A stretch of DNA of 64,000 bases, taken from positions 372,001 to 436,000 of the forward strand of contig AP026151.1 in NCBI GenBank assembly GCA_030295235.1, read 5' to 3'. Within the stretch, counting starts at the first letter, position 1; every line of letters begins with the position of its first letter. Source of the stretch: Fistulifera solaris. Its lineage: Eukaryota. The translations under genes and the position numbers were made by a program. The notes beneath the pieces were generated by a model. It saw only the letters and a program-made list of their open reading frames with translations. It ran no database searches and was not told the DNA's origin. Of this stretch, positions 1 through 64,000 are shown piece after piece.

Positions 1-489
1 GGCGGACCGCAAATCTTGTGACGCATCGGCCTTTTTCAAGTAATCCAAATTAAAGAGCGAGGCCCAATACGCCTTGGTCATGGCAAAGAACGTGATCGGA
101 TTCAACGAAGCTTTGAGAATATACGGAATGTGCAGCCAACTATTCTTCTTTTTTCTTCTTGGTGCTGGTTAGCTTCTTATTTACTTCTGTTTTGAGCGAG
201 GCCTTTTCGTTGCTTCGACTTTCGCTTTTGTTTTGGCGGTAGCGCTGACCGTCGCGGCGGCAAGTTTGGCCGTATCGACTATTTCTTCTTCCTCCTCGTC
301 ATCTTCCAATTCATTTTCCTCTTCTTCTTCTTCTTCTTCGGTCGTCAAGAGTGTTTCGTCCGATACAGTGGCACCTCCCCGGCCGACGGCAGTGATGAGC
401 GCCGGCGTTCGAATTTGAAAAGCATCAGCCTCGTGAGTCATCAGTGCCGCTAATAGGGCACTGATGGCAACGGCCCACAATCGCACCAT
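1..489 (-). CDS. Signal-peptide protein of unknown function, 3' end runs off the window
   Basis: Hydrophobic N-terminus MVRLWAVAISALLAALMTHEADA-F followed by an RGG motif and an acidic tract. Coding-like sequence continues in another frame to position 1 (…HIPYILKASLNPITFFAMTKAYWASLFNLDYL…), so an indel near 150-200 is likely. Confidence 0.6.
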
Positions 490-861
490 GGCCGTTATTG
501 AAGTTTCACAAATAATAATGGTTTGTTGTGTTGCAAAACGAGAGCCTGTGGGGAGTTTCGTTCGTCGTGTTGGTGGCGTCCGTTTGTCGTTGCGAAAATT
601 ACACGTGGTGTCTTTCCGGGGTCATGCAATTGAACTCGGGACCTAACAATCGTGACTCGTGCGACGACGCCAATCAGAAGTCGAAGCCAACAAGATCAAC
701 TAGAGATCGCATTGACTAGAATATAGTAATGAAAATGATCTCCTATTTATAGCATTGATCTAGAGAAGATACAGCAAAACGCAAGATGAATCATGCACTT
801 CTACTGGTATATAGTTTACTTTCATCAATGAGCAGCAGCACAACTCCAACATCCAGATTTT

Positions 862-3299
862 TTATGCGGCAGCGACAGTTTCTTCTGCCTCAACTTCTTC
901 CTTGTCCGTCCACATATCATACTCTTTGATGAGTTCTACCAAGGCTTCTACGGCTTGCTCGTTGGGAATGTTCTTTCGCACCACTTCCTTTCCGTAGTAC
1001 AAATCGACCTTTCCGGGTAAAGTTCCGACGTAACCAAAGTCCGCATCCGCCATTTCTCCGGGTCCATTGACAATGCATCCCATGACCGCAATTGTGACAC
1101 CGGGCAAGTGTCCGGTAGCCTCCTGGATGCTGGCGGTCGTTTCCTGCAAGTCAAATAGCGTTCGACCACAGGATGGGCACGAGACGAATTCAGTCTTTGT
1201 GTTCCTCATACGACTTCCTTGCAACAGAGAGAACGAAGTGGTTCGGAGGAAATCGACAGAAAATGGGGATGACGATCCAGTGTGATCAATCATCACACCG
1301 TCTCCATTACCATCCGTGAGCAGTGATCCTACTTTGGTACCAAGTTGGAGCGCTAGCTCGTTCGAGTCGCTGGTATCGGTCTTGAACTGGTGAATCACCG
1401 CGACATTGATTTCCTCTTTCTTCAGAATCTCGAAGACGCGACGAGAGGCATGGAGAGAAGATAGCTCCTCCTTGATATTGAGAAGAGCCATGACAGGATT
1501 TAACTCTTTCATCTTGGCCAAAGATTCCTCGCTCTCATCTCCTCTGATGGTCACTGCAAGTCGAATGGCACCGGCGGGTAGCTGGAGCAACATCAAAGAC
1601 CGTTAGCCGACGAAACAGAGTAATGCAGTCATTCAAAAACCCTTACCTTTCCACCGCAAGCAATGGCGTCCTCCAGATCCATCAAAGCCACAGCATTCGG
1701 AAGAGGGTCTTTCTCGAGCTCTTCCGCAGGAACTATCACTCCCATGCTAACTTCGATCAGGCGACGAATGCCTGTACGGGCAACAGTATCCGACGAGGGC
1801 GGAACCTTTCGCAGCAAGATGGAATCGGTCGTGGCAATGTCTTTGAAGGGCATACCGACTGCCGTTTTGCAGCCCAACTCCTTGTAAAGATATTGAACAT
1901 TCTCTTTGCTAAACATTTCAGGGCCAACCACACTCAAGACCGAGCCATCACGATGCAAAAATCCTCGAACATCCACAGCATCACCTTCCTGTTGGGCCGG
2001 CAAGTCGCCCTGGCGGCGCTTGAAACTCGTAATATCGCGTGTGTCGACATATTTCTTTACAGCAGCCTGTCGCTTTGCCGAATCCTCGTTCGTAGCGGCC
2101 AATCGAGACTCGGCGATTTCGGCCAATCGGTTGCAGGGCTCGTATTCAAACTCGGGGTCTTCCGTCAGCGAAACGCGCACCGTATCTCCCAAACCATCGG
2201 CCAAAGAGTACCGATACCAATGGCCGATTTCATTCGTCCATCTTCTCCTTCACCGGCCTCGGTAACTCCCAAATGCAGAGGATAATCCCATCCCAAGCGG
2301 TACATTTCGGCGGCCAACAAACGGTACGACTGCACCATCACCAAAGGATTACTGGCCTTCATACTAAAGACAAAGTTGTGGTAATCCAGACTGCGGCAAA
2401 TATCGGCGAATTCAATGGCCGATTCGACCATACCCCGCGGCGTGTCACCGTAGAACGACAAAACCCGGGAGGACAGCGACCCGTGGTTGGTCCCAATGCG
2501 CATGCACCGATTCAAATCTTTGCATTTTTCTACCAAAGGCTGCAAGGCTTCCACCAAATAACCACGCTCGCTGAAGAAATCTTCTTCCGTTTCGTAGACC
2601 TTTTCTTCAAAATCTTTGCGTCCATCGGCAAAGTTCCCCGGATTGATGCGAATCTTTTCCACGGCTTCGGCGACCATGAGTGCCACGACGGGCTGGAAGT
2701 GCATATCCGCACAGAGAGGAATATCGTATCCCTTTTTGTTGAGACCTTCACGAATCGCCAAACACGCCTTGGCTTCGCGTTTTCCTTGCACCGTGACACG
2801 GACCAAATCGAACCCTTTGTCGGCACAGCGCATCACTTGTTCAATGGTCGCATCGACATCGGCGGTATTGGTGGTCGCCATGGTTTGTCGGACGATGGGA
2901 TGATCGGAACCGAAACTGATGGGACCGCACGACACGGAACGTGTCTTGCGGCGGGAAACGGTGTACAAATCTTCGCAATATTGACCGAGAGGGCCGAACT
3001 GTTCGTCGCGAGCGCCGGTTTTGTGCGATGGAGTCCACAATATATCCTTCGGAGTCAAAATCGTGGACTGAATAGAAGCGAAGGAATCATGCGAGTGTTA
3101 GAGACAGAAAAGTGTTCAAAAGAGCATTCAATTAATAGGAAACAAGAGATTCATTCGTTCTGTTAGCACAGAAAATTGCGCCTCAACCTACCATTTGCAG
3201 CTGCGTAGAAGAGCCAAACGCCTTCGGCTTGGCCGTAAAGGCCGAAGCAACATCATTGCTGACTAAGAAAGCAAACAGAGTATACGATAGCTTCACCAT
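862..3299 (-). CDS. ispG: 4-hydroxy-3-methylbut-2-enyl diphosphate synthase (IspG/HDS), plastid-targeted, MEP pathway
   Basis: Presequence MVKLSYTLFAFLVSNDVASA-FTAK. Motifs ADMHF, KIRINPGN, RIGTNHGSLS, YPLHLGVTEAG, DGLGDTVRVSLTEDP, SCPSCGRT, IAVMGCIVNGPGE. GT-AG introns at 3068-3191 and 1582-1646. One frameshift near 2205. Confidence 0.97.
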
Positions 3300-3571
3300 G
3301 GTTAATTATTTGCGAAAATATCGCCATTCCAAGCAAATGCCTCGTGCTGGGCAAGAGCGGTTGAAGTTCGACGCCGTTTCACATCATTTTCAGCCGACGC
3401 ACGAGGAGTCGACCTACGAAGGACGGACGACACTTAGTCACTGTCGTCGTAAAGTAGGAAACCCCAACGAAGTTGTGACGTGTGCATCGAAAATGAAAGG
3501 TATACTATTGAACGCTAACCTTACTAGACTATGTCTGATACGGAGTAAAAAGTTTGGAGTATCTAGGAAAG

Positions 3572-3640
3572 GACGCTAAAATTCTGCCTCTCAGTACAAG
3601 TTTCTACGTAGAGCCTACGGCGAGGTAGAATTTTAACGTC
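3572..3640. repeat. Short dispersed hairpin repeat, copy 1 (MITE-like)
   Basis: 19-bp imperfect inverted arms GACGCTAAAATTCTGCCTC / GAGGTAGAATTTTAACGTC with an internal CGTAG-AGC-CTACG hairpin. A similar copy is at 49089-49155. Confidence 0.7.
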
Positions 3641-3698
3641 GTTTCTAGTTAAGGACGTATATCTAGTACCGGTAGCTACTTTTTCTTTAACAACTCAA

Positions 3699-5975
3699 TT
3701 ACTCTCCCATGACCGTAAACCCAGCTTTGCGATGAATGTGCCCCATATCCGATTGAAAACTGAGCGGGATCATGAAATCTTTCTTCTTATCGTCGGGCTC
3801 GGTCTCTTCGTCCGTCGGATCACCGTTTTCCATGTCAATCCCGTCGGGTATGACCATAATTCGGCCCATTTTCATAGTCCCTTGACCATCAATCAAGTCT
3901 TCGCGAAAGCGTCCTTCGTAGACAGCACCATTGGTAAACGTGATGGTTCCGCGTCCTTCGCGACGACCGTTACTGAACAATCCATTGTAGGCTTGACCAC
4001 CGGGATAGACCGCAGAGCCACGTCCATCCATGGCATTGTTGACCCAACTGCCATCGTAGGTAAATCCATCCGAGGAACGTAGCACTCCAAGACCGTGCCT
4101 CTTTCCGTCCTTCCATTCGCCATCGTATACCGATCCGTCGGGCCAAGTGAAGGTTCCGCGCCCACAAAATTGATTGTCACGAAACTGACCACTGTACACC
4201 GATCCATCGGGTAAGTGATAAGTGCCAGTACCATGTCGCAGCATTTCTTTGAACTCTCCTTCGTAACGACTGACTTTGTCGGGAGCGGATGTCGACGACA
4301 CCGTCTTCTTGTGGGTATTCTTGCGAGTCTGATAGTAGTAGTAAATACCCGCTCCATGGATCTTTCCGTACGTAAAGTCTCCCTTGTAAATGATGCGCTT
4401 CCGGTCCGACGACAGGATGGTACCAGCTCCGTGTTCCTTGTCTTGGTACCATTCGCCTTCGTACAAAAATCCATTTGTGTACAAACAAACGCCCCGGCCG
4501 TGTCTTTGCGAATTCAACATTTCACCTTCGTAAATGACATACTTCGCAGGAGGTGTCTTGTTCGTACCGTCCTCGGAGGGTGGCTGCGGTTTTTGATAAT
4601 ACAAGTAATGCGCCGCCCTCCATCGAGCCGCTGCCGCATCGCCGGCGGAAGGTAACTTGACAGTCGTAGTTCCGTTGACGTTGCTGCTGTTCTTGGTCGC
4701 CAAATTCCGATTGCGACTGGCGGAATGACTCGATGGAGTTCGTTTGAGGGAAAAAGACTTGGAAGGACCTGTTTTCAAAGCCACGGGCGTAATGGCGGAA
4801 GCGACCGAGTCGGTCATGGCGACCAATGGCATGGGAGGCGCTTCAATGTCATCCACTACTTTTTTCTGCAACGATGGTGACAGTGTACTGCTGCGCCGAC
4901 GTCGCTGCTGTGGCTCGTCGTCGTGTTCAGCTCGTTTTTTCCACGACAATTGACGCTTTCGTGTCGGACGCTCCATCGATTCCTCAAAAGTCGCCGATTG
5001 TCGTCGTTTCCGAGACCGAATTTGCTTCTGCGGCAAGGGTAATAGAGCCGCTGGCAATGCATAATACCCGTCTCTCTCTCCAAGGATCCAATGAGTTCAA
5101 AAGTGCCGTATTGATTCTCTCCGGTTCCACGAACCAGGATATGTCCAACAGGAAGTAGACCACCGTTAACAGTCTCTTTTGTTTTCGCCGCGACCATCAT
5201 CATGTCTTTCTGGAAAACACGCCCTGGCATTCGCTGCGGGCGTGGCATTCAAACAAATGCAGAACTTTTCCGGAACCGGCAGAGCTTGTGGTTTCTTTCG
5301 TCCGACGGTCGTTTCGAAATATCCCTGCCAAGCACCCGAAGGAGGACATTCGTTGGAATATTTCGTGCCGGCGTCGGTGAACTCGGGATCGTCCGGCTTC
5401 ACCTTGTCAGCAAATGTGCGTCTTCGGGGAGTTGCCAGTGTTGTTTCGTCGAGCGATCCTACTTTTTCGGAAGTCGTTTCTTGCTGATGTGAAGCAGGTG
5501 TACCTGATTTCGAGATTTCCACGGCATCATTTGACAGCTGATTATTGGGAGGGTCAGTGATGGATTCTTCGACTTTCAAGTTTTCAGCCGGGCCATCATC
5601 ATTGTTCTGTTTCTCTTCTTCTTTATTTTCTGAATTATCCTTTGCTTCTTCTTTATGTTTCGTATTCATTTCGTCGTTTGTTGACTGGTTCGCTTCCGGC
5701 AAAGTAGTATTGACCGTATTCGTATTGCTGTCCATTTCGTCGTTGATTGCCACTTCATTCTTTGTTGACTTGGGAGTTTCTTCTTCTCTATCGTAGTCGA
5801 TTCCTCGTTCGAGTGGTATTTCTATTTCGTGCGGTGATACCGGACGTTCCCACGTATACGCAAAGGGCATGGAGGCGATTTTGGCGCTATCCACGAATTC
5901 CGCTCCAAAACACCATCGACCTTTCCACGTCCAAACACTCCCATCTTTTTCTATTTTACCCTTTAAAGCAATCAT
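3699..5975 (-). CDS. MORN-repeat protein with long low-complexity N-terminal region
   Basis: Multiple YEGEW/F…HGxG…GxxY MORN repeats in the C-terminal ORF (3699-5057). Upstream ORFs join through apparent frameshifts near 5050 and 5170. Likely start MIALKGKIEK at 5975. Confidence 0.85.
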
Positions 5976-6244
5976 TTTCGTATTAAGTAACAAAAACGAA
6001 AGCGTCAAAATACAGAATGATAGAGGAAACAGAAACAAAATAGAGAAGGCAGTTTGCAATCTGCTTTTGTTGTGCTTGCAGTAATCGCGGTGGAGGGAAA
6101 TTTGGACGGCGGCCGACTGTCTCACGACTGAAAAGCAAGTCACGAAAACATCCACCAATAAGCAAGGCGGAAAAGTTAAGGTTAAGGACATGAGAAAGAA
6201 TCACTCCGGAGTACAGTAAGGCTTACAGTACAAGTATTTATGAA

Positions 6245-8215
6245 AGAATTCTGGAATCAGTGTCTGACAACATAGAGTTAACAGAGATTCTGTATGGATT
6301 TTAGAAATTGTTTGCGGTCAAACAAAGATTCTGTGGTCGATCCAGAAATTCTGGAATCGGTAATTTTGATCAAACATAGATTCTGTGGTCGTTCCAGAAA
6401 TTCTGGACTGTTTGTTTTGACTAATACAGAGATTCTGTGGTCGTTCCAGAAATTCTGGAATCGGGAATTTGGGCTGGTCGTTCCAGAAATAATTCAGGAA
6501 TTGTTGTTTTGGGTCAAACAGAGATTCCGTGGTCGTTCCAGAAATTCTGGAATCGGTGATTTGGATCGAACAGAAATTCTTTTGTCATTCCAGAAATTCT
6601 GGAAAGTGTGTTTTGGATCTAACAGACATCAAATTTGGGAAATGTTGTATTGGGTCAAATAGAGATTCTGTGGCTATTCCAGAAATTCTGGAATCGGGGC
6701 TTTGGGTCAAACCGAGATTCTGTGGTCGAATCAAGATGATAGAATCTATACTTTGGAACAAACAGAGATGCGGTGGTTGTTCCAGAAATTCTGGAATGGG
6801 TGTTTTGGGTCGACCAGAGATTCCGTGTGTTTCGGAGCAAACAGAGATTCCGTGGTCGTTCCGGAAATTCTGGAAGCGAAGCTTTGGGTCAAACAGCGAT
6901 TCTGTGGTCGTTCCGGAAATTCAGGAATCGGTGATATGGATCAAACAGAGATTCTGTATTCGTTCAGGATATTCGGGAATGGTTGTATTGGGTCATACGA
7001 AAGTCTGTGGTCGTTTCAGAAAATCTGGAATATGTTTTTTTGGTACAAACAGAGATTTGGTAGTCGTTCCAGAAATTCTGGAATCGGTAGTTTGGGTCGC
7101 ATAGAGACTATGTTGTCGTTCCAGAAATTCTGGAAGTGAGTCGAACAGAGATTCTGTGGTCGCTCAACAAATTTTGGAAGTGGTGGTTTGGATCAAACAG
7201 AGGTTCTTTAGTCCTTCCAGGTATTCCGTAATCAGTGTTTTGGATCATACATAAATTCTGTGCCCGTTTCAGATATTCTGGAATGGTTGTATTGGGTCAT
7301 ACGAAAGTCTGTGGTCGTTTCAGAAAATCTGGAATATATTTTTTGGCACAAAGAGAGATTCGGAAGTCGTTCCAGAAATTCTGGAATCGGTAATTTTGGT
7401 CGCATAGCGACTCTGTGGGTTCTCCAGAATTTCTGGAATTTGTAATTTGGGTCAAACAGAGATTCTGTGGTCGTTCCAGAGATTCTGGAATTGGTAATTT
7501 AGGTCAAACAGAGATTCTTTGGTGATTCCAGTTATTCAAATTTGGGTCAAACAGAGACTCTGTGGTAGTTCCAGAAATTCTGGAATCGGTAACTTGGGTC
7601 AAACAGAGATTCTGTGGTCGTTTCAGAAATTCTGGAATCGGAAATTCGGGTAGAAAAGAGATTCTGCGATCTTTCGAAAAAATTCTGGAAGTGGTGACAT
7701 GGATCAAACAGAGATTCGCTAGTCGTTCCAGATATTCTAAAATATCCATTTTGGCACAAACAGAGATTCGGTGGTCGTTCCAGAAATTCTGGAATCTGTA
7801 ATTTGGGTCAAACAGAGACTCTGTGGCTATTCCAGAAATTCTGGAATCGGTACTTTGGGTCGCATAGAGACTCTCTGGGCTCTCCAGAAATTCTGGAATT
7901 TGTATTTTGGGTCAATCAGAGAACCAGAGATTCTGGAATCGGTAATTTAGGTCGCGTAGAGACTCTATGGTAGTTCCAGAAATTCTGGAATTAGTAATTT
8001 AGGTCAAACAGAGATTCTGTGGTAGTTCCAGAAATTCTGGAATCGGCAATATTTGGGTCAAACAGAGATTCTTTGGTAGTTCCAGAAATTCTGGAATCGG
8101 TAATTTGGGTCAAACAGAGATTCTGTGGTAGTTCCAGAAATTCTGGAATCGGTAATTTGGGTCAAAAGAGATTCTGTCAAACAGAGATTCTGTGGTCGTT
8201 CTAGAAATTCTGGAC
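6245..8215. repeat. Tandem satellite/minisatellite, 52-bp unit, roughly 35-38 degenerate copies
   Basis: Consensus CAGAGATTCTGTGGT(C/A)GTTCCAGAAATTCTGGAATCGGTAATTTGGGTCAAA; consecutive unit starts at 8063 and 8115 give the 52-bp period. Core palindrome TTCCAGAA-A-TTCTGGAA. Confidence 0.95.
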
Positions 8216-8953
8216 TCGTACAGAGTAGTGAACATCTAAGCTTGTCGTAATAGACCACTTGTTCAGAAACAGTCCAGCAATAATTGAATTTCCAAGTTTT
8301 ATCTACAACCTTGTTCTAAAAGGCTTGATTCGTGAACAATGAACACCACTTGTTCATAGAGAGGTGTTACCAGTTTCCATCACAAATATATAATTTCACG
8401 GGACACAATTTTGGTGGATCAAGTCACCCTTTAACAACGGATATTTATTCGCCAAAATTGGCTAGAGGAGTAAGGCTTTTTTTGTAGGAACAAACGGTCA
8501 AGAAGTCGGCCGTCAATTTGACCTCCAACGGTATAAATAAGCCACTTTATTAGTAATACTAAATGCCTTCTTCCGACAAAAATACACAATTTTTCATTCT
8601 TTGTACATCATTGATATTTTGAAATTTTCTCAGCTATAAGCTACAGTAGTACTATCAATGACCTGTAGCGAGAAATTTAACATTCATTCGACCATAGTAA
8701 AGTCCAAAAAAACCATGGATTCTCAAAAATCCTACCCCCACACCCCCTTGTCACGGCGAAAGTAAAACTTTTCGGATTCCTCAGAATTCGTGAGATAAAA
8801 TTATTAACAAGAGAAGAAATAAAAAAAAGACTAGAGTTGTGCTACAAAGCTTTATATTATTGGGTAAGGTGCTCTCGAGAAGTATCGAACAATTGAAAAT
8901 AAAACATGAAACATGGATTACTATGTAATGTAGATTATATTGATTGTATATGT

Positions 8954-10354
8954 TTAGATAAAAGGAACAAAAGCGTCGTCAGCTTCGTCGGCGGCATTGT
9001 CTAAGCCGGCAAAGAAATCAACCGTGCGCTTCAATGCAGCAATTAATGCATCAATATCTTCCTTGGTATTGTAGAAATAGCAACTCGCTCGTGCCGAATG
9101 AGGAATTCCGAGTTCCGCATGCAACGGCTGACAGCAGTGATGTCCGGCCCGCACGGCGATGCCATCCATATCCAAGAAAGTGCTCAGATCGCTGGGATGA
9201 ATCGATTCGTGATAAAAGGCACACAAGGCCGCCCGCTTCTTCGGATCCTTCGGTCCCAACAAAGTCAGCCCGGGAACTGTTTGGAGCTGTTCATACAGAT
9301 ATTCCGCGAGTTCGTGTTCGTACTCTTCAATGTCTTTCATACCAATTTTCTCCAAGTAGTCAATGGCCGCACCCAAACCAATGGCCTGAGCAATGGCGGG
9401 TGTACCGGCTTCAAATCGACCGGGCGCCGCTTGGAAGGTCACGGATTCCAACGTCACTTGATCGATCATTTCACCGCCACTTTTCCAAGGTGGCATTTCG
9501 TTCAACAATTGTTCCTTGCCCCAGAGAAACCCGATCCCCGTCGGACCGCACATTTTGTGCCCCGATGCTGCCAAAAAGTCCACTCCAAGATCCTGAACAT
9601 CGACCACCATGTGCGGTAAGGATTGACAAGCGTCCAGTACAATGGCGGCATGCGGGGCATGGCGGCGGACTTTCTGAACAATCTCTTTGACGGGATTGAT
9701 GCACGCCAACACATTCGACACGTGCTGAAAGGCCACAATCTTGGTCCTTTCGTTCAAGTATCCTTCCAATTCGTTGACATTGATTCCTCCCGTTTCGGGA
9801 TCTAAATGAACAAATTTCAGGTTCAAATTCTTTTCCTGTGCCAAGAGCTGCCACGGCACAAAATTGGCGTGATGTTCGGCGACCGTCAACACGATTTCAT
9901 CACCAGCTGCCAAGTTGGCACGTCCGTAACTGTGCGCCACCAAATTGATGGCTTCCGTGGCACCCGATGTAAACACAATTTCATTGCGACTGTATGCGTT
10001 CACAAAATGGGCAACTTTGTCACGCGCGGCTTCGTACGCCGACGTCGCTTCTCGACTGAGCGTATGCGCACCCCGATGCACGTTACTGTTGGTGCGTTCG
10101 TAGTAGCTTTGCAGGACGTCCAAGACGTCTTGGGGCTTTTGGGAAGTGGCGCCGGAATCTAAATAGATGACGGGGGTCTCTTGATCCGTAATGGTGCGTT
10201 TCAGGATGGGAAAATCACCCCTTGTTCGCTCTCCCATGGACGCGGTGGCCGTCGATGCGGCACGTGCGCTGTTGCGCAGCGTTATTTCATTTCGAACCGT
10301 GAAGGCATGACCGCCAGAAACAATGCAGAGGAATAGAAATGGCTGGAAGAACAT
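8954..10354 (-). CDS. sufS: SufS-type (group II) cysteine desulfurase, plastid-targeted
   Basis: Start MFFQPFLFLCIVSGGHA-FTVR. Motifs YLDSGATSQKP, NVHRGAH, EHHAN, SGHKMCGPTGIG (PLP lysine), FEAGTP, RAGHHC (catalytic Cys). Intact intronless ORF. Confidence 0.96.
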   Translation of the reverse strand: MFFQPFLFLCIVSGGHAFTVRNEITLRNSARAASTATASMGERTRGDFPILKRTITDQETPVIYLDSGATSQKPQDVLDVLQSYYERTNSNVHRGAHTLSREATSAYEAARDKVAHFVNAYSRNEIVFTSGATEAINLVAHSYGRANLAAGDEIVLTVAEHHANFVPWQLLAQEKNLNLKFVHLDPETGGINVNELEGYLNERTKIVAFQHVSNVLACINPVKEIVQKVRRHAPHAAIVLDACQSLPHMVVDVQDLGVDFLAASGHKMCGPTGIGFLWGKEQLLNEMPPWKSGGEMIDQVTLESVTFQAAPGRFEAGTPAIAQAIGLGAAIDYLEKIGMKDIEEYEHELAEYLYEQLQTVPGLTLLGPKDPKKRAALCAFYHESIHPSDLSTFLDMDGIAVRAGHHCCQPLHAELGIPHSARASCYFYNTKEDIDALIAALKRTVDFFAGLDNAADEADDAFVPFI

Positions 10355-10551
10355 TATGAGGTTGGCGGTCGAAGAAGCAGAACAAAATGTCGACGAGTTC
10401 AATTTTTTATAAGTAGTTGCTGCGTTCCTGAAAGATACAATTTTTTGAATTTGAATCTTCTTTCTTCTTCTCTCTGTGGAGGTATTTTGCTTGGTGAATG
10501 GAATCACTTGACAAAAGCCCTTCGTCGCTCGACTAAAACTAACATCATTAA

Positions 10552-10716
10552 TATTGATATTGCCCCTCACCGGTGCGACACCAATCAGTGACGCGCCCGA
10601 GGCAATGACACAAAGCCCTCGAATCCAGGACCACTCATCACTCGCAACCAAGTAAACATACCTCATAAATTCGTATAACACTTTTGTTGTCGACTGTGCT
10701 GTTGTAGAGATCAACA
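10552..10716 (+). repeat. 5' LTR (165 bp)
   Basis: TATTGAT…ATCAACA; identical to the 3' LTR except one extra C in a C-run (AAAGCCCTC vs AAAGCCTC). Confidence 0.97.
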
Positions 10717-10728
10717 GTTATACGAATT
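10717..10728 (+). other. Primer-binding-site position of the retrotransposon, complementary to LTR nt 10668-10679 (candidate self-priming PBS)
   Basis: GTTATACGAATT follows the LTR terminal CA with no spacer, lacks the TGG expected for tRNA-CCA priming, and is the exact reverse complement of AATTCGTATAAC inside the LTR. Confidence 0.8.
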
Positions 10729-10833
10729 CCCGTTGTTCCTTTGCACTGTTCGTGCTTTTCCTTCTCTAGCCGTCGCTAGCCTTCCCTGCCTTCTAGCTTC
10801 TTATCCCGCACCGTCGTGCGCCCGGTCATCATC

Positions 10834-13800
10834 ATGACAGTTTCTCTCCTCCAACCTTTCGGTTGCCATACGATCCGCTCACGCCCATTCGCCGGCAAAC
10901 CTTCTTATGCCACCGCCGAACGCCGGCCGTGAGATGATGGCAAACGCCCTTTCCGTCTCTTCTCCCCATTGGGGGCGGGCGTCATGGGCATGTCTTTCTC
11001 CTCCTCTCCGATGCGGAATTCGAGGCCCTCGCCAACGCTCTCCCGCCGTTGCGCTCGTCCACCCCGGTCCTCATGTCGAGTATCCACCCAACGCCACCAG
11101 TGCTCAGCGTGCCGATGCGAATCGGGCCTACGATACCGCTAGGTTGAGGACTACGAAGCGTCAAGAATACGTTCACAACTTGTTGCGTCAGCTTGTCAAC
11201 AAGGCCGTCGAACCCATGTATTTGATGCCGCTTCGTACCACCGTCGTCGGTCTTGGTCGTGTTGACATGGACAGCAATCTCATCCATATTCGCTGACATA
11301 CTCGCTTACTTGGTGGACAACTACACCACCATCACCGCTGCTGAAATCGAATCGAATCGTTGCCAGCCTGTTGAGCGCTTGGTCTCCTGACCAACCGATC
11401 CAGGCGTTGTGGAATCGTCACTTGGAGATTCGCGAGTTTGCTGAAGCCGCGGGAGAACCACTTTCTGATCGTACTATGATGGATCAGACGTTGGCGCTTC
11501 TCACCAACATCGGTCACGGCTCGTTCCAGTCCGCTATGGATGCATGGCGTCGTCGTTCTGCGCGGCGGACAAAACGTCGCCAACTTTGTGGAACACTTTA
11601 CGGCAGAGCATGCTGCTTTGCAGGAGCAACGCACCACTTCGGCCGCCGGTTATCATCACGCCAATGCGGCCGGGCGCTGGCAGCTCCTCCTCTCGTCCCA
11701 CCGGCACCGCACTTGGCCGCCGCCAGTGGTCCGTCCGTCGCCCCTTCAAACCCTTTTGAAGTGGTCTGCCATGGGGGATTCAAGATGCATTATTGCTGGA
11801 CCCACGGGTTGGGGTTGAATCCTCAACACACCAGCCAGTCGTGCAACAATCCTGGCGACGGACATGTCCGCACTGCAACGTTGCAAACTGCCAAGGACAC
11901 TAAGGGTAGCACTCGGATCAATCTGGCGGCCGTCGGCCTCCTCCGGCTCCGGCTGCGGCTCCGGCTCAGGCCTGAGAACGGGGGGAAGCCTACGGTACGC
12001 ATTGAATTGCCCGATAACGATATTAAACCATCCGAATCAGCATTTAATGTCTCTACTGTAGGTCCTCCCGCCTCGTTATCCCCATCCCTCTGACGGTATT
12101 GCCGACTCTGGTTGTACCAGTCACTTTTTACCCGTCGACACTCCCGTCGAATCCTGTGTTCCCACTTTGCATCCCATCACGATTGCTAATCCCAACGGCA
12201 CGCTCATGTATTCCACTCATGATGCTGTGCTTGCCCTTCCCGGACTTCCGCTGTCAGCCCCGAACGGCCCATGTGGTTCCTGACTTGCACACCAAGCCCC
12301 TTCTCTCCATCGGTCAGTTGTGCGACGCCCGGGTGCACCGTTCACTTCACTGCGGAACGCATTCACGTGCATTTTAACGGGTCGCTTATCCTCTCCGGTA
12401 AGCGATCTTCGGAAACAAAGTTGTCGACTCTCCCCCTTTCTTCTCCCACTGCCGGATTTTTCTGCCAATGAGCCCTCTGCGCAAGCATTGGCGGTGTCTG
12501 AGGGTGCGTCTCCCCCCGACGCCGTTCCTGTTTCGGGAGTCCGTGTCTGTGTCTCATTTGGCACCGTGTCTCTCGGATACACATTTGGCCGTGTCTGAGG
12601 GTGCGCGCCCCCCGTTACCTTTCTGTCCACCCCGTCCGTGGCTGTGGATGTCTCGACCCCGTGTATTCCCCGCGCTCCCCCAGCGGTGCCTGTGGGTGTG
12701 TCGTCCTCACACAGTCACCCCATCGCCATGTCTGAGGGTGTCGGGTCCCCAACTGACACTGTCTGTCCATTCGTGTCTCCTTCAGTCACGGATTCGGGCT
12801 AATGCCGCCGTCTCGGTCACCACTCCGGCTTCCTTGGTTGCTTTTGCTCATGCTACTCTCTTTTCGGCCAGCACTTTCCACTTTGGACGCCGCATTACAG
12901 CGTGATCTTCTACCACATTTCCCGGCCTAACCCGTCACACGTTACGCCGTCACCCGCCTCATTCAATCGCTATGACCAAAGGCCATTTGGATCAAATTCG
13001 CAAAAATCTCCGCTCTACTAAGCGCCCTGGCATCTTGGCCACCACCAATGCCCAATCCACAGAGTCCGACCTCCAATGTGACGCCTTCCCGGAACCACTT
13101 CTTGATGCCGAGCGAACTCATCATTGCTTCGCCGGCATTATCCAGCCAACCGGCCAAACCTATAGCGACCAGACTGGTCGTTTCCCCGCCCTCTCCAGTA
13201 CAGGCAACAATTATCTTTTTGTCTTATATGACTACGATAGTAATTGCATTTTTGCCGAACCTCTCCCAAGTCGCAAGGCCAATCACATTTTGACCGCTTT
13301 TCAGACCGTCCATTCGCGAACTTTGTCGGGCGGGACTCAAACCCTCGTCTGCATCGTCTCGACAACGAATGTGACATTTCGCTCAAGGAATTTATGGTCG
13401 ACAAAGGTATCGACTTTCAGCTCACCCCGCCACATGTTCATCGCCGCAATGCGGCGAACGTGCCATTCGAACGTTCCAAAACCACTTTATAGCCGGTTTG
13501 TGCAGCACTGACCGCAACTTCCCCATTCATTTATGGGATCGGTTGTTGCCGCAAGCATTACTTACCTTGAATCTTTTACGCACGTCTCGCATCAATCCTC
13601 GCTTGTCCGGCCTATGCACAAGTCTTCGGAGCATTCAATTTCGATCGCACCCCACTCGGCCCCCCCTGGCACCAAGGTCCTTGTCCACGAAAAACCCGGG
13701 CAACGCACTACTTGGGCGCCGCACGCAGTGGAAGGTTGGTATCTGGGTCCCGCATTGGAATCGTATCGCTGCTTTCGTGTGTGGATTTGGGACACCAAAA

Positions 13801-16064
13801 TGGAACGCATCACCGATACTCTCGAGTGGTTCCCCGAGCATGTTACCATGCCTTCTGCCTCGCCCCGCGGATGTGTTATTGGCAGGTCTTCGCTGACGTT
13901 TCCCAGGCCCTCCGTGATCCAGGACTACCGTCCGCTTTACCCATCAGTGCCGACAGTCATGTGGCGGAGTTAAAACGTCTCGTAGACGTCCTCACGGGTC
14001 CCGCCGACACCCCGATCAACCTTCCTCCTCCCGCCTCGTCTTGCCCTCCTCCCTCGTCTCGCACGGACCCGAAGCGTGTCACCTTCGCTGACGATGTACC
14101 GCTGAGTACTGCGCCTTCCTCGCCACAGCTTCGTACTATCGATACACCTTTCACTGGCAGTGTCAAAAAACGATCTGCTCGGACTCGGCCGCGCACCAAA
14201 TCGTCTCCTCGCAACCACCGACATGCTCCCCACCATTCGCACGGCACTCGGGCCAACAAACGAATTGCTCTAGCCGCCACTGCGTCCGCCACTAACGTAT
14301 CCCCCGGCGAATCTTTCTTACATCATGCGTTACACGGAAATGCTCTCAATCCCGAAACCGGCAAAGTCGCGGAATATCCCGAATTGAGTCGTTCGTCTGA
14401 TGGCCCTAAATGGATAAACGCCAATGATGAGGGAAGTTCACCGTCTCGCCCAAGGGTATCGCGACATCAAAGGGTCCAACACTTTGAACTTCATTTCCAT
14501 CAAGGATATTCCGAAGGGCGTCGCGCGTATGTTCGTGTTGTTTGTGCTTTTCGGCCGGAGAAGGATAACCCATTTCGTGTCCGTTGGTGCATCGGCGGTG
14601 ACCAGATCTACTTCGCTGGTGACAAGTCTACCAAAACAGCGGCATTGGAAACTGCCAAACTGTTTTTCAATAGCGTGTTGTCCACCAAGAACGGCAAAAT
14701 GATGACTCTAGATCTCAAGGACTACTATCTCGGCACCACCTTGCCGACTTGGAATACATTCGCATTCGGTGGCACTCCTTTCCCAGCACATCATTGACCA
14801 TTACAACCTTGAGCCACTCATTCATAAAGGTTTCGTTTACGCGCTGATTAGCAAGGGCATGTATGGTCTACCTCAAGCGGGAAAGTTGGCCAATGATCAA
14901 CTTATCGATCGTTTAGCTCCTCATGGGTATCATCCAGTCCCGCACACGCACGGGTTATGGCGCGATTCACGGTCCGATTTAACCTTCACCCTTGTCGTGG
15001 ACGATTTTGCCGTCAAATACACCAACGAAACTGACGTTCATCGGCTTCTCACCACTTCACGAGAGTCAGGCTATCGACTTTCCGAAGATTGGTCGGGTAC
15101 ACGCTATGTCGGTCTCCACCTCGATTGGGATTATAATGCGGCGTGCCGTCGGACGTTTCTATGCCCGGTTACATTGAACGCTGCCTTGTCTCGGTTCCAG
15201 CATGCAGCTCCCGTTGAACCTGAGGACTCCCCACACCCGTGGCAACAACCTGTGTACGGTGCCAAAACCCAATACACTGATGCTCCAGACGACACTCCGT
15301 TTTTGGATGCCAAGGATATCAACTTGCTACAACAAATCATTGGCGTGCTTCTCTATTATGCGCGTGCCGTTGACAGCACCATGCTGCCCGCATTGGGTTC
15401 CATCGCCGCCATGCAAGCCAAACCAACCATGAAGACTATGGAAACGTTGACCCAACTTCTCAATTATTGCGCGTCGCATCCATCCGCCGTCATTCGGGGT
15501 ACCATGCTAGCGACATGGTTCTATGGATTGACAGCGATGCCTCAGATTTGAGTGTTTCGGAAGCCAGATCCCGGGCCGCTGGATACTATTTTCTAAGTTC
15601 CAATCCGGCATCTTTGTCCGATCCTACCTCGCCACCAGCCAACGGGCGCCATCACAGTCTATTGTCAAATTATGAAGCACGTCGTCTCTAGCGCTGCGGA
15701 GGCGGAATTGGGAGCCCTATTTTTAAATGCACAGAATTCCTGTCCGTTACGTGTCGCCCTTAGAAGAAATGGGTCATCCCCAACCAGCAACCCCTATTCA
15801 AACGGATAATAGTACGGCCGCTGGTATTGTCAACGACACAGTCAAACAAAAGCGCTCTAAGGCAATGGACATGCGATTCTATTGGATTCAGCGATCGGGT
15901 ACGTCAAGGTCAATTTCATGTTTATTGGAAAGAGGGGGCAGGTAACAAGGCTGATTATTTTACGAAACATCATGCTACGGGCGCATCATCGCTCAATGCG
16001 TCCTTTGTATCTACATGAGCCTTCTTCTGGGTCCTACTATGATCCCATCAGCGCCTTCTCCTGA
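10834..16064 (+). CDS. Retrotransposon Gag-Pol (Gag, aspartic protease, integrase, reverse transcriptase, RNase H); many frameshifts in this sequence
   Basis: Gag YCWTHG…HTSQSC knuckle (~11790-11845); protease IADSGCTSHF (~12098); integrase DQTGRFP…LYDYDSN (~13170); RT KGMYGLPQAG and LVVDDF (~14850-15010); RNase H DSDAS…RSRAAG, AAEAELGALF, TDNSTA, KRSKAMDMRFYW. Confidence 0.92.
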
Positions 16065-16108
16065 TGTTTCTAGCTCGATCTCCGACTCCGAGATTCGAGG
16101 TGAGGGTG

Positions 16109-16272
16109 TATTGATATTGCCCCTCACCGGTGCGACACCAATCAGTGACGCGCCCGAGGCAATGACACAAAGCCTCGAATCCAGGACCACTCATCACTCG
16201 CAACCAAGTAAACATACCTCATAAATTCGTATAACACTTTTGTTGTCGACTGTGCTGTTGTAGAGATCAACA
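16109..16272 (+). repeat. 3' LTR (164 bp)
   Basis: Direct repeat of 10552-10716, preceded by the PPT and followed by TSD ATTAA. Confidence 0.97.
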
Positions 16273-17394
16273 ATTAAAACACACATGAAGGAGGAGAAAC
16301 GCAATGCATGCTTTCTTTGCCCCATTGCAGCTGTACGACGAAAAGTAAGAATTTGGGTACCGGTCTCGTCCGTCCGCGAATGAATGAGGATGACGTGAAC
16401 GCATTTGATGTCGTACCGAAATAAGCTTGATATTGCAACGGATGCGGAAATCCGAAGACCGCGACTGACCAATCACACTTTTGGAGTAACTCAGTCACGG
16501 ATGTTATGGCCATGCTGTTTACACTTTCAATCTATAGTAATTCTACATCGCCGCCCCCGTTTGACCGCCGACCGTGAGAAAATCGCTGACAACTGACAAC
16601 TGACAAACAATTGGTGGTCACTCCGTGGCCCAGTGGTAACCCCAAGGCTTTCGTCGTCGGGGGTTGGAACTGATATCGGATCCTCCCTCGCCACCTCCAC
16701 CACACGTGGCAAATGTGGTGTTCTCATTGATATTTCCGCCGTTTCCACAACGCTTCTACTGGGTTGAGGATCTGCTTTCTGCTGGGAGCTGGGAGCTGGG
16801 AGTTCGGATTCCGTAGTAATGTAGTATAATCAATTTTGTAGTAAAGAGGCTAGATGGGTCTATGTTGTCAGATCGCAGACGTCCCCGTAAGGGTTGATAT
16901 CTGTGGTCTGGCATCGCCCGTTGGAGCCAGGTTGACACATTGACACACACAAACAATTGGTGGAATTCCATGGACTGTCGTTGGCAGACACATGCGTTAC
17001 TGGTCCGTCATTTCTTAGTACTATAGACGTTCCTGTACGAACGATTGTCGTTGAACAGTCGTTGTCACCTTAAGTAGTTCATTCAACGGCCCAACGCATG
17101 CTTTCATTGGATCCCGCACTGTGGTTATTTAGACGAAAACAACCTAAGTGTTGTACAGAAATTTCGATTGTCGGCCAGCCCGCGTCCACCGATTTAGGAC
17201 ATCGATTCGGTCGATCTTTTTTAGCGATGACAGAGCACCGCGTTGGGCAATAAAATACAACAGCGGCAATCAAGAATCAAAGGACGCGATGCGTTAACTG
17301 TTATCATCTGGACGTTGAGATACTCGCACCTTTATTACGCTTTCCTTCAAGAAATAAGACGGATTGAAGCAATCGACCTCGCAAGCCACACACC

Positions 17395-19829
17395 ATGGCG
17401 ACCCCTTACATGGATAGTAACAATCTACGGTCGGTCACACCCGCGACTTCGAACGCACGGTACGCGGGGCGATATCCCTCGGCCAGCCGCGATCACACTC
17501 GACGGGATGATACTACAATGGACGCGACGAAGGGAGCACCGTCGAGTACGGGTTTGATTCGATTAACACTCAAGAAACCCATGGGGATTGTCTTTGAACC
17601 GATGTATGATCCGCATCAGCAGTCGGTGCAACGCGGCGTGCGCATTTGCGATTTACCCCGCACAGGTGCCGCGGCTATGTCAAGGAAGCTGCAAATTGGT
17701 GATGAATTGCTGCAGATTAATGAAACGACCGTATCGCGAATGACATTCGATGAGATTATGGATTTCATCATCGAAGCCGATCCCGAATCGGTGAACCTCT
17801 TATTTCGTCGTCCGAAAAAAGAAGCACTGCAAGCGCGGCAGGGAGGAGTACAGCAAAAGCTGAACGCGGCGATCAACAAAGATAGCACGGTTAAATGGGA
17901 TGAAGCCGTGGATACGGAAAAGTCAAAAGACAAAAGGGCGCCAAATACTCACGCAAGAAGAGAGCCAAGAAAGGATCCGTCAGCGAAGAAGAAGAAACCT
18001 TACAAAGCTCCGTCGCTGATTCGTACGAAAAGAGGGGACGACGCAAGAAGAACAAGTCGAGGCGAGGTGGGCCCTATGAGTCGGAATCGTTCTTAGACTT
18101 GCTCATTGATACGATCTGCTCCAATACAAATGGGATCTGTCGCGACATTTACCGAAAAGATGACGATTATTCGTATGAGGACGATAGTATGAGTGAATTC
18201 GACGAAGAAACCTACGCTACTTACGAAGAATCCATTGAGCGCCGGCCAGAAAAATCGTCCAAGAAGAAATCAAAATACGATGATGAAACAGACATGGAAT
18301 CAAGGCGAAACCGCCGAAAAGAATCAAAGAACAAAGGCAGAGGGAGTTCGAAAAGTACGAGGATGATGGAACTCTCGAAACTGTTGAGTCTTCGGATCGC
18401 TTGAAAGACGAGCGCCGAACGGCTCCGACTTCGCAACCGCATGGCCTTGTGCCGGATCCGATGTTGCAAATGCACTCTCCCCCGATTCTTCCCGTTATTG
18501 TTGGCGAGGGGGGATGACGAGATTAACCGTGCACCCATCAGAGAGCTGGAGTATGAAGATGACAATGGAGCGGACGTGTCGGTGATGGAAAGCTTGGGCG
18601 GGCCATCACTTCTCATCGAGAAACAACGTACGGCAGCGCTGCAGTCACCACAGCAATCGCAAACAGTCCCAAAAGAAATCATCGACAATTACGGATTGGA
18701 TTATGTACCTGCCTATGGAATGACAAGGACACAAACGATTCAAAACGATCCTATCAAGTTTTATTCACATGTCGTAAAGCAACTATTGGAGAAGAATGAA
18801 CCCGAGAAAGTGCGTCTGTTGGATAAGCTCATGGCCAAGTACAAAGGCCGCGAAGATCATCTTGTTCAGAAACTGTCTGTACGATACGACAAGGCTTCTG
18901 GCGGAGAAGTTGCGCCAACTGACAATCCGGACAGAAGTAGTGATGAAGTTGAATTCAGCGACGCTGTGAAGAAATCAAAGGAAAGCTACAATGCCGCGGC
19001 CGCCGTCAATATGGCGAGGGATCGCATGCACGCGGTTTCGCCGATGGGAGTTGGAATGCGTGACGATTGGCCAGAAAAAGAACATAAAGAAGAAGAGTAT
19101 GATGATGTTCCGGAAGAAGACAATTCCGTCAGTGGCTCCGAGTATTCTGGCGATTCTGTGGATGGCACCTCACCTGCGGTGATTGCCCAAGTATCGGAGT
19201 TATTGAATTACGTATACGGCAAGACATCGGTACCGGGACAGATTGATCGTGTTTCAACGATTATGCGTGCGTACGAGGGTCGCGAGGGAGTGCTTTTGGA
19301 GCTTTTGGAAACCAAGGCGCTGATCAAGGCCAACAAAGAGAAAGAAAGCGAAGCTGATCTTCCGTCGTTTTTACGAAATTCCAATTCGTCACAAGCGTCA
19401 CGGAATGCCGAGGATTTGAGTGGAGGAGGAAGTCTTCCACCCGTGACACCCATGGCCGCCACGCAAGGACAAGGGACACTCATCAATGACGATATTTCCT
19501 CCATGAGCGGGGTCTCCAACCCGGCACCCGAGCCATACAACAACAAGTATGGAATGGTAAGTTGGTGCTGCTTTGTTGATCGGATGCTCTCTTTGATTAG
19601 TTCTCACAAACTGTTTCTTCTTAGAATGAATATTCTCAGAAAATCATGTCCGAGGATGAAGACACGGGACTGGAAGCTCCACGAACAGGCTCGTCGAAGG
19701 AGAGAAGTAGCGAATCTTCTCTGGACAAGGACAAGAAAAAGAAGAAAAGGTCTATTCGGAGGCTTATTTGGGAAGAAGAAGGGTAAAGAGACGACTTCTC
19801 GGCCATCCTCGCGAATGAAAAAGCGCTGA
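17395..19829 (+). CDS. PDZ-domain protein with two short helical repeats (…DKLMAKYKGREDHL… / …TIMRAYEGREGVL…)
   Basis: PDZ signature LTLKKPMGIVF…GAAAMSRKLQIGDELLQINET. Consecutive ORFs are linked by apparent frameshifts; probable intron ~19557-19624. Confidence 0.75.
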
Positions 19830-20222
19830 AGTGTGGAATGAATATTATTTATAGACTTGTTTCGTGCTCCTGTATCATGGTATTCAAGGTGATATATTCT
19901 TCACAGCTTCACTTCTTAATAACACTGCATTTTCTTCCGTCTTTTATTACTTTTGCTTGTTTCGGGTAGACTAGTTTCATGTTGTCGTTCCGGACTGTCG
20001 CGGTCCTGAGGTGATGTTCCTTATCCTTAAATGACTCGAACACCGAGATCTTTTCTTCAATCACGACAACTGTCGACTGCGAAAAAGCACGCGCAGCAAC
20101 AACACGCGAGACGAGATCGAACCCGAGGAACATCACGAAACTTCAACCAGCGTTCCTTCTATTCAATTATTCTTTATCCAAACAGGTGCCTGAAAAGAAC
20201 AATCATCAGACTCCGTTCAAAC

Positions 20223-21599
20223 ATGCGACTTCTTTTCCTGCTGCCGGTCGTTTCGACGGCGTGGGTCCTGCCCGTGAGGAATCATCGTGCGACAACAACG
20301 TTGGCGTCCTCGACGACGGATGATTTTGCGAGCTTTGCGGCATCGTTAGAAGAAGATACTCGTTCCACAACAGTCACAACGAAAGATCCTATGATCAAAA
20401 AACAAATCATGGCAAGAAGATTTAGATGAATTTCTCAATCCGATGACACCCGCAGCGAGGAAACAAGTCTTGCTGAGCGATCTGGCCGGTGCGAATTCGG
20501 AGATTCAAGCGAGTATTCAATCGGCACTCCGCGATGGGACGGTACGTTTCTTGTGCTGTGTGTACTTTTGAGAAGCCCATTCATCTCACTTTCTACAGAT
20601 TGATCCTCTGCTGACACCACGGGGCAAACGATTGCAAGAGGGAACTCGTGCGGTCGCCCGACAAGTCGTTAGTGATATTTTACCATCCCTGGCGATTTCG
20701 TTTCCCCCACCTTCGGTATCACAAGGACTGTTTCCTCCGCCGCCCTTTCCCTTTCCACCGGCGGAAGATATCAATCGTCTGGGAACACGCGTCTTCAATG
20801 CATTGCAAAACCAAATTCAAACGGGTTTTAAAAATTTGCAGGAAGATTTGCAGGATCCGACGACCCGGATTCCGCAACGATTGTCGCAACAAACAGAAGA
20901 AATATTACAAGAAGCTGCTAATGTGTTTTCGGAGACACCCGCCGGTTTGAAGGAACCACCGTACCAAGTGGTCGCGACGACAGAGGCTTATGAGATTCGT
21001 GATTATGAAGGTTATACAGTGGCGATAACCAATATGATGATGACGGGGACGGACGATCCGTACTTTACGCCCAATACGAATAACTTAGGCGAGCAAGGCC
21101 GAGCCTTCAACTCCTGGCGGCTTATCTTTTTGGAGCCAATCGACAAAAGGAAGTCTTGGATATGACCACTCCTGTGACCACCACCATGTCCGGCGAAATG
21201 CGTTTTTATATTGATAGCAACAATCCTCCCGACCCGTTAGAACAAGATGAAAGTAAGAATGTATACGAGACGGATACGATTCGTATTGAGGAAATTCCTC
21301 CCGCTCGTTTAGCGGTGCGTCGGTTTTACGGCTTTGTAACGCAAGGCGAAGTAGCGCGACAAAAGGAAGCTTTATTGACGGCTTTGGCTCTCGATGGAGA
21401 CTACGAATTGGACGTCCCACACGGACAAACCGTGAAACATCTCATTTTCCAATACAATCCACCTTACACCATTCCGGTCGTTCGGCGCAACGAAATTGCG
21501 GTTCCCATTAGTCGCGTCAGTGAAATTGAAACACCAGAAAGCGCCGACCGAATTTCCGAAAATTGGATCTCGCCATCGGACGGGGAGTCGGAGAGCTAA
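20223..21599 (+). CDS. SOUL heme-binding family protein, probably plastid-targeted
   Basis: Signal peptide MRLLFLLPVVSTA-W. SOUL motifs EPPYQVV…YEIRDY, MTTPV, AVRRFYG, QYNPPYTIPVVRRNEI. Intron 20542-20598; frameshifts present. Confidence 0.85.
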
Positions 21600-21779
21600 T
21601 CCGATTTCTTTCGTAACCCGACGTGTTATAAAACCATAATGTAAATTGAAAAAGTAGACGTTGCCACATCTTTACTACAGGAATACGCATACAGTCTTGG
21701 TGTTTTTCATTGATTCGAAACTATATAATCGATCATTTAACTGTTTGTTTGTGAAATTCGTTATTCAACTTTCGGCAAC

Positions 21780-23203
21780 TCAGAATCCAAAATACTTATC
21801 TCCGCCATCGTAGGCCGGGTCTCGTTTTCGAAAACCGGTTTCAAACACCACACCCGACACTTTCACACCGCAATCTTCAATCAGTGTTTCGGTCCAACAT
21901 TTCATCCCAAACTTGTTCTTCATGAGCCCGTGATAATGAAAGCGGAAGACACTCCCTTCATCGTGTTTATCAATTGACAATAATTCGACCGAAGATCCCA
22001 AAATATTCAAAGCCGTTTGGATGGATTCAACTATTTCCGGATCACACTCTCCTTTCCGCAAGGTTCCCACCAGTGTTTGATACTTTTCGTACGGAGCCCG
22101 CTGCTGTTGATGCCACGCCAGGGATACTTCTTCCGGCATCCATTCGGCATTTTTCGCACGGGCCAATTCGACGGCCTTGACGCGGGCCCGGTACGGATCG
22201 AGGGCATCAAAATCGGTTTGGTGTTGCGGCTCCGTGAATCGATTGTTGGTGTATTCTTTGGGTTCAAAGTACATTTGTTCCGGGTAACCGTGCCAACGCG
22301 CCACGTGACGGGGTATCTCCATGCCGGGAAGAAAGGGATCGACGTAGGTTTCCATGACTTCCAAGGACTTGCGGAATTGCACGACATCTTCATTGTATTG
22401 AATTTCGGGATCGCCTTCGGGTTTTGTTGCGGTACCATGGAATCATCTTTCGTTCGGGCATCAATCATGAAAGAATCGCGCGACCCCAAAATGGCGCGCG
22501 TGTCCACGGGATTAGAAGGACCAAAGATGGGATCGTATCCAATTTCGACACCATCTTCATTTTTTTCAGTCTCTTCCAAATACTGTACATTCTCTTGATT
22601 CATGGCGGCAATGTTGGGATCCATTTCACCCGAGAACGGATCCCATTCATAATCAAATCGACTTCGCAAATCTTGAATCGTCCAAGTTCCCAACGTATCC
22701 GCATCGATCGCATCGGGATCGTTGGTATCGAATTGGGCCTTTTCATCTTGTTCCAACGTTCCGTAATTTTGGAGACCCTCATAGCGGCGTTGGCCGTTCA
22801 CAATTTCTTGTTCGATGCGGGCCTTGATGGCCAATTGTTCTTCTGTTTCAATAATCGCACCGGGACGTCCTCCCGTCAAATTACCCAACAAACGTTCGTC
22901 CACGTGACGGGGAGCAAAATATTGGGGTGCATCGTCGGTAGTGCCGCGCCATTTCGAGGAAGCAGTCGTAGTGGGCTTGGATGGTGGTGTTGTCACCGAT
23001 GTCGGTGGCTCGACGGTGGCTTTTGCCGTCGTTTTGGATGATTTTGTGCTTGTTTTGCTCTTGCTTTTCTTCTTCTTATTACTGCTGGATCCTTTGGAAG
23101 TACTTTCGAGCGCGACGATTGATGTTCTTCCCCGGACACGAGGACGATGGGGCACAAACGCCTGTGCTGTCAGGATGGAAAGAAGAACAATCGCTGCTTT
23201 CAT
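21780..23203 (-). CDS. Conserved-looking protein of unknown function with bipartite plastid presequence
   Basis: MKAAIVLLSILTAQA-FVPHRPR followed by a basic/Ser/Thr transit-like region. Two long ORFs joined by a frameshift near 22390. Confidence 0.75.
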
Positions 23204-23548
23204 TCTTATTTTGGTTATGTAGGACGAGCGTGTTTCAAGTTGTATTACTCTTGTTGATAATTGTCGAAAAGTAGCGTAGCGTTTCTTGAATTTTACAAAT
23301 AATAATGGAAAGAAGGCAGGGTCAACTGATTGATGTTGATGTTGATGCGGTCGAAGAATACCAACAAAAGGAAAATCAAAATGGCGAGTTTTGTTGTGTG
23401 GTGCAGAATCGGTGTTTCTCTCCTCTACTTGAAACACTACAGTGATCTTTAAAGTGGTACTCACTTGCTTATTTCTACCCTTAATGGGATTATGGATAGA
23501 AAACTCGAAACGACGACTCTTGTTTCAACGAAACTATTTTTCATTATT

Positions 23549-25939
23549 TTAAATACGCTTAATATGACGAATGCCCAACAAATCAAAGCACTGGTGCATG
23601 GCGAGTGTCGTGGCGTGACACAGCAACAAACGATTCGACATTTCGGGATCGCCCAACACGCGGCATTTCGTCACAAATTCCGAGGCCGCGTTGGCGAGCT
23701 TGTAGACGTAATCACAAATGTGGTAGGGATACAAATCGTCCAAGGTTTGTTCCATGACATCGGCGTATTTTTGTAAATGCAATACCAGGTTGCGTTCCGA
23801 GGGATGCGTAATTTTGACGGGGTGTTGTTGGCGCAGCAAGTCTTCGACGTCCACGTTAAATTCGGCCTTGGCCTTGGCGGCAATGCTTTCCAAACGCACA
23901 CGGGCGTACAACAAATACACCGCCGTATCACCACTTGTCGAAAGCATTTCATCGTAACTAAACTTGTAACTGCTGGTTGGATTGCGGCGCAAATCGTAGT
24001 ACTTGACGGCTCCGTATCCTATGGCTTCCGCGACTTCGTGGACTTCCTCTTCGGTAATGTTGGCCTTGCCTTCTTGGATGCGTTCGCGCAATTTGCTTTC
24101 CATCCGACTCACGGATTCATCCAAAAGGTCCACCAAGCGGACGGTTTCACCGGATCGGGTTTTGAAGCGTTTGCCATCTTCGCCATTTACGGTCCCAAAA
24201 CCAATGTGTTTCAATCGCTGACCATTCTGGAGCCAGCCAATTTCTTTGCCACCCGCAAAGACCAATTTGAAGTGATCATTCTGACCTAGATCGGTAATGG
24301 CAATGATACGGTCGGCTTTCAATTCAAAGAGACGGTACTTGAGGGCCGCCATGTCGGTGGAATCGTAGCCGTAACCACCATCGGATTTTTTGCAACATGA
24401 GGGGAACTTTCATTCCTTCCACAAACACACATTTGGCACCGCCTTCTTCAATCGACAAACGACCCGCTTTCTCAAATTCTTCAATGACGGCGGGAATTTT
24501 GGGATTGTAGAAGGATTCACCGCATTCCTTGACGTTCACGTCGAGCCGCTGGTATACCTTTTCAAATTCCAACCGCGACACATCACAGAGCATTTTCCAT
24601 ATTTTCAAACATTGCGGATCGCCCGACTGCAATTCCACCACGTTAGTTTGCGATGTCTTTTTAAAATCCGCATCGGCATCAAACCGGGCCTTGGCGTTTT
24701 TGTAAAATTCCGTCAAATCGGAAATATTGGGCAATGCACCATCTTGGGCAATGACTTGGGGATATTCTTCTTTCAAGTACTGAATGAGCATTCCGAATTG
24801 TGTGCCCCAATCACCAACATGATTCACGCGATGAACGTAATGTCCGGCGGCTTCCAACACACGACACACGGATTCACCGATAATGGTGGACCGCAAATGT
24901 CCCACGTGCATTTCCTTGGCAATGTTGGGAGACGAGAAATCCACGACACAAATTTCGTTTTGGGAAATCGGCGGAAAGGGCAATTGGCCGGTAAACAACC
25001 ATCCATTGATGTGTTGTTCCAAAAAGGCCGGTTGCAATCGACAGAGAACGAATCCGGGTCCGTTAACTTGCAAATCCATCAAAATGGGATGATCGGTTCC
25101 CACGGCCCGCACAATGGCTTGTGCGACATCTTGGGGTGACTGGTATTCCGACGACGACGAGCCCGGTTGTTTTTTTGAGAAAGGCAAAGGTCGGCATGGC
25201 CGCATTGCATTGAAAATCTCCATGTTGGGTATTTTGACAGGCTTGTGTAATATTTCCCGGCAACGCAATGTCATTTCCAAAGAGTTGGCGGATAATTTTA
25301 TCAAAGATCATATCCACCACTTTACTGAGACGCGGTTCGAAACAAGCCAATGCTTTTCTGCGCCGTCATCAGCGCAGACTGATGAATGTGGACGTATTGT
25401 TGCACTTCCGGTGGAAAGGATGCGACAGGGAGCGTCGAAAGTGTGGTTAGGATGCAAATGTCGGCGACCGTGACCGAGGCACCCACCAATTGCGGTCGAG
25501 ACAAAGATTGCGCCAAATGGGCCAATCCTGTGGCAGGATCCACTCGTAGTACCGTTCGTTCCCATTCCAACCATTCTTCCATCATCATTTGTTCCGAAAA
25601 CGTTGTTTTGGAAGCCGCAAACGCGATGGCTTGCGCCATGGCATTGCCTCCGCCAAAGACTTTTTCGTTGCCGTATTGCAGGACGGCATGACGCGATGTG
25701 GTCGTGACACCGGATACCAAAGGGACTTGATAATGGTGGGCCGTCCAAAGGACTTTGAGTGACGCCGGATCGTCCATAGAAGCATTTAATAACGTCCATT
25801 TGGGGGAAAAGACGGGAGTTTCGACCGCTTCGGCGATGGGAGGAGTCGTTGCTTTGTGATTGTTTTTGGCTTGGGCTTTTTCGGCTTTCTTTTGCATCTT
25901 TTTCTGCTGTCCTTTCGATAATCCTTCTTCTTCTGACAT
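23549..25939 (-). CDS. RARS: Arginyl-tRNA synthetase (cytosolic) with N-terminal GST-like extension
   Basis: VDFSSPNIAKEMHVGHLRSTIIG (HIGH motif), NHVGDWGTQFG, GESFYN, KRFKTRSGETVRL, GDTAVYLLYA. Start MSEEEGLSK at 25939; frameshifts near 25310, 25200 and 24390. Confidence 0.95.
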
Positions 25940-26419
25940 TGTTGCGTCTTGTTCCTGAAATAATTGAACCTCTTTTTCGATAAGTGCAATACTTTTAATT
26001 GAATGAAAGTAGTGAAAGCTGTCTATCTCGTCGCTTTTTCTCGTCTCTATCATCGTCGCACCTCGTTGCGACCACGAAATTTTGGCGTCGGACATCTGGA
26101 CAGGCGGCGACAGGAAACTAGGGTCAATTATTACTAGTCTATAGTACTCTCATTGACTAATAGGGTGCGATGTGTGACGTGGCGAACTTGATAAGTTGTT
26201 TGGGAAGGCTTTCTTTACCAACAAAGGCCGAAGCTTAACAGAGGAACTTACGGTGCGAATGCGGTCGAATGGAACGCAAAAAGTGACGACTGATTGAAAA
26301 AAAACACGCGCATTACGGATACCTGGACGATATTAGTAGCTTCATAGAGAGCGCAAAGCAGCCATAAATATAACATAGATGACATTAGTATTACTCTGAA
26401 CATGCTATTATTATTATTA

Positions 26420-27569
26420 TTACAATCGACTCCAAGGCGGCGGTGGATACTCCTGCAGCAGTTGCTGCGCCTGCTGCACAATCTGCGGCAACAAGGCACC
26501 GACGTGTCGTGCCGTAGCACTGCTCGCGACCCCCCTGTTGATGGCGTTGGGCGACTCCTTGCACAATGACGGCATTTTTGAAAAACAAAAAGGCCAAATA
26601 AAAACCACTCCACGCCCACGCCGTGTCGAAATCCTGGGCCGAGTACAGTTGCACCAATTCCTGACGGGAGGGAATACCCGGTACCGTCCGACCGGCAATG
26701 CCGGAAATTCCGACCTGGTCGGGAGAAATAAAATACATCATGGAGAGATTGGCGAGATCGCAGAGACCATCCCCGAGTGTACTGAGTTCCCAATCCAGGA
26801 CAGCAATGATGCGAGGTTCGGTCGGATGAAACACCAAATTGTCCATTTTGAAGTCACCATGCAACAACGATAGTTTGGATTGCGGACACTGTTGGGCATA
26901 TCGGACCAATTGCTGGGCCAATGCGGGAATCAGGTTCGGATCCTCGTCGTTCATCATTAACGCCGATTGTCGTCGACTGACGGCCATTAATCGCTCCAAT
27001 TGACGTTCCACATACCGACCCTGTTTCCCATAGTCAGCCAAACCCAATTGTTTCCAATCCACGGCATGATGCAAATTTTTCAGAACCACAATGGTATTAC
27101 GAAAGGCCGCTCGTCGATCGTCTTCCGAAAGACCCGGCAAGGCCGGATCGGTAAAGATGCGTCCGGGCACGAATTCCATAATATAAAATTCCGCTCCTAG
27201 GATGGTAGTATCACTGCAATACGCATAAACCTGGGGAACGGGTACTTGTTGCAAAGGATGCTGTTGATTGTGTTGTCGCAAGGCTTGCAGGATGCGATAT
27301 TCGCGATGCAAGGCGTGCGCGGATGCGTGCGCGGTGATGGATGGTTTCTTGCGCAATACGAGTGTACAATCCTGAAACATCAATTGATAGGTCGGATTGG
27401 ATTGTCCGAATCCAAACTGACGGATCGAAAGATTGGATGATTGTTGGGAAGGCGACAGAAGAGCGGACAAGGCCGGTTGTTGAGACATCCATCGACACAA
27501 AGAATCGACATTGAGAGGTTCACGGACCGGGGTCGTCGCTTGACCCTGATCGCCTGGTCGTTTTGTCAT
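26420..27569 (-). CDS. Aminoglycoside-phosphotransferase-fold kinase resembling the ACAD10/ACAD11 kinase domain; C-terminal PTS1 (SRL)
   Basis: QFGFGQSNPTY, LVLRKKP…SAHALHREYRIL, FYIMEFVPGRIF, HGDFKMDN, AVLDWELSTLG. After a frameshift near 26530 the frame ends …EYPPPPWSRL*. Confidence 0.85.
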
Positions 27570-28008
27570 GTTGCTGGGAAATAATAAGTGAATAATGCAA
27601 ATGGATGAAGGAATGTCATCCTTGTCGCACATCTTTTCTGGCTTTCAATTTTTTCTTATTGCAATCAACATCGTCAGTCTTGGGTTTTGTGTTTCATTCC
27701 CGACTTAGCGATACCGCAAAGACAAATAACAGCTATACACAAAAGCTGAAGTCTACATTTCATAGGATAGCATGAAATAAAGTATAAAACGCGTTGTATG
27801 CGATCGGCACTCAATCAGATAGTTACAATAAGTGGCTATCTAAAACGATGTAGTTGACCGGCACTCATACTTGACCGCTTCATCTTCGAACCGGTTCGGT
27901 GCCCATCGTCGGTCGCATTCCTTTTGTTGTGTATTGTGCGGACGAAAGATATCCATTGTTGTTGCAATCCATCTCTTTCTTCTTTTATACTTGTGATTTT
28001 TTACAGAA

Positions 28009-28771
28009 ATGGATACTGTAATTGGAGTGCAATACAAAGACGGCGGTGAGTGGCTTCATTTCGTGAGGATGAGGATTCTTTTGTTGTCTTTTTCTGACTG
28101 ACTTCTTGTCAATATTTTGCAACAGTGATCATTGCGGCGGATCAAGCCAATGCTCGATCAATTTTGATTTATCAATCGAATTTAGATAAAATTAAACAAC
28201 TCACGTCGCATTCCGCCATGGGTGTTTCCGGACCCAATTGCGATTTAGTGCAATTCACCGAGTAAGTTTCTATACCCAAGCCATTTTACTTCTGTCCTAT
28301 TGTCACCCTCTCATTTGTCATTATTTCATTTCTCGCTTAGATACATTTCAAAAATCTGCAATTGTACGAACTCCGACATGAGGGTACGAAATTGTCGACG
28401 AAAGCCCAAGCCAACTTTTGTCGCAATGAATTGGCGGTTGCGTTGCGCAAAGGTCCGTATCAAGTGAGTGCCCTATTGGGAGGATTTGACCAACAAACAA
28501 ACAAGCCGTCCTTGTATTATTTGGATTACATGGGAACATTGCAAAAGTGCCCTTCGGGGCGCAGGGATACGCCCAATACTTTACGTTGTCGACGATGGAT
28601 CGGGAATATCGTGACGGTTTGGATGAAACGGCCGCACTCGACATTGTCGGCAAGGCCATTCATGAATTGCAGTCGCGGTTTTTGATCCAACAGAACAATT
28701 TTATCATCAAAGTAATTGATCAAAATGGGGTACGAGTGCACAGTCAGGGTGCGGATCCGGCGGATACGTAA
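28009..28771 (+). CDS. PSMB2: 20S proteasome subunit beta-4 (PSMB2/PRE1)
   Basis: MDTVIGVQYKDG|VIIAADQANARSIL…, ANFCRNELAVALRKGPYQV…LLGGFD, LYYLDYMG, GYAQYFTLSTMDR. Introns 28046-28125 and 28262-28340. Confidence 0.93.
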
Positions 28772-29144
28772 CGGAATAGTGTCTATTGAAACATAAATAT
28801 AAATGAAAACACGATACGTCTGTTTTATAGGGCGACGGATCAGCCAAGAGTTATGTTTGATGTTATACTAGATATTCTTGCTAGAAGTTACACCTCATTT
28901 TTTGGAAAGAGAGTCAGGAGATGATCATCATCGACGTTAACCGAGTCTTGAGTGTGTACGACTCAACCCAGCCAGAAAGTCCTCCATCGTACTGGTACTG
29001 CTTAGCGGTGCGCCTCACCGCCGTGATTGAATGCGACGAGAGAGCGAGGTCATTTGTTGTTGCATAGTAATACATTCGTCTTTTGTCGTTCCATTGATTG
29101 CTGATTCTTTATTTTAAATCAATCGAATCATCGAACGCTCAATC

Positions 29145-29797
29145 ATGATGGAAGGAACGGATGAAGATAGCCGACCCTCGGCGGAGCAAACACGTGCCAA
29201 TCGTAAGTCGAAATATTTGGCTGATATATTTACTTTAGCAACCGCCATCTCACCGTCTTTGTTTGTAGTGCAACGAGCCATTCAGTATTGGCTAGACAAA
29301 TCAACGATTCACACGGGTCCTCGATGGGCATTCTTTGCGTTCGTGTTGGCCCTCTTTTTCTCCGCATATACCTGGCGAATGGTTACTTTATCGTGGCGTA
29401 CGGATTGGGTATTTTTCTGCTCAACAACTTTATTGCCTTTTTGTCGCCCATGGACGATCCTTCCGATGACGATGGGTTACGGCTACCGACTTCCGATTCG
29501 GAAGGCAAAGAATTCCGGCCCTTTACCCGACGGTTGCCCGAATTCAAATTCTGGTTGGCGTGTACGCGCGGTACTTTCACGGCCTTGGTCATGACCTTCT
29601 TTTCCATCTTTGATATTCCGGTCTTTTGGCCCATCTTGCTCATGTACTTTTTCATACTATTCTTCATGACCATGAAACGACAAATTATGCACATGTACAA
29701 GCACAAATATGTTCCGATTAGTTTCGGGAAAGCCAAGTACAAAGATGCGGGTGTCGAACATGGTATGTATGGTGGTGGAATGGGAAAGAAGCGATAA
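29145..29797 (+). CDS. RER1: Golgi-to-ER retrieval receptor Rer1
   Basis: QYWLDKST…[62 protein letters not shown]. Intron ~29203-29268. Confidence 0.95.
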
Positions 29798-29845
29798 AAA
29801 GAACTCTAAATAGTAGCGCATCTTTTTTGGAAAACGTTACTTTCA

Positions 29846-32090
29846 TTACATGACCACCTCTTCTTTCGAACTGAGAATCTTCTCGACCGTCAACTCCACA
29901 AACACATAATTGTTTTCATCCTCACTGTCGTAGCCCTGCAACAGCGCCAAATGCTTGTCACGCTGTCGGCGCAGCAGGGTACGGTTGCGATCCAACAAGG
30001 CGCGGATTTTCGCCCGTTCCGCGCGTTTTCCGGCCGTCTCTTCCAAGTAACGAGCGCGTTCGCGTCGACGATCGGCCTTGTCGAATTGCTTTTCGTACGT
30101 TTTGAGATTTTGGCGGACCTTCTTGATGTCTTTCTTCGACAACAACTTTTCGCGAGGACGCCATTCGAATTCGTAAAATGTTTCGAACGATTCCTGATAC
30201 AGCTGTTTGCCTTGAAAACTCCACAAAATGTAACCATTGTCCATGGCAAACTTGAAATGGCCTCCTTCGAGAGGCTGCGTGACGCACGTCGCGACCGTGC
30301 GGCCTGAAGGGTCCCATAGGACTTGGTTGGCGCGATAATGTTCCTTGACGACCAACGTCTTGCTATCCACGTCATAAAATTCAATCGAGCCGGAGGCCGA
30401 GTCGCCCAAACTAGCCATGATAATCGTGGAACCAGCGGGACTCCAGAATAGATAGTTGCACTGCTTTCCTTGCAGTGTCTCGATCTTGTTCAGTTCCGGT
30501 ACTTTGGCTTGAGGAACTTTCTTGAGTTGCTTCGCACCCACCACTCCCGTAGCCGGCAAAGCGTCAGGCTTCTTCATCATATCATAGAAGGATACTTGCA
30601 CTTTGGAAGCCGTGGGATTTTCGGCATGAATCATGGCAAATCGAGAACCGTTGGGTTCCCACGTTAATGCCATGACCGCATCTTGGATATCTAGCATTTC
30701 CACCGGAATACCCGGTTGACTCAATCGGAACAACTCGATGTTGTTGTAGAATGTTTTCTTGGATTTCGTATGCCGGGTCACCTTGACCGCCAGATAATCA
30801 CCGGTGGGAGAGAAGACCATGTTGCATTTCGAAACGTTGAACAGATTCTTTTGCCGTAATTTTTGACGGCTGGGAATTTCAATCAAGTCGACATGAGCCG
30901 GTGCATTGTTTGCTTCGGGTGCCTGCCAATACGTATGTCAAAGTACGTTCTGTGAGATATACCCAACCAATACAAAAGCGCATTGCACAACAACGACAAA
31001 ACGAATCGACTTACCCAATAAGCAATAATATTGGCGACAGGACTCCATTGAAATTCTTTAATGCCATCACACGCCAACGAACGACTGTCCAATAAACGCA
31101 TACTGGGCGATTCGTAGATCGTAATCAGATCTTGGCCCATCCGCGCCAAGTATTTGTCATCAAAACTCCACAAAAACGGCGGAGGCATCGCATCGCGGGC
31201 TTCTTTTCCGGAAACAACGCAAACGCACGCAGCAAGTTGCCGGTAGCAATGTGATAAATCTTAATGGCGGCCGGATCGGATGGATCATCATTGTTCGTGA
31301 GCAAATAATTCTCTTGCGGCGAAAAGACGACGCGCTTGACCCCGGGCGCGACAAAGCGACCAATCTTGTCGTAGCCTTTGCCTCCCCACAAAATGACACC
31401 CTTGTCTGGAACCAAGGTCGCCAAGTAGCTGCCGGCCGGACTCCAGTGACAGTAGTATTGACACCAGGCGACGCCTTGTTCCTTTTCGCGACTGCCATCG
31501 TAATCGACGACCGGATCACTCTTGTGATCGAACCAGTTAACGACCGTCTCATTTTGAAAGCGCAAGACAAAGGCATCTCGTTGATGCGGATCTTCGAGCC
31601 ATTCGGCGACGTTGGGTTTTTTCTTCGAACGGTGCCGGTGTGGGCGCGACAAATTCCGCCGCCGTGTCGAGTCCTTCCAATTGTTGACACCGCGAATACG
31701 ACAAGACCGATAATTGATGTTTCTTGTCAAAACTGTATCCCTGCAAAACCGTGACGGCTTTTTCGGCGTCTTCCGCCGTAGCGAATTCGACAATGCAAAA
31801 TCCTAACGACGAATCCTTTTCTTCATCGAACGGCATAAAGACACCATTGAATTGTGTGGCTTCGTTGGTGACGAGTGTCCCAATTTTGGTCGTCAATTTG
31901 ACGACGACGTTGGTCAATTTTTCCAATTTGGCTTGCGGGACTTTGGGGAGATTGGTAATAACGACGGATGTTTCAAAGGTCTTTCGTAAGGGAGGATAGT
32001 GTGGCTTGGGATCCAAGGGAGCGTCACTGAAATAACCATCGAGCTCTTCGGCTTCTTGAGCCAAGCGATCCAAATCTTCGGCGGGGGCAT
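29846..32090 (-). CDS. eIF3b: Eukaryotic translation initiation factor 3 subunit B
   Basis: N-terminal RRM (VVITNLPKV…GFCIVEF…LQGYSFDKKHQL), beta-propeller WSPAGSYLAT, FSPQENYL, WDPSGR, MDNGYILWSFQG, FEWRPR. Intron 30923-31014; several frameshifts. Confidence 0.95.
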
Positions 32091-32537
32091 ATTGAAGTAG
32101 TTGGTGTTACTTTCAGGTATTGACTGCAATCGATTTCAAGTGAAAGGAGTCAAGTCTAGACTTTAGTACTAATAGGGAATGGAAGGAGGAAACTTGGTTT
32201 TGTTGTTGCAAAGTCGGCAATGGTCCGGGAAAAAAGCATTATAGGGGGTTCAGTATCATTGTAAAAGTAGAAGGCAAACCTCCCGGATGGCACACTTTTT
32301 GTGGGGTGCGAATAAAAGCGTCTGTCATTCGATCGTTAAAGCTTTTACTGAGTCCCGCTCCGAGACAGACTGATTCACTTTTTCATTTTCAAAAAATGAA
32401 AGTCGTCGGCGGCATCAGGCCGCGATGCTTTCTATCTTCTATCAGCATGAACACATTCTGTGATTTATGAACAAGGACATTGCATTCGGTGGGATCAGTG
32501 AGTGTAGTAGATCGAGAGACAAGAGGCTTCTCTTGTC

Positions 32538-34525
32538 ATGAAACGACCAGTATTTGTCATTCTATTTGTCGCTACCCATGTGGTGGCCTTCCCATCACCA
32601 TTCTTTCACTGGACATCGAGAACCATTGCCGTACAATCCACCAAGCAACAAACCGACTACAATGATGATTCGTACGATGTCATTGTCATTGGAGCCGGTG
32701 TTGGTGGATTGTCGTGTGCAGCCTTGACGTCCAAATACGGCCTCCAGACACTCTGTGTGGAAGCTCACGATACGCCCGGAGGCGTCGCCCACAGTTTTCA
32801 ACGGTACAGTTCTTCCAGCAAGACACCGTTTTGTTTTGATTCGGGACCCTCCTTAGTCTCCGGCTTGTCGCAAAGGGCACCAATCCACTTCGACAAGTCC
32901 TGGATGCCATCGGGACGGCCGATGCTTTGCAGTGGAAAACGTACGATGGTTGGATCGTTCACGATACGTCCGATGACACTTCCTTTAAAATTACCACCGG
33001 ATCCAGTGGTGCCTTTGAAGACGCGATCGAACAAAAAGCTGGCAGAAATACTCGTCGTGAATTTGTCGAATTCAAAGCCAAGTTGTTGGAACGCAGTGGC
33101 TTGTCCGAGTCGTCCGCGTACATTCCCCCCTTTGCCTTGCGTGGCGACCTTCAAGCCGTGGCGAGTCTGTTGCCCTACTATTTCAAATTGTTGAGTATGG
33201 GTGGAAAAGGTCGACTCCTCACGGGACCCTTTTCCAAAGTCATGGACCTTTATGGGGTGAAAGATCCCTTCCTCCGCAAATGGTTCGATTATCTTTCGTT
33301 TGCTCTTTCGGGATTGGATGCATCGCAGACCCAAGCGGCGGCTGTCGCGTATATGATGATCGATTTACACAAACAGGGAGCTGTTTTGGATTATCCGGTC
33401 GGTGGAATGGATTCGTTAATTCAAGCGCTGGTGTCGGGGCTGCAAAAACACGGTGGACAACTCCAACTCAATAGTCGTGTCGAGCGGATTTTATTGTCGC
33501 AAGACGGTTCGAAAGCACGTGCGGAAGGAGTTGTGTTGGATGATGGGCGTGTCATCAAAGCAAAGAAAGGAGTGGTGTGCAATGCGCCGCTGTGGAATAT
33601 GGCCCGGATATTGGAAGACTCGATCGATGGGTACCACGGACAAGGGGTAGTGAAAGATGCGGTGGAAGCGATCCGTAAAGAAGCCGATGCGATGTGCATG
33701 ACGCGGTCTTTTATGCACCTGCATTTGGGAATTCCCAAAGATGGTCTCCCTGCACTGGAATGCCATCATTCCGTCCTGGATCTATCCGATGCGGTGGATG
33801 CGGAACAAAATATGGTGATTATCAGGTATGTTTCATGCGATACGCTGTAGTGCAGTTATTTCATGCCGAGTGTTCTCAATGTTTTGGGTCTTGTTTCGTG
33901 GTGCAACAGCATTCCAACGGTGTTCGACGAAAGTCTCGCCCCCGATGGATATCACGTCATACATGCCTATTCCGCCGCATGCGATGACTTTGATCCGTTC
34001 GAAAAGTTCCTGCCCGAAGGAAAAGAAACCGGCAAGGTGGGTATGAGTCCCAACACGATGAAAGCCGCATCCTACGGAAAGTCCGAAGAATATCGAGCAC
34101 TCAAAGCCGAGAAAATCGAGCTTCTTTGGAAGGCGGTTGAAAATGTCATTCCCGATGTCCGAGAAAGAGCCCAACGACCCGGTAGTATTGTATTAGAGGG
34201 AACCCCGCTGACCCACCGACGGTACAATCAACGATACCGCGGGACGTACGGTCCCGCCCCATCGGCCGGTCAAGATGTTTGGGAATTGGCGGGTGCCAAA
34301 ACTCGAATCGAAGGACTTTTGGCATGTGGAGATACAACATTTCCAGGTAAGTGAAGAATGAGCCCGCCCATTTTCTTTTCAATAGATCCGTCTCACACAC
34401 TAGTCTTAGGCATTGGTCTTCCGGGAGTTGCGGCGTCCGGAACGATTGCGGCCAATACCTTGGCTAGTCTCAAGTCGCAAACGGAGTTGATGGATGAGCT
34501 GCGCCGAAAAGGGGCGCTGCAATAA
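32538..34525 (+). CDS. Carotenoid isomerase (CRTISO)/phytoene dehydrogenase-family FAD oxidoreductase, probably plastid-targeted
   Basis: Signal peptide ending VVA-F; DVIVIGAGVGGL Rossmann motif, EAHDTPGG, FDSGPSL, YPVGG, SFMHLHLG, GTPLTHRRY…GTYGP, CGDTTFPGIGLPGVAASG. Introns ~33827-33910 and 34347-34410; frameshift near 32880. Confidence 0.9.
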
Positions 34526-34908
34526 TGTATTGTATCTTCCCGTAAAATAGAGCATTGTTGAATCCGTGGATGTAGCCTCTCTCTCTAGCTTGCCCTCTAC
34601 TTTTTCTTCTCGCGATTGATTACACCGTCCAAACAAAAGCAGGCCCGACCATTAAGGTTCGAGTGACCAGATCAGCTTTGGCCGACGTGCCAAGTACCAT
34701 GTTTTTCATTAAAACTTACCGGTACACAATGACGTATCATGTTTAAAAACGGTATTCATTCAAGTCGAGAAAATGGATGCCGCGCGGACCGTGGACGAAA
34801 AAGTGGAAGTGCACCGCAAACCGCAAGGAGACGATGAAAATCAAAGTCTCATTCATCCTGTTGCTAAAGACTTCGTAATTGAAATCTAACAAGTCTGCTA
34901 GCCAAACA

Positions 34909-37442
34909 ATGTCTAAAACGAATAATAACATTAATAATGTCAAACTCGGGGAGAACGAGTTCTTGATTCGTTCTTTGGACCGCAACGATTTGGAGATCAC
35001 CGCACTGATGGACTTGCACCGCTCCATTCATGCGGTCAAGCAAGCCATTCTTCGCAATTGCGGCGAAGAAACGTTGTTGGATCTGGGAGAAGGCAAATTG
35101 AAGTTGGCTCCTTCGTCGGATTCCTTACAAGCCGCGGAGGGTGTCGAATTACCTCCCGAAGAAAATCAATATCATCTCTGTGTCGACTTTTTTGTTGCGC
35201 ATGAAGTTGCGCCGCAAGTTAATGAATCGATTGTCGCGTCGATTGTTGCGCGTCGCTCATATCATGGATGGGAATGATTTGCAACCTCCGCCCGTTCCGA
35301 AATATGGGGAACAACGGTTGCACTTGGATCCGGAACGAATTAAGGCGTTTTCGGAGCATTTCGCCAACCGGGAGAGGGCGATTCGGACCATTGAAATGGC
35401 CAAGAAGCGCATTTATAATAAAGAATCAAGTGTGGAAGTGGCAACTACCGACGGTCCGGAGCAAGTGAATTCGACCGATGCTCCCAAGGAAGAGAAAGCT
35501 GGAGAGAAGGGTCCGGAGCAGGCGCTATCGACCGATGCTTCCACGGAAGAGAAAGCTGCAGAGAAGGAGACGACTGCCCCGGAACAGCCGACAGATTCGA
35601 AAGAGCCTGCACAGGCTTCGGAAGGTGACGCTCCTGAGTCTGTTCCCTCGGCAGAAGACAAGGCGTCCGAGGAGCCTCTATTGCCGATTGCGGAGGCCCA
35701 AACAGCAGAGGCTACAGGAGATCAGCCCGTGAGTGCGGAAGAAAGTTCAAAGAGTATGGTTACCGGACCCACGGAAGATGTTTTGGAAGCATGTTATCAG
35801 ATGCTGATTGACTACAAGGACGTTTATGAAAAATCATCGACCCGGTAACCGGGGCTGTCTATTATCCGGCACTGGAAAGTGAGCGTGAAACGACCAATAC
35901 CTCCACCGGTATTGGAGCGGCTTATAGCTCGATGAGTGTGAAGGAGAAAGAAGCCGAAGATCAACGATGGAAAACGGCACTTTTGAGTCGGATTCCGGAT
36001 CAACCTACCTTCGAAGAGCTGGGTCTTGAAAATCGTGTCTTTTACTTGGAAGAGCGACGCAAGCGTGCTATGAAGCAAAAAGCAGCGGAACAGAACAAGA
36101 AAGCCAAAATGGATGTCGACCATGATGCGTCGGACGACGACGACGACGACATGTCGGAAGAGCAAGAAAACGATGACGATGTGAAGTCGGGATCCGTCGA
36201 AGAATCTCAAGCCATGGATGTTGCAGCTGAGGGTAATTCCGAAACCGCAAAAAGCGGCAAGGACCAGGATAATGAAGAAACCGATAAGGGAAATGACGAT
36301 GATGACGAAGAGGGTGAGGCAAAAGAGAAAGATGACGAAAAGGAAAGTTCGAGCGAAACTGCTAAAGAGAAAGATGAGGTCATACCAGTGAGAATCAAAC
36401 CCATCTCATTGCTTCCTGTTCCATCCTTCCACGACCAAGACTTGAAGCGTATCAAACTTATCCACGCAGATTTAATGATGTCTTCCATGCAAGACCGTGC
36501 CCGTGTCCAATTGGAGGGCGTGACTCGTGACTATAACAGTGGTAAGTTATTACCTTCGCCTTCTGTCATACTTCTCATTTTCTTTATCACTCAATCTTCT
36601 TCACAGCACTGGCTAAGTCCAATGAACTCTACGATCGTCAACTAAAGACTCAAGAAGAATTGAATATGCGTCGTCGCAATAATGCTATCATGAAAAGTCA
36701 GTTTGACATGCACGCTGCACAGTTGAGAGAATCATGGTTGGTCAAATTGAAAATCTTTAACGATCGTAAGTTGAATCTAGCACTGCCGTCTCGTCAGGGC
36801 CACCCTCGCACGGGAAGTTTCGTGACGCAGCAGTATGGTCGACGCGATGCGTTCGCTCTGGAAATATCGGATTGTTTGGCCGATGTTGTGGATGGTGTGG
36901 ACAAGATCGTTCAAGGGATGGTTCCGAATGAGAAACATATGGAGCCTTTCATTTTACCGCCCTTACCACCCGAGTTTGAGCAGAGTGTGAACTATGAAAA
37001 GTTGTTGTTCCAACAAAGTCAGACGATTATGCAAAATCTTCGTGCCAGTGAGGAAGAGCGAAGCAAATGCTGGAAGAGAATGATGAAGACCAAGGCCGAA
37101 TTTGAGGTCGGACGACCGGACGCCCACCGCTACCTCGCCATGCCCTTTCCTCCCCTGCGAAGCACCGCTCCTCAACTGTTGCCGCAACAATTGTCGCGCC
37201 CGGCGTTATCGACGTATACTCCCAAGGCTCGCATTGTCCGCCCCGCCGAAGTCTCGGAATCGAAATACTCGGCCGCTCGCATCAAGGAACGCATTGCGGA
37301 CGATGGGACGGTGGCGCCGGTCTCGGAACCCAAGCGAACGGCCGAAGGTCTCTTTGTACGACCCGCCGGTCGGCAGAGGAAAGGCATGGATTGGGATGCG
37401 ATTCGTGGTATCTGGGTCCCTCATAAAGAAGGAGACGAGTAA
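34909..37442 (+). CDS. Large protein of unknown function (acidic low-complexity and coiled-coil regions; C-terminal RPxGRxxKGxxWD…GxW motif)
   Basis: Chain of long same-strand ORFs (34879-35277, 35141-35848, 35932-36645, 36660-37442) linked by frameshifts and one intron ~36542-36606. Confidence 0.7.
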
Positions 37443-37479
37443 AATTTATTAAACAAACTTAATCTATTACTTTGAGTAT

Positions 37480-38361
37480 TCACAATTTGGACCGCGGGGC
37501 TTGTTGGCGACTTTTGGATTCGACGGTGCGCGACAACTCCGCCACCATTTCTTGGGGCACCATCGGAGGCTTGTACAACCACTGACCCCCGTCCACCACC
37601 AGAACATCTCCCGTAATGTAACGCGCTGTACACAGAAAGACGGCCGCGTGTCCAATTTCCCACGCTTCTCCCATTCTTTGTAAGGGAATTCCTTCCGTGA
37701 CCATGGAGGCAACATCATCGTTTCCCAGGCCCGGAGCCAACTTGGTCGTGCCGGGCGTATTTGCAATCGGACCGGGAGCGATACCCACGACTCGAATTTG
37801 GTAGGGACCCCATTCCAGTGCCAAACTGCGGGTCAACGAATCCACGGCGGCTTTGGCGGCCGACGCGTGCACTTGCCAGTGCGTGGCCCCGTACTGCAGT
37901 GTCGCCGAAATATTGAGAATCGCCGCATCTCCACTTTCTGCCAGTAAGGAAAAGGCGGCTCGGCACATGTTGAAGGTTCCCAACGTATCAATGGCCATGA
38001 CAGTAGCGAATCCTTTCGGAGATAATTGATTTGCGGCGGCTAAAAAATTTCCCGCGGCACCATTGATTAAAATATCCAATCGTCCGAATTGTTGTTGCGT
38101 ATACTGTATAGCAGCTTGACACTGTTCAGGATCTCGGACATCCACCACGCAATACTCGACTTTCGCGCCCGTTATTTCGTTTTCCAGAATGAGTTTTGCT
38201 TTTTGCAAAAAGGAAACGCGACGTCCACAAATCACGGCTCCGCGACACCCGTGCAACAACAATTGCCGTGTCACTTCAAAGCCAATTCCGGAACCTCCGC
38301 CCGTCACCAGAGCGACCTTGCCGTTTAAACAGTCCGGTTGGAATGGAGAAGCAGGTTTCAT
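37480..38361 (-). CDS. DECR2: Peroxisomal 2,4-dienoyl-CoA reductase (SDR), PTS1 SKL
   Basis: GKVALVTGGGSGIG, LINGAAGNF, VMAIDTLGTFN, NISATLQY…QVHASAAKAAVD, GIAPGPI, VDGGQW; ends in SKL. Confidence 0.93.
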   Translation of the reverse strand: MKPASPFQPDCLNGKVALVTGGGSGIGFEVTRQLLLHGCRGAVICGRRVSFLQKAKLILENEITGAKVEYCVVDVRDPEQCQAAIQYTQQQFGRLDILINGAAGNFLAAANQLSPKGFATVMAIDTLGTFNMCRAAFSLLAESGDAAILNISATLQYGATHWQVHASAAKAAVDSLTRSLALEWGPYQIRVVGIAPGPIANTPGTTKLAPGLGNDDVASMVTEGIPLQRMGEAWEIGHAAVFLCTARYITGDVLVVDGGQWLYKPPMVPQEMVAELSRTVESKSRQQAPRSKL

Positions 38362-38819
38362 ATTTGATTTTTAACTAAAAAAGAGCAATGGTTATAGCGT
38401 ATCTTTGTTTTCTGGGATGCGTTGTTCTTGCGTATTGTTATTACACGCGGGTATTTCTTCCTGTTTCGCAGAGCAAAAGTGTCAGTAAGGCTAAGGATAT
38501 CGGTCTTGCCGGCTTGCCGGCAACGAACGCGCAAGGGAGCGCGCGTATGGCACTGTGTGACCTACCATATTGAATCTACGGATACGTAGATTGGATACCC
38601 TCTGTTCTGATGACTCGGATCTTAACTGTACTACAGGACACCGGCCAGGTTTTGCATTCTGGAAGTCGGAAACCTCACGCAATGATGTCGTGAGCATTGT
38701 TGTGCAAACCGATGATTGATTGTTGTCGAGGTTGCTTTGAATCATCCTTCAACGCAAAGTAAATCACTTGTCAACTTGTTTCCTTCGCAAACTGCTTCAG
38801 GGAGACAAGGCCGCTGAAC

Positions 38820-41800
38820 ATGGATGCGTCACAATCGTCTCTGGATTACAAACACCAGGACGAATTGTTGATCGATGATTTTGATTTTGAGGTTTCAACT
38901 TCGGAAACCGCATGGGCCAAGTTTGTCGGAGAATCATCATCACCGCCAAACCCGAAACGAAAAGCCTTTGGGAAATTCGTTCGTTCTCATAGCGTTCCGC
39001 TACACGATGTGACGTCCACGGAAATCATTCCTCCTTCGTTCGAAACAACCAAACCCCGAATACTCGAACAACCACCACGGCCCTCCAAAAATGTTCGATC
39101 CATGTCCATGTTTGAATTATCGCCCGGATTCGACGACGACGACACTTGTACACCGGTGCGGTGTTTGTCACAGAACGATGAAGACGTTTACAAATACTTT
39201 CATGGCTCGGCAACTGCACGCTCGTCTTCCCTGTTTCGATCCTCTAGCACTTCGTTGCGCCGATGTTCGTCACTGAATCATCCTTCGTCGCCCAGCAACG
39301 ACGAGAATCATCAATGGCTGAACCGAAATATCGAGACGCCCGAAGAACGTGACCGGAAAAGATCCGTGCCCGACGGCACTCGATTCAAGGGCACATTGAA
39401 CCCTTGTCGGAACGCATTACGTCCAAAGTGCGGACCTTGCAACCCCTGGACTTGGATGATTTTCAATTTTTGGATGAGGCTGAAATGACACCCGATCGCA
39501 GTATGTCGTCGTCCCGCAAGCGGGGTGTGTGTGGAACACCCATTGAAGCTGATATGTCATTGACGAGTTCCATGATTCGTCGTCGATCTTTGGTTCTCAT
39601 TCCGGAAGATTCTCAAAATCTTCCCACGTTACCACTCATTCAAAAGGATAGTATCCGAAATCAAGAAATTGAAAGTGAGGAGGAAGACGATGATGAGGAT
39701 TCGCGCCATACATCGTTCCAGAGCAGTCCGGATGAAATTGAGAAAATGCTGGAAGAAGACAACGGAATTGATCGGTGCAATGAGCCGGAGTCGATCCTGA
39801 ACAATATGACTACATTTGATGATTTGAAATATTTGTTAAAGATGCTGCAGAATCAATCCAAAATGCCCATTTCGTTTGGTACCAACAGCTGGACGGTGAC
39901 ACCGCGCTCGTCGTGGCCGCAAAGTCGGAGCCGTGACTTTATTCAATGGGCGCGCGTGCAATTTGGGTTCGCGTGTCATTCGATCGATGGATCCACGTCA
40001 TATCTACAGATCCAAAAGACACACGGGCGACCACTGATCCAGCAATTGGAGGCGGCGGTTCAACTGTATGAAACCAGAGAGTTGCTGCCAAAGGAAGACG
40101 ATCGCATGAAGGAGTCACCGTTGTTTTCGCGCACGGAACGAAAGAGCCAGTCGTTGTTTGTACGGTATGTTGACGACGCGATTCTTTGTCGCTTCCTGCG
40201 TTATTTGCCTCACCAAAATGTTTTCAGATCTTCTTTACCGAGTCCCATGACATTGAATAGCCCTGCAGCTGCTTCGACGCTTCCTTGCAGCGAGACGGAC
40301 GAACTTGTGGCGGGTCTGAATCAGCTCTCGGTTCATGATTCGAAGCTTCTTCGCACCGTTACTCTTGAGCCTCGCGATCAGCCGATCCTTACCAAGCTTC
40401 GAGTCTCTCTCGAGAATCACGCGCCGACCAACGACCTCATTCAGAGTTTGCATGGTAATGCATCGGCACGACCACCCCGGCCTTCCATTGGCTACGATTG
40501 TTGTAATATCCTACAACCCGAACGTCTATCCGTCGGGACGACGCATGACTGTGGAACGAACGAGTTGTTCGGAACGTGAGTAATTTTGCGTATAGGATCT
40601 GCTGTGTTCATTTCGTCGCTCACTTCCATTTTGCAGACCAATGAATCAAGATGCGTGTTGGGGGTCTAGACCTTTGCCTGGACGAGACTGGGGATGTTCA
40701 GAAGCATGTAACGAAGAGGTTATCGCGAAACTGGCTTGTATCGTTGATCAACGAGAAGCAGATAGTAAGTCTTACCAGATCTGGGCATGTCCTAGTAGGC
40801 TCGTTCACGTCTCACCTCCTTTGACCGTCCCAGTGAACCGAGACTCCACGACATCCAGCATGTCATTATCTTCTCGCTCTTCCAATCTTGCATTTGATCT
40901 AGGAGCATGTGTGGATGATGTTGTTACTGAAGAAACAGACCCGAGTGTGCGCGACAGCACTGATGATGATGTAGGCGAACTCATTACGGAACGTAACAAT
41001 CGACGCCGACGAGCTTCATTGATTAAAAACGCTCGAATGTCCTTATTCTTGAAAGCTAGCGAGCAAGATAACAATCGACTCTCCAATCACAAGCCAGTCA
41101 TTTGGTCAAGAAGGAGTTGTACCATGGGTATCATGAACAATGATTTGAATACTTTAGGCCACCCTCAGTTTCCCGATGAAATGCTTCCCGAGTCGCAAGA
41201 AGACCTTTTTGAAAATCAAACTGCGCTGGTTCATATCTTTTCATTTTTATCACAGAAAGATCTCATGACGACGTTGTCGACAATCTGCACTTCATGGTCT
41301 GACGCTGCTACAAATGCAATGGTTAAGCTGATGCGCAGTAGCCTAGACTTTTTGGACGACGAGGAGGACTTTGACGATACTTTCAGCTCCGCATTATCAT
41401 CGTTGTCACTCGAACGATCATGGGAGTACTTGACAGGTTTATTCCCTTGGGGTCGATTTCTTTCCTACGGTGCTTTCAAGAATGTCTATCGCGTCCACAA
41501 TACCGTGACAAACCATACCGAAGCCATTTCGGTCATGTAAGTTGACACTTCATCGACTGACAATCTTCTTTTCGTGTTTGGCGTCTCATATCTCTGCCTT
41601 TTATCGCCACAGGGATATAAACAAGATTATTGATAAGAAGACCATCTTAGCTGAGCTGTCGGTTTCGGCGATGCTCAGCTCGCTGACGCGTCGGGCAGTG
41701 TGTCCCAATTTCATAACAATACGGGGCGTCTTCAGCTGCCCGCATCCTCCAGCGCCCACGCACTGGGGAACCATGACTAAAAAGGCGCCACTTGGAGAGT

Positions 41801-42936
41801 TCTTTGTTCCTGGACAAAAGTACAAGCCCCCAAGAAAGCCTAAGCAATCACACAGTGGTCGCTACGTGTATATCCGCATGGAATTATGTAACGAGGGCGA
41901 TGCGGAAGATTTCTTAAAGCGACAACCTGACGAAATGGTTGACACTAACTTGGCTCAAGCTATTACATTCCAAACTGCTTTTGCCCTGCATGCTGCTGCC
42001 GACAAGTTTTCTGTTAAACACTACGACATGAAATTGCTTAACATCTTTTTGCACGCGCCAGAGACGAAAAGGAATTTGGTATTACGATATGGACTTGGAT
42101 CGCATACATTCGCGGTGAACATGCCACCTGATCAAGCGTATATTGCCAAAGTTGCTGACTACGGCACGGCAAATATTCGACCCGAATCAAATGGACAGCC
42201 TGTTACTATCGCGCAATTTACCACTTTGGAAAATACTCCCCCAGACTTCATGATACTTGGAGACATGGCAAAACAAGGTCATGCCCACGACTGTTTTGGT
42301 CTCGGACTATGCATGCTCCACCTCTTCACTGGCCATGCACCATACGAGGAAATTCTTGAAAAAGTTAAGTGCCCTCCTGGGTTCAAGAAACGTTTACGTA
42401 ACATTTGGGAAAATGAAAACAACAACGACTACAAGATCATCCGCAGTGTCATTCTTACAGATGTGTACAAAGATGAAGCTGGAAATGTTATTGATGGTGA
42501 GCCGGACGAGACGCTCTACGATACATTGTACAGATTTTTGGTTCTGTTTGGTATTCCTGATGTACAATTCGAAAGCAAGCGATGCCCGAAAGTTTGGAAG
42601 GCGATACAAGAAGCATTTGTGCTGTCGCCTCCTCACAAATCAGGGAAGCCGGCCAGAAGTACTCAGTCCGATAAAAGTGCTTATCGTCGACACTGCAACA
42701 GCTATTCAGTCCTGAATGGAAATAACAAGTACATCGCACGAGCTCGTAAAAGATTAGAGTCCATGAATGGAGGCATGGAACTTCTTTTTAAGCTATGCTC
42801 GTTCGACCCTTCCACGCGAGCTACAGCGCTCGAAGTTTTGAACTCGCCCTTTATGGCCAATCTTGCAGAAAATGAAGGTAGCACTTACCACCCAGACGAC
42901 ACTGTTCACTCCTTTACGAGCTTTTCGACTCATAGA
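38820..42936 (+). CDS. Large atypical Ser/Thr protein kinase with long Ser-rich N-terminus and F-box-like segment before the kinase domain
   Basis: Kinase motifs FLSYGAFKNVYRV, YIRMELCNEGD, KHYDMKLLN, KVADYG, TTLENTPPD, HDCFGLG, FDPSTRATALEVLNSPF. Introns ~40164-40227, ~40576-40635, 41537-41612; frameshift near 39410. Confidence 0.8.
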
Positions 42937-43013
42937 TAAAGCTTATAATTAATTGTTGCTATTGAGAATGCAATATTATTCGAAATTCATCAAGTTTTCT
43001 AATTTCAAAATGA

Positions 43014-44520
43014 CTACTTTCGCAAGCATCCGGGACAGTTGTGAAGCGTCTCGTGGAGAAACGCGTCACAGTCAATGCAGAAGTAATTTTGACAATCCGG
43101 ACATTGCATTCGTAAAGCTTCACCATCCTGTTGAAGCGTAGGGGATATTATTTCTGCGGCGGTGGCATGGAACGGTCTCAAGCAAGCGAAACAGCACCTT
43201 TCATCATCTTTGGCGGATATCAAAAGCTTTCCGTCGAGCTGCGACAGATAATCCATCTTCAGTGCGACTGAACTGGACGAAACAGCCACGGAAGCCGATG
43301 GAATGCCGGTCATCGGGACGTCGTCGTTTGTCGTAGATGGCAAAGGACTCTCGATAAAAGTAGCGACAGGAAACAAATGGTGAAAACTTCGAGCCAGATG
43401 CGATGCTAAAACGAGTTTGAGACCACAAACGGCACAATCAACCGGGAGTTCGGCGTTCTTGGATTGACATTGCGGACAGATGTAAGCGGTTCTCGCCAAT
43501 ATTGTTTTCTCTCTCGTGGCGTGGACCGATTCGGCCATTTCCGAAGATACACGTACGGGAAATCCCATGCGGATCATTTCGCAGGAAAGTTCACGGACTT
43601 GATCTTTCAATGTCGGCGGTGGGACGCTTTGTCCCTGCATCCATTCTCGGAAGTGCGCTTTATCCAGGCAGACACCCATCGTGCCACCGGTTTCTTCCGC
43701 CAATTTGCGACAAATGTGCAATTCGGCGGACAGCGCGAAGCTCGAGACTCGAATGTGGGCCTGTTTTAATTTCGGCAAGGTATCCGTCAAAATGTAGCCA
43801 GGATCGCAGGTTGAGAGTGCTGCGGTCAAAACCACGACTTCCCTCGATCCGTGTCGAGGCTGGTGTCCCAACGATCGACCCGCGACCTCCAATCCATTCT
43901 GTAAGCTGAATTCTCCGGCCTGATGGGGCGTTTGGGTGGAAGCTACTTGTGCCAGACTTTGCAAGGCCAATGAATGTGCCTTACTATTACTCGATAATGG
44001 CGATAATATTTCGGCTTCGCCATTTTTGACATAAATGAAGCCCAAATGCGACAAAGGGTTCTGATCGTAATATTGTCGAATGAATTGTTGTAAAATTTGC
44101 AGTATGCAGTGAAGCCGTGTTCCGGGTGGAAGAACGGGATCCTTCTGTCTCGTCCATCGTGATGCGTCTAGAATAAGTCGGTATCGTAAACGAGTTCAGG
44201 ACAAATTTGTGATGAGCCTTTTAGAAACACGGAATAAAGAACAGACACTCGAGAAGAAAAGAGACTCACTCACCGATGAGTACATAAACATACCGAATCA
44301 TATCACGCACCACACGACGATTTCGTTGCGAGTGATCGTTCTGTTCCAGTCGTTTGCGTCGTTTGCGAATGGTCTGTGCCAATGTATCGCCGTGCGCCAC
44401 CACGATCCGTCCTTCGGCATCTTCTTGCACCGTCGTTTCCCATAAATTGCCTCCTCCCGTATCTTCCCAAGTATGCGTAGTGGCGCCTGTTTCGTTGATC
44501 GTCGATGCTGGAGCGGACAT
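43014..44520 (-). CDS. GTF2H2: TFIIH subunit p44/Ssl1 (GTF2H2)
   Basis: VWA domain (RDMIRYVYVLID…, YYDQNPLSHLG, SLQNGLE, SREVVVL…TCDPG), zinc finger CPQC…LPVDCAVCGLKL…HLARSFHHLFP, C-terminal CFAC…CPDC…CIDCD…HETLHNCPGC. Intron 44168-44273. Confidence 0.95.
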
Positions 44521-45398
44521 GTTGCTTTTCTCTGTTTCGTTAATGTTTGAATGCTATTATGAGATGGACAACATCTTGTCAATTATTGTGTTTCGAATTT
44601 TTCGCGAGAGAAAATAAAAATTTTATTACGTCGAAGAATAGGGAGACGGACGGAGGGACGTACGTGTAACTCTATTGCAGAAACGTTTATCTATTCTACG
44701 AAGAGGAGTCCAGCAAGCCGCTTAGCGATTTGCTTTGTTTTGAGAAACTGGATGGCAAGCGACAAATCAATAGTAGACACACAGAACTACTGGAAACCCC
44801 AATACAATATCGTAACGAAAAGGAGCAAGCACTTTTGGTGCCATTTTAGAGCTGGTTTTGAAAATAATGCGCTTATTCAGAGCTTTGCCGCCGCAAATGC
44901 ATCGAAAATCGTATTCCGAGTCATATTATCATTCCCGTTTTAAGAATTCATTTGTTGCAGAGAAAGCAAATGGTAAAAAATGGCAACAATAACGAACACT
45001 CTGTCACGTGACTATAATTCAGTCGTGACGAAAATCAGCTTTACCGTTGTGCCCAAAACTAAGTGGGACGGGTTTCGACTCCAAAGACTCAAACTGAGTG
45101 TTGATATCGTCTTTCTTGCGAATGCAGCCGTTACCGTAGCTAACGATGCATTAATTAGCATTTTAAGCGAAATCAAAGGGAAGAAACTGTGGTTTGACGA
45201 TCTTTCATTTGCGATGGTCCGCATACCAAACGACATCGAAGGGTACCACTCCATGAAAAGTTGACGGAAAAAACGAACACTGCCTTGTCAATAAACGTCG
45301 AGTGGCTCATACTAAGCTAGTAAAAACAAATGGCAGACAGGGTAGAACTTAAAATGCTAGAAATTAAGAACCAACAAGAATGAGGAATGTGAACACAT

Positions 45399-45959
45399 CT
45401 AGTAGTCTCCACCGCCGCCACCGCCACCGAACATATCAACAGCAGGAGCTTCAGCTTCTTCCTCTTCCACTTTCTCTTCTGTAAAAAGTTATGAAACACA
45501 ATCAGTGAGTTCAATTCTGTTCACGACGTCAACAAAGGACAGCCCGTTCTTGGTTTGTACTCACCTTCCTTGGCATCTTCACCAGCAGCAGCGGCGGCAC
45601 CGCCACCTCCACCGCCGCCACCACCGCCTCCGGTGGCGGGAAATGCGATCAACTTTTCAATCTTTTCGGGCGTGTTGAAAAAGTTGCCGAAGATAATGGG
45701 AAGAAAGGCCTCCACTTCGTTGCCGGTGGCCTCCAACAGAGCGTTGATTTGATTGGTGCTGACTTCGGCCTATAAAGAAAGGACGGAAGGAAAATGTGAG
45801 AGAATCGTTATGATAAATTTCAAAGTGACTATAACTCAATCACTCTCAAAAGAAAAAGTCGAGAGAAAAGTGAGAGAAACTCACCCCACCGTCGTGAAGG
45901 GCCAAAATAGACAACGCGACAGCCATTTCTTGCTTTTGTGATGGTGTTAGTTTATCCAT
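45399..45959 (-). CDS. RPLP1: 60S acidic ribosomal stalk protein P1
   Basis: MDKLTPSQKQEMAVALSILALHDGG|AEVSTNQINALLEATGNEVEAF…, Gly/Ala hinge, acidic tail ending DMFGGGGGGGDY*. Two GT-AG introns. Confidence 0.85.
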
Positions 45960-46350
45960 GATAATAATATGTTGTGACGAAAGGTTCTCAGGCGATTTTA
46001 AGTCGTTGAAAAAGACGGCTTGAGCATCCGTTTGTGAGAGAAAGCTTCGACATGGTGGGGCACGAAACGCAACATCGGACTGATGAGTCGGGCTGTCTCG
46101 TGACTCATTCTGTACTTATTGCGCTATAGTCGAAAGTACCGGTCGAAGTTTACCGCTTACCGTCTACTAAACTTTATCGCTAATGTGATGTTGTCGATGA
46201 AGCTCTAAGGTGCTAGAATGTAGCCTGGTGGTTAGGCCTACCATCTTCTTAGATTTAATTGATAGAAAAGACTAGTAGCAGTAATTGTTATGCGCTTCTT
46301 GAAAAGCATTTCTTGTAGGTAACCTAACTCAAAAGTTATTGTCACCCTCA

Positions 46351-47357
46351 CTAATCTTCCTCGGGTGCATCACCATCAACTTCCTGGTTTTCCATGTTAA
46401 GTCGATTAATCATTTCTTCCAATTCATTCTCTTCTTTATCTCCCACCACTTTCGGAGCCATTTTTACGTCCAGCTTACCTCCTTTCAAAGTAATAACCTC
46501 CTTAATAGCGGCAATAGCGTCATTGAGCAACGCAATGCCGACTTCTTTTCCAGAGTTGTCGTTGATAGTACGTAGATTGGCGGAGCAATGAGTTTGATTT
46601 TGATGGGTGAGTTATCGGTCGCGACCGCCATACCGGCCGACAAGGCGGCTTGGATGGCATCAATTCCTTCGTAGGTAAAGCACGACACTTCAATATCACT
46701 GCGAATTTTCGTAGGCTGCGGTGCCAAACGTCGCAAAATGTACGACTTGATTTCATCTTTCAAGTCCTGCGGAACATCAATTTCAGCAAAGGGATCGGCT
46801 ACCGTTTTGTCGTCGGAAATAGCCAACTTAAAAGCATCGTAGGCGTGTCCGTATTTCTTATAGAGCGGCCATCCGATGCGTTCGTACAAGTCTTCCAAGT
46901 GATACTTTCGTCGATCGGCGACGTGGCGCAGTACTCCGTGCACCGCCTTGGCTTTATTGAATCGGTCTTCACAGGCCGCTACATCTTCGGGACTCACTCG
47001 TCGTTTCGACAAATCAATGTAACCCTTTTCTTTGTCGACACGGAGGACCATGACCACTTCGTTGCGATTCACTCGAATCAATTTATGAATCGATCGAATG
47101 CGACGGCGTGACAATTCACTCAATAGAATCATCCCCTCAATGTTGTCGTATTCCATTAAACTCACGTACGCACCCATGTCGGCAATGTTACGCACGTTGA
47201 CCATGACGACACTTTCAATCTCGGGGTATTTTTCTTCGTAAAAGCGACACGTTAAGTTCTTGCGGTCCTCGCCCAGGTAAATGCGGAAACCGCCATTTTC
47301 TTCTTCCGTGTGACGGCCAACTACGACCGGGGCCTCTTCGTTGCCTTCTTCTGACAT
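46351..47357 (-). CDS. eIF2S1: Eukaryotic translation initiation factor 2 alpha
   Basis: [11 protein letters not shown]1 domain, [16 protein letters not shown] (regulatory Ser51 context), [18 protein letters not shown]. Frameshift near 46545; ends VDGDAPEED*. Confidence 0.97.
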
Positions 47358-47648
47358 GATTTATTGATGTATTCGAATTAAATGAATGATACTTGCAGTT
47401 CCTTTGTTGAATGCTGCTATGGTGGGTCTGGAAAATGCACTTGTTTTGCGGACGCGATGCGGTGCTCGCACCTCGCACGACGAGAAAGTACAAGCGGGAG
47501 ACGTACAGACTACAATGTCCGCAGCAAGAGAAGGAAGAAAAGATTTTCAACAACAAACAACAAAAAAGCAACCAAAAACATCCGACGAAACGCCGTTCCC
47601 TTTCATATTTATATCGTAAATAAAAACTACTCCGCAATATAATAACTC

Positions 47649-48111
47649 ATGAGATTGCTAACACACAACTATTTACAATCCAACGTAAAGGGTACGTTTA
47701 GATGTGACTCGTGAGTCTCATCGATTGGAAAGACCGCTGAAAGAATGATATCTCCTATTTTCTTTCATTTTTGACAGAACGGAAGAGGGCTATCCTCTCG
47801 GAATCGTTCCAGAAACTGTTGAAATTGACAAGTCACCAGTAGATCGAGAGCTTCTTTTGAATATCTTACCCAAGTTGAATTATGATGCGGTACTCCAAGC
47901 GGTCGAGCAACTGCGTCCACATTGCGAGACTCTGCCGAATCTTCCTTCCACGCTACCAGAGGATTTGGACGACGAGCTGGTGAATGATTTGTATTTCGTG
48001 TTGTTTGATGTGCACGTGAAGAATGGCTGTTTGGTGTGTCCCTCGACACAACGAAAATTTCCCATCCGAGACGGGATACCGAACATGATATTGCACGAAG
48101 ATGAAATTTAG
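47649..48111 (+). CDS. TRM112: Trm112 methyltransferase activator subunit
   Basis: MRLLTHNYLQSNVKG|TEEGYPL… (intron ~47692-47777); C-terminal LFDVHVKNGCLVCPSTQRKFPIRDGIPNMILHEDEI. Confidence 0.92.
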
Positions 48112-48345
48112 TAGTTGAGAATGTTTGTTCACTTGGAGTCTTGTTTTTGATCTGATTTCTCAGGATTTATCTCGTAGCACAGAATGTAAGCTTTCGAATG
48201 CGCATAGTCCCTATCCATACCAGCTAAAATTGTTACCGGGGTTTCGTGAAACAAGTTTTTGACTAAAAGGTTAAGAACGAAGAAATGTTTATTCCTGAAT
48301 GAATGGCAAGAGTCGTGGGATGTTTTGGTTGTGACTCCTGCATTA

Positions 48346-48810
48346 TTATTTCACGGGTTCGGTGCTTTCTCCACGGCGAACCTGCGTCACGCAGATGGGG
48401 AACGAACATCCACCTTCTTGCACCATGCAAACTTGACTGAAGAGGTGACGGAACGTTTTTTATATCAGAGACGTTGTGTGGTCAGAGTCATACAAAGCAG
48501 TCCCAGGTACTTACTTCCCCGCGCAATCGCGGGATGATTCGCAGAGCGTGCTATCGCCTTTAGCGACGCAGACGACGCGCCCTTCAGTTGTTTTAGCGCA
48601 GGTAACTCCGCCATCACAGGGATCGCCGCGGGATGAGCAATTATTCACTTTGCTTCGATAGTTGCAGCCATCTAACAAGGGCAAGCACAATCCGGTGGAC
48701 CAAAAGAGGGAGCGGTCAAAAGGAGAGGTATCTTCTTTTATCTGCGCGGTATCAGCTGATACCGTAGAGTCCAGCAGGACGAGACTGACTAAAATGAGGA
48801 GAGGCTTCAT
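48346..48810 (-). CDS. Small secreted cysteine-rich protein (11 Cys)
   Basis: Signal peptide MKPLLILVSLVLLDSTVSA. GT-AG intron 48437-48514 joins …CESSRDCAGN to QVCMVQEGGCSFPICVTQ…VK*. Confidence 0.7.
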
Positions 48811-49088
48811 CATTTATGATTGATGACTGGTAAAGATGAGAGTGTGTAATATTCCTCACGGAATGAGAAAAGTGAGCCTTACTGGAAACATGGCGATTTT
48901 TCTCATGAATACATGAAGGAAACTTGGACGTGGATGATAAATAATAATCCTCTATGCAATTTTGTCGGCTTGTTATTCACGCAATCAAGTAGTATTTTCC
49001 CCAAACAAACACAAACTAAATACTTCTTTGTGTCTTGTGTCTATAAGGAATATACTACTGGTACTATTACCAGGTATAGACCGCAAAG

Positions 49089-49155
49089 GGCGTTAATTTC
49101 TGCCTCCAGTACAAGGTTCTACGTAGCGCCTACGGCCAGGCAGAATTTTAACGTC
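49089..49155. repeat. Short dispersed hairpin repeat, copy 2
   Basis: …TTCTGCCTCCAGTACAAGGTTCTACGTAGCGCCTACGGCCAGGCAGAATTTTAACGTC closely matches 3572-3640. Confidence 0.7.
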
Positions 49156-49651
49156 GCCTCCCCGGTATCGTACCAGAACGATCTGAAATCGTCGCATGTC
49201 GACGGATGCAATCAAAAACCGAAGACCGTCTCGTAACCAATGAGTTACAAACTAACTCATTGCTCGTACCATCAGAGCTTCAATTATCTGACCAGTGCTC
49301 TGAACTCCCGTCTCATCAACCGACTAAGATTCCAGATTCCTATTTTCTCTGTTGGCGCGCGTCTCCTCAGAACGGGGAAAGATTGCTCAGTTTAACAATA
49401 CACTCATTGTGTGAAAGTAGATGAGCCAAGTTGTTGGCTGCTTTTGGACCGCTTTGTAGGCTAGAATGGAAGTCTCCGCCGTAAAGCCTAAGCTTCACTC
49501 TATACCTTCCACTCTTGGCACGGGACTCGCTTCTGGGACTAAATGTCATGTCCGTCCGCCCATCCTCCATTCAGGGCCCGGACGGAAACACAAAACCAGT
49601 AAACATTTTTTCAAAAATAATTTTTAAAAACGCGTCGCTCTGATTTCTCCA

Positions 49652-50434
49652 ATGACTGAATTTCATCGTTTACCATCCAAGCACGATGAGAAACACTCAC
49701 AAGAATGGGAAATGCTTAATGCCGAGGCCGAAATAAGGGCCAAGAAGGAGCCGACAGCCCCCATGCCCGATTTGGATCATTTAACGTCGGACGATTTTCA
49801 GCACGTCTACGAACCAGCCTCGGATACTTTTCTTCTCATTGATGCCATCCAGTATGAACTCCGTTCGGGACTTTTCCGGGATCGGTTAGAACCGGTAATC
49901 GCCTTGGAGCTGGGTTGTGGAACGGCTGTCCCTTCCGTATTTCTACGACGGCATTGGCAAGACGTCAAGTATTTTCGACCGACGCTTCTTTCGTTTGCCA
50001 CGGATGTCAACCCACGCGCACTTGAAGTAGCCCAAATGACTGCGAAAATATCTGATCCAGATCCTCATTTCTTTGAATTTGTTCGATGTGATTTGGCCTC
50101 GTCATTACTTGATGGCTTGCATCGTCGTGTTTCGATTCTTCTCTTCAATCCACCGTATGTGTCGACACCGGATGAGGAAGTCGGTGGCGTTGATATTGAA
50201 GCTTCTTGGGCGGGAGGGGAAAACGGCCGTCGAGTCGTTGATCGAGCTATCAGTCAAATCGAACACGTGTTGGAAAAACCCTCTGGGGTAGCCTACTTGG
50301 TAACAGTCGACGACAACAATCCGTTTGAACTCGCTCAAAGATTCCAACAACTTGGTTTGAAAATGAGGCCTTTGCTTCGTCGAAAAGCCTTCAACGAGAG
50401 ATTAACAATTCAAAAAGTGGAATGGATATCATAA
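49652..50434 (+). CDS. N6AMT1: HemK2/N6AMT1 (Mtq2) eRF1 glutamine methyltransferase
   Basis: VYEPASDTFLLID, LELGCG, TDVNPRA, LFNPPYV, SWAGGENGRRVVD, E.L near the C-terminus: Mtq2/HemK2 signature set. Confidence 0.93.
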   Translation: MTEFHRLPSKHDEKHSQEWEMLNAEAEIRAKKEPTAPMPDLDHLTSDDFQHVYEPASDTFLLIDAIQYELRSGLFRDRLEPVIALELGCGTAVPSVFLRRHWQDVKYFRPTLLSFATDVNPRALEVAQMTAKISDPDPHFFEFVRCDLASSLLDGLHRRVSILLFNPPYVSTPDEEVGGVDIEASWAGGENGRRVVDRAISQIEHVLEKPSGVAYLVTVDDNNPFELAQRFQQLGLKMRPLLRRKAFNERLTIQKVEWIS

Positions 50435-50555
50435 AAGACGTACAGTACCCCTACATAATTCAAAGTTCGGGTGCTTGTCTTTTTGTACGATTGCTTGACC
50501 CACAAGCACATATAAACCTAAACCTAATTTATACCTCTAATACCTAATGTAACAA

Positions 50556-51306
50556 TCAGACCAGAGACCTTAAAATAGCAGACTTTCCAGCTTTCGCTCC
50601 TCCTTCCACAATGGGTTTGATTTGGTGTGTCGGCTTGAACTTTTTTGTCTCGCTTTCAAACGTCTTGCCTTCTTTTTCCGCTCGTCGACGCTTGCGTTCT
50701 TCGATCTTATCAATCTTTTGCCGGTTTCTACCAATTGCTTGTAGGCTGCTGTTTCTTTTCGCGCCTGCATCGTTTCCAGTCGCAGCTTTTGTTCCTTCAC
50801 GCGTCGTTCGTAGGCGACCTTTTCCGTCAAGTGACTCCATTCAAATTTGGACAAATACTTGAGCACCCACAGATCTCCATAATGAGCGCTGCGTTTGTAA
50901 TTCGTAATAGGTGTTGAATTGAGTGATGCGGCAACATGTTTCGCGACTTTCTTGGAAGCAAATTCAATCCATCCTTCCACGTAACGCTTCGACCCATTGC
51001 CCGACAGCTTCCTTCGTCGTTTCCGGACGGCGGCGTCCTCTTCAGCCAAGTAAACACGTGTGATCTCTCCAAAGTCGCCAAGTAGCGTCTTTACTTTGGT
51101 GGGCGTCATACGGGGAGGAATGCGTGCTAAATAAACGATGCCTCTCTTTTCAGTTTCGCGTTGAAATCTTCCGTTTTACGCAGCGAAAGCTTGTGAACTT
51201 TTTTGTTCGACGGCTTCTCTACAGGGTCATCGTTTTGACTGTCTACCGAGCCTTCGTCGCTTCCGCTTTGCACAGTTTCCTCATTCTCCTCTTCGCTTGT
51301 TGTCAT
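50556..51306 (-). CDS. ESF2: Pre-rRNA processing factor Esf2/ABT1
   Basis: [18 protein letters not shown]…[17 protein letters not shown]…[23 protein letters not shown]. Start MTTSEEEN at 51306; frameshifts near 51150 and 50720. Confidence 0.92.
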
Positions 51307-52567
51307 TTCTCGAGTTGAGCCTGAAATGCTTGCTACAAATAATAGTCAGGAACCTTGGTCAGGAACAAATGCTGTTGAAGACGAGAGTTTGTTGGTCGGT
51401 GCGGGTGCGCTTTTTTTTGTTAAACTCGAAAAAACGGTCGACGGTCAGCCTGTAATCCCGAGCCTTATTTATTTATTGGCCATTGGTAGTACTGTACCAT
51501 AGACCATAGGCAATGTCCTTGACCCTTGACCTTACTGTACAGTACACAGTACTGCGTAGGAAGCCAACGTTACTGGTAGATCGATGTCCACGTCACCATT
51601 TCGGAATACTCTGGCAAATCAAAAGGTACTTAATGGTCTATAGACAAAGTGACAATAGACGAAGTGACAAGGTGAATTAATGAAGAACATCAAGGAGGAG
51701 CCGTATGTAACTTTAATCAACGGAAAGTACATTGATAACACAATAGCGTTTTATGTAATAAGTGTTTAAATACTATTATTCTAGTACCAAGTCGTAAGTC
51801 GTAATTAGTAATTAGGGGTTCTCAGGTGGGACTTTCTATGTAAGTTTGAGAGAGAGTCATAAAGTACCACCCACGATCCGATGTACAAGTAAAACTACAG
51901 TTTTTGGATTTTTAGGGACTTGCGGACTTTGAGATGATGTTTTAGAGACCGCGGATTGTATGTTGTATGTGAAAGATTACAAAAGGTGAAGTTTGAAAAT
52001 TCAAATTAACTAAAATATTTCTTAATTCCAAATAATTTGCTTTCATGCTTCTATAATAGCAATATTCTTGTAATTATCCCGTAGTTCAGAATAATATTTT
52101 GAGAATAAAAATAGAAAAAGACAAAATAAAAATGTGATGACCCCCGCCAAGTTTCACGTCGTCTGTCGTGTGGAACTCACTCGCTCGAACACTGTTCACT
52201 GTTCACCTTTCAGTATAGACCTCCAAGTACAGCTGGTGTTTCGTCGAGTGGATCTTCGTTCAAAAATGGCGCGTAACTTCTAACGGACCCTAGAGATTTC
52301 TATTTCTAAGTAATGTCACCCAACCGAACCGACTGCGGCTCGGCCGGCGACAAGCCTCTTACACCCTTGTATGGCGAAAATTTGGTGCAATTTTTTTATA
52401 CGCGTGGGGTGGACGAATAGCGATTGGAGGGAAGCCGATTACGTTGCACATGAGAGCTCTGCCAACGTTCAACGTATACTTTCCGATGGAGGCACAATCT
52501 CTCCATTATTTCTTTTCGAAAAAGACTCTTGCGTGAAACGGAGCGTTTGAACGACACGGAAGTCATC

Positions 52568-55500
52568 ATGGGTATTATTGAGCAATCAAACAACGATGAG
52601 AATGAAATAGATGGTAAGAGAGCATGTAATCTTGAGTCGTTTCGATGTCGGCTTCTCATCATCTAACTTATGCCGTTTTCACTCGGGATGATGAAAAAAT
52701 TAGCCGCTATTGAATATCAAGCCTCCTATCAATGTACCTCTACTGATGAAACAGAAGGAGATATAGCCAATCAAAGCATGTCGAAGTTGGATGAGGAGAA
52801 TGCGTCGGTTTACACACAGAACGAAGTCAACAAAATGGCAATTACAGATTGCGAAGAGTCGTCGCTTTCTCAAGACTTCGCGACCTCGAAAAATGGGGAT
52901 GGTTCTGAAGATGATCTTGTTTTAGACTCCCAAAGTTCATTGGGGGAAGCGCCTTTAACATGCTCTCAAAAGTGGACTAAATTCGTCTTAAGAACACAAG
53001 TTCCATTGCATAGATTCCTGCACTTTGTGACCAGTCGGTCGGCGAGAAACCCGAGGAAAACTGTGGTGGGGATGACTTTATTGGCTTTGATTATCATGGC
53101 TATCGGCCTATCAACAAACTTCAAAATTGATGTCGACGAAGACTCCCTCTGGACCCCACGTGGGTCTAATGCTGCGATAGATCAAAAATGGATCAAAGAA
53201 GAGTCGGGCTTCAAGCCGGAACCAAGATGGTTTGTTCTGTTATTCCATTTCGAAGGACAAAATGTTTTAGGTCAAAGTCAAGTACAGCGCATGTTCGACG
53301 TTCTGGATGGTATTCGTGCCGTAGAAGGATATGATGAAATGTGCGAAGCGTCGGATTTTATCGATGTCAACGGTGTACGAACGTGTGAAATCAATGGTCC
53401 ACCACAGATTTGGAACACATCATCAGCGTTCTTCCAGAGTAACGTCACCTCGGATGAAGAAGCCATTGAGGGACTTTCTGTGCGCTTCATGTCAGACTTG
53501 TTTCCTGTGGTTGAAGAACTTTTCTACGGCTATCCGCAGCGCGACGAAAATGACTTGCTGACTAGCGTGACGTCGTATTCTATCTTCATTCACTTCCCAC
53601 ATGTTGATCTCGCAGAGGACGTTGAGGAGAAGGCGCTTGACGTCGTCCTGGACTTTCAACAACGATGGAAAGAAGATCCCGAATCCAATCTTTATGTGGA
53701 AGTAGCTGCGGAACGCTCTTTTCCAGATGAGTTCACCAGAGCCATTATTGCCGACATTCCTCTTGGTAAGATACAAGTTTTACTTTTATTTACTCAAAAT
53801 CTCAAGGTTTGTTTTGTACTCACATCGTGCTCGATTTTGTTTTATTTTAGTCCCTGTTGTCTTCTTCCTGATGAGCTCCTTCACATGTGCAGTCTTTTTC
53901 AAAAGACATAAAGTTCAGTCCAGAACCATGCTTGGAATCTCCGCGGTGGTCGGTGTTCTTTTGAGTATGTGCTTTTCCTACGGATTGCTGTTTATCTTTG
54001 GTGTACCTTTTACGTCTATTACCCAGATGTTACCCTTTATCATCTTCGGTATCGGCATGGACGACTCTTTTATTGTGATTGGGGCTTACACTCGGGCTGA
54101 CCCCCGGAAATCTGCAGTGGAGCGGATTGAGGAAACCTTTGATCTGGTGGGCATCAGCATTACGATGACGTCCCTTACCTCTGCTTTAGCATTTGCGGTT
54201 GGATGCACCTCCACAGTTCCGGCAGTTTATTGGGTGTGCCTGTATGCCTCTCCCGCCGTTCTCATGGTTTACTTCTATCAGCTCACGTTTTTCGTCGGCT
54301 GCATTGTGTTGGATCAGCAGAGAATAGATCAGCAACGACGCGACTGCTGTGTCTGGCAAACGGTGCCTGCTTCGGAAAAAGAAGACCAAGAAAATGAGGA
54401 GGGTTGCGAAGAAGCGACGCAAAATAGCTCTGAGGGTTCTTATGCTGATGAGTTTTTCCTTGACCGCTTCATGCTGCCGTACGCCGAATTTCTCTTGCGT
54501 CCGTGGGTGAAAGTGTTGGTACTGATCGCATTTGCGGCTTTCTCCGTGCTCTGTGCCTTAAGTGCCACGAAACTTCGCCAGGACTTCAAATTCAAAGATG
54601 TTCTACCAAGTGATTCCTACATTACTCCGTTCATACAAGGACGGCAGGATTACACTGCTCGCAGTCACTTGCTTACTTATGTCTACTTTCGAGATGTGAA
54701 CCAAAGTGACCCGGTTATCCAAGAGCAGATGACTGAATACATTGATGACCTTGTTGAGATGGAAGCCATCACAGGGCCTCCCGATTTGTTTTGGTTGCGA
54801 GAATTGGGACTCTATGTTGACAACTTCACGCTACACGAGTATTCCTTCGATGAGCAGCTTGATTCTTTTCTCTCGGTAAAGATCATCAACAAAGTTTTCG
54901 GAAATGACGTTCTTCGGGATAGCGAGGATAACATTATCGCATCTCGCTGCTTGATTGATATGGGAAATCTGGATGCAGACGACATCAAAGGCCAAATTGA
55001 AGCGCTGGAAGATCAGGAACGAATCACCAACGAGCAACCAGTTAACGAAGGAAAAGCGCGCAAAGCATTTTTCACGTACTCGAGAGCCTACAATATCTGG
55101 GAGTTTTATGCTACATCCGTGAGTCAACTCACCTCCTCGGCTGTTACGGGTGTCATCGCAGTGAGTCTTGTCACTGTTTTCATGATTCCCCATTACACTT
55201 CAGTGTTTGTCGTCTTCCCGGTCATGTGCGTCCTTTACATTGACATGCTTGGTGTGATGCAATGGGCCGGTGTGGCGATTAACCCCGTCTCGTACGTTGC
55301 CTTGTCGATGTCGATCGGACTCATTGTGGACTTCTTAATGCACGTCTTGTTGAGGTACTATGAGTCTGAAGGTAATCGTCGCGAAAAGGTGATTGAAACG
55401 TTGACATCGATGGGCTCCTCTATCATGCTTGGGGGTATTACCACCTTTTTGGGAACAGTCCCGTTGATGTTCAGCACCAGCGAAATCTTTTATATCATCT

Positions 55501-55691
55501 TCGTCGCCTTCATGGCGCTGGTGCTTCTCGGAGTAAGTCATGGTATCATTTTATTGCCAGTAATTCTCTCGCTGGTCGGAACAGAAGAGCAAGTGTCTAC
55601 CAAGGCAATGAGGACGAAAGATCCTGCGGCTTTTGAAGACAAAACACCTCAGCCCGAGCCTATCTCGGATGCTGAAGGTCAAACACAATAG
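52568..55691 (+). CDS. Patched/Niemann-Pick C1-like sterol-sensing-domain RND transporter
   Basis: About 12 TM helices; SLWTPRGS, SSD motif PFIIFGIGMDDSF, GISITMTSLT, second-half SIGLIVDFLMH, HGIILLPVILS. Introns ~52615-52720 and 53766-53850. Confidence 0.92.
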
Positions 55692-56142
55692 TAAAAATTG
55701 TTAACGAAATTTATGAAATTGAAAGAAAGACTCCTCTTCCTAAAGATTCTTTCTTAGTCAGAATTAGCTCTCGTTGTAGTGCTTTGAAGTAGAACGACGA
55801 CAACAAGCCGCAGAGCCGAGGAACGAAGCATCGCCAGATGTTTCCATGGCTGGCAACTGATCTCTCAAGTCATGGTTTCCGTAGTTTCGATGCAACACCA
55901 GACATTGGGTAACACCAGCTGATAATGAAAAAGCATTCTTTCGTATAGGTAGTTTACAAGACGGTACTGATAGGAGACCCGTGCACCCGGGACTAAAAAC
56001 TGCTTCCATCACTTTCACTTGCATTTTTCAAAGCAAACATGTTCGATATTTTTTGTCGATGAGCTCGATGTGCATTGCTCGATGCATTGCTCTATGTCTT
56101 CTATTCTACATCCAAGCCCTCTTATCTCACTTTACAACAACA

Positions 56143-56916
56143 ATGACAGGACGGGTTCAAATTGTTGTCTTTATGAGACACGGCATTGCTGTTCACAACG
56201 TACGCGATTCCCGAAACCATTCGGCGCCCGATCATCGCGATGTTCGATTTTGGGATCCTCCGTTGGTGTATCAGGGTGTTGTACGGGCTGTGGAGGCAGG
56301 AATACATGTGCAACGATGGATGCAGGAGCATACGAAGCTTCGTCGGATTGAGCTATTCGTAACGTCGCCGTTGACGAGATGCATACAGACGACGACGCTC
56401 GCGTTTCTCAGAGGCAACGACTACGAGCATCCGCCTCCTCCGATTGTCTGTGTCGAAGATGTGCGCGAAGCTTATGGTATTTACTATCCAGATAAAAGAA
56501 GAGAAAAGTCAAAATTAAAAGTAAGTGCTGCTGATCTAGTCGCTATCCGCTGTCATCGAGTTGTTTTTACTGACGTAGCTTTTGTCAAGAGCGTGTGGCC
56601 ACAAGTCGAGTTCTCCGAAAGCATGACCGAACACGACGACGATTGGAACGAAGATAGGCGTGAGAATTTCGCAGACGTGAATGCTCGCGTCGATCGTTTC
56701 CTGGCTTGGTTAGTGCACAGACCTGAATCTCAAATTGTGGTAGTCACACACGGTGTCTGGATGGAGTCTCTCTTTCGAGTTCACTGCAGTACAGCTTTGC
56801 GTGAAGATCAACGCGTTCATAATTGCGATGCGTTTGCGTGTGAGATCGTTTCGAAAGATGGCGTTTTTCAGCAAATCGGGAGGACGCAGCATATTTCGGG
56901 CTTTTCACATCACTAG
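56143..56916 (+). CDS. Histidine phosphatase (phosphoglycerate mutase-like) superfamily protein
   Basis: MRHG…HN, DPPL, SPLTRCIQT, VRE, VVTHG, NCD. Probable in-frame 69-nt intron 56521-56589. Confidence 0.9.
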   Translation: MTGRVQIVVFMRHGIAVHNVRDSRNHSAPDHRDVRFWDPPLVYQGVVRAVEAGIHVQRWMQEHTKLRRIELFVTSPLTRCIQTTTLAFLRGNDYEHPPPPIVCVEDVREAYGIYYPDKRREKSKLKVSAADLVAIRCHRVVFTDVAFVKSVWPQVEFSESMTEHDDDWNEDRRENFADVNARVDRFLAWLVHRPESQIVVVTHGVWMESLFRVHCSTALREDQRVHNCDAFACEIVSKDGVFQQIGRTQHISGFSHH

Positions 56917-57118
56917 CACAAAAAAACTCATTCTATGTTGATTCGTGCTGACTTTGGCGTATGAATCGTATGAAACAGCCCGAAACTTGACCGGACGTGG
57001 GATTTAAAGAAGTGGCTTCATTCAATACTTTTGGGAATGCCGAGCAAGCTCACATGAGCACCGTCTCTCTGTCGAATGTTAACGAAACGGACCTGCATTC
57101 AAAATATTGCATTGCCGG

Positions 57119-58809
57119 TCATGTGCATTCATCAGCTCTGAGTAGAGCATCTTTTTTCGCATAAATGCCGCCTGCGAAAAAGACAACTGCAATACCAGCC
57201 TGCAGTAACGATGCTTAGCTTTTGTGAAAAAGAAAGGATAAGACGCCATTTCAAACTTACTGCACAGTATCCTGCTGATACATAAATGTGGAACTCTTTT
57301 GGGTTAGGGAAATAGCAAAGCCAAGGCAAACGACAAAAGCTGAAAGAAAGCGTTCAAGCTCTGTTGTGTTCCCCCAACTTGGCCCCGGATTCCAGCAGGA
57401 ACTGGGGAAATCTTGATTAGTGTGTTTAAACAATAAACATTAAATAGCAATCTCACATCTCATCAGGACTTTCACTTACTGTATTGCTGCATCAATTGTG
57501 TTACGCTGATGTCAAATACCCATAGACCAACACGGCTGCAGCAAACACCTCCAATCAATAAACTCGTCGATGTCAAGTAATCCTTGACGAAAAGAGATGA
57601 AAAACTGACGGATATGCAACAAAATTGATACAGGATACTCCACATGCCGGTGTGGATGAGCGTCGTACGGTTGACGGAAAAGTGGAATACAAATGTCCCG
57701 CACAAACCAACGGCGGCGGAAATTCCTCGCCATATGCCCACCGTCTCCAAACGCATTCCTCTCCACGCCAGATAGCCCGTCATAAGTCCACCGAAGGTGA
57801 GAGCATTCAAGTATCTAAGATCAAGTTGAGTGTCAGTAAAGGCATTTCGATAGCCAATTAGAGGAGTGTCGACTTACAACAAGGCAAGGCCGAGACCCGC
57901 CCACGCCACATCTTGATTCAGGTATATTGTCAGCGCGGAAGGAAGTCCGACCCTTCGACAGTTCTTATTATTTGGGAGCTCACTCTCAAAAGGAACCGGC
58001 GCCCGATGCGTTCTTTCGGCTAGTTTCGGAATGAGATGGTAGATCCGATGGGTGCAAGAGTATTCCACGAGTAAAGCCGCTACGTTGACAGCACCTACCA
58101 CCAGTGCGGCACTGGCTAAATCACTACCGCCGGTTGGCTGCTGCGAGTCGTCAAACGCTCCGAGAACTAATCCGGCGAGGGCGGGTGCAACAATTCGACA
58201 ACTCAGATCAATCTGTTTCATCATGACATTGGTCTCGGATAACCATTTCTGTGTCTTGGGGGACCCTTTCGGACCCACTTCTTGACTCAGAATCACCACC
58301 CAGTCTCGTTCAATGGCGACTAAGAAACCGGCATCCAGTAGACTGGCCACCGAACCCCAGAAATGAATGCCGATGAGTAAGGAGAGGGACCAAGGCGTCA
58401 ACGCACCCACCGGAAAATTCCCCTCCTCCCAGGATGAGGGTACCGCAGTCTCTTCTTCCGTGGATGAATGATGGAGTAGCAGATAGCACAAGATCGTCGC
58501 CAGAACGACACTGAGATTTTCCGTCCAAATGAAAAACGTCGCGGCAAAGAGTCGATTCGATCCGTCGACAAATCGACCCGCTTGGGCGCCCAGCAAGAAA
58601 ATAGTGAGTCCCGATGCCACTCCATATGTCGAGATGAGAAAGAGTGACTGGTAATTGGTAAAGGCCGCCAAAAACAAAATGAGAGCAAACTGCCAAGCGG
58701 CTTCCGAGAACTGAGCAAAAAAATGAGACACATAGAGCAGTCGACGCGCTTTTTTCAGGGGCTCTCCGTCCGTTTCGTTTCTGGTAATGAGTTCGCTTGT
58801 TTCATTCAT
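57119..58809 (-). CDS. FPN1: Ferroportin (SLC40/IREG) metal exporter
   Basis: LYVSHFFAQFSEAAWQF, VAIERDWVV, MKQIDLSCRIVAP, LYLNALTFGGLMTGYL, SRVGLWVFDISVTQLMQ, RGQVGGTQQSLN. Three introns (57815-57877, ~57402-57478, ~57200-57262). Confidence 0.92.
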
Positions 58810-59318
58810 GCTACGAGTGTGTTGATGTGTGATTGGTAATGCCATTCTTATTATTCATGTTCTGTCGGCTATTGGCAGTTATAATGATGTGTCTTTATTC
58901 GTCTCATCATTGTCGCGTGTGGCAGTCGCGTCGCAAAAATAAATCATTGAGAACAGCTATGGCCCTCAACCTTAATGTGTGGGGTCTTAAAATAAAATAA
59001 AATAAAAATTGAGAGTTAACCGTAGCGCAAAACGTCGCGAGACTTTGCTAGGGCGACAATGATTGGTATTCTCGAGAAGTGTAAATGGCAATTCTAGCGG
59101 ACCCCAAAGAGAAGCATGCTCTAGTCGAAATTGCTGCTTACAATAACTTTGTTATCCTATCAACGCTAGTAAGGAAGAAGAACATGTCACGGCTTTACAT
59201 CTTGTGTTTTGAAAGATCTAGCTAGGAACATTTCCTAAAGCATAACTGCGATAGGCTCTAAGAAAAAATACAAGCGCTAGCGTCTTAAAAAGAACCGAAT
59301 TCATCCAAACCATCTCTA

Positions 59319-59774
59319 CTATTCCCTCGAATCGATGGAGGAAAGGCAAGCTCGCCAGACTTGATCTCGCACGGCCGGCTGTCCGGCAAAGTCCGCCAGA
59401 GTCGCGCGAAACGCCTCGGGACTGTCAAAGTTCGTCGCCGAAGCACCCGCCTGTTTCAAAATGCTGTACACTTGTTCCACCAACTGACGCTTGTGTACAT
59501 CGTTGACCCGCAAGATCTGTTGCACGGCACCGTCGTAGTCACTGACACTCCAAAAACCGGCCAAGCTACCCACGATTCCCCCCAACAAACCTCCCACCGG
59601 TCCAAACAATAAACCTCCGGCGACGGCACCTCCTCCGGCCATGAGGCCTTGTTTCAAAGATTGCGTTCCGGTCTGGCGCATGTCCTGGTTGTTTTGCAGA
59701 AATTCCATCAATTCGTGGAATGAAAATTCCACCGTAGGATTCGGAATCGGCTCGGCGGCCGGGTAATCGTCCAT
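59319..59774 (-). CDS. C19orf12-like glycine-zipper membrane protein
   Basis: ELMEFL…MRQTGTQSLKQGLMAGGGAVAGGLLFGPVGGLLGGIVGSLAGFW…QQIL…KRQL matches by eye the C19orf12 pattern in both length and glycine-zipper layout. Confidence 0.7.
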   Translation of the reverse strand: MDDYPAAEPIPNPTVEFSFHELMEFLQNNQDMRQTGTQSLKQGLMAGGGAVAGGLLFGPVGGLLGGIVGSLAGFWSVSDYDGAVQQILRVNDVHKRQLVEQVYSILKQAGASATNFDSPEAFRATLADFAGQPAVRDQVWRACLSSIDSRE

Positions 59775-60120
59775 TTGTGGCGTAATAAAATGAAATGTGA
59801 GGTTCTAAGATAGCGGAGTTATTCGAATAAGGTTGTTTGTTAGATGTTACCAGGTACATCAATAAAAAGGACGATGTTTTTATGTGATTGAAAAACGCGA
59901 CACTGCATCTCGCGAGCGACGACATACTCCTCAACGAGCAGAGCACGTTTTACAAATATGAATTAAAATACCGATGCGCCAGATGTCGATTTACAAATAC
60001 CTCAAGCGAATATTCTCCACTTTTCATCTTGTCCTTTATTCTTTGAAAGGCTGGCTAAAATAAAGCAAATGACAGTGTTCATGGCTTTTCAATGAGTTGT
60101 ATAGCATAATTAACTTAATG

Positions 60121-63100
60121 CTATCCTGACGTTAGCAGTTTCTTTTCCGGTCCTCCTCCGTCGGTCAAAAAGTAATCAGCTTTCTGCTCGTGACCCGTGA
60201 TCAGGAGCGAATGATCCTGGGATTTGTATTTACTCCATTCGGGAATTCCGCTCAAAATGAGCTTGAATTTAGGGCCAAAGCCAGGGTCTTTCGTCAAAAG
60301 TTTCAACAAAGCAATACTGTGGACCTTGGCTCCAGTGGCGTCGCGGATCTTCAAAAGGTCCGGGTTTTCCAAAACTTGATAAATCAAGAATTCGCAAAGT
60401 TCACAAGCTAGGGCTTGTTGTAACAGAGAAACTCGGCCATGTGCTGCTCCGGGCGCGGCGGTCGTGGAGAGGGCTCTTTGTTCGGCTGCAATCATGGGAT
60501 CCTCTCGCGTTCGGGCATCGATGCCACTTCCCTCGACTGTCGTGGGCCGATCCTGCTGCACCGGTGCCGGTGTGTGCTCCGGTATTGTTTCAACGTTGAC
60601 ACCAAAAGCGGAAGGCATGGTGGGTTCTGAAATATTTGAAATCGAATCTTCGGCAACGAAAGGAGACGGTGAGATTATAGCACCAGGTTTGATAGGGTTG
60701 CCTTGTTGGAAGTTTCCTTGTTGGACATGCTGATACGGACCCATGACAGGTTGTGGCTGCTGTTGGTTCTGGATTCCCGTCTGAAAACCGTAATTCATTC
60801 CCATTTGTAGTGGCTGACCAGGTACGGCGTTAGACTGTCCATTCCGCTGAATATGGTTCGTCTGCGAAGATTCTGGATAAGGAGAAGGCTGTCCCACAAA
60901 GGTTTTGGCTTGAGGATTCTGTTCATGAGAGAGCGGTTGGTAGTTTCTGGATTGGACATTACTGTATAGAGTTTGGCTGCTTCTAGAAACGTAACCCCCT
61001 TGCATATGTTGTTCCGAGTGCTGCCCATTAGTCAGTGGCGACGCGGCGTAGCCGCCGTAAGGCTCGTTAGCGCTAGGTAGATGCGTTGGCTGCTGCAAAC
61101 CGTAAGAGCGATTTGTGTTGGTAGGATTCGTCGGCTGCTGAATGTTGGGCCCAGTGCTAAACAGGCCAGACGAATATTGGTGCTGTGGCTGTGATTGTTG
61201 ACTTTGATTTTGTGCGTTTAACGAGCCATGAACTTGTTGCGGCACATATGGCTGCGAGAAATGAACACGCTGGGTTGCATTAAAGTGCTGCGGTGGTTGT
61301 ACCTGGTGCTTCGAGGGCGCATGTTGAATATTGGGTTGTGGAAACGATGATGAAGCCTGTTGGTATCCGTAGCTTGCTGCTGTTTGATACGAATGGATAA
61401 AGTTGTTTGACACAGGTTGTTGCTGCTGATACGCCAACTGATCGTGAATAAGTCGAGACGGAGTGCTATTAGAGGCTTGGACTTGCACATGCCCTGCAAC
61501 CGGTTGAGCAGGATAGGTTCCATATTGGACACCCGGAGTAGAAGATTGCGGTGCGACGTTTGTTTGCGTTGGATATTGCGCTTGAACGTAGCTGGTCTTA
61601 CTTGTTGTAGCATTTCCTGCCGGGCCTTGGGACGTTCCCGTGCCCGTGGGTACAGTGGCGGGCTGGACCACTCCCATCATCGCAAGCGGGTCATCCCATG
61701 CATCAACTCGTTTACGTACTGGCCCTTCCCCCGGTGATGCCGATGGCCGCAGTGGCTGTTGAAACTCTTGCCTCGTAGTGAATGCACCGGTCTTGCATTT
61801 ATCAACATCTCCAAGGCCAATCTCATATATTCTCTTCAACGCTTCAATCATGAACGCCGAGTCTTCGTGTAGTCCTTCCAAGTGAATGGCTCTTTTCATA
61901 TAGTTGACAATGCCTGCTTTAGTATTTCCCTGCCCACAAGATGCTAGAGCTTCAACGTTTACCATCCGGGACGCAGCAACGTGAATCAATCTAATCACAG
62001 ACAGGAGAGGTGAACCTAAAAGTTTTCGATGCAGAAAGGAGTTCAAAAGTCCACCATTTGGGGAACATAGCCCCAATCAGCAAATTTGTCGCAGAGCGTA
62101 TCTCGAGTTTTACAAAGGTAGACGATTGCCGTAGTAACGCTGCTTAACACGTCGCCGTTTGCTTCGGCGACGACTGCAGTGCTTTGAGAGGTTTCGATGA
62201 CAGCTGATGGCGAGGAACAAAAAGTCTCTAGCTCTTTCTTCCATCGCTGTAGGAGATGTTCTAAAAACGATGAAGGATCTCGTAGCTGGAACGTCGGCTC
62301 TTTGAGAAAACGAGAAACGTAAACACCGCCGATGTATAACTCTTTCTCAAGACGTTGGTACCTCACGATTGTATCTGGTGGAATCGTATAATTCTCAGTT
62401 TTTCCGCCCAGGGCCTTCTTTGTCTCTACCAGGGTATCTAGAAGCTCAGAGAGCACTCTTCGAATTTCTGCTCGCATCGAGCCATCCCAGATGAGCTCAG
62501 GTGTATCAGCACTGGAATCAAAAGCTTCAAGCATCTGTTCCGGTCCCTCTTTTAACTTAAAAATTAAAGTCCGCGGAAGGAAACGCGTCAAGTGATTATC
62601 TGTTGTTCGATTGAGTTAGATAAAAAAGCGAATCGAAGCCTTGTTCATGATTAACGTACCAATATGCGTCCCTGCCAAGGGATCCCATGTCATCTTTGAT
62701 AGTGTCTTGGCTGCTCCTACTCGGGAACTCCAGGTCTTTGTGAACTGAGAGTAACCCACGACGACACCGAGTAGCTCCAACCAAACGCTAGACGAGACAA
62801 TTTGCGAGGCAATAACTCGAGAAGAAGAAAGAGCTTCGAGAACCTTCCAACCGTTATTCTTCCGCTTCGAATCTTTCATTTCGCCACCATCTGAAGAGTG
62901 TTCACTGTCGTGAAGGTCGGGACTCTCAATAAGATCCACAAGTCTCCAGAGAACACCCTCATTGGCCACCGAAGTTGCGAACGCCTGATTAGAACTAATG
63001 ATAGACAAAGCCTCAGCTCCAGAGTCAAATACCTTTTACGAAAAATGAGTGTATAGAAATATCTCGCGCAGCAACAATCACATGGTCTCACCTCTAATTC

Positions 63101-64000
63101 CTCCGGGACATTTAGCAAGCTTAAAAAAAGCGAAACGACGAGCGCGGGGCATTCCTCTAGGGCGCTGGTCACGATTCCGTCCACTCGACAAAGTGCGACA
63201 AGGGAGGCTACTACGAGCAAAAATGCCTCTGATTCCACATAACATCCTTCGTTTTGCTCAGCCGGTAGACCAAAGCTAGCTAGATCTTGCACCAATTTTG
63301 ACATGTTCAGACTAAAGGCAAGGTATCGGCACATTGCAACACAGAAAGCGACAGGATTCGGGATCTTTCCTAGCGCCTCCTTTCCGTGCTTGTTAAAGAT
63401 CCTGAGATAAACGCCTCCTACCTTCACTTCTCGCTTCAGCTCCTCGTAGCAAAAATCGCTGATAACACGAAATTCTTCTTCTATCGTTGTATACATCGTA
63501 AATGGTCGTTTTTCTTCCACGCATTCAATAAATTTTTCCAAATATTTTTGCATCGAAGACTTCCAGATAATAGTTGCTGTTTCAGTGTTAGAGTTGAGAA
63601 CACGGAGAATTTCGTCGCTGCGCTGGTTTCTTAACATCAAAGCGACTGGATCGGTCAATAAAACTTGTAACGCGGACAATACATCATCCCTTATTGGCGA
63701 GTCTTTAATGGAACCCGACAGCATGCCGAGAGCTCGCACTGAGTTCTTTGCAGGAATATTTATCATCGACGGAACGCCTTCCCCGTTGGCACTGTTTCCT
63801 TCTGATTCCGCGGTCACGTCGTAAGTCAAAGTAGCCCGAATCAAAGGCCAAATTATACCACTTTTGGCAAGTTTTTCTTGTAAAATGCCGTCCCTGGCCA
63901 TATTAGCAACACAGTCAATTGCAAACGCTTTCGTTTGTTCTTCATCGTCACTCGGCTGGCCGTTGAGATTCAAGCTACCATCGATACAACGCCGAAGATC
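60121..64000 (-). CDS. DNAJC13: RME-8/DNAJC13 endosomal trafficking protein, C-terminal part (5' end outside window)
   Basis: TETATIIW, EVKVGGVYLRIFN, RFLP…FDSSADTPELIWD…MR, ELYIGGVYVSRFLKEPTFQLRDP, terminal WSKYKSQDHSLLIT. Introns ~62598-62657 and ~63010-63090; frameshift near 62045. Confidence 0.85.

Follow-up and report, generated by a model that had tools for sequence, protein, structure and literature searches.

The window analysed here, a stretch of 64,000 nucleotides from Fistulifera solaris, contains a complete LTR retrotransposon of 5,721 bp at 10552-16272 on the + strand (all features below are on this strand unless another one is named). Its limits were set in the following way: the 5' LTR, 165 nt long (TATTG...CAACA, 10552..10716), was aligned with the 3' LTR, 164 nt long (16109..16272), the only difference between the two being one C within a run of C, and the same five nucleotides, ATTAA, lie outside both LTRs as a target-site duplication (10547..10551 and 16273..16277). 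A polypurine tract (PPT), GAGGTGAGGGTG, occupies 16097..16108 and adjoins the start of the 3' LTR, while the internal gag-pol region extends over 10729..16096 and is split over many frames in this copy, as judged from a three-frame translation. Hence the two LTRs, the 5-bp target-site duplication and the polypurine tract before the 3' LTR by which LTR elements of the Ty1/Copia kind are recognized are all present. No further copy of the element was found within the window. As for the neighborhood, an open frame on the - strand covers 8954-10666, and its translation resembles, by eye, a cysteine desulfurase of the SufS/NifS type; as this frame extends into the LTR, its real start is probably downstream. 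The retrotransposon lies near the 5' end of this SufS/NifS-like gene, in divergent orientation. Further away, at 6269-8219, there is a long tandem array of a 52-nt repeat, with at least 26 copies which are 60-90% identical.

We compared the window with contigs of four sequencing runs, all of them Logan contigs; three of these runs are called X1, X2 and X3 in what follows. A contig from the X2 metagenome displays the empty site: it joins position 10546 to position 16273, skipping 5,726 bases, and five letters at the joint fit both sides. This means that the LTR truly ends with the CAACA at 10716, and that the complementary stretch described below begins with the very next base. Both junctions between flank and LTR are crossed by X1 contigs which show no difference from the window, and the 3' LTR is identical to an X1 contig covering the LTR. 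From the empty-site contig taken together with the junction-crossing contigs, we concluded that the insertion is real, recent and polymorphic, and therefore that the family was active recently. The element is a diatom LTR retrotransposon of the Copia type, and its insertion is both young and polymorphic. Two other contigs deserve mention. One, from X1, matches the flanks at 10386-10523 and 16349-16418 with 16 and 9 substitutions, respectively, the room of the element being taken by 94 other letters; its appearance is that of a diverged second allele or homeologue which lacks the insertion. The other, from X2, the same metagenome that has the empty site, runs from the LTR end (behind 16272) into unrelated sequence, and is another copy of the LTR, either a solo LTR or a second insertion.

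In both flanks and in the LTR the contigs agree with the window letter for letter, which is not so in the interior of the element. Between 10729 and 16096, the short-read contigs of X1, X2 and X3 share many indels of 1-2 nt with respect to the window, and a single X1 contig shows 56 gaps and 15 substitutions over 5,430 nt of the interior, against 0 in the flanks. As the contigs of three runs have these indels in common, the copy present in the window, or its assembly, gives no faithful picture of the coding capacity of the element. The broken reading frames may reflect assembly errors in a repeat rather than decay.

Once translated, the interior yields, in this order, protease-like, integrase-like, reverse transcriptase (RT) and RNase H-like pieces, in many different frames. 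The protease-like stretch (12062..12280) was recognized by eye in the translation from its DSG motif and has no Pfam match. The integrase-like region (12906..13970), upstream of the RT, aligns with the full-length relatives; it has a weak match to the Pfam family SH3_retrovirus at 13512-13970, with 17.7 bits for a cutoff of 27, and this match too is upstream of the start of the RT at 14712. The RT (14712..15548) is probably of the Copia type: RVT_2 is the only RT family of Pfam to be matched, at scores below its cutoff of 31.6 (20.4 bits for the window fragment, 28.5 bits for P0007, a full-length relative). The RNase H-like region (15374..16015) has no Pfam match and can be aligned to C-terminal blocks which are conserved in the relatives. 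When the window fragments and two full-length relatives were submitted to Pfam, these sub-threshold matches to RVT_2 and SH3_retrovirus were the only ones, and neither rve nor a chromodomain was seen. The affinity of the element is with diatoms, its closest named proteins coming from Fistulifera solaris (80% identity of the RT fragment with a protein named RT Ty1/copia in UniRef) and from Fragilaria crotonensis (53-55%). All the named top matches of this RT are diatom proteins with RTs of the Copia type, many RT homologues bear a precomputed Pfam RVT_2 label, and a scan of viral contigs with the window RT returned no relative. The element is similar to CoDi, the Copia-like elements of diatoms (Maumus et al. 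2009, PMC2806351), which are also about 5-6 kb long with short LTRs and 5-bp target-site duplications. We also considered membership in the Tf1/sushi family, which is defined by a Gypsy RT, a downstream integrase and a chromodomain, and rejected it, as RVT_2 is the best match, the integrase-like region is upstream and there is no chromodomain.

The stretch which follows the 5' LTR is the main subject of this work. A sequence-only reading of the window had claimed that these 12 nt are the perfect reverse complement of a segment of the same LTR, and that there is neither a TGG nor a spacer at the LTR edge. Both claims hold. The 5' arm, AATTCGTATAAC (10668..10679), is complementary at 12 nucleotides out of 12 to GTTATACGAATT (10717..10728), the predicted primer-binding site (PBS), here of a self-complementary type, which starts at offset 0 from an LTR whose end is set by the target-site duplication and by the empty-site contig; no spacer separates the two and no TGG follows the 5' LTR. 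The 37 nt between the arms (10680..10716) would be the rest of R plus U5, that is, the template for minus-strand strong-stop DNA. No other inverted repeat of at least 8 nt exists in 10552-10760, and neither arm has any listed difference in contigs that come from independent runs (for X1, the LTR contig over 16109-16272 and a contig over 10687-16138; for X2, a contig over 10697-12075). A tRNA scan of the window gave 0 genes. In the minimum-energy fold computed for the RNA 10665-10745 (-19.9 kcal/mol, z -2.78), the 12-bp stem is stacked on a 5-bp stem, in which TGTTG (10685-10689) pairs with CAACA (10712-10716). This extra stem had also been proposed from the letters alone; it does appear in the fold of the window but has no equivalent in the relatives, whose loops have no second stem in common, be it of the kind of the Tf1 U5-IR or of the TGTTG/CAACA kind.

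We aligned the RT with 30 homologues and scanned metagenome contigs with the result, which provided 80 loci with 42-59% RT identity. Many of them are assemblies where the two LTRs have been collapsed, so that the order on the contig is RT - PPT - LTR - PBS - gag. A conserved PPT, [AG]AGGGTG, followed by an LTR start which reads TGTTG, TGTTA or TGCTA, is found in most of the loci. We collected, regardless of position, all the perfect inverted repeats of at least 10 nt with a loop of 20-100 nt in the 80 loci and the window element (404,490 nt), and repeated the procedure on 20 block shuffles. There are 75 repeats of at least 10 nt, 46 of which are located at the LTR/internal junction, when the shuffles contain 7-21 (mean 13.6). 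For repeats of at least 12 nt the numbers are 39 and 35, and the shuffles contain 0-2 (mean 0.7). The 46 junction repeats correspond to 41 loci plus the window, four contigs having the junction repeat twice.

Thus 41 of the 80 related loci have a perfect inverted repeat of 10-13 nt, the 3' arm of which begins right after the LTR terminus. Co-variation in relatives was the check put forward with the initial claim, and the claim passes it by a wide margin: complementarity of at least 10 nt between the LTR and the sequence behind it is kept in these loci while the sequence itself differs by family. The LTR termini preceding the 3' arm are conserved (TCAACA, TTAGCA, TCATCA and the like). Two LTR copies fix the end of the LTR independently in three loci, with a target-site duplication in L017 (CATCC) and L044 (CTCCT) and none in L042, and the arm begins at LTR end +1 in all three. 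The loop measures 26-74 nt in the relatives, mostly 31-50 nt. The clade with this putatively self-primed layout is abundant in marine, freshwater and sediment metagenomes. None of the metagenome contigs begins at the arm, as a transcript-like contig would; in the chosen loci described below, the first arm is at least 46 nt away from the contig start.

The other 39 loci have no perfect junction repeat of at least 10 nt with a loop of 20-100 nt. They were classed by eye, without a formal count. About 12 of them retain the layout but have 8-9 perfect pairs, show 1-3 mismatches in 12 or, in the case of L079, have 11 perfect nucleotides around a loop of 19 nt, just under the limit of the scan. In at least 8, either foreign flank comes after the LTR or the contig stops within it, and several lack an LTR on their contig. 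A few are left without explanation, e.g. L026, L040/L041/L060, L050 and L059. The related sub-family formed by L040, L041 and L060 departs from the usual layout: its stem of 12 nt contains one mismatch and encloses a loop of only 12 nt. A complement of the stretch following the YCATAA-like motif was looked for in these three loci and not found.

Could the complementarity be due to chance in a single element? Apart from the small size of the repeat, 12 nt, nothing points that way. Throughout the window, a 12-mer has its reverse complement within the preceding 165 nt at only 4 sites out of 63,823 positions, 2 of which are in a tandem array, and 41 of the 80 relatives have the repeat at this same place in their structure, to be compared with the 0.7 or so repeats of at least 12 nt expected per shuffle. 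We give this explanation practically no credence, and consider it refuted by the junction scan of the 80 loci and by the count of 12-mers in the window.

The sequence of the arm varies strongly. The 5' arm reads AATTCGTATAAC in the window, TTTACGTAGCTC in L003, TTTACGTAGTTC in L004, TCTTGCTAGAAC in L012, ATACGTAATCAC in L033, ATAACTAATGAA in L045 and TCTTAACACTTC in L067, and in each of these seven elements its exact complement is found after the element's own LTR. For an alignment as a 12-pair helix we chose 42 hairpins without redundancy, of which 34 are perfect and 8 imperfect. It should be kept in mind that these 42 rows were picked because they show the repeat, so that percentages of pairing are inflated by ascertainment and only the scan of the 80 loci is blind to position. 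Within these chosen rows, 95.8% of the cells are paired; sliding the 3' partner by 1-3 columns lowers this proportion to 29-39%. Changes on both sides of a pair account for 187 cells of the same 42 rows and affect 11 of the 12 pairs. The chosen sequences comprise 40 distinct arm 12-mers, with a median of 6 differences.

These figures bear on the possibility that what binds the site is a tRNA of the host, half of a tRNA (the situation in copia, Ty5 and Osser) or another small RNA from the host, the complementarity to the LTR being a side effect. Priming by half-tRNAs is indeed known in Copia lineages (PMC6317226). In such elements, however, the PBS is conserved within a lineage and complementary to an internal part of initiator tRNA-Met, and judged by its variability the PBS described here is of another sort, since 40 different 12-mers in 42 chosen sequences always change along with the LTR segment. 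Being conserved, the tRNAs of the host could not keep pace with such changes, and the TGG is absent. A site that is hypervariable and yet matched to its own element leaves no room for a conserved tRNA of the host or half of one; the host-primer explanation as a whole seems to us very improbable.

The nature of the pairs is informative too. G-U pairs make up 4 of the 504 cells in the 42 chosen rows, all of them in the two outermost pairs. A stem restricted to Watson-Crick pairs would follow from the PBS being copied off its primer. One may alternatively suppose that the stem is a structural RNA, involved in packaging, dimerisation, translation control or help to strand transfer, and that the true primer is something else. 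Retroviruses do have U5 stems around the PBS, and the leader of the window folds only moderately better than its shuffles (the z of -2.78 given above). Yet the 3' arm always begins precisely at LTR end +1, the place of the 3' end of a primer, there is no other conserved candidate for a PBS behind it, and the almost pure Watson-Crick pairing fits templated copying better than selection on folding alone, even if ascertainment has a share in it. We therefore regard a purely structural role as unlikely.

Outside the pairing itself, the context of the arm is constrained. We counted positions from the 3' end of the arm in the 42 chosen sequences: there is a C at -1 in 40 of them and an A at -5 in all 42, the arm's 3' end serving as the anchor, and a T-rich run is found at +4 to +6 after the arm. 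In the decayed copies L014, L029, L035, L057 and L080, a stem mismatch recurs, an A of the 5' arm standing opposite a C of the PBS at -5 or -6; position -5 from the putative cut is otherwise the invariant A. Upstream, a block YYCATAA is present, and in 38 of the 42 sequences the A of CAT[AT] is 15-17 nt before the end of the arm. This block recalls TCAH(+1)W, which Kadono et al. 2015 proposed as an initiator-like consensus of diatoms (PMC4686930); the strict form TCAHW is found in that register in 27 of the 42 chosen relatives. In the window the motif is TCATA (10663..10667), which fits the diatom consensus and keeps the fixed register of the relatives; it predicts an RNA start at about 10666, with T10666 as the putative first nucleotide, two bases before the arm. 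With such a start, the complementarity falls 1-6 nt, usually 2-3 nt, short of the predicted 5' end of the RNA.

The priming of reverse transcription is among the steps that define LTR elements, and as a rule a tRNA serves for it. Predictions of self-priming exist for the Tf1/sushi and Tcn1 groups; to our knowledge, experimental proof has been given only for Tf1. The element boundaries, the geometry of the repeat, its co-variation throughout the clade and the motif upstream of it point to the following course of events, which we infer from sequence. The RNA would start at the YCATAA initiator-like motif of the 5' LTR, at about 10666-10668. Its first 14-16 nt would fold back, the last 10-13 nt of them (10668-10679 in the window) pairing with 10717-10728. 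The RNase H of the element would cut after the conserved C, between 10679 and 10680, and the 3' OH freed in this way would prime minus-strand synthesis through the 37-nt remainder of U5 and R, giving a strong-stop DNA of about 37 nt. Later on, plus-strand strong-stop synthesis would copy the RNA primer, and the PBS would thus be rewritten from the primer in every cycle. Such a rewriting would explain why the match is perfect, limited to Watson-Crick pairs and specific to each family. If transcription starts at the initiator-like motif, on the other hand, the 1-6 unmatched nucleotides at the 5' end count against a simple copy-back of the whole primer.

The fold-back could also take place between molecules: the 5' end of a second co-packaged RNA copy, or a 5' fragment cut off from it, would anneal to the PBS in trans. 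The sequence data are equally compatible with priming in trans and in cis, and the loops are short (26-74 nt), with no conserved second structure which would guide an intramolecular fold. We hold this variant to be rather unlikely, though less so than a purely structural stem. Returning to self-priming at large, the first interpretation of the window, namely a Copia element which is independent of tRNA and primes itself as Tf1 does, is supported by the co-variation test on the 80 loci. As far as sequence comparison can tell, it is quite probable that self-priming resembling that of Tf1 extends over the clade, the tRNA PBS having given way to a site with complementarity to the 5' terminus of the element's own RNA. 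With less assurance, we are inclined to think that a diverse clade of diatom Copia elements gave up tRNA priming, that the first 14-16 nt of an initiator-driven transcript became the minus-strand primer, and that this represents a further independent origin of Tf1-like self-priming. This last reading, to which we likewise only incline, would come with rules of its own: an invariant A five nucleotides before the cut, a C at the cut, an unpaired 5' tail of 2-3 nt and a strong-stop DNA of about 30-50 nt.

The mechanism of Tf1 is self-priming (PMC7175516). Like the window element, Tf1/Tf2 and the Tf1/sushi group (Ty3/Gypsy chromoviruses of S. pombe, other fungi and vertebrates) have no tRNA PBS. 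The bases adjoining the 5' LTR are complementary to a stretch at the expected start of the RNA in both cases, over 11 nt in Tf1 (PMC7175516) and over 10-13 nt here, and in both the 3' end of the primer abuts the LTR edge. The signs by which self-priming is recognized in a sequence, a PBS abutting the 5' LTR, its complementarity to the same LTR and the lack of a tRNA 3'-end signature, are found in the diatom element. Unlike Tf1, it has a Copia-type RT, an integrase-like region upstream of the RT and a diatom as its host; its loop is very short (37 nt), with no conserved second stem; and it possibly leaves a 5' tail of 2-3 nt unpaired, which makes its rule close to that of Tf1 but not identical. 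Cleavage and priming are experimental facts for Tf1, whereas we infer them for the diatom element.

Within Copia, self-priming has been predicted for the plant Ty1/copia lineage TAR (Houba, Osr-1) by Neumann et al. 2019 (PMC6317226). The criterion used there for a self-primer is a complementarity of at least 10 bp to the 5' LTR at a site starting 0-5 bp after the LTR, and the window element, with 12 bp at offset 0, agrees with TAR on that count. TAR is a lineage of land plants; the named top matches of the window RT are all from diatoms. Another comparison is offered by GalEa, a fungal Copia in which a Conserved Hairpin Site takes the place of the PBS (Donnart et al. 2017, PMC5445492). There too, a Copia lineage without a tRNA PBS has a conserved pairing element at the position of the PBS. 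The GalEa site is a palindrome and then a local hairpin, for which Donnart et al. did not find any complement in the LTR (PMC5445492), whereas here the partner is inside the LTR. A site of the GalEa type, palindromic over 9 bp and without an LTR partner, was accordingly rejected for the window, the site of which is non-palindromic and pairs with 10668-10679.

The sequence-only reading had left it undecided whether self-priming was new for such elements. As self-priming was already predicted for TAR (PMC6317226), the combination of Copia and self-priming is not new in itself, and what we found no report of is its occurrence in diatoms. A search of full-text literature, which did not extend to subscription journals, turned up no account of self-priming for elements of diatoms or for CoDi. 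In the main text of PMC2806351, the terms 'primer binding', 'tRNA', 'priming' and 'PPT' do not occur, and the sole 'PBS' is a buffer. The diatom clade is thus an apparently undescribed further lineage which uses a known trick, with an unusually rich natural co-variation.

Finally we must consider what this would mean for the elements and their hosts. Should self-priming be shown to be a trait of the whole diatom Copia clade, an independent and ecologically abundant case would be added to those known. From more than 30 natural compensatory variants one can already tell the free positions from the fixed ones. A rule for annotation follows as well: PBS finders based on tRNAs will miss these elements, and it is the repeat that gives the end of the LTR, the PBS and the likely start of transcription. 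As some diatoms are transformable, the clade offers a model of self-priming that can be tested in such hosts. The analysis suggests, in the end, that these elements are independent of the tRNA pools of their hosts.
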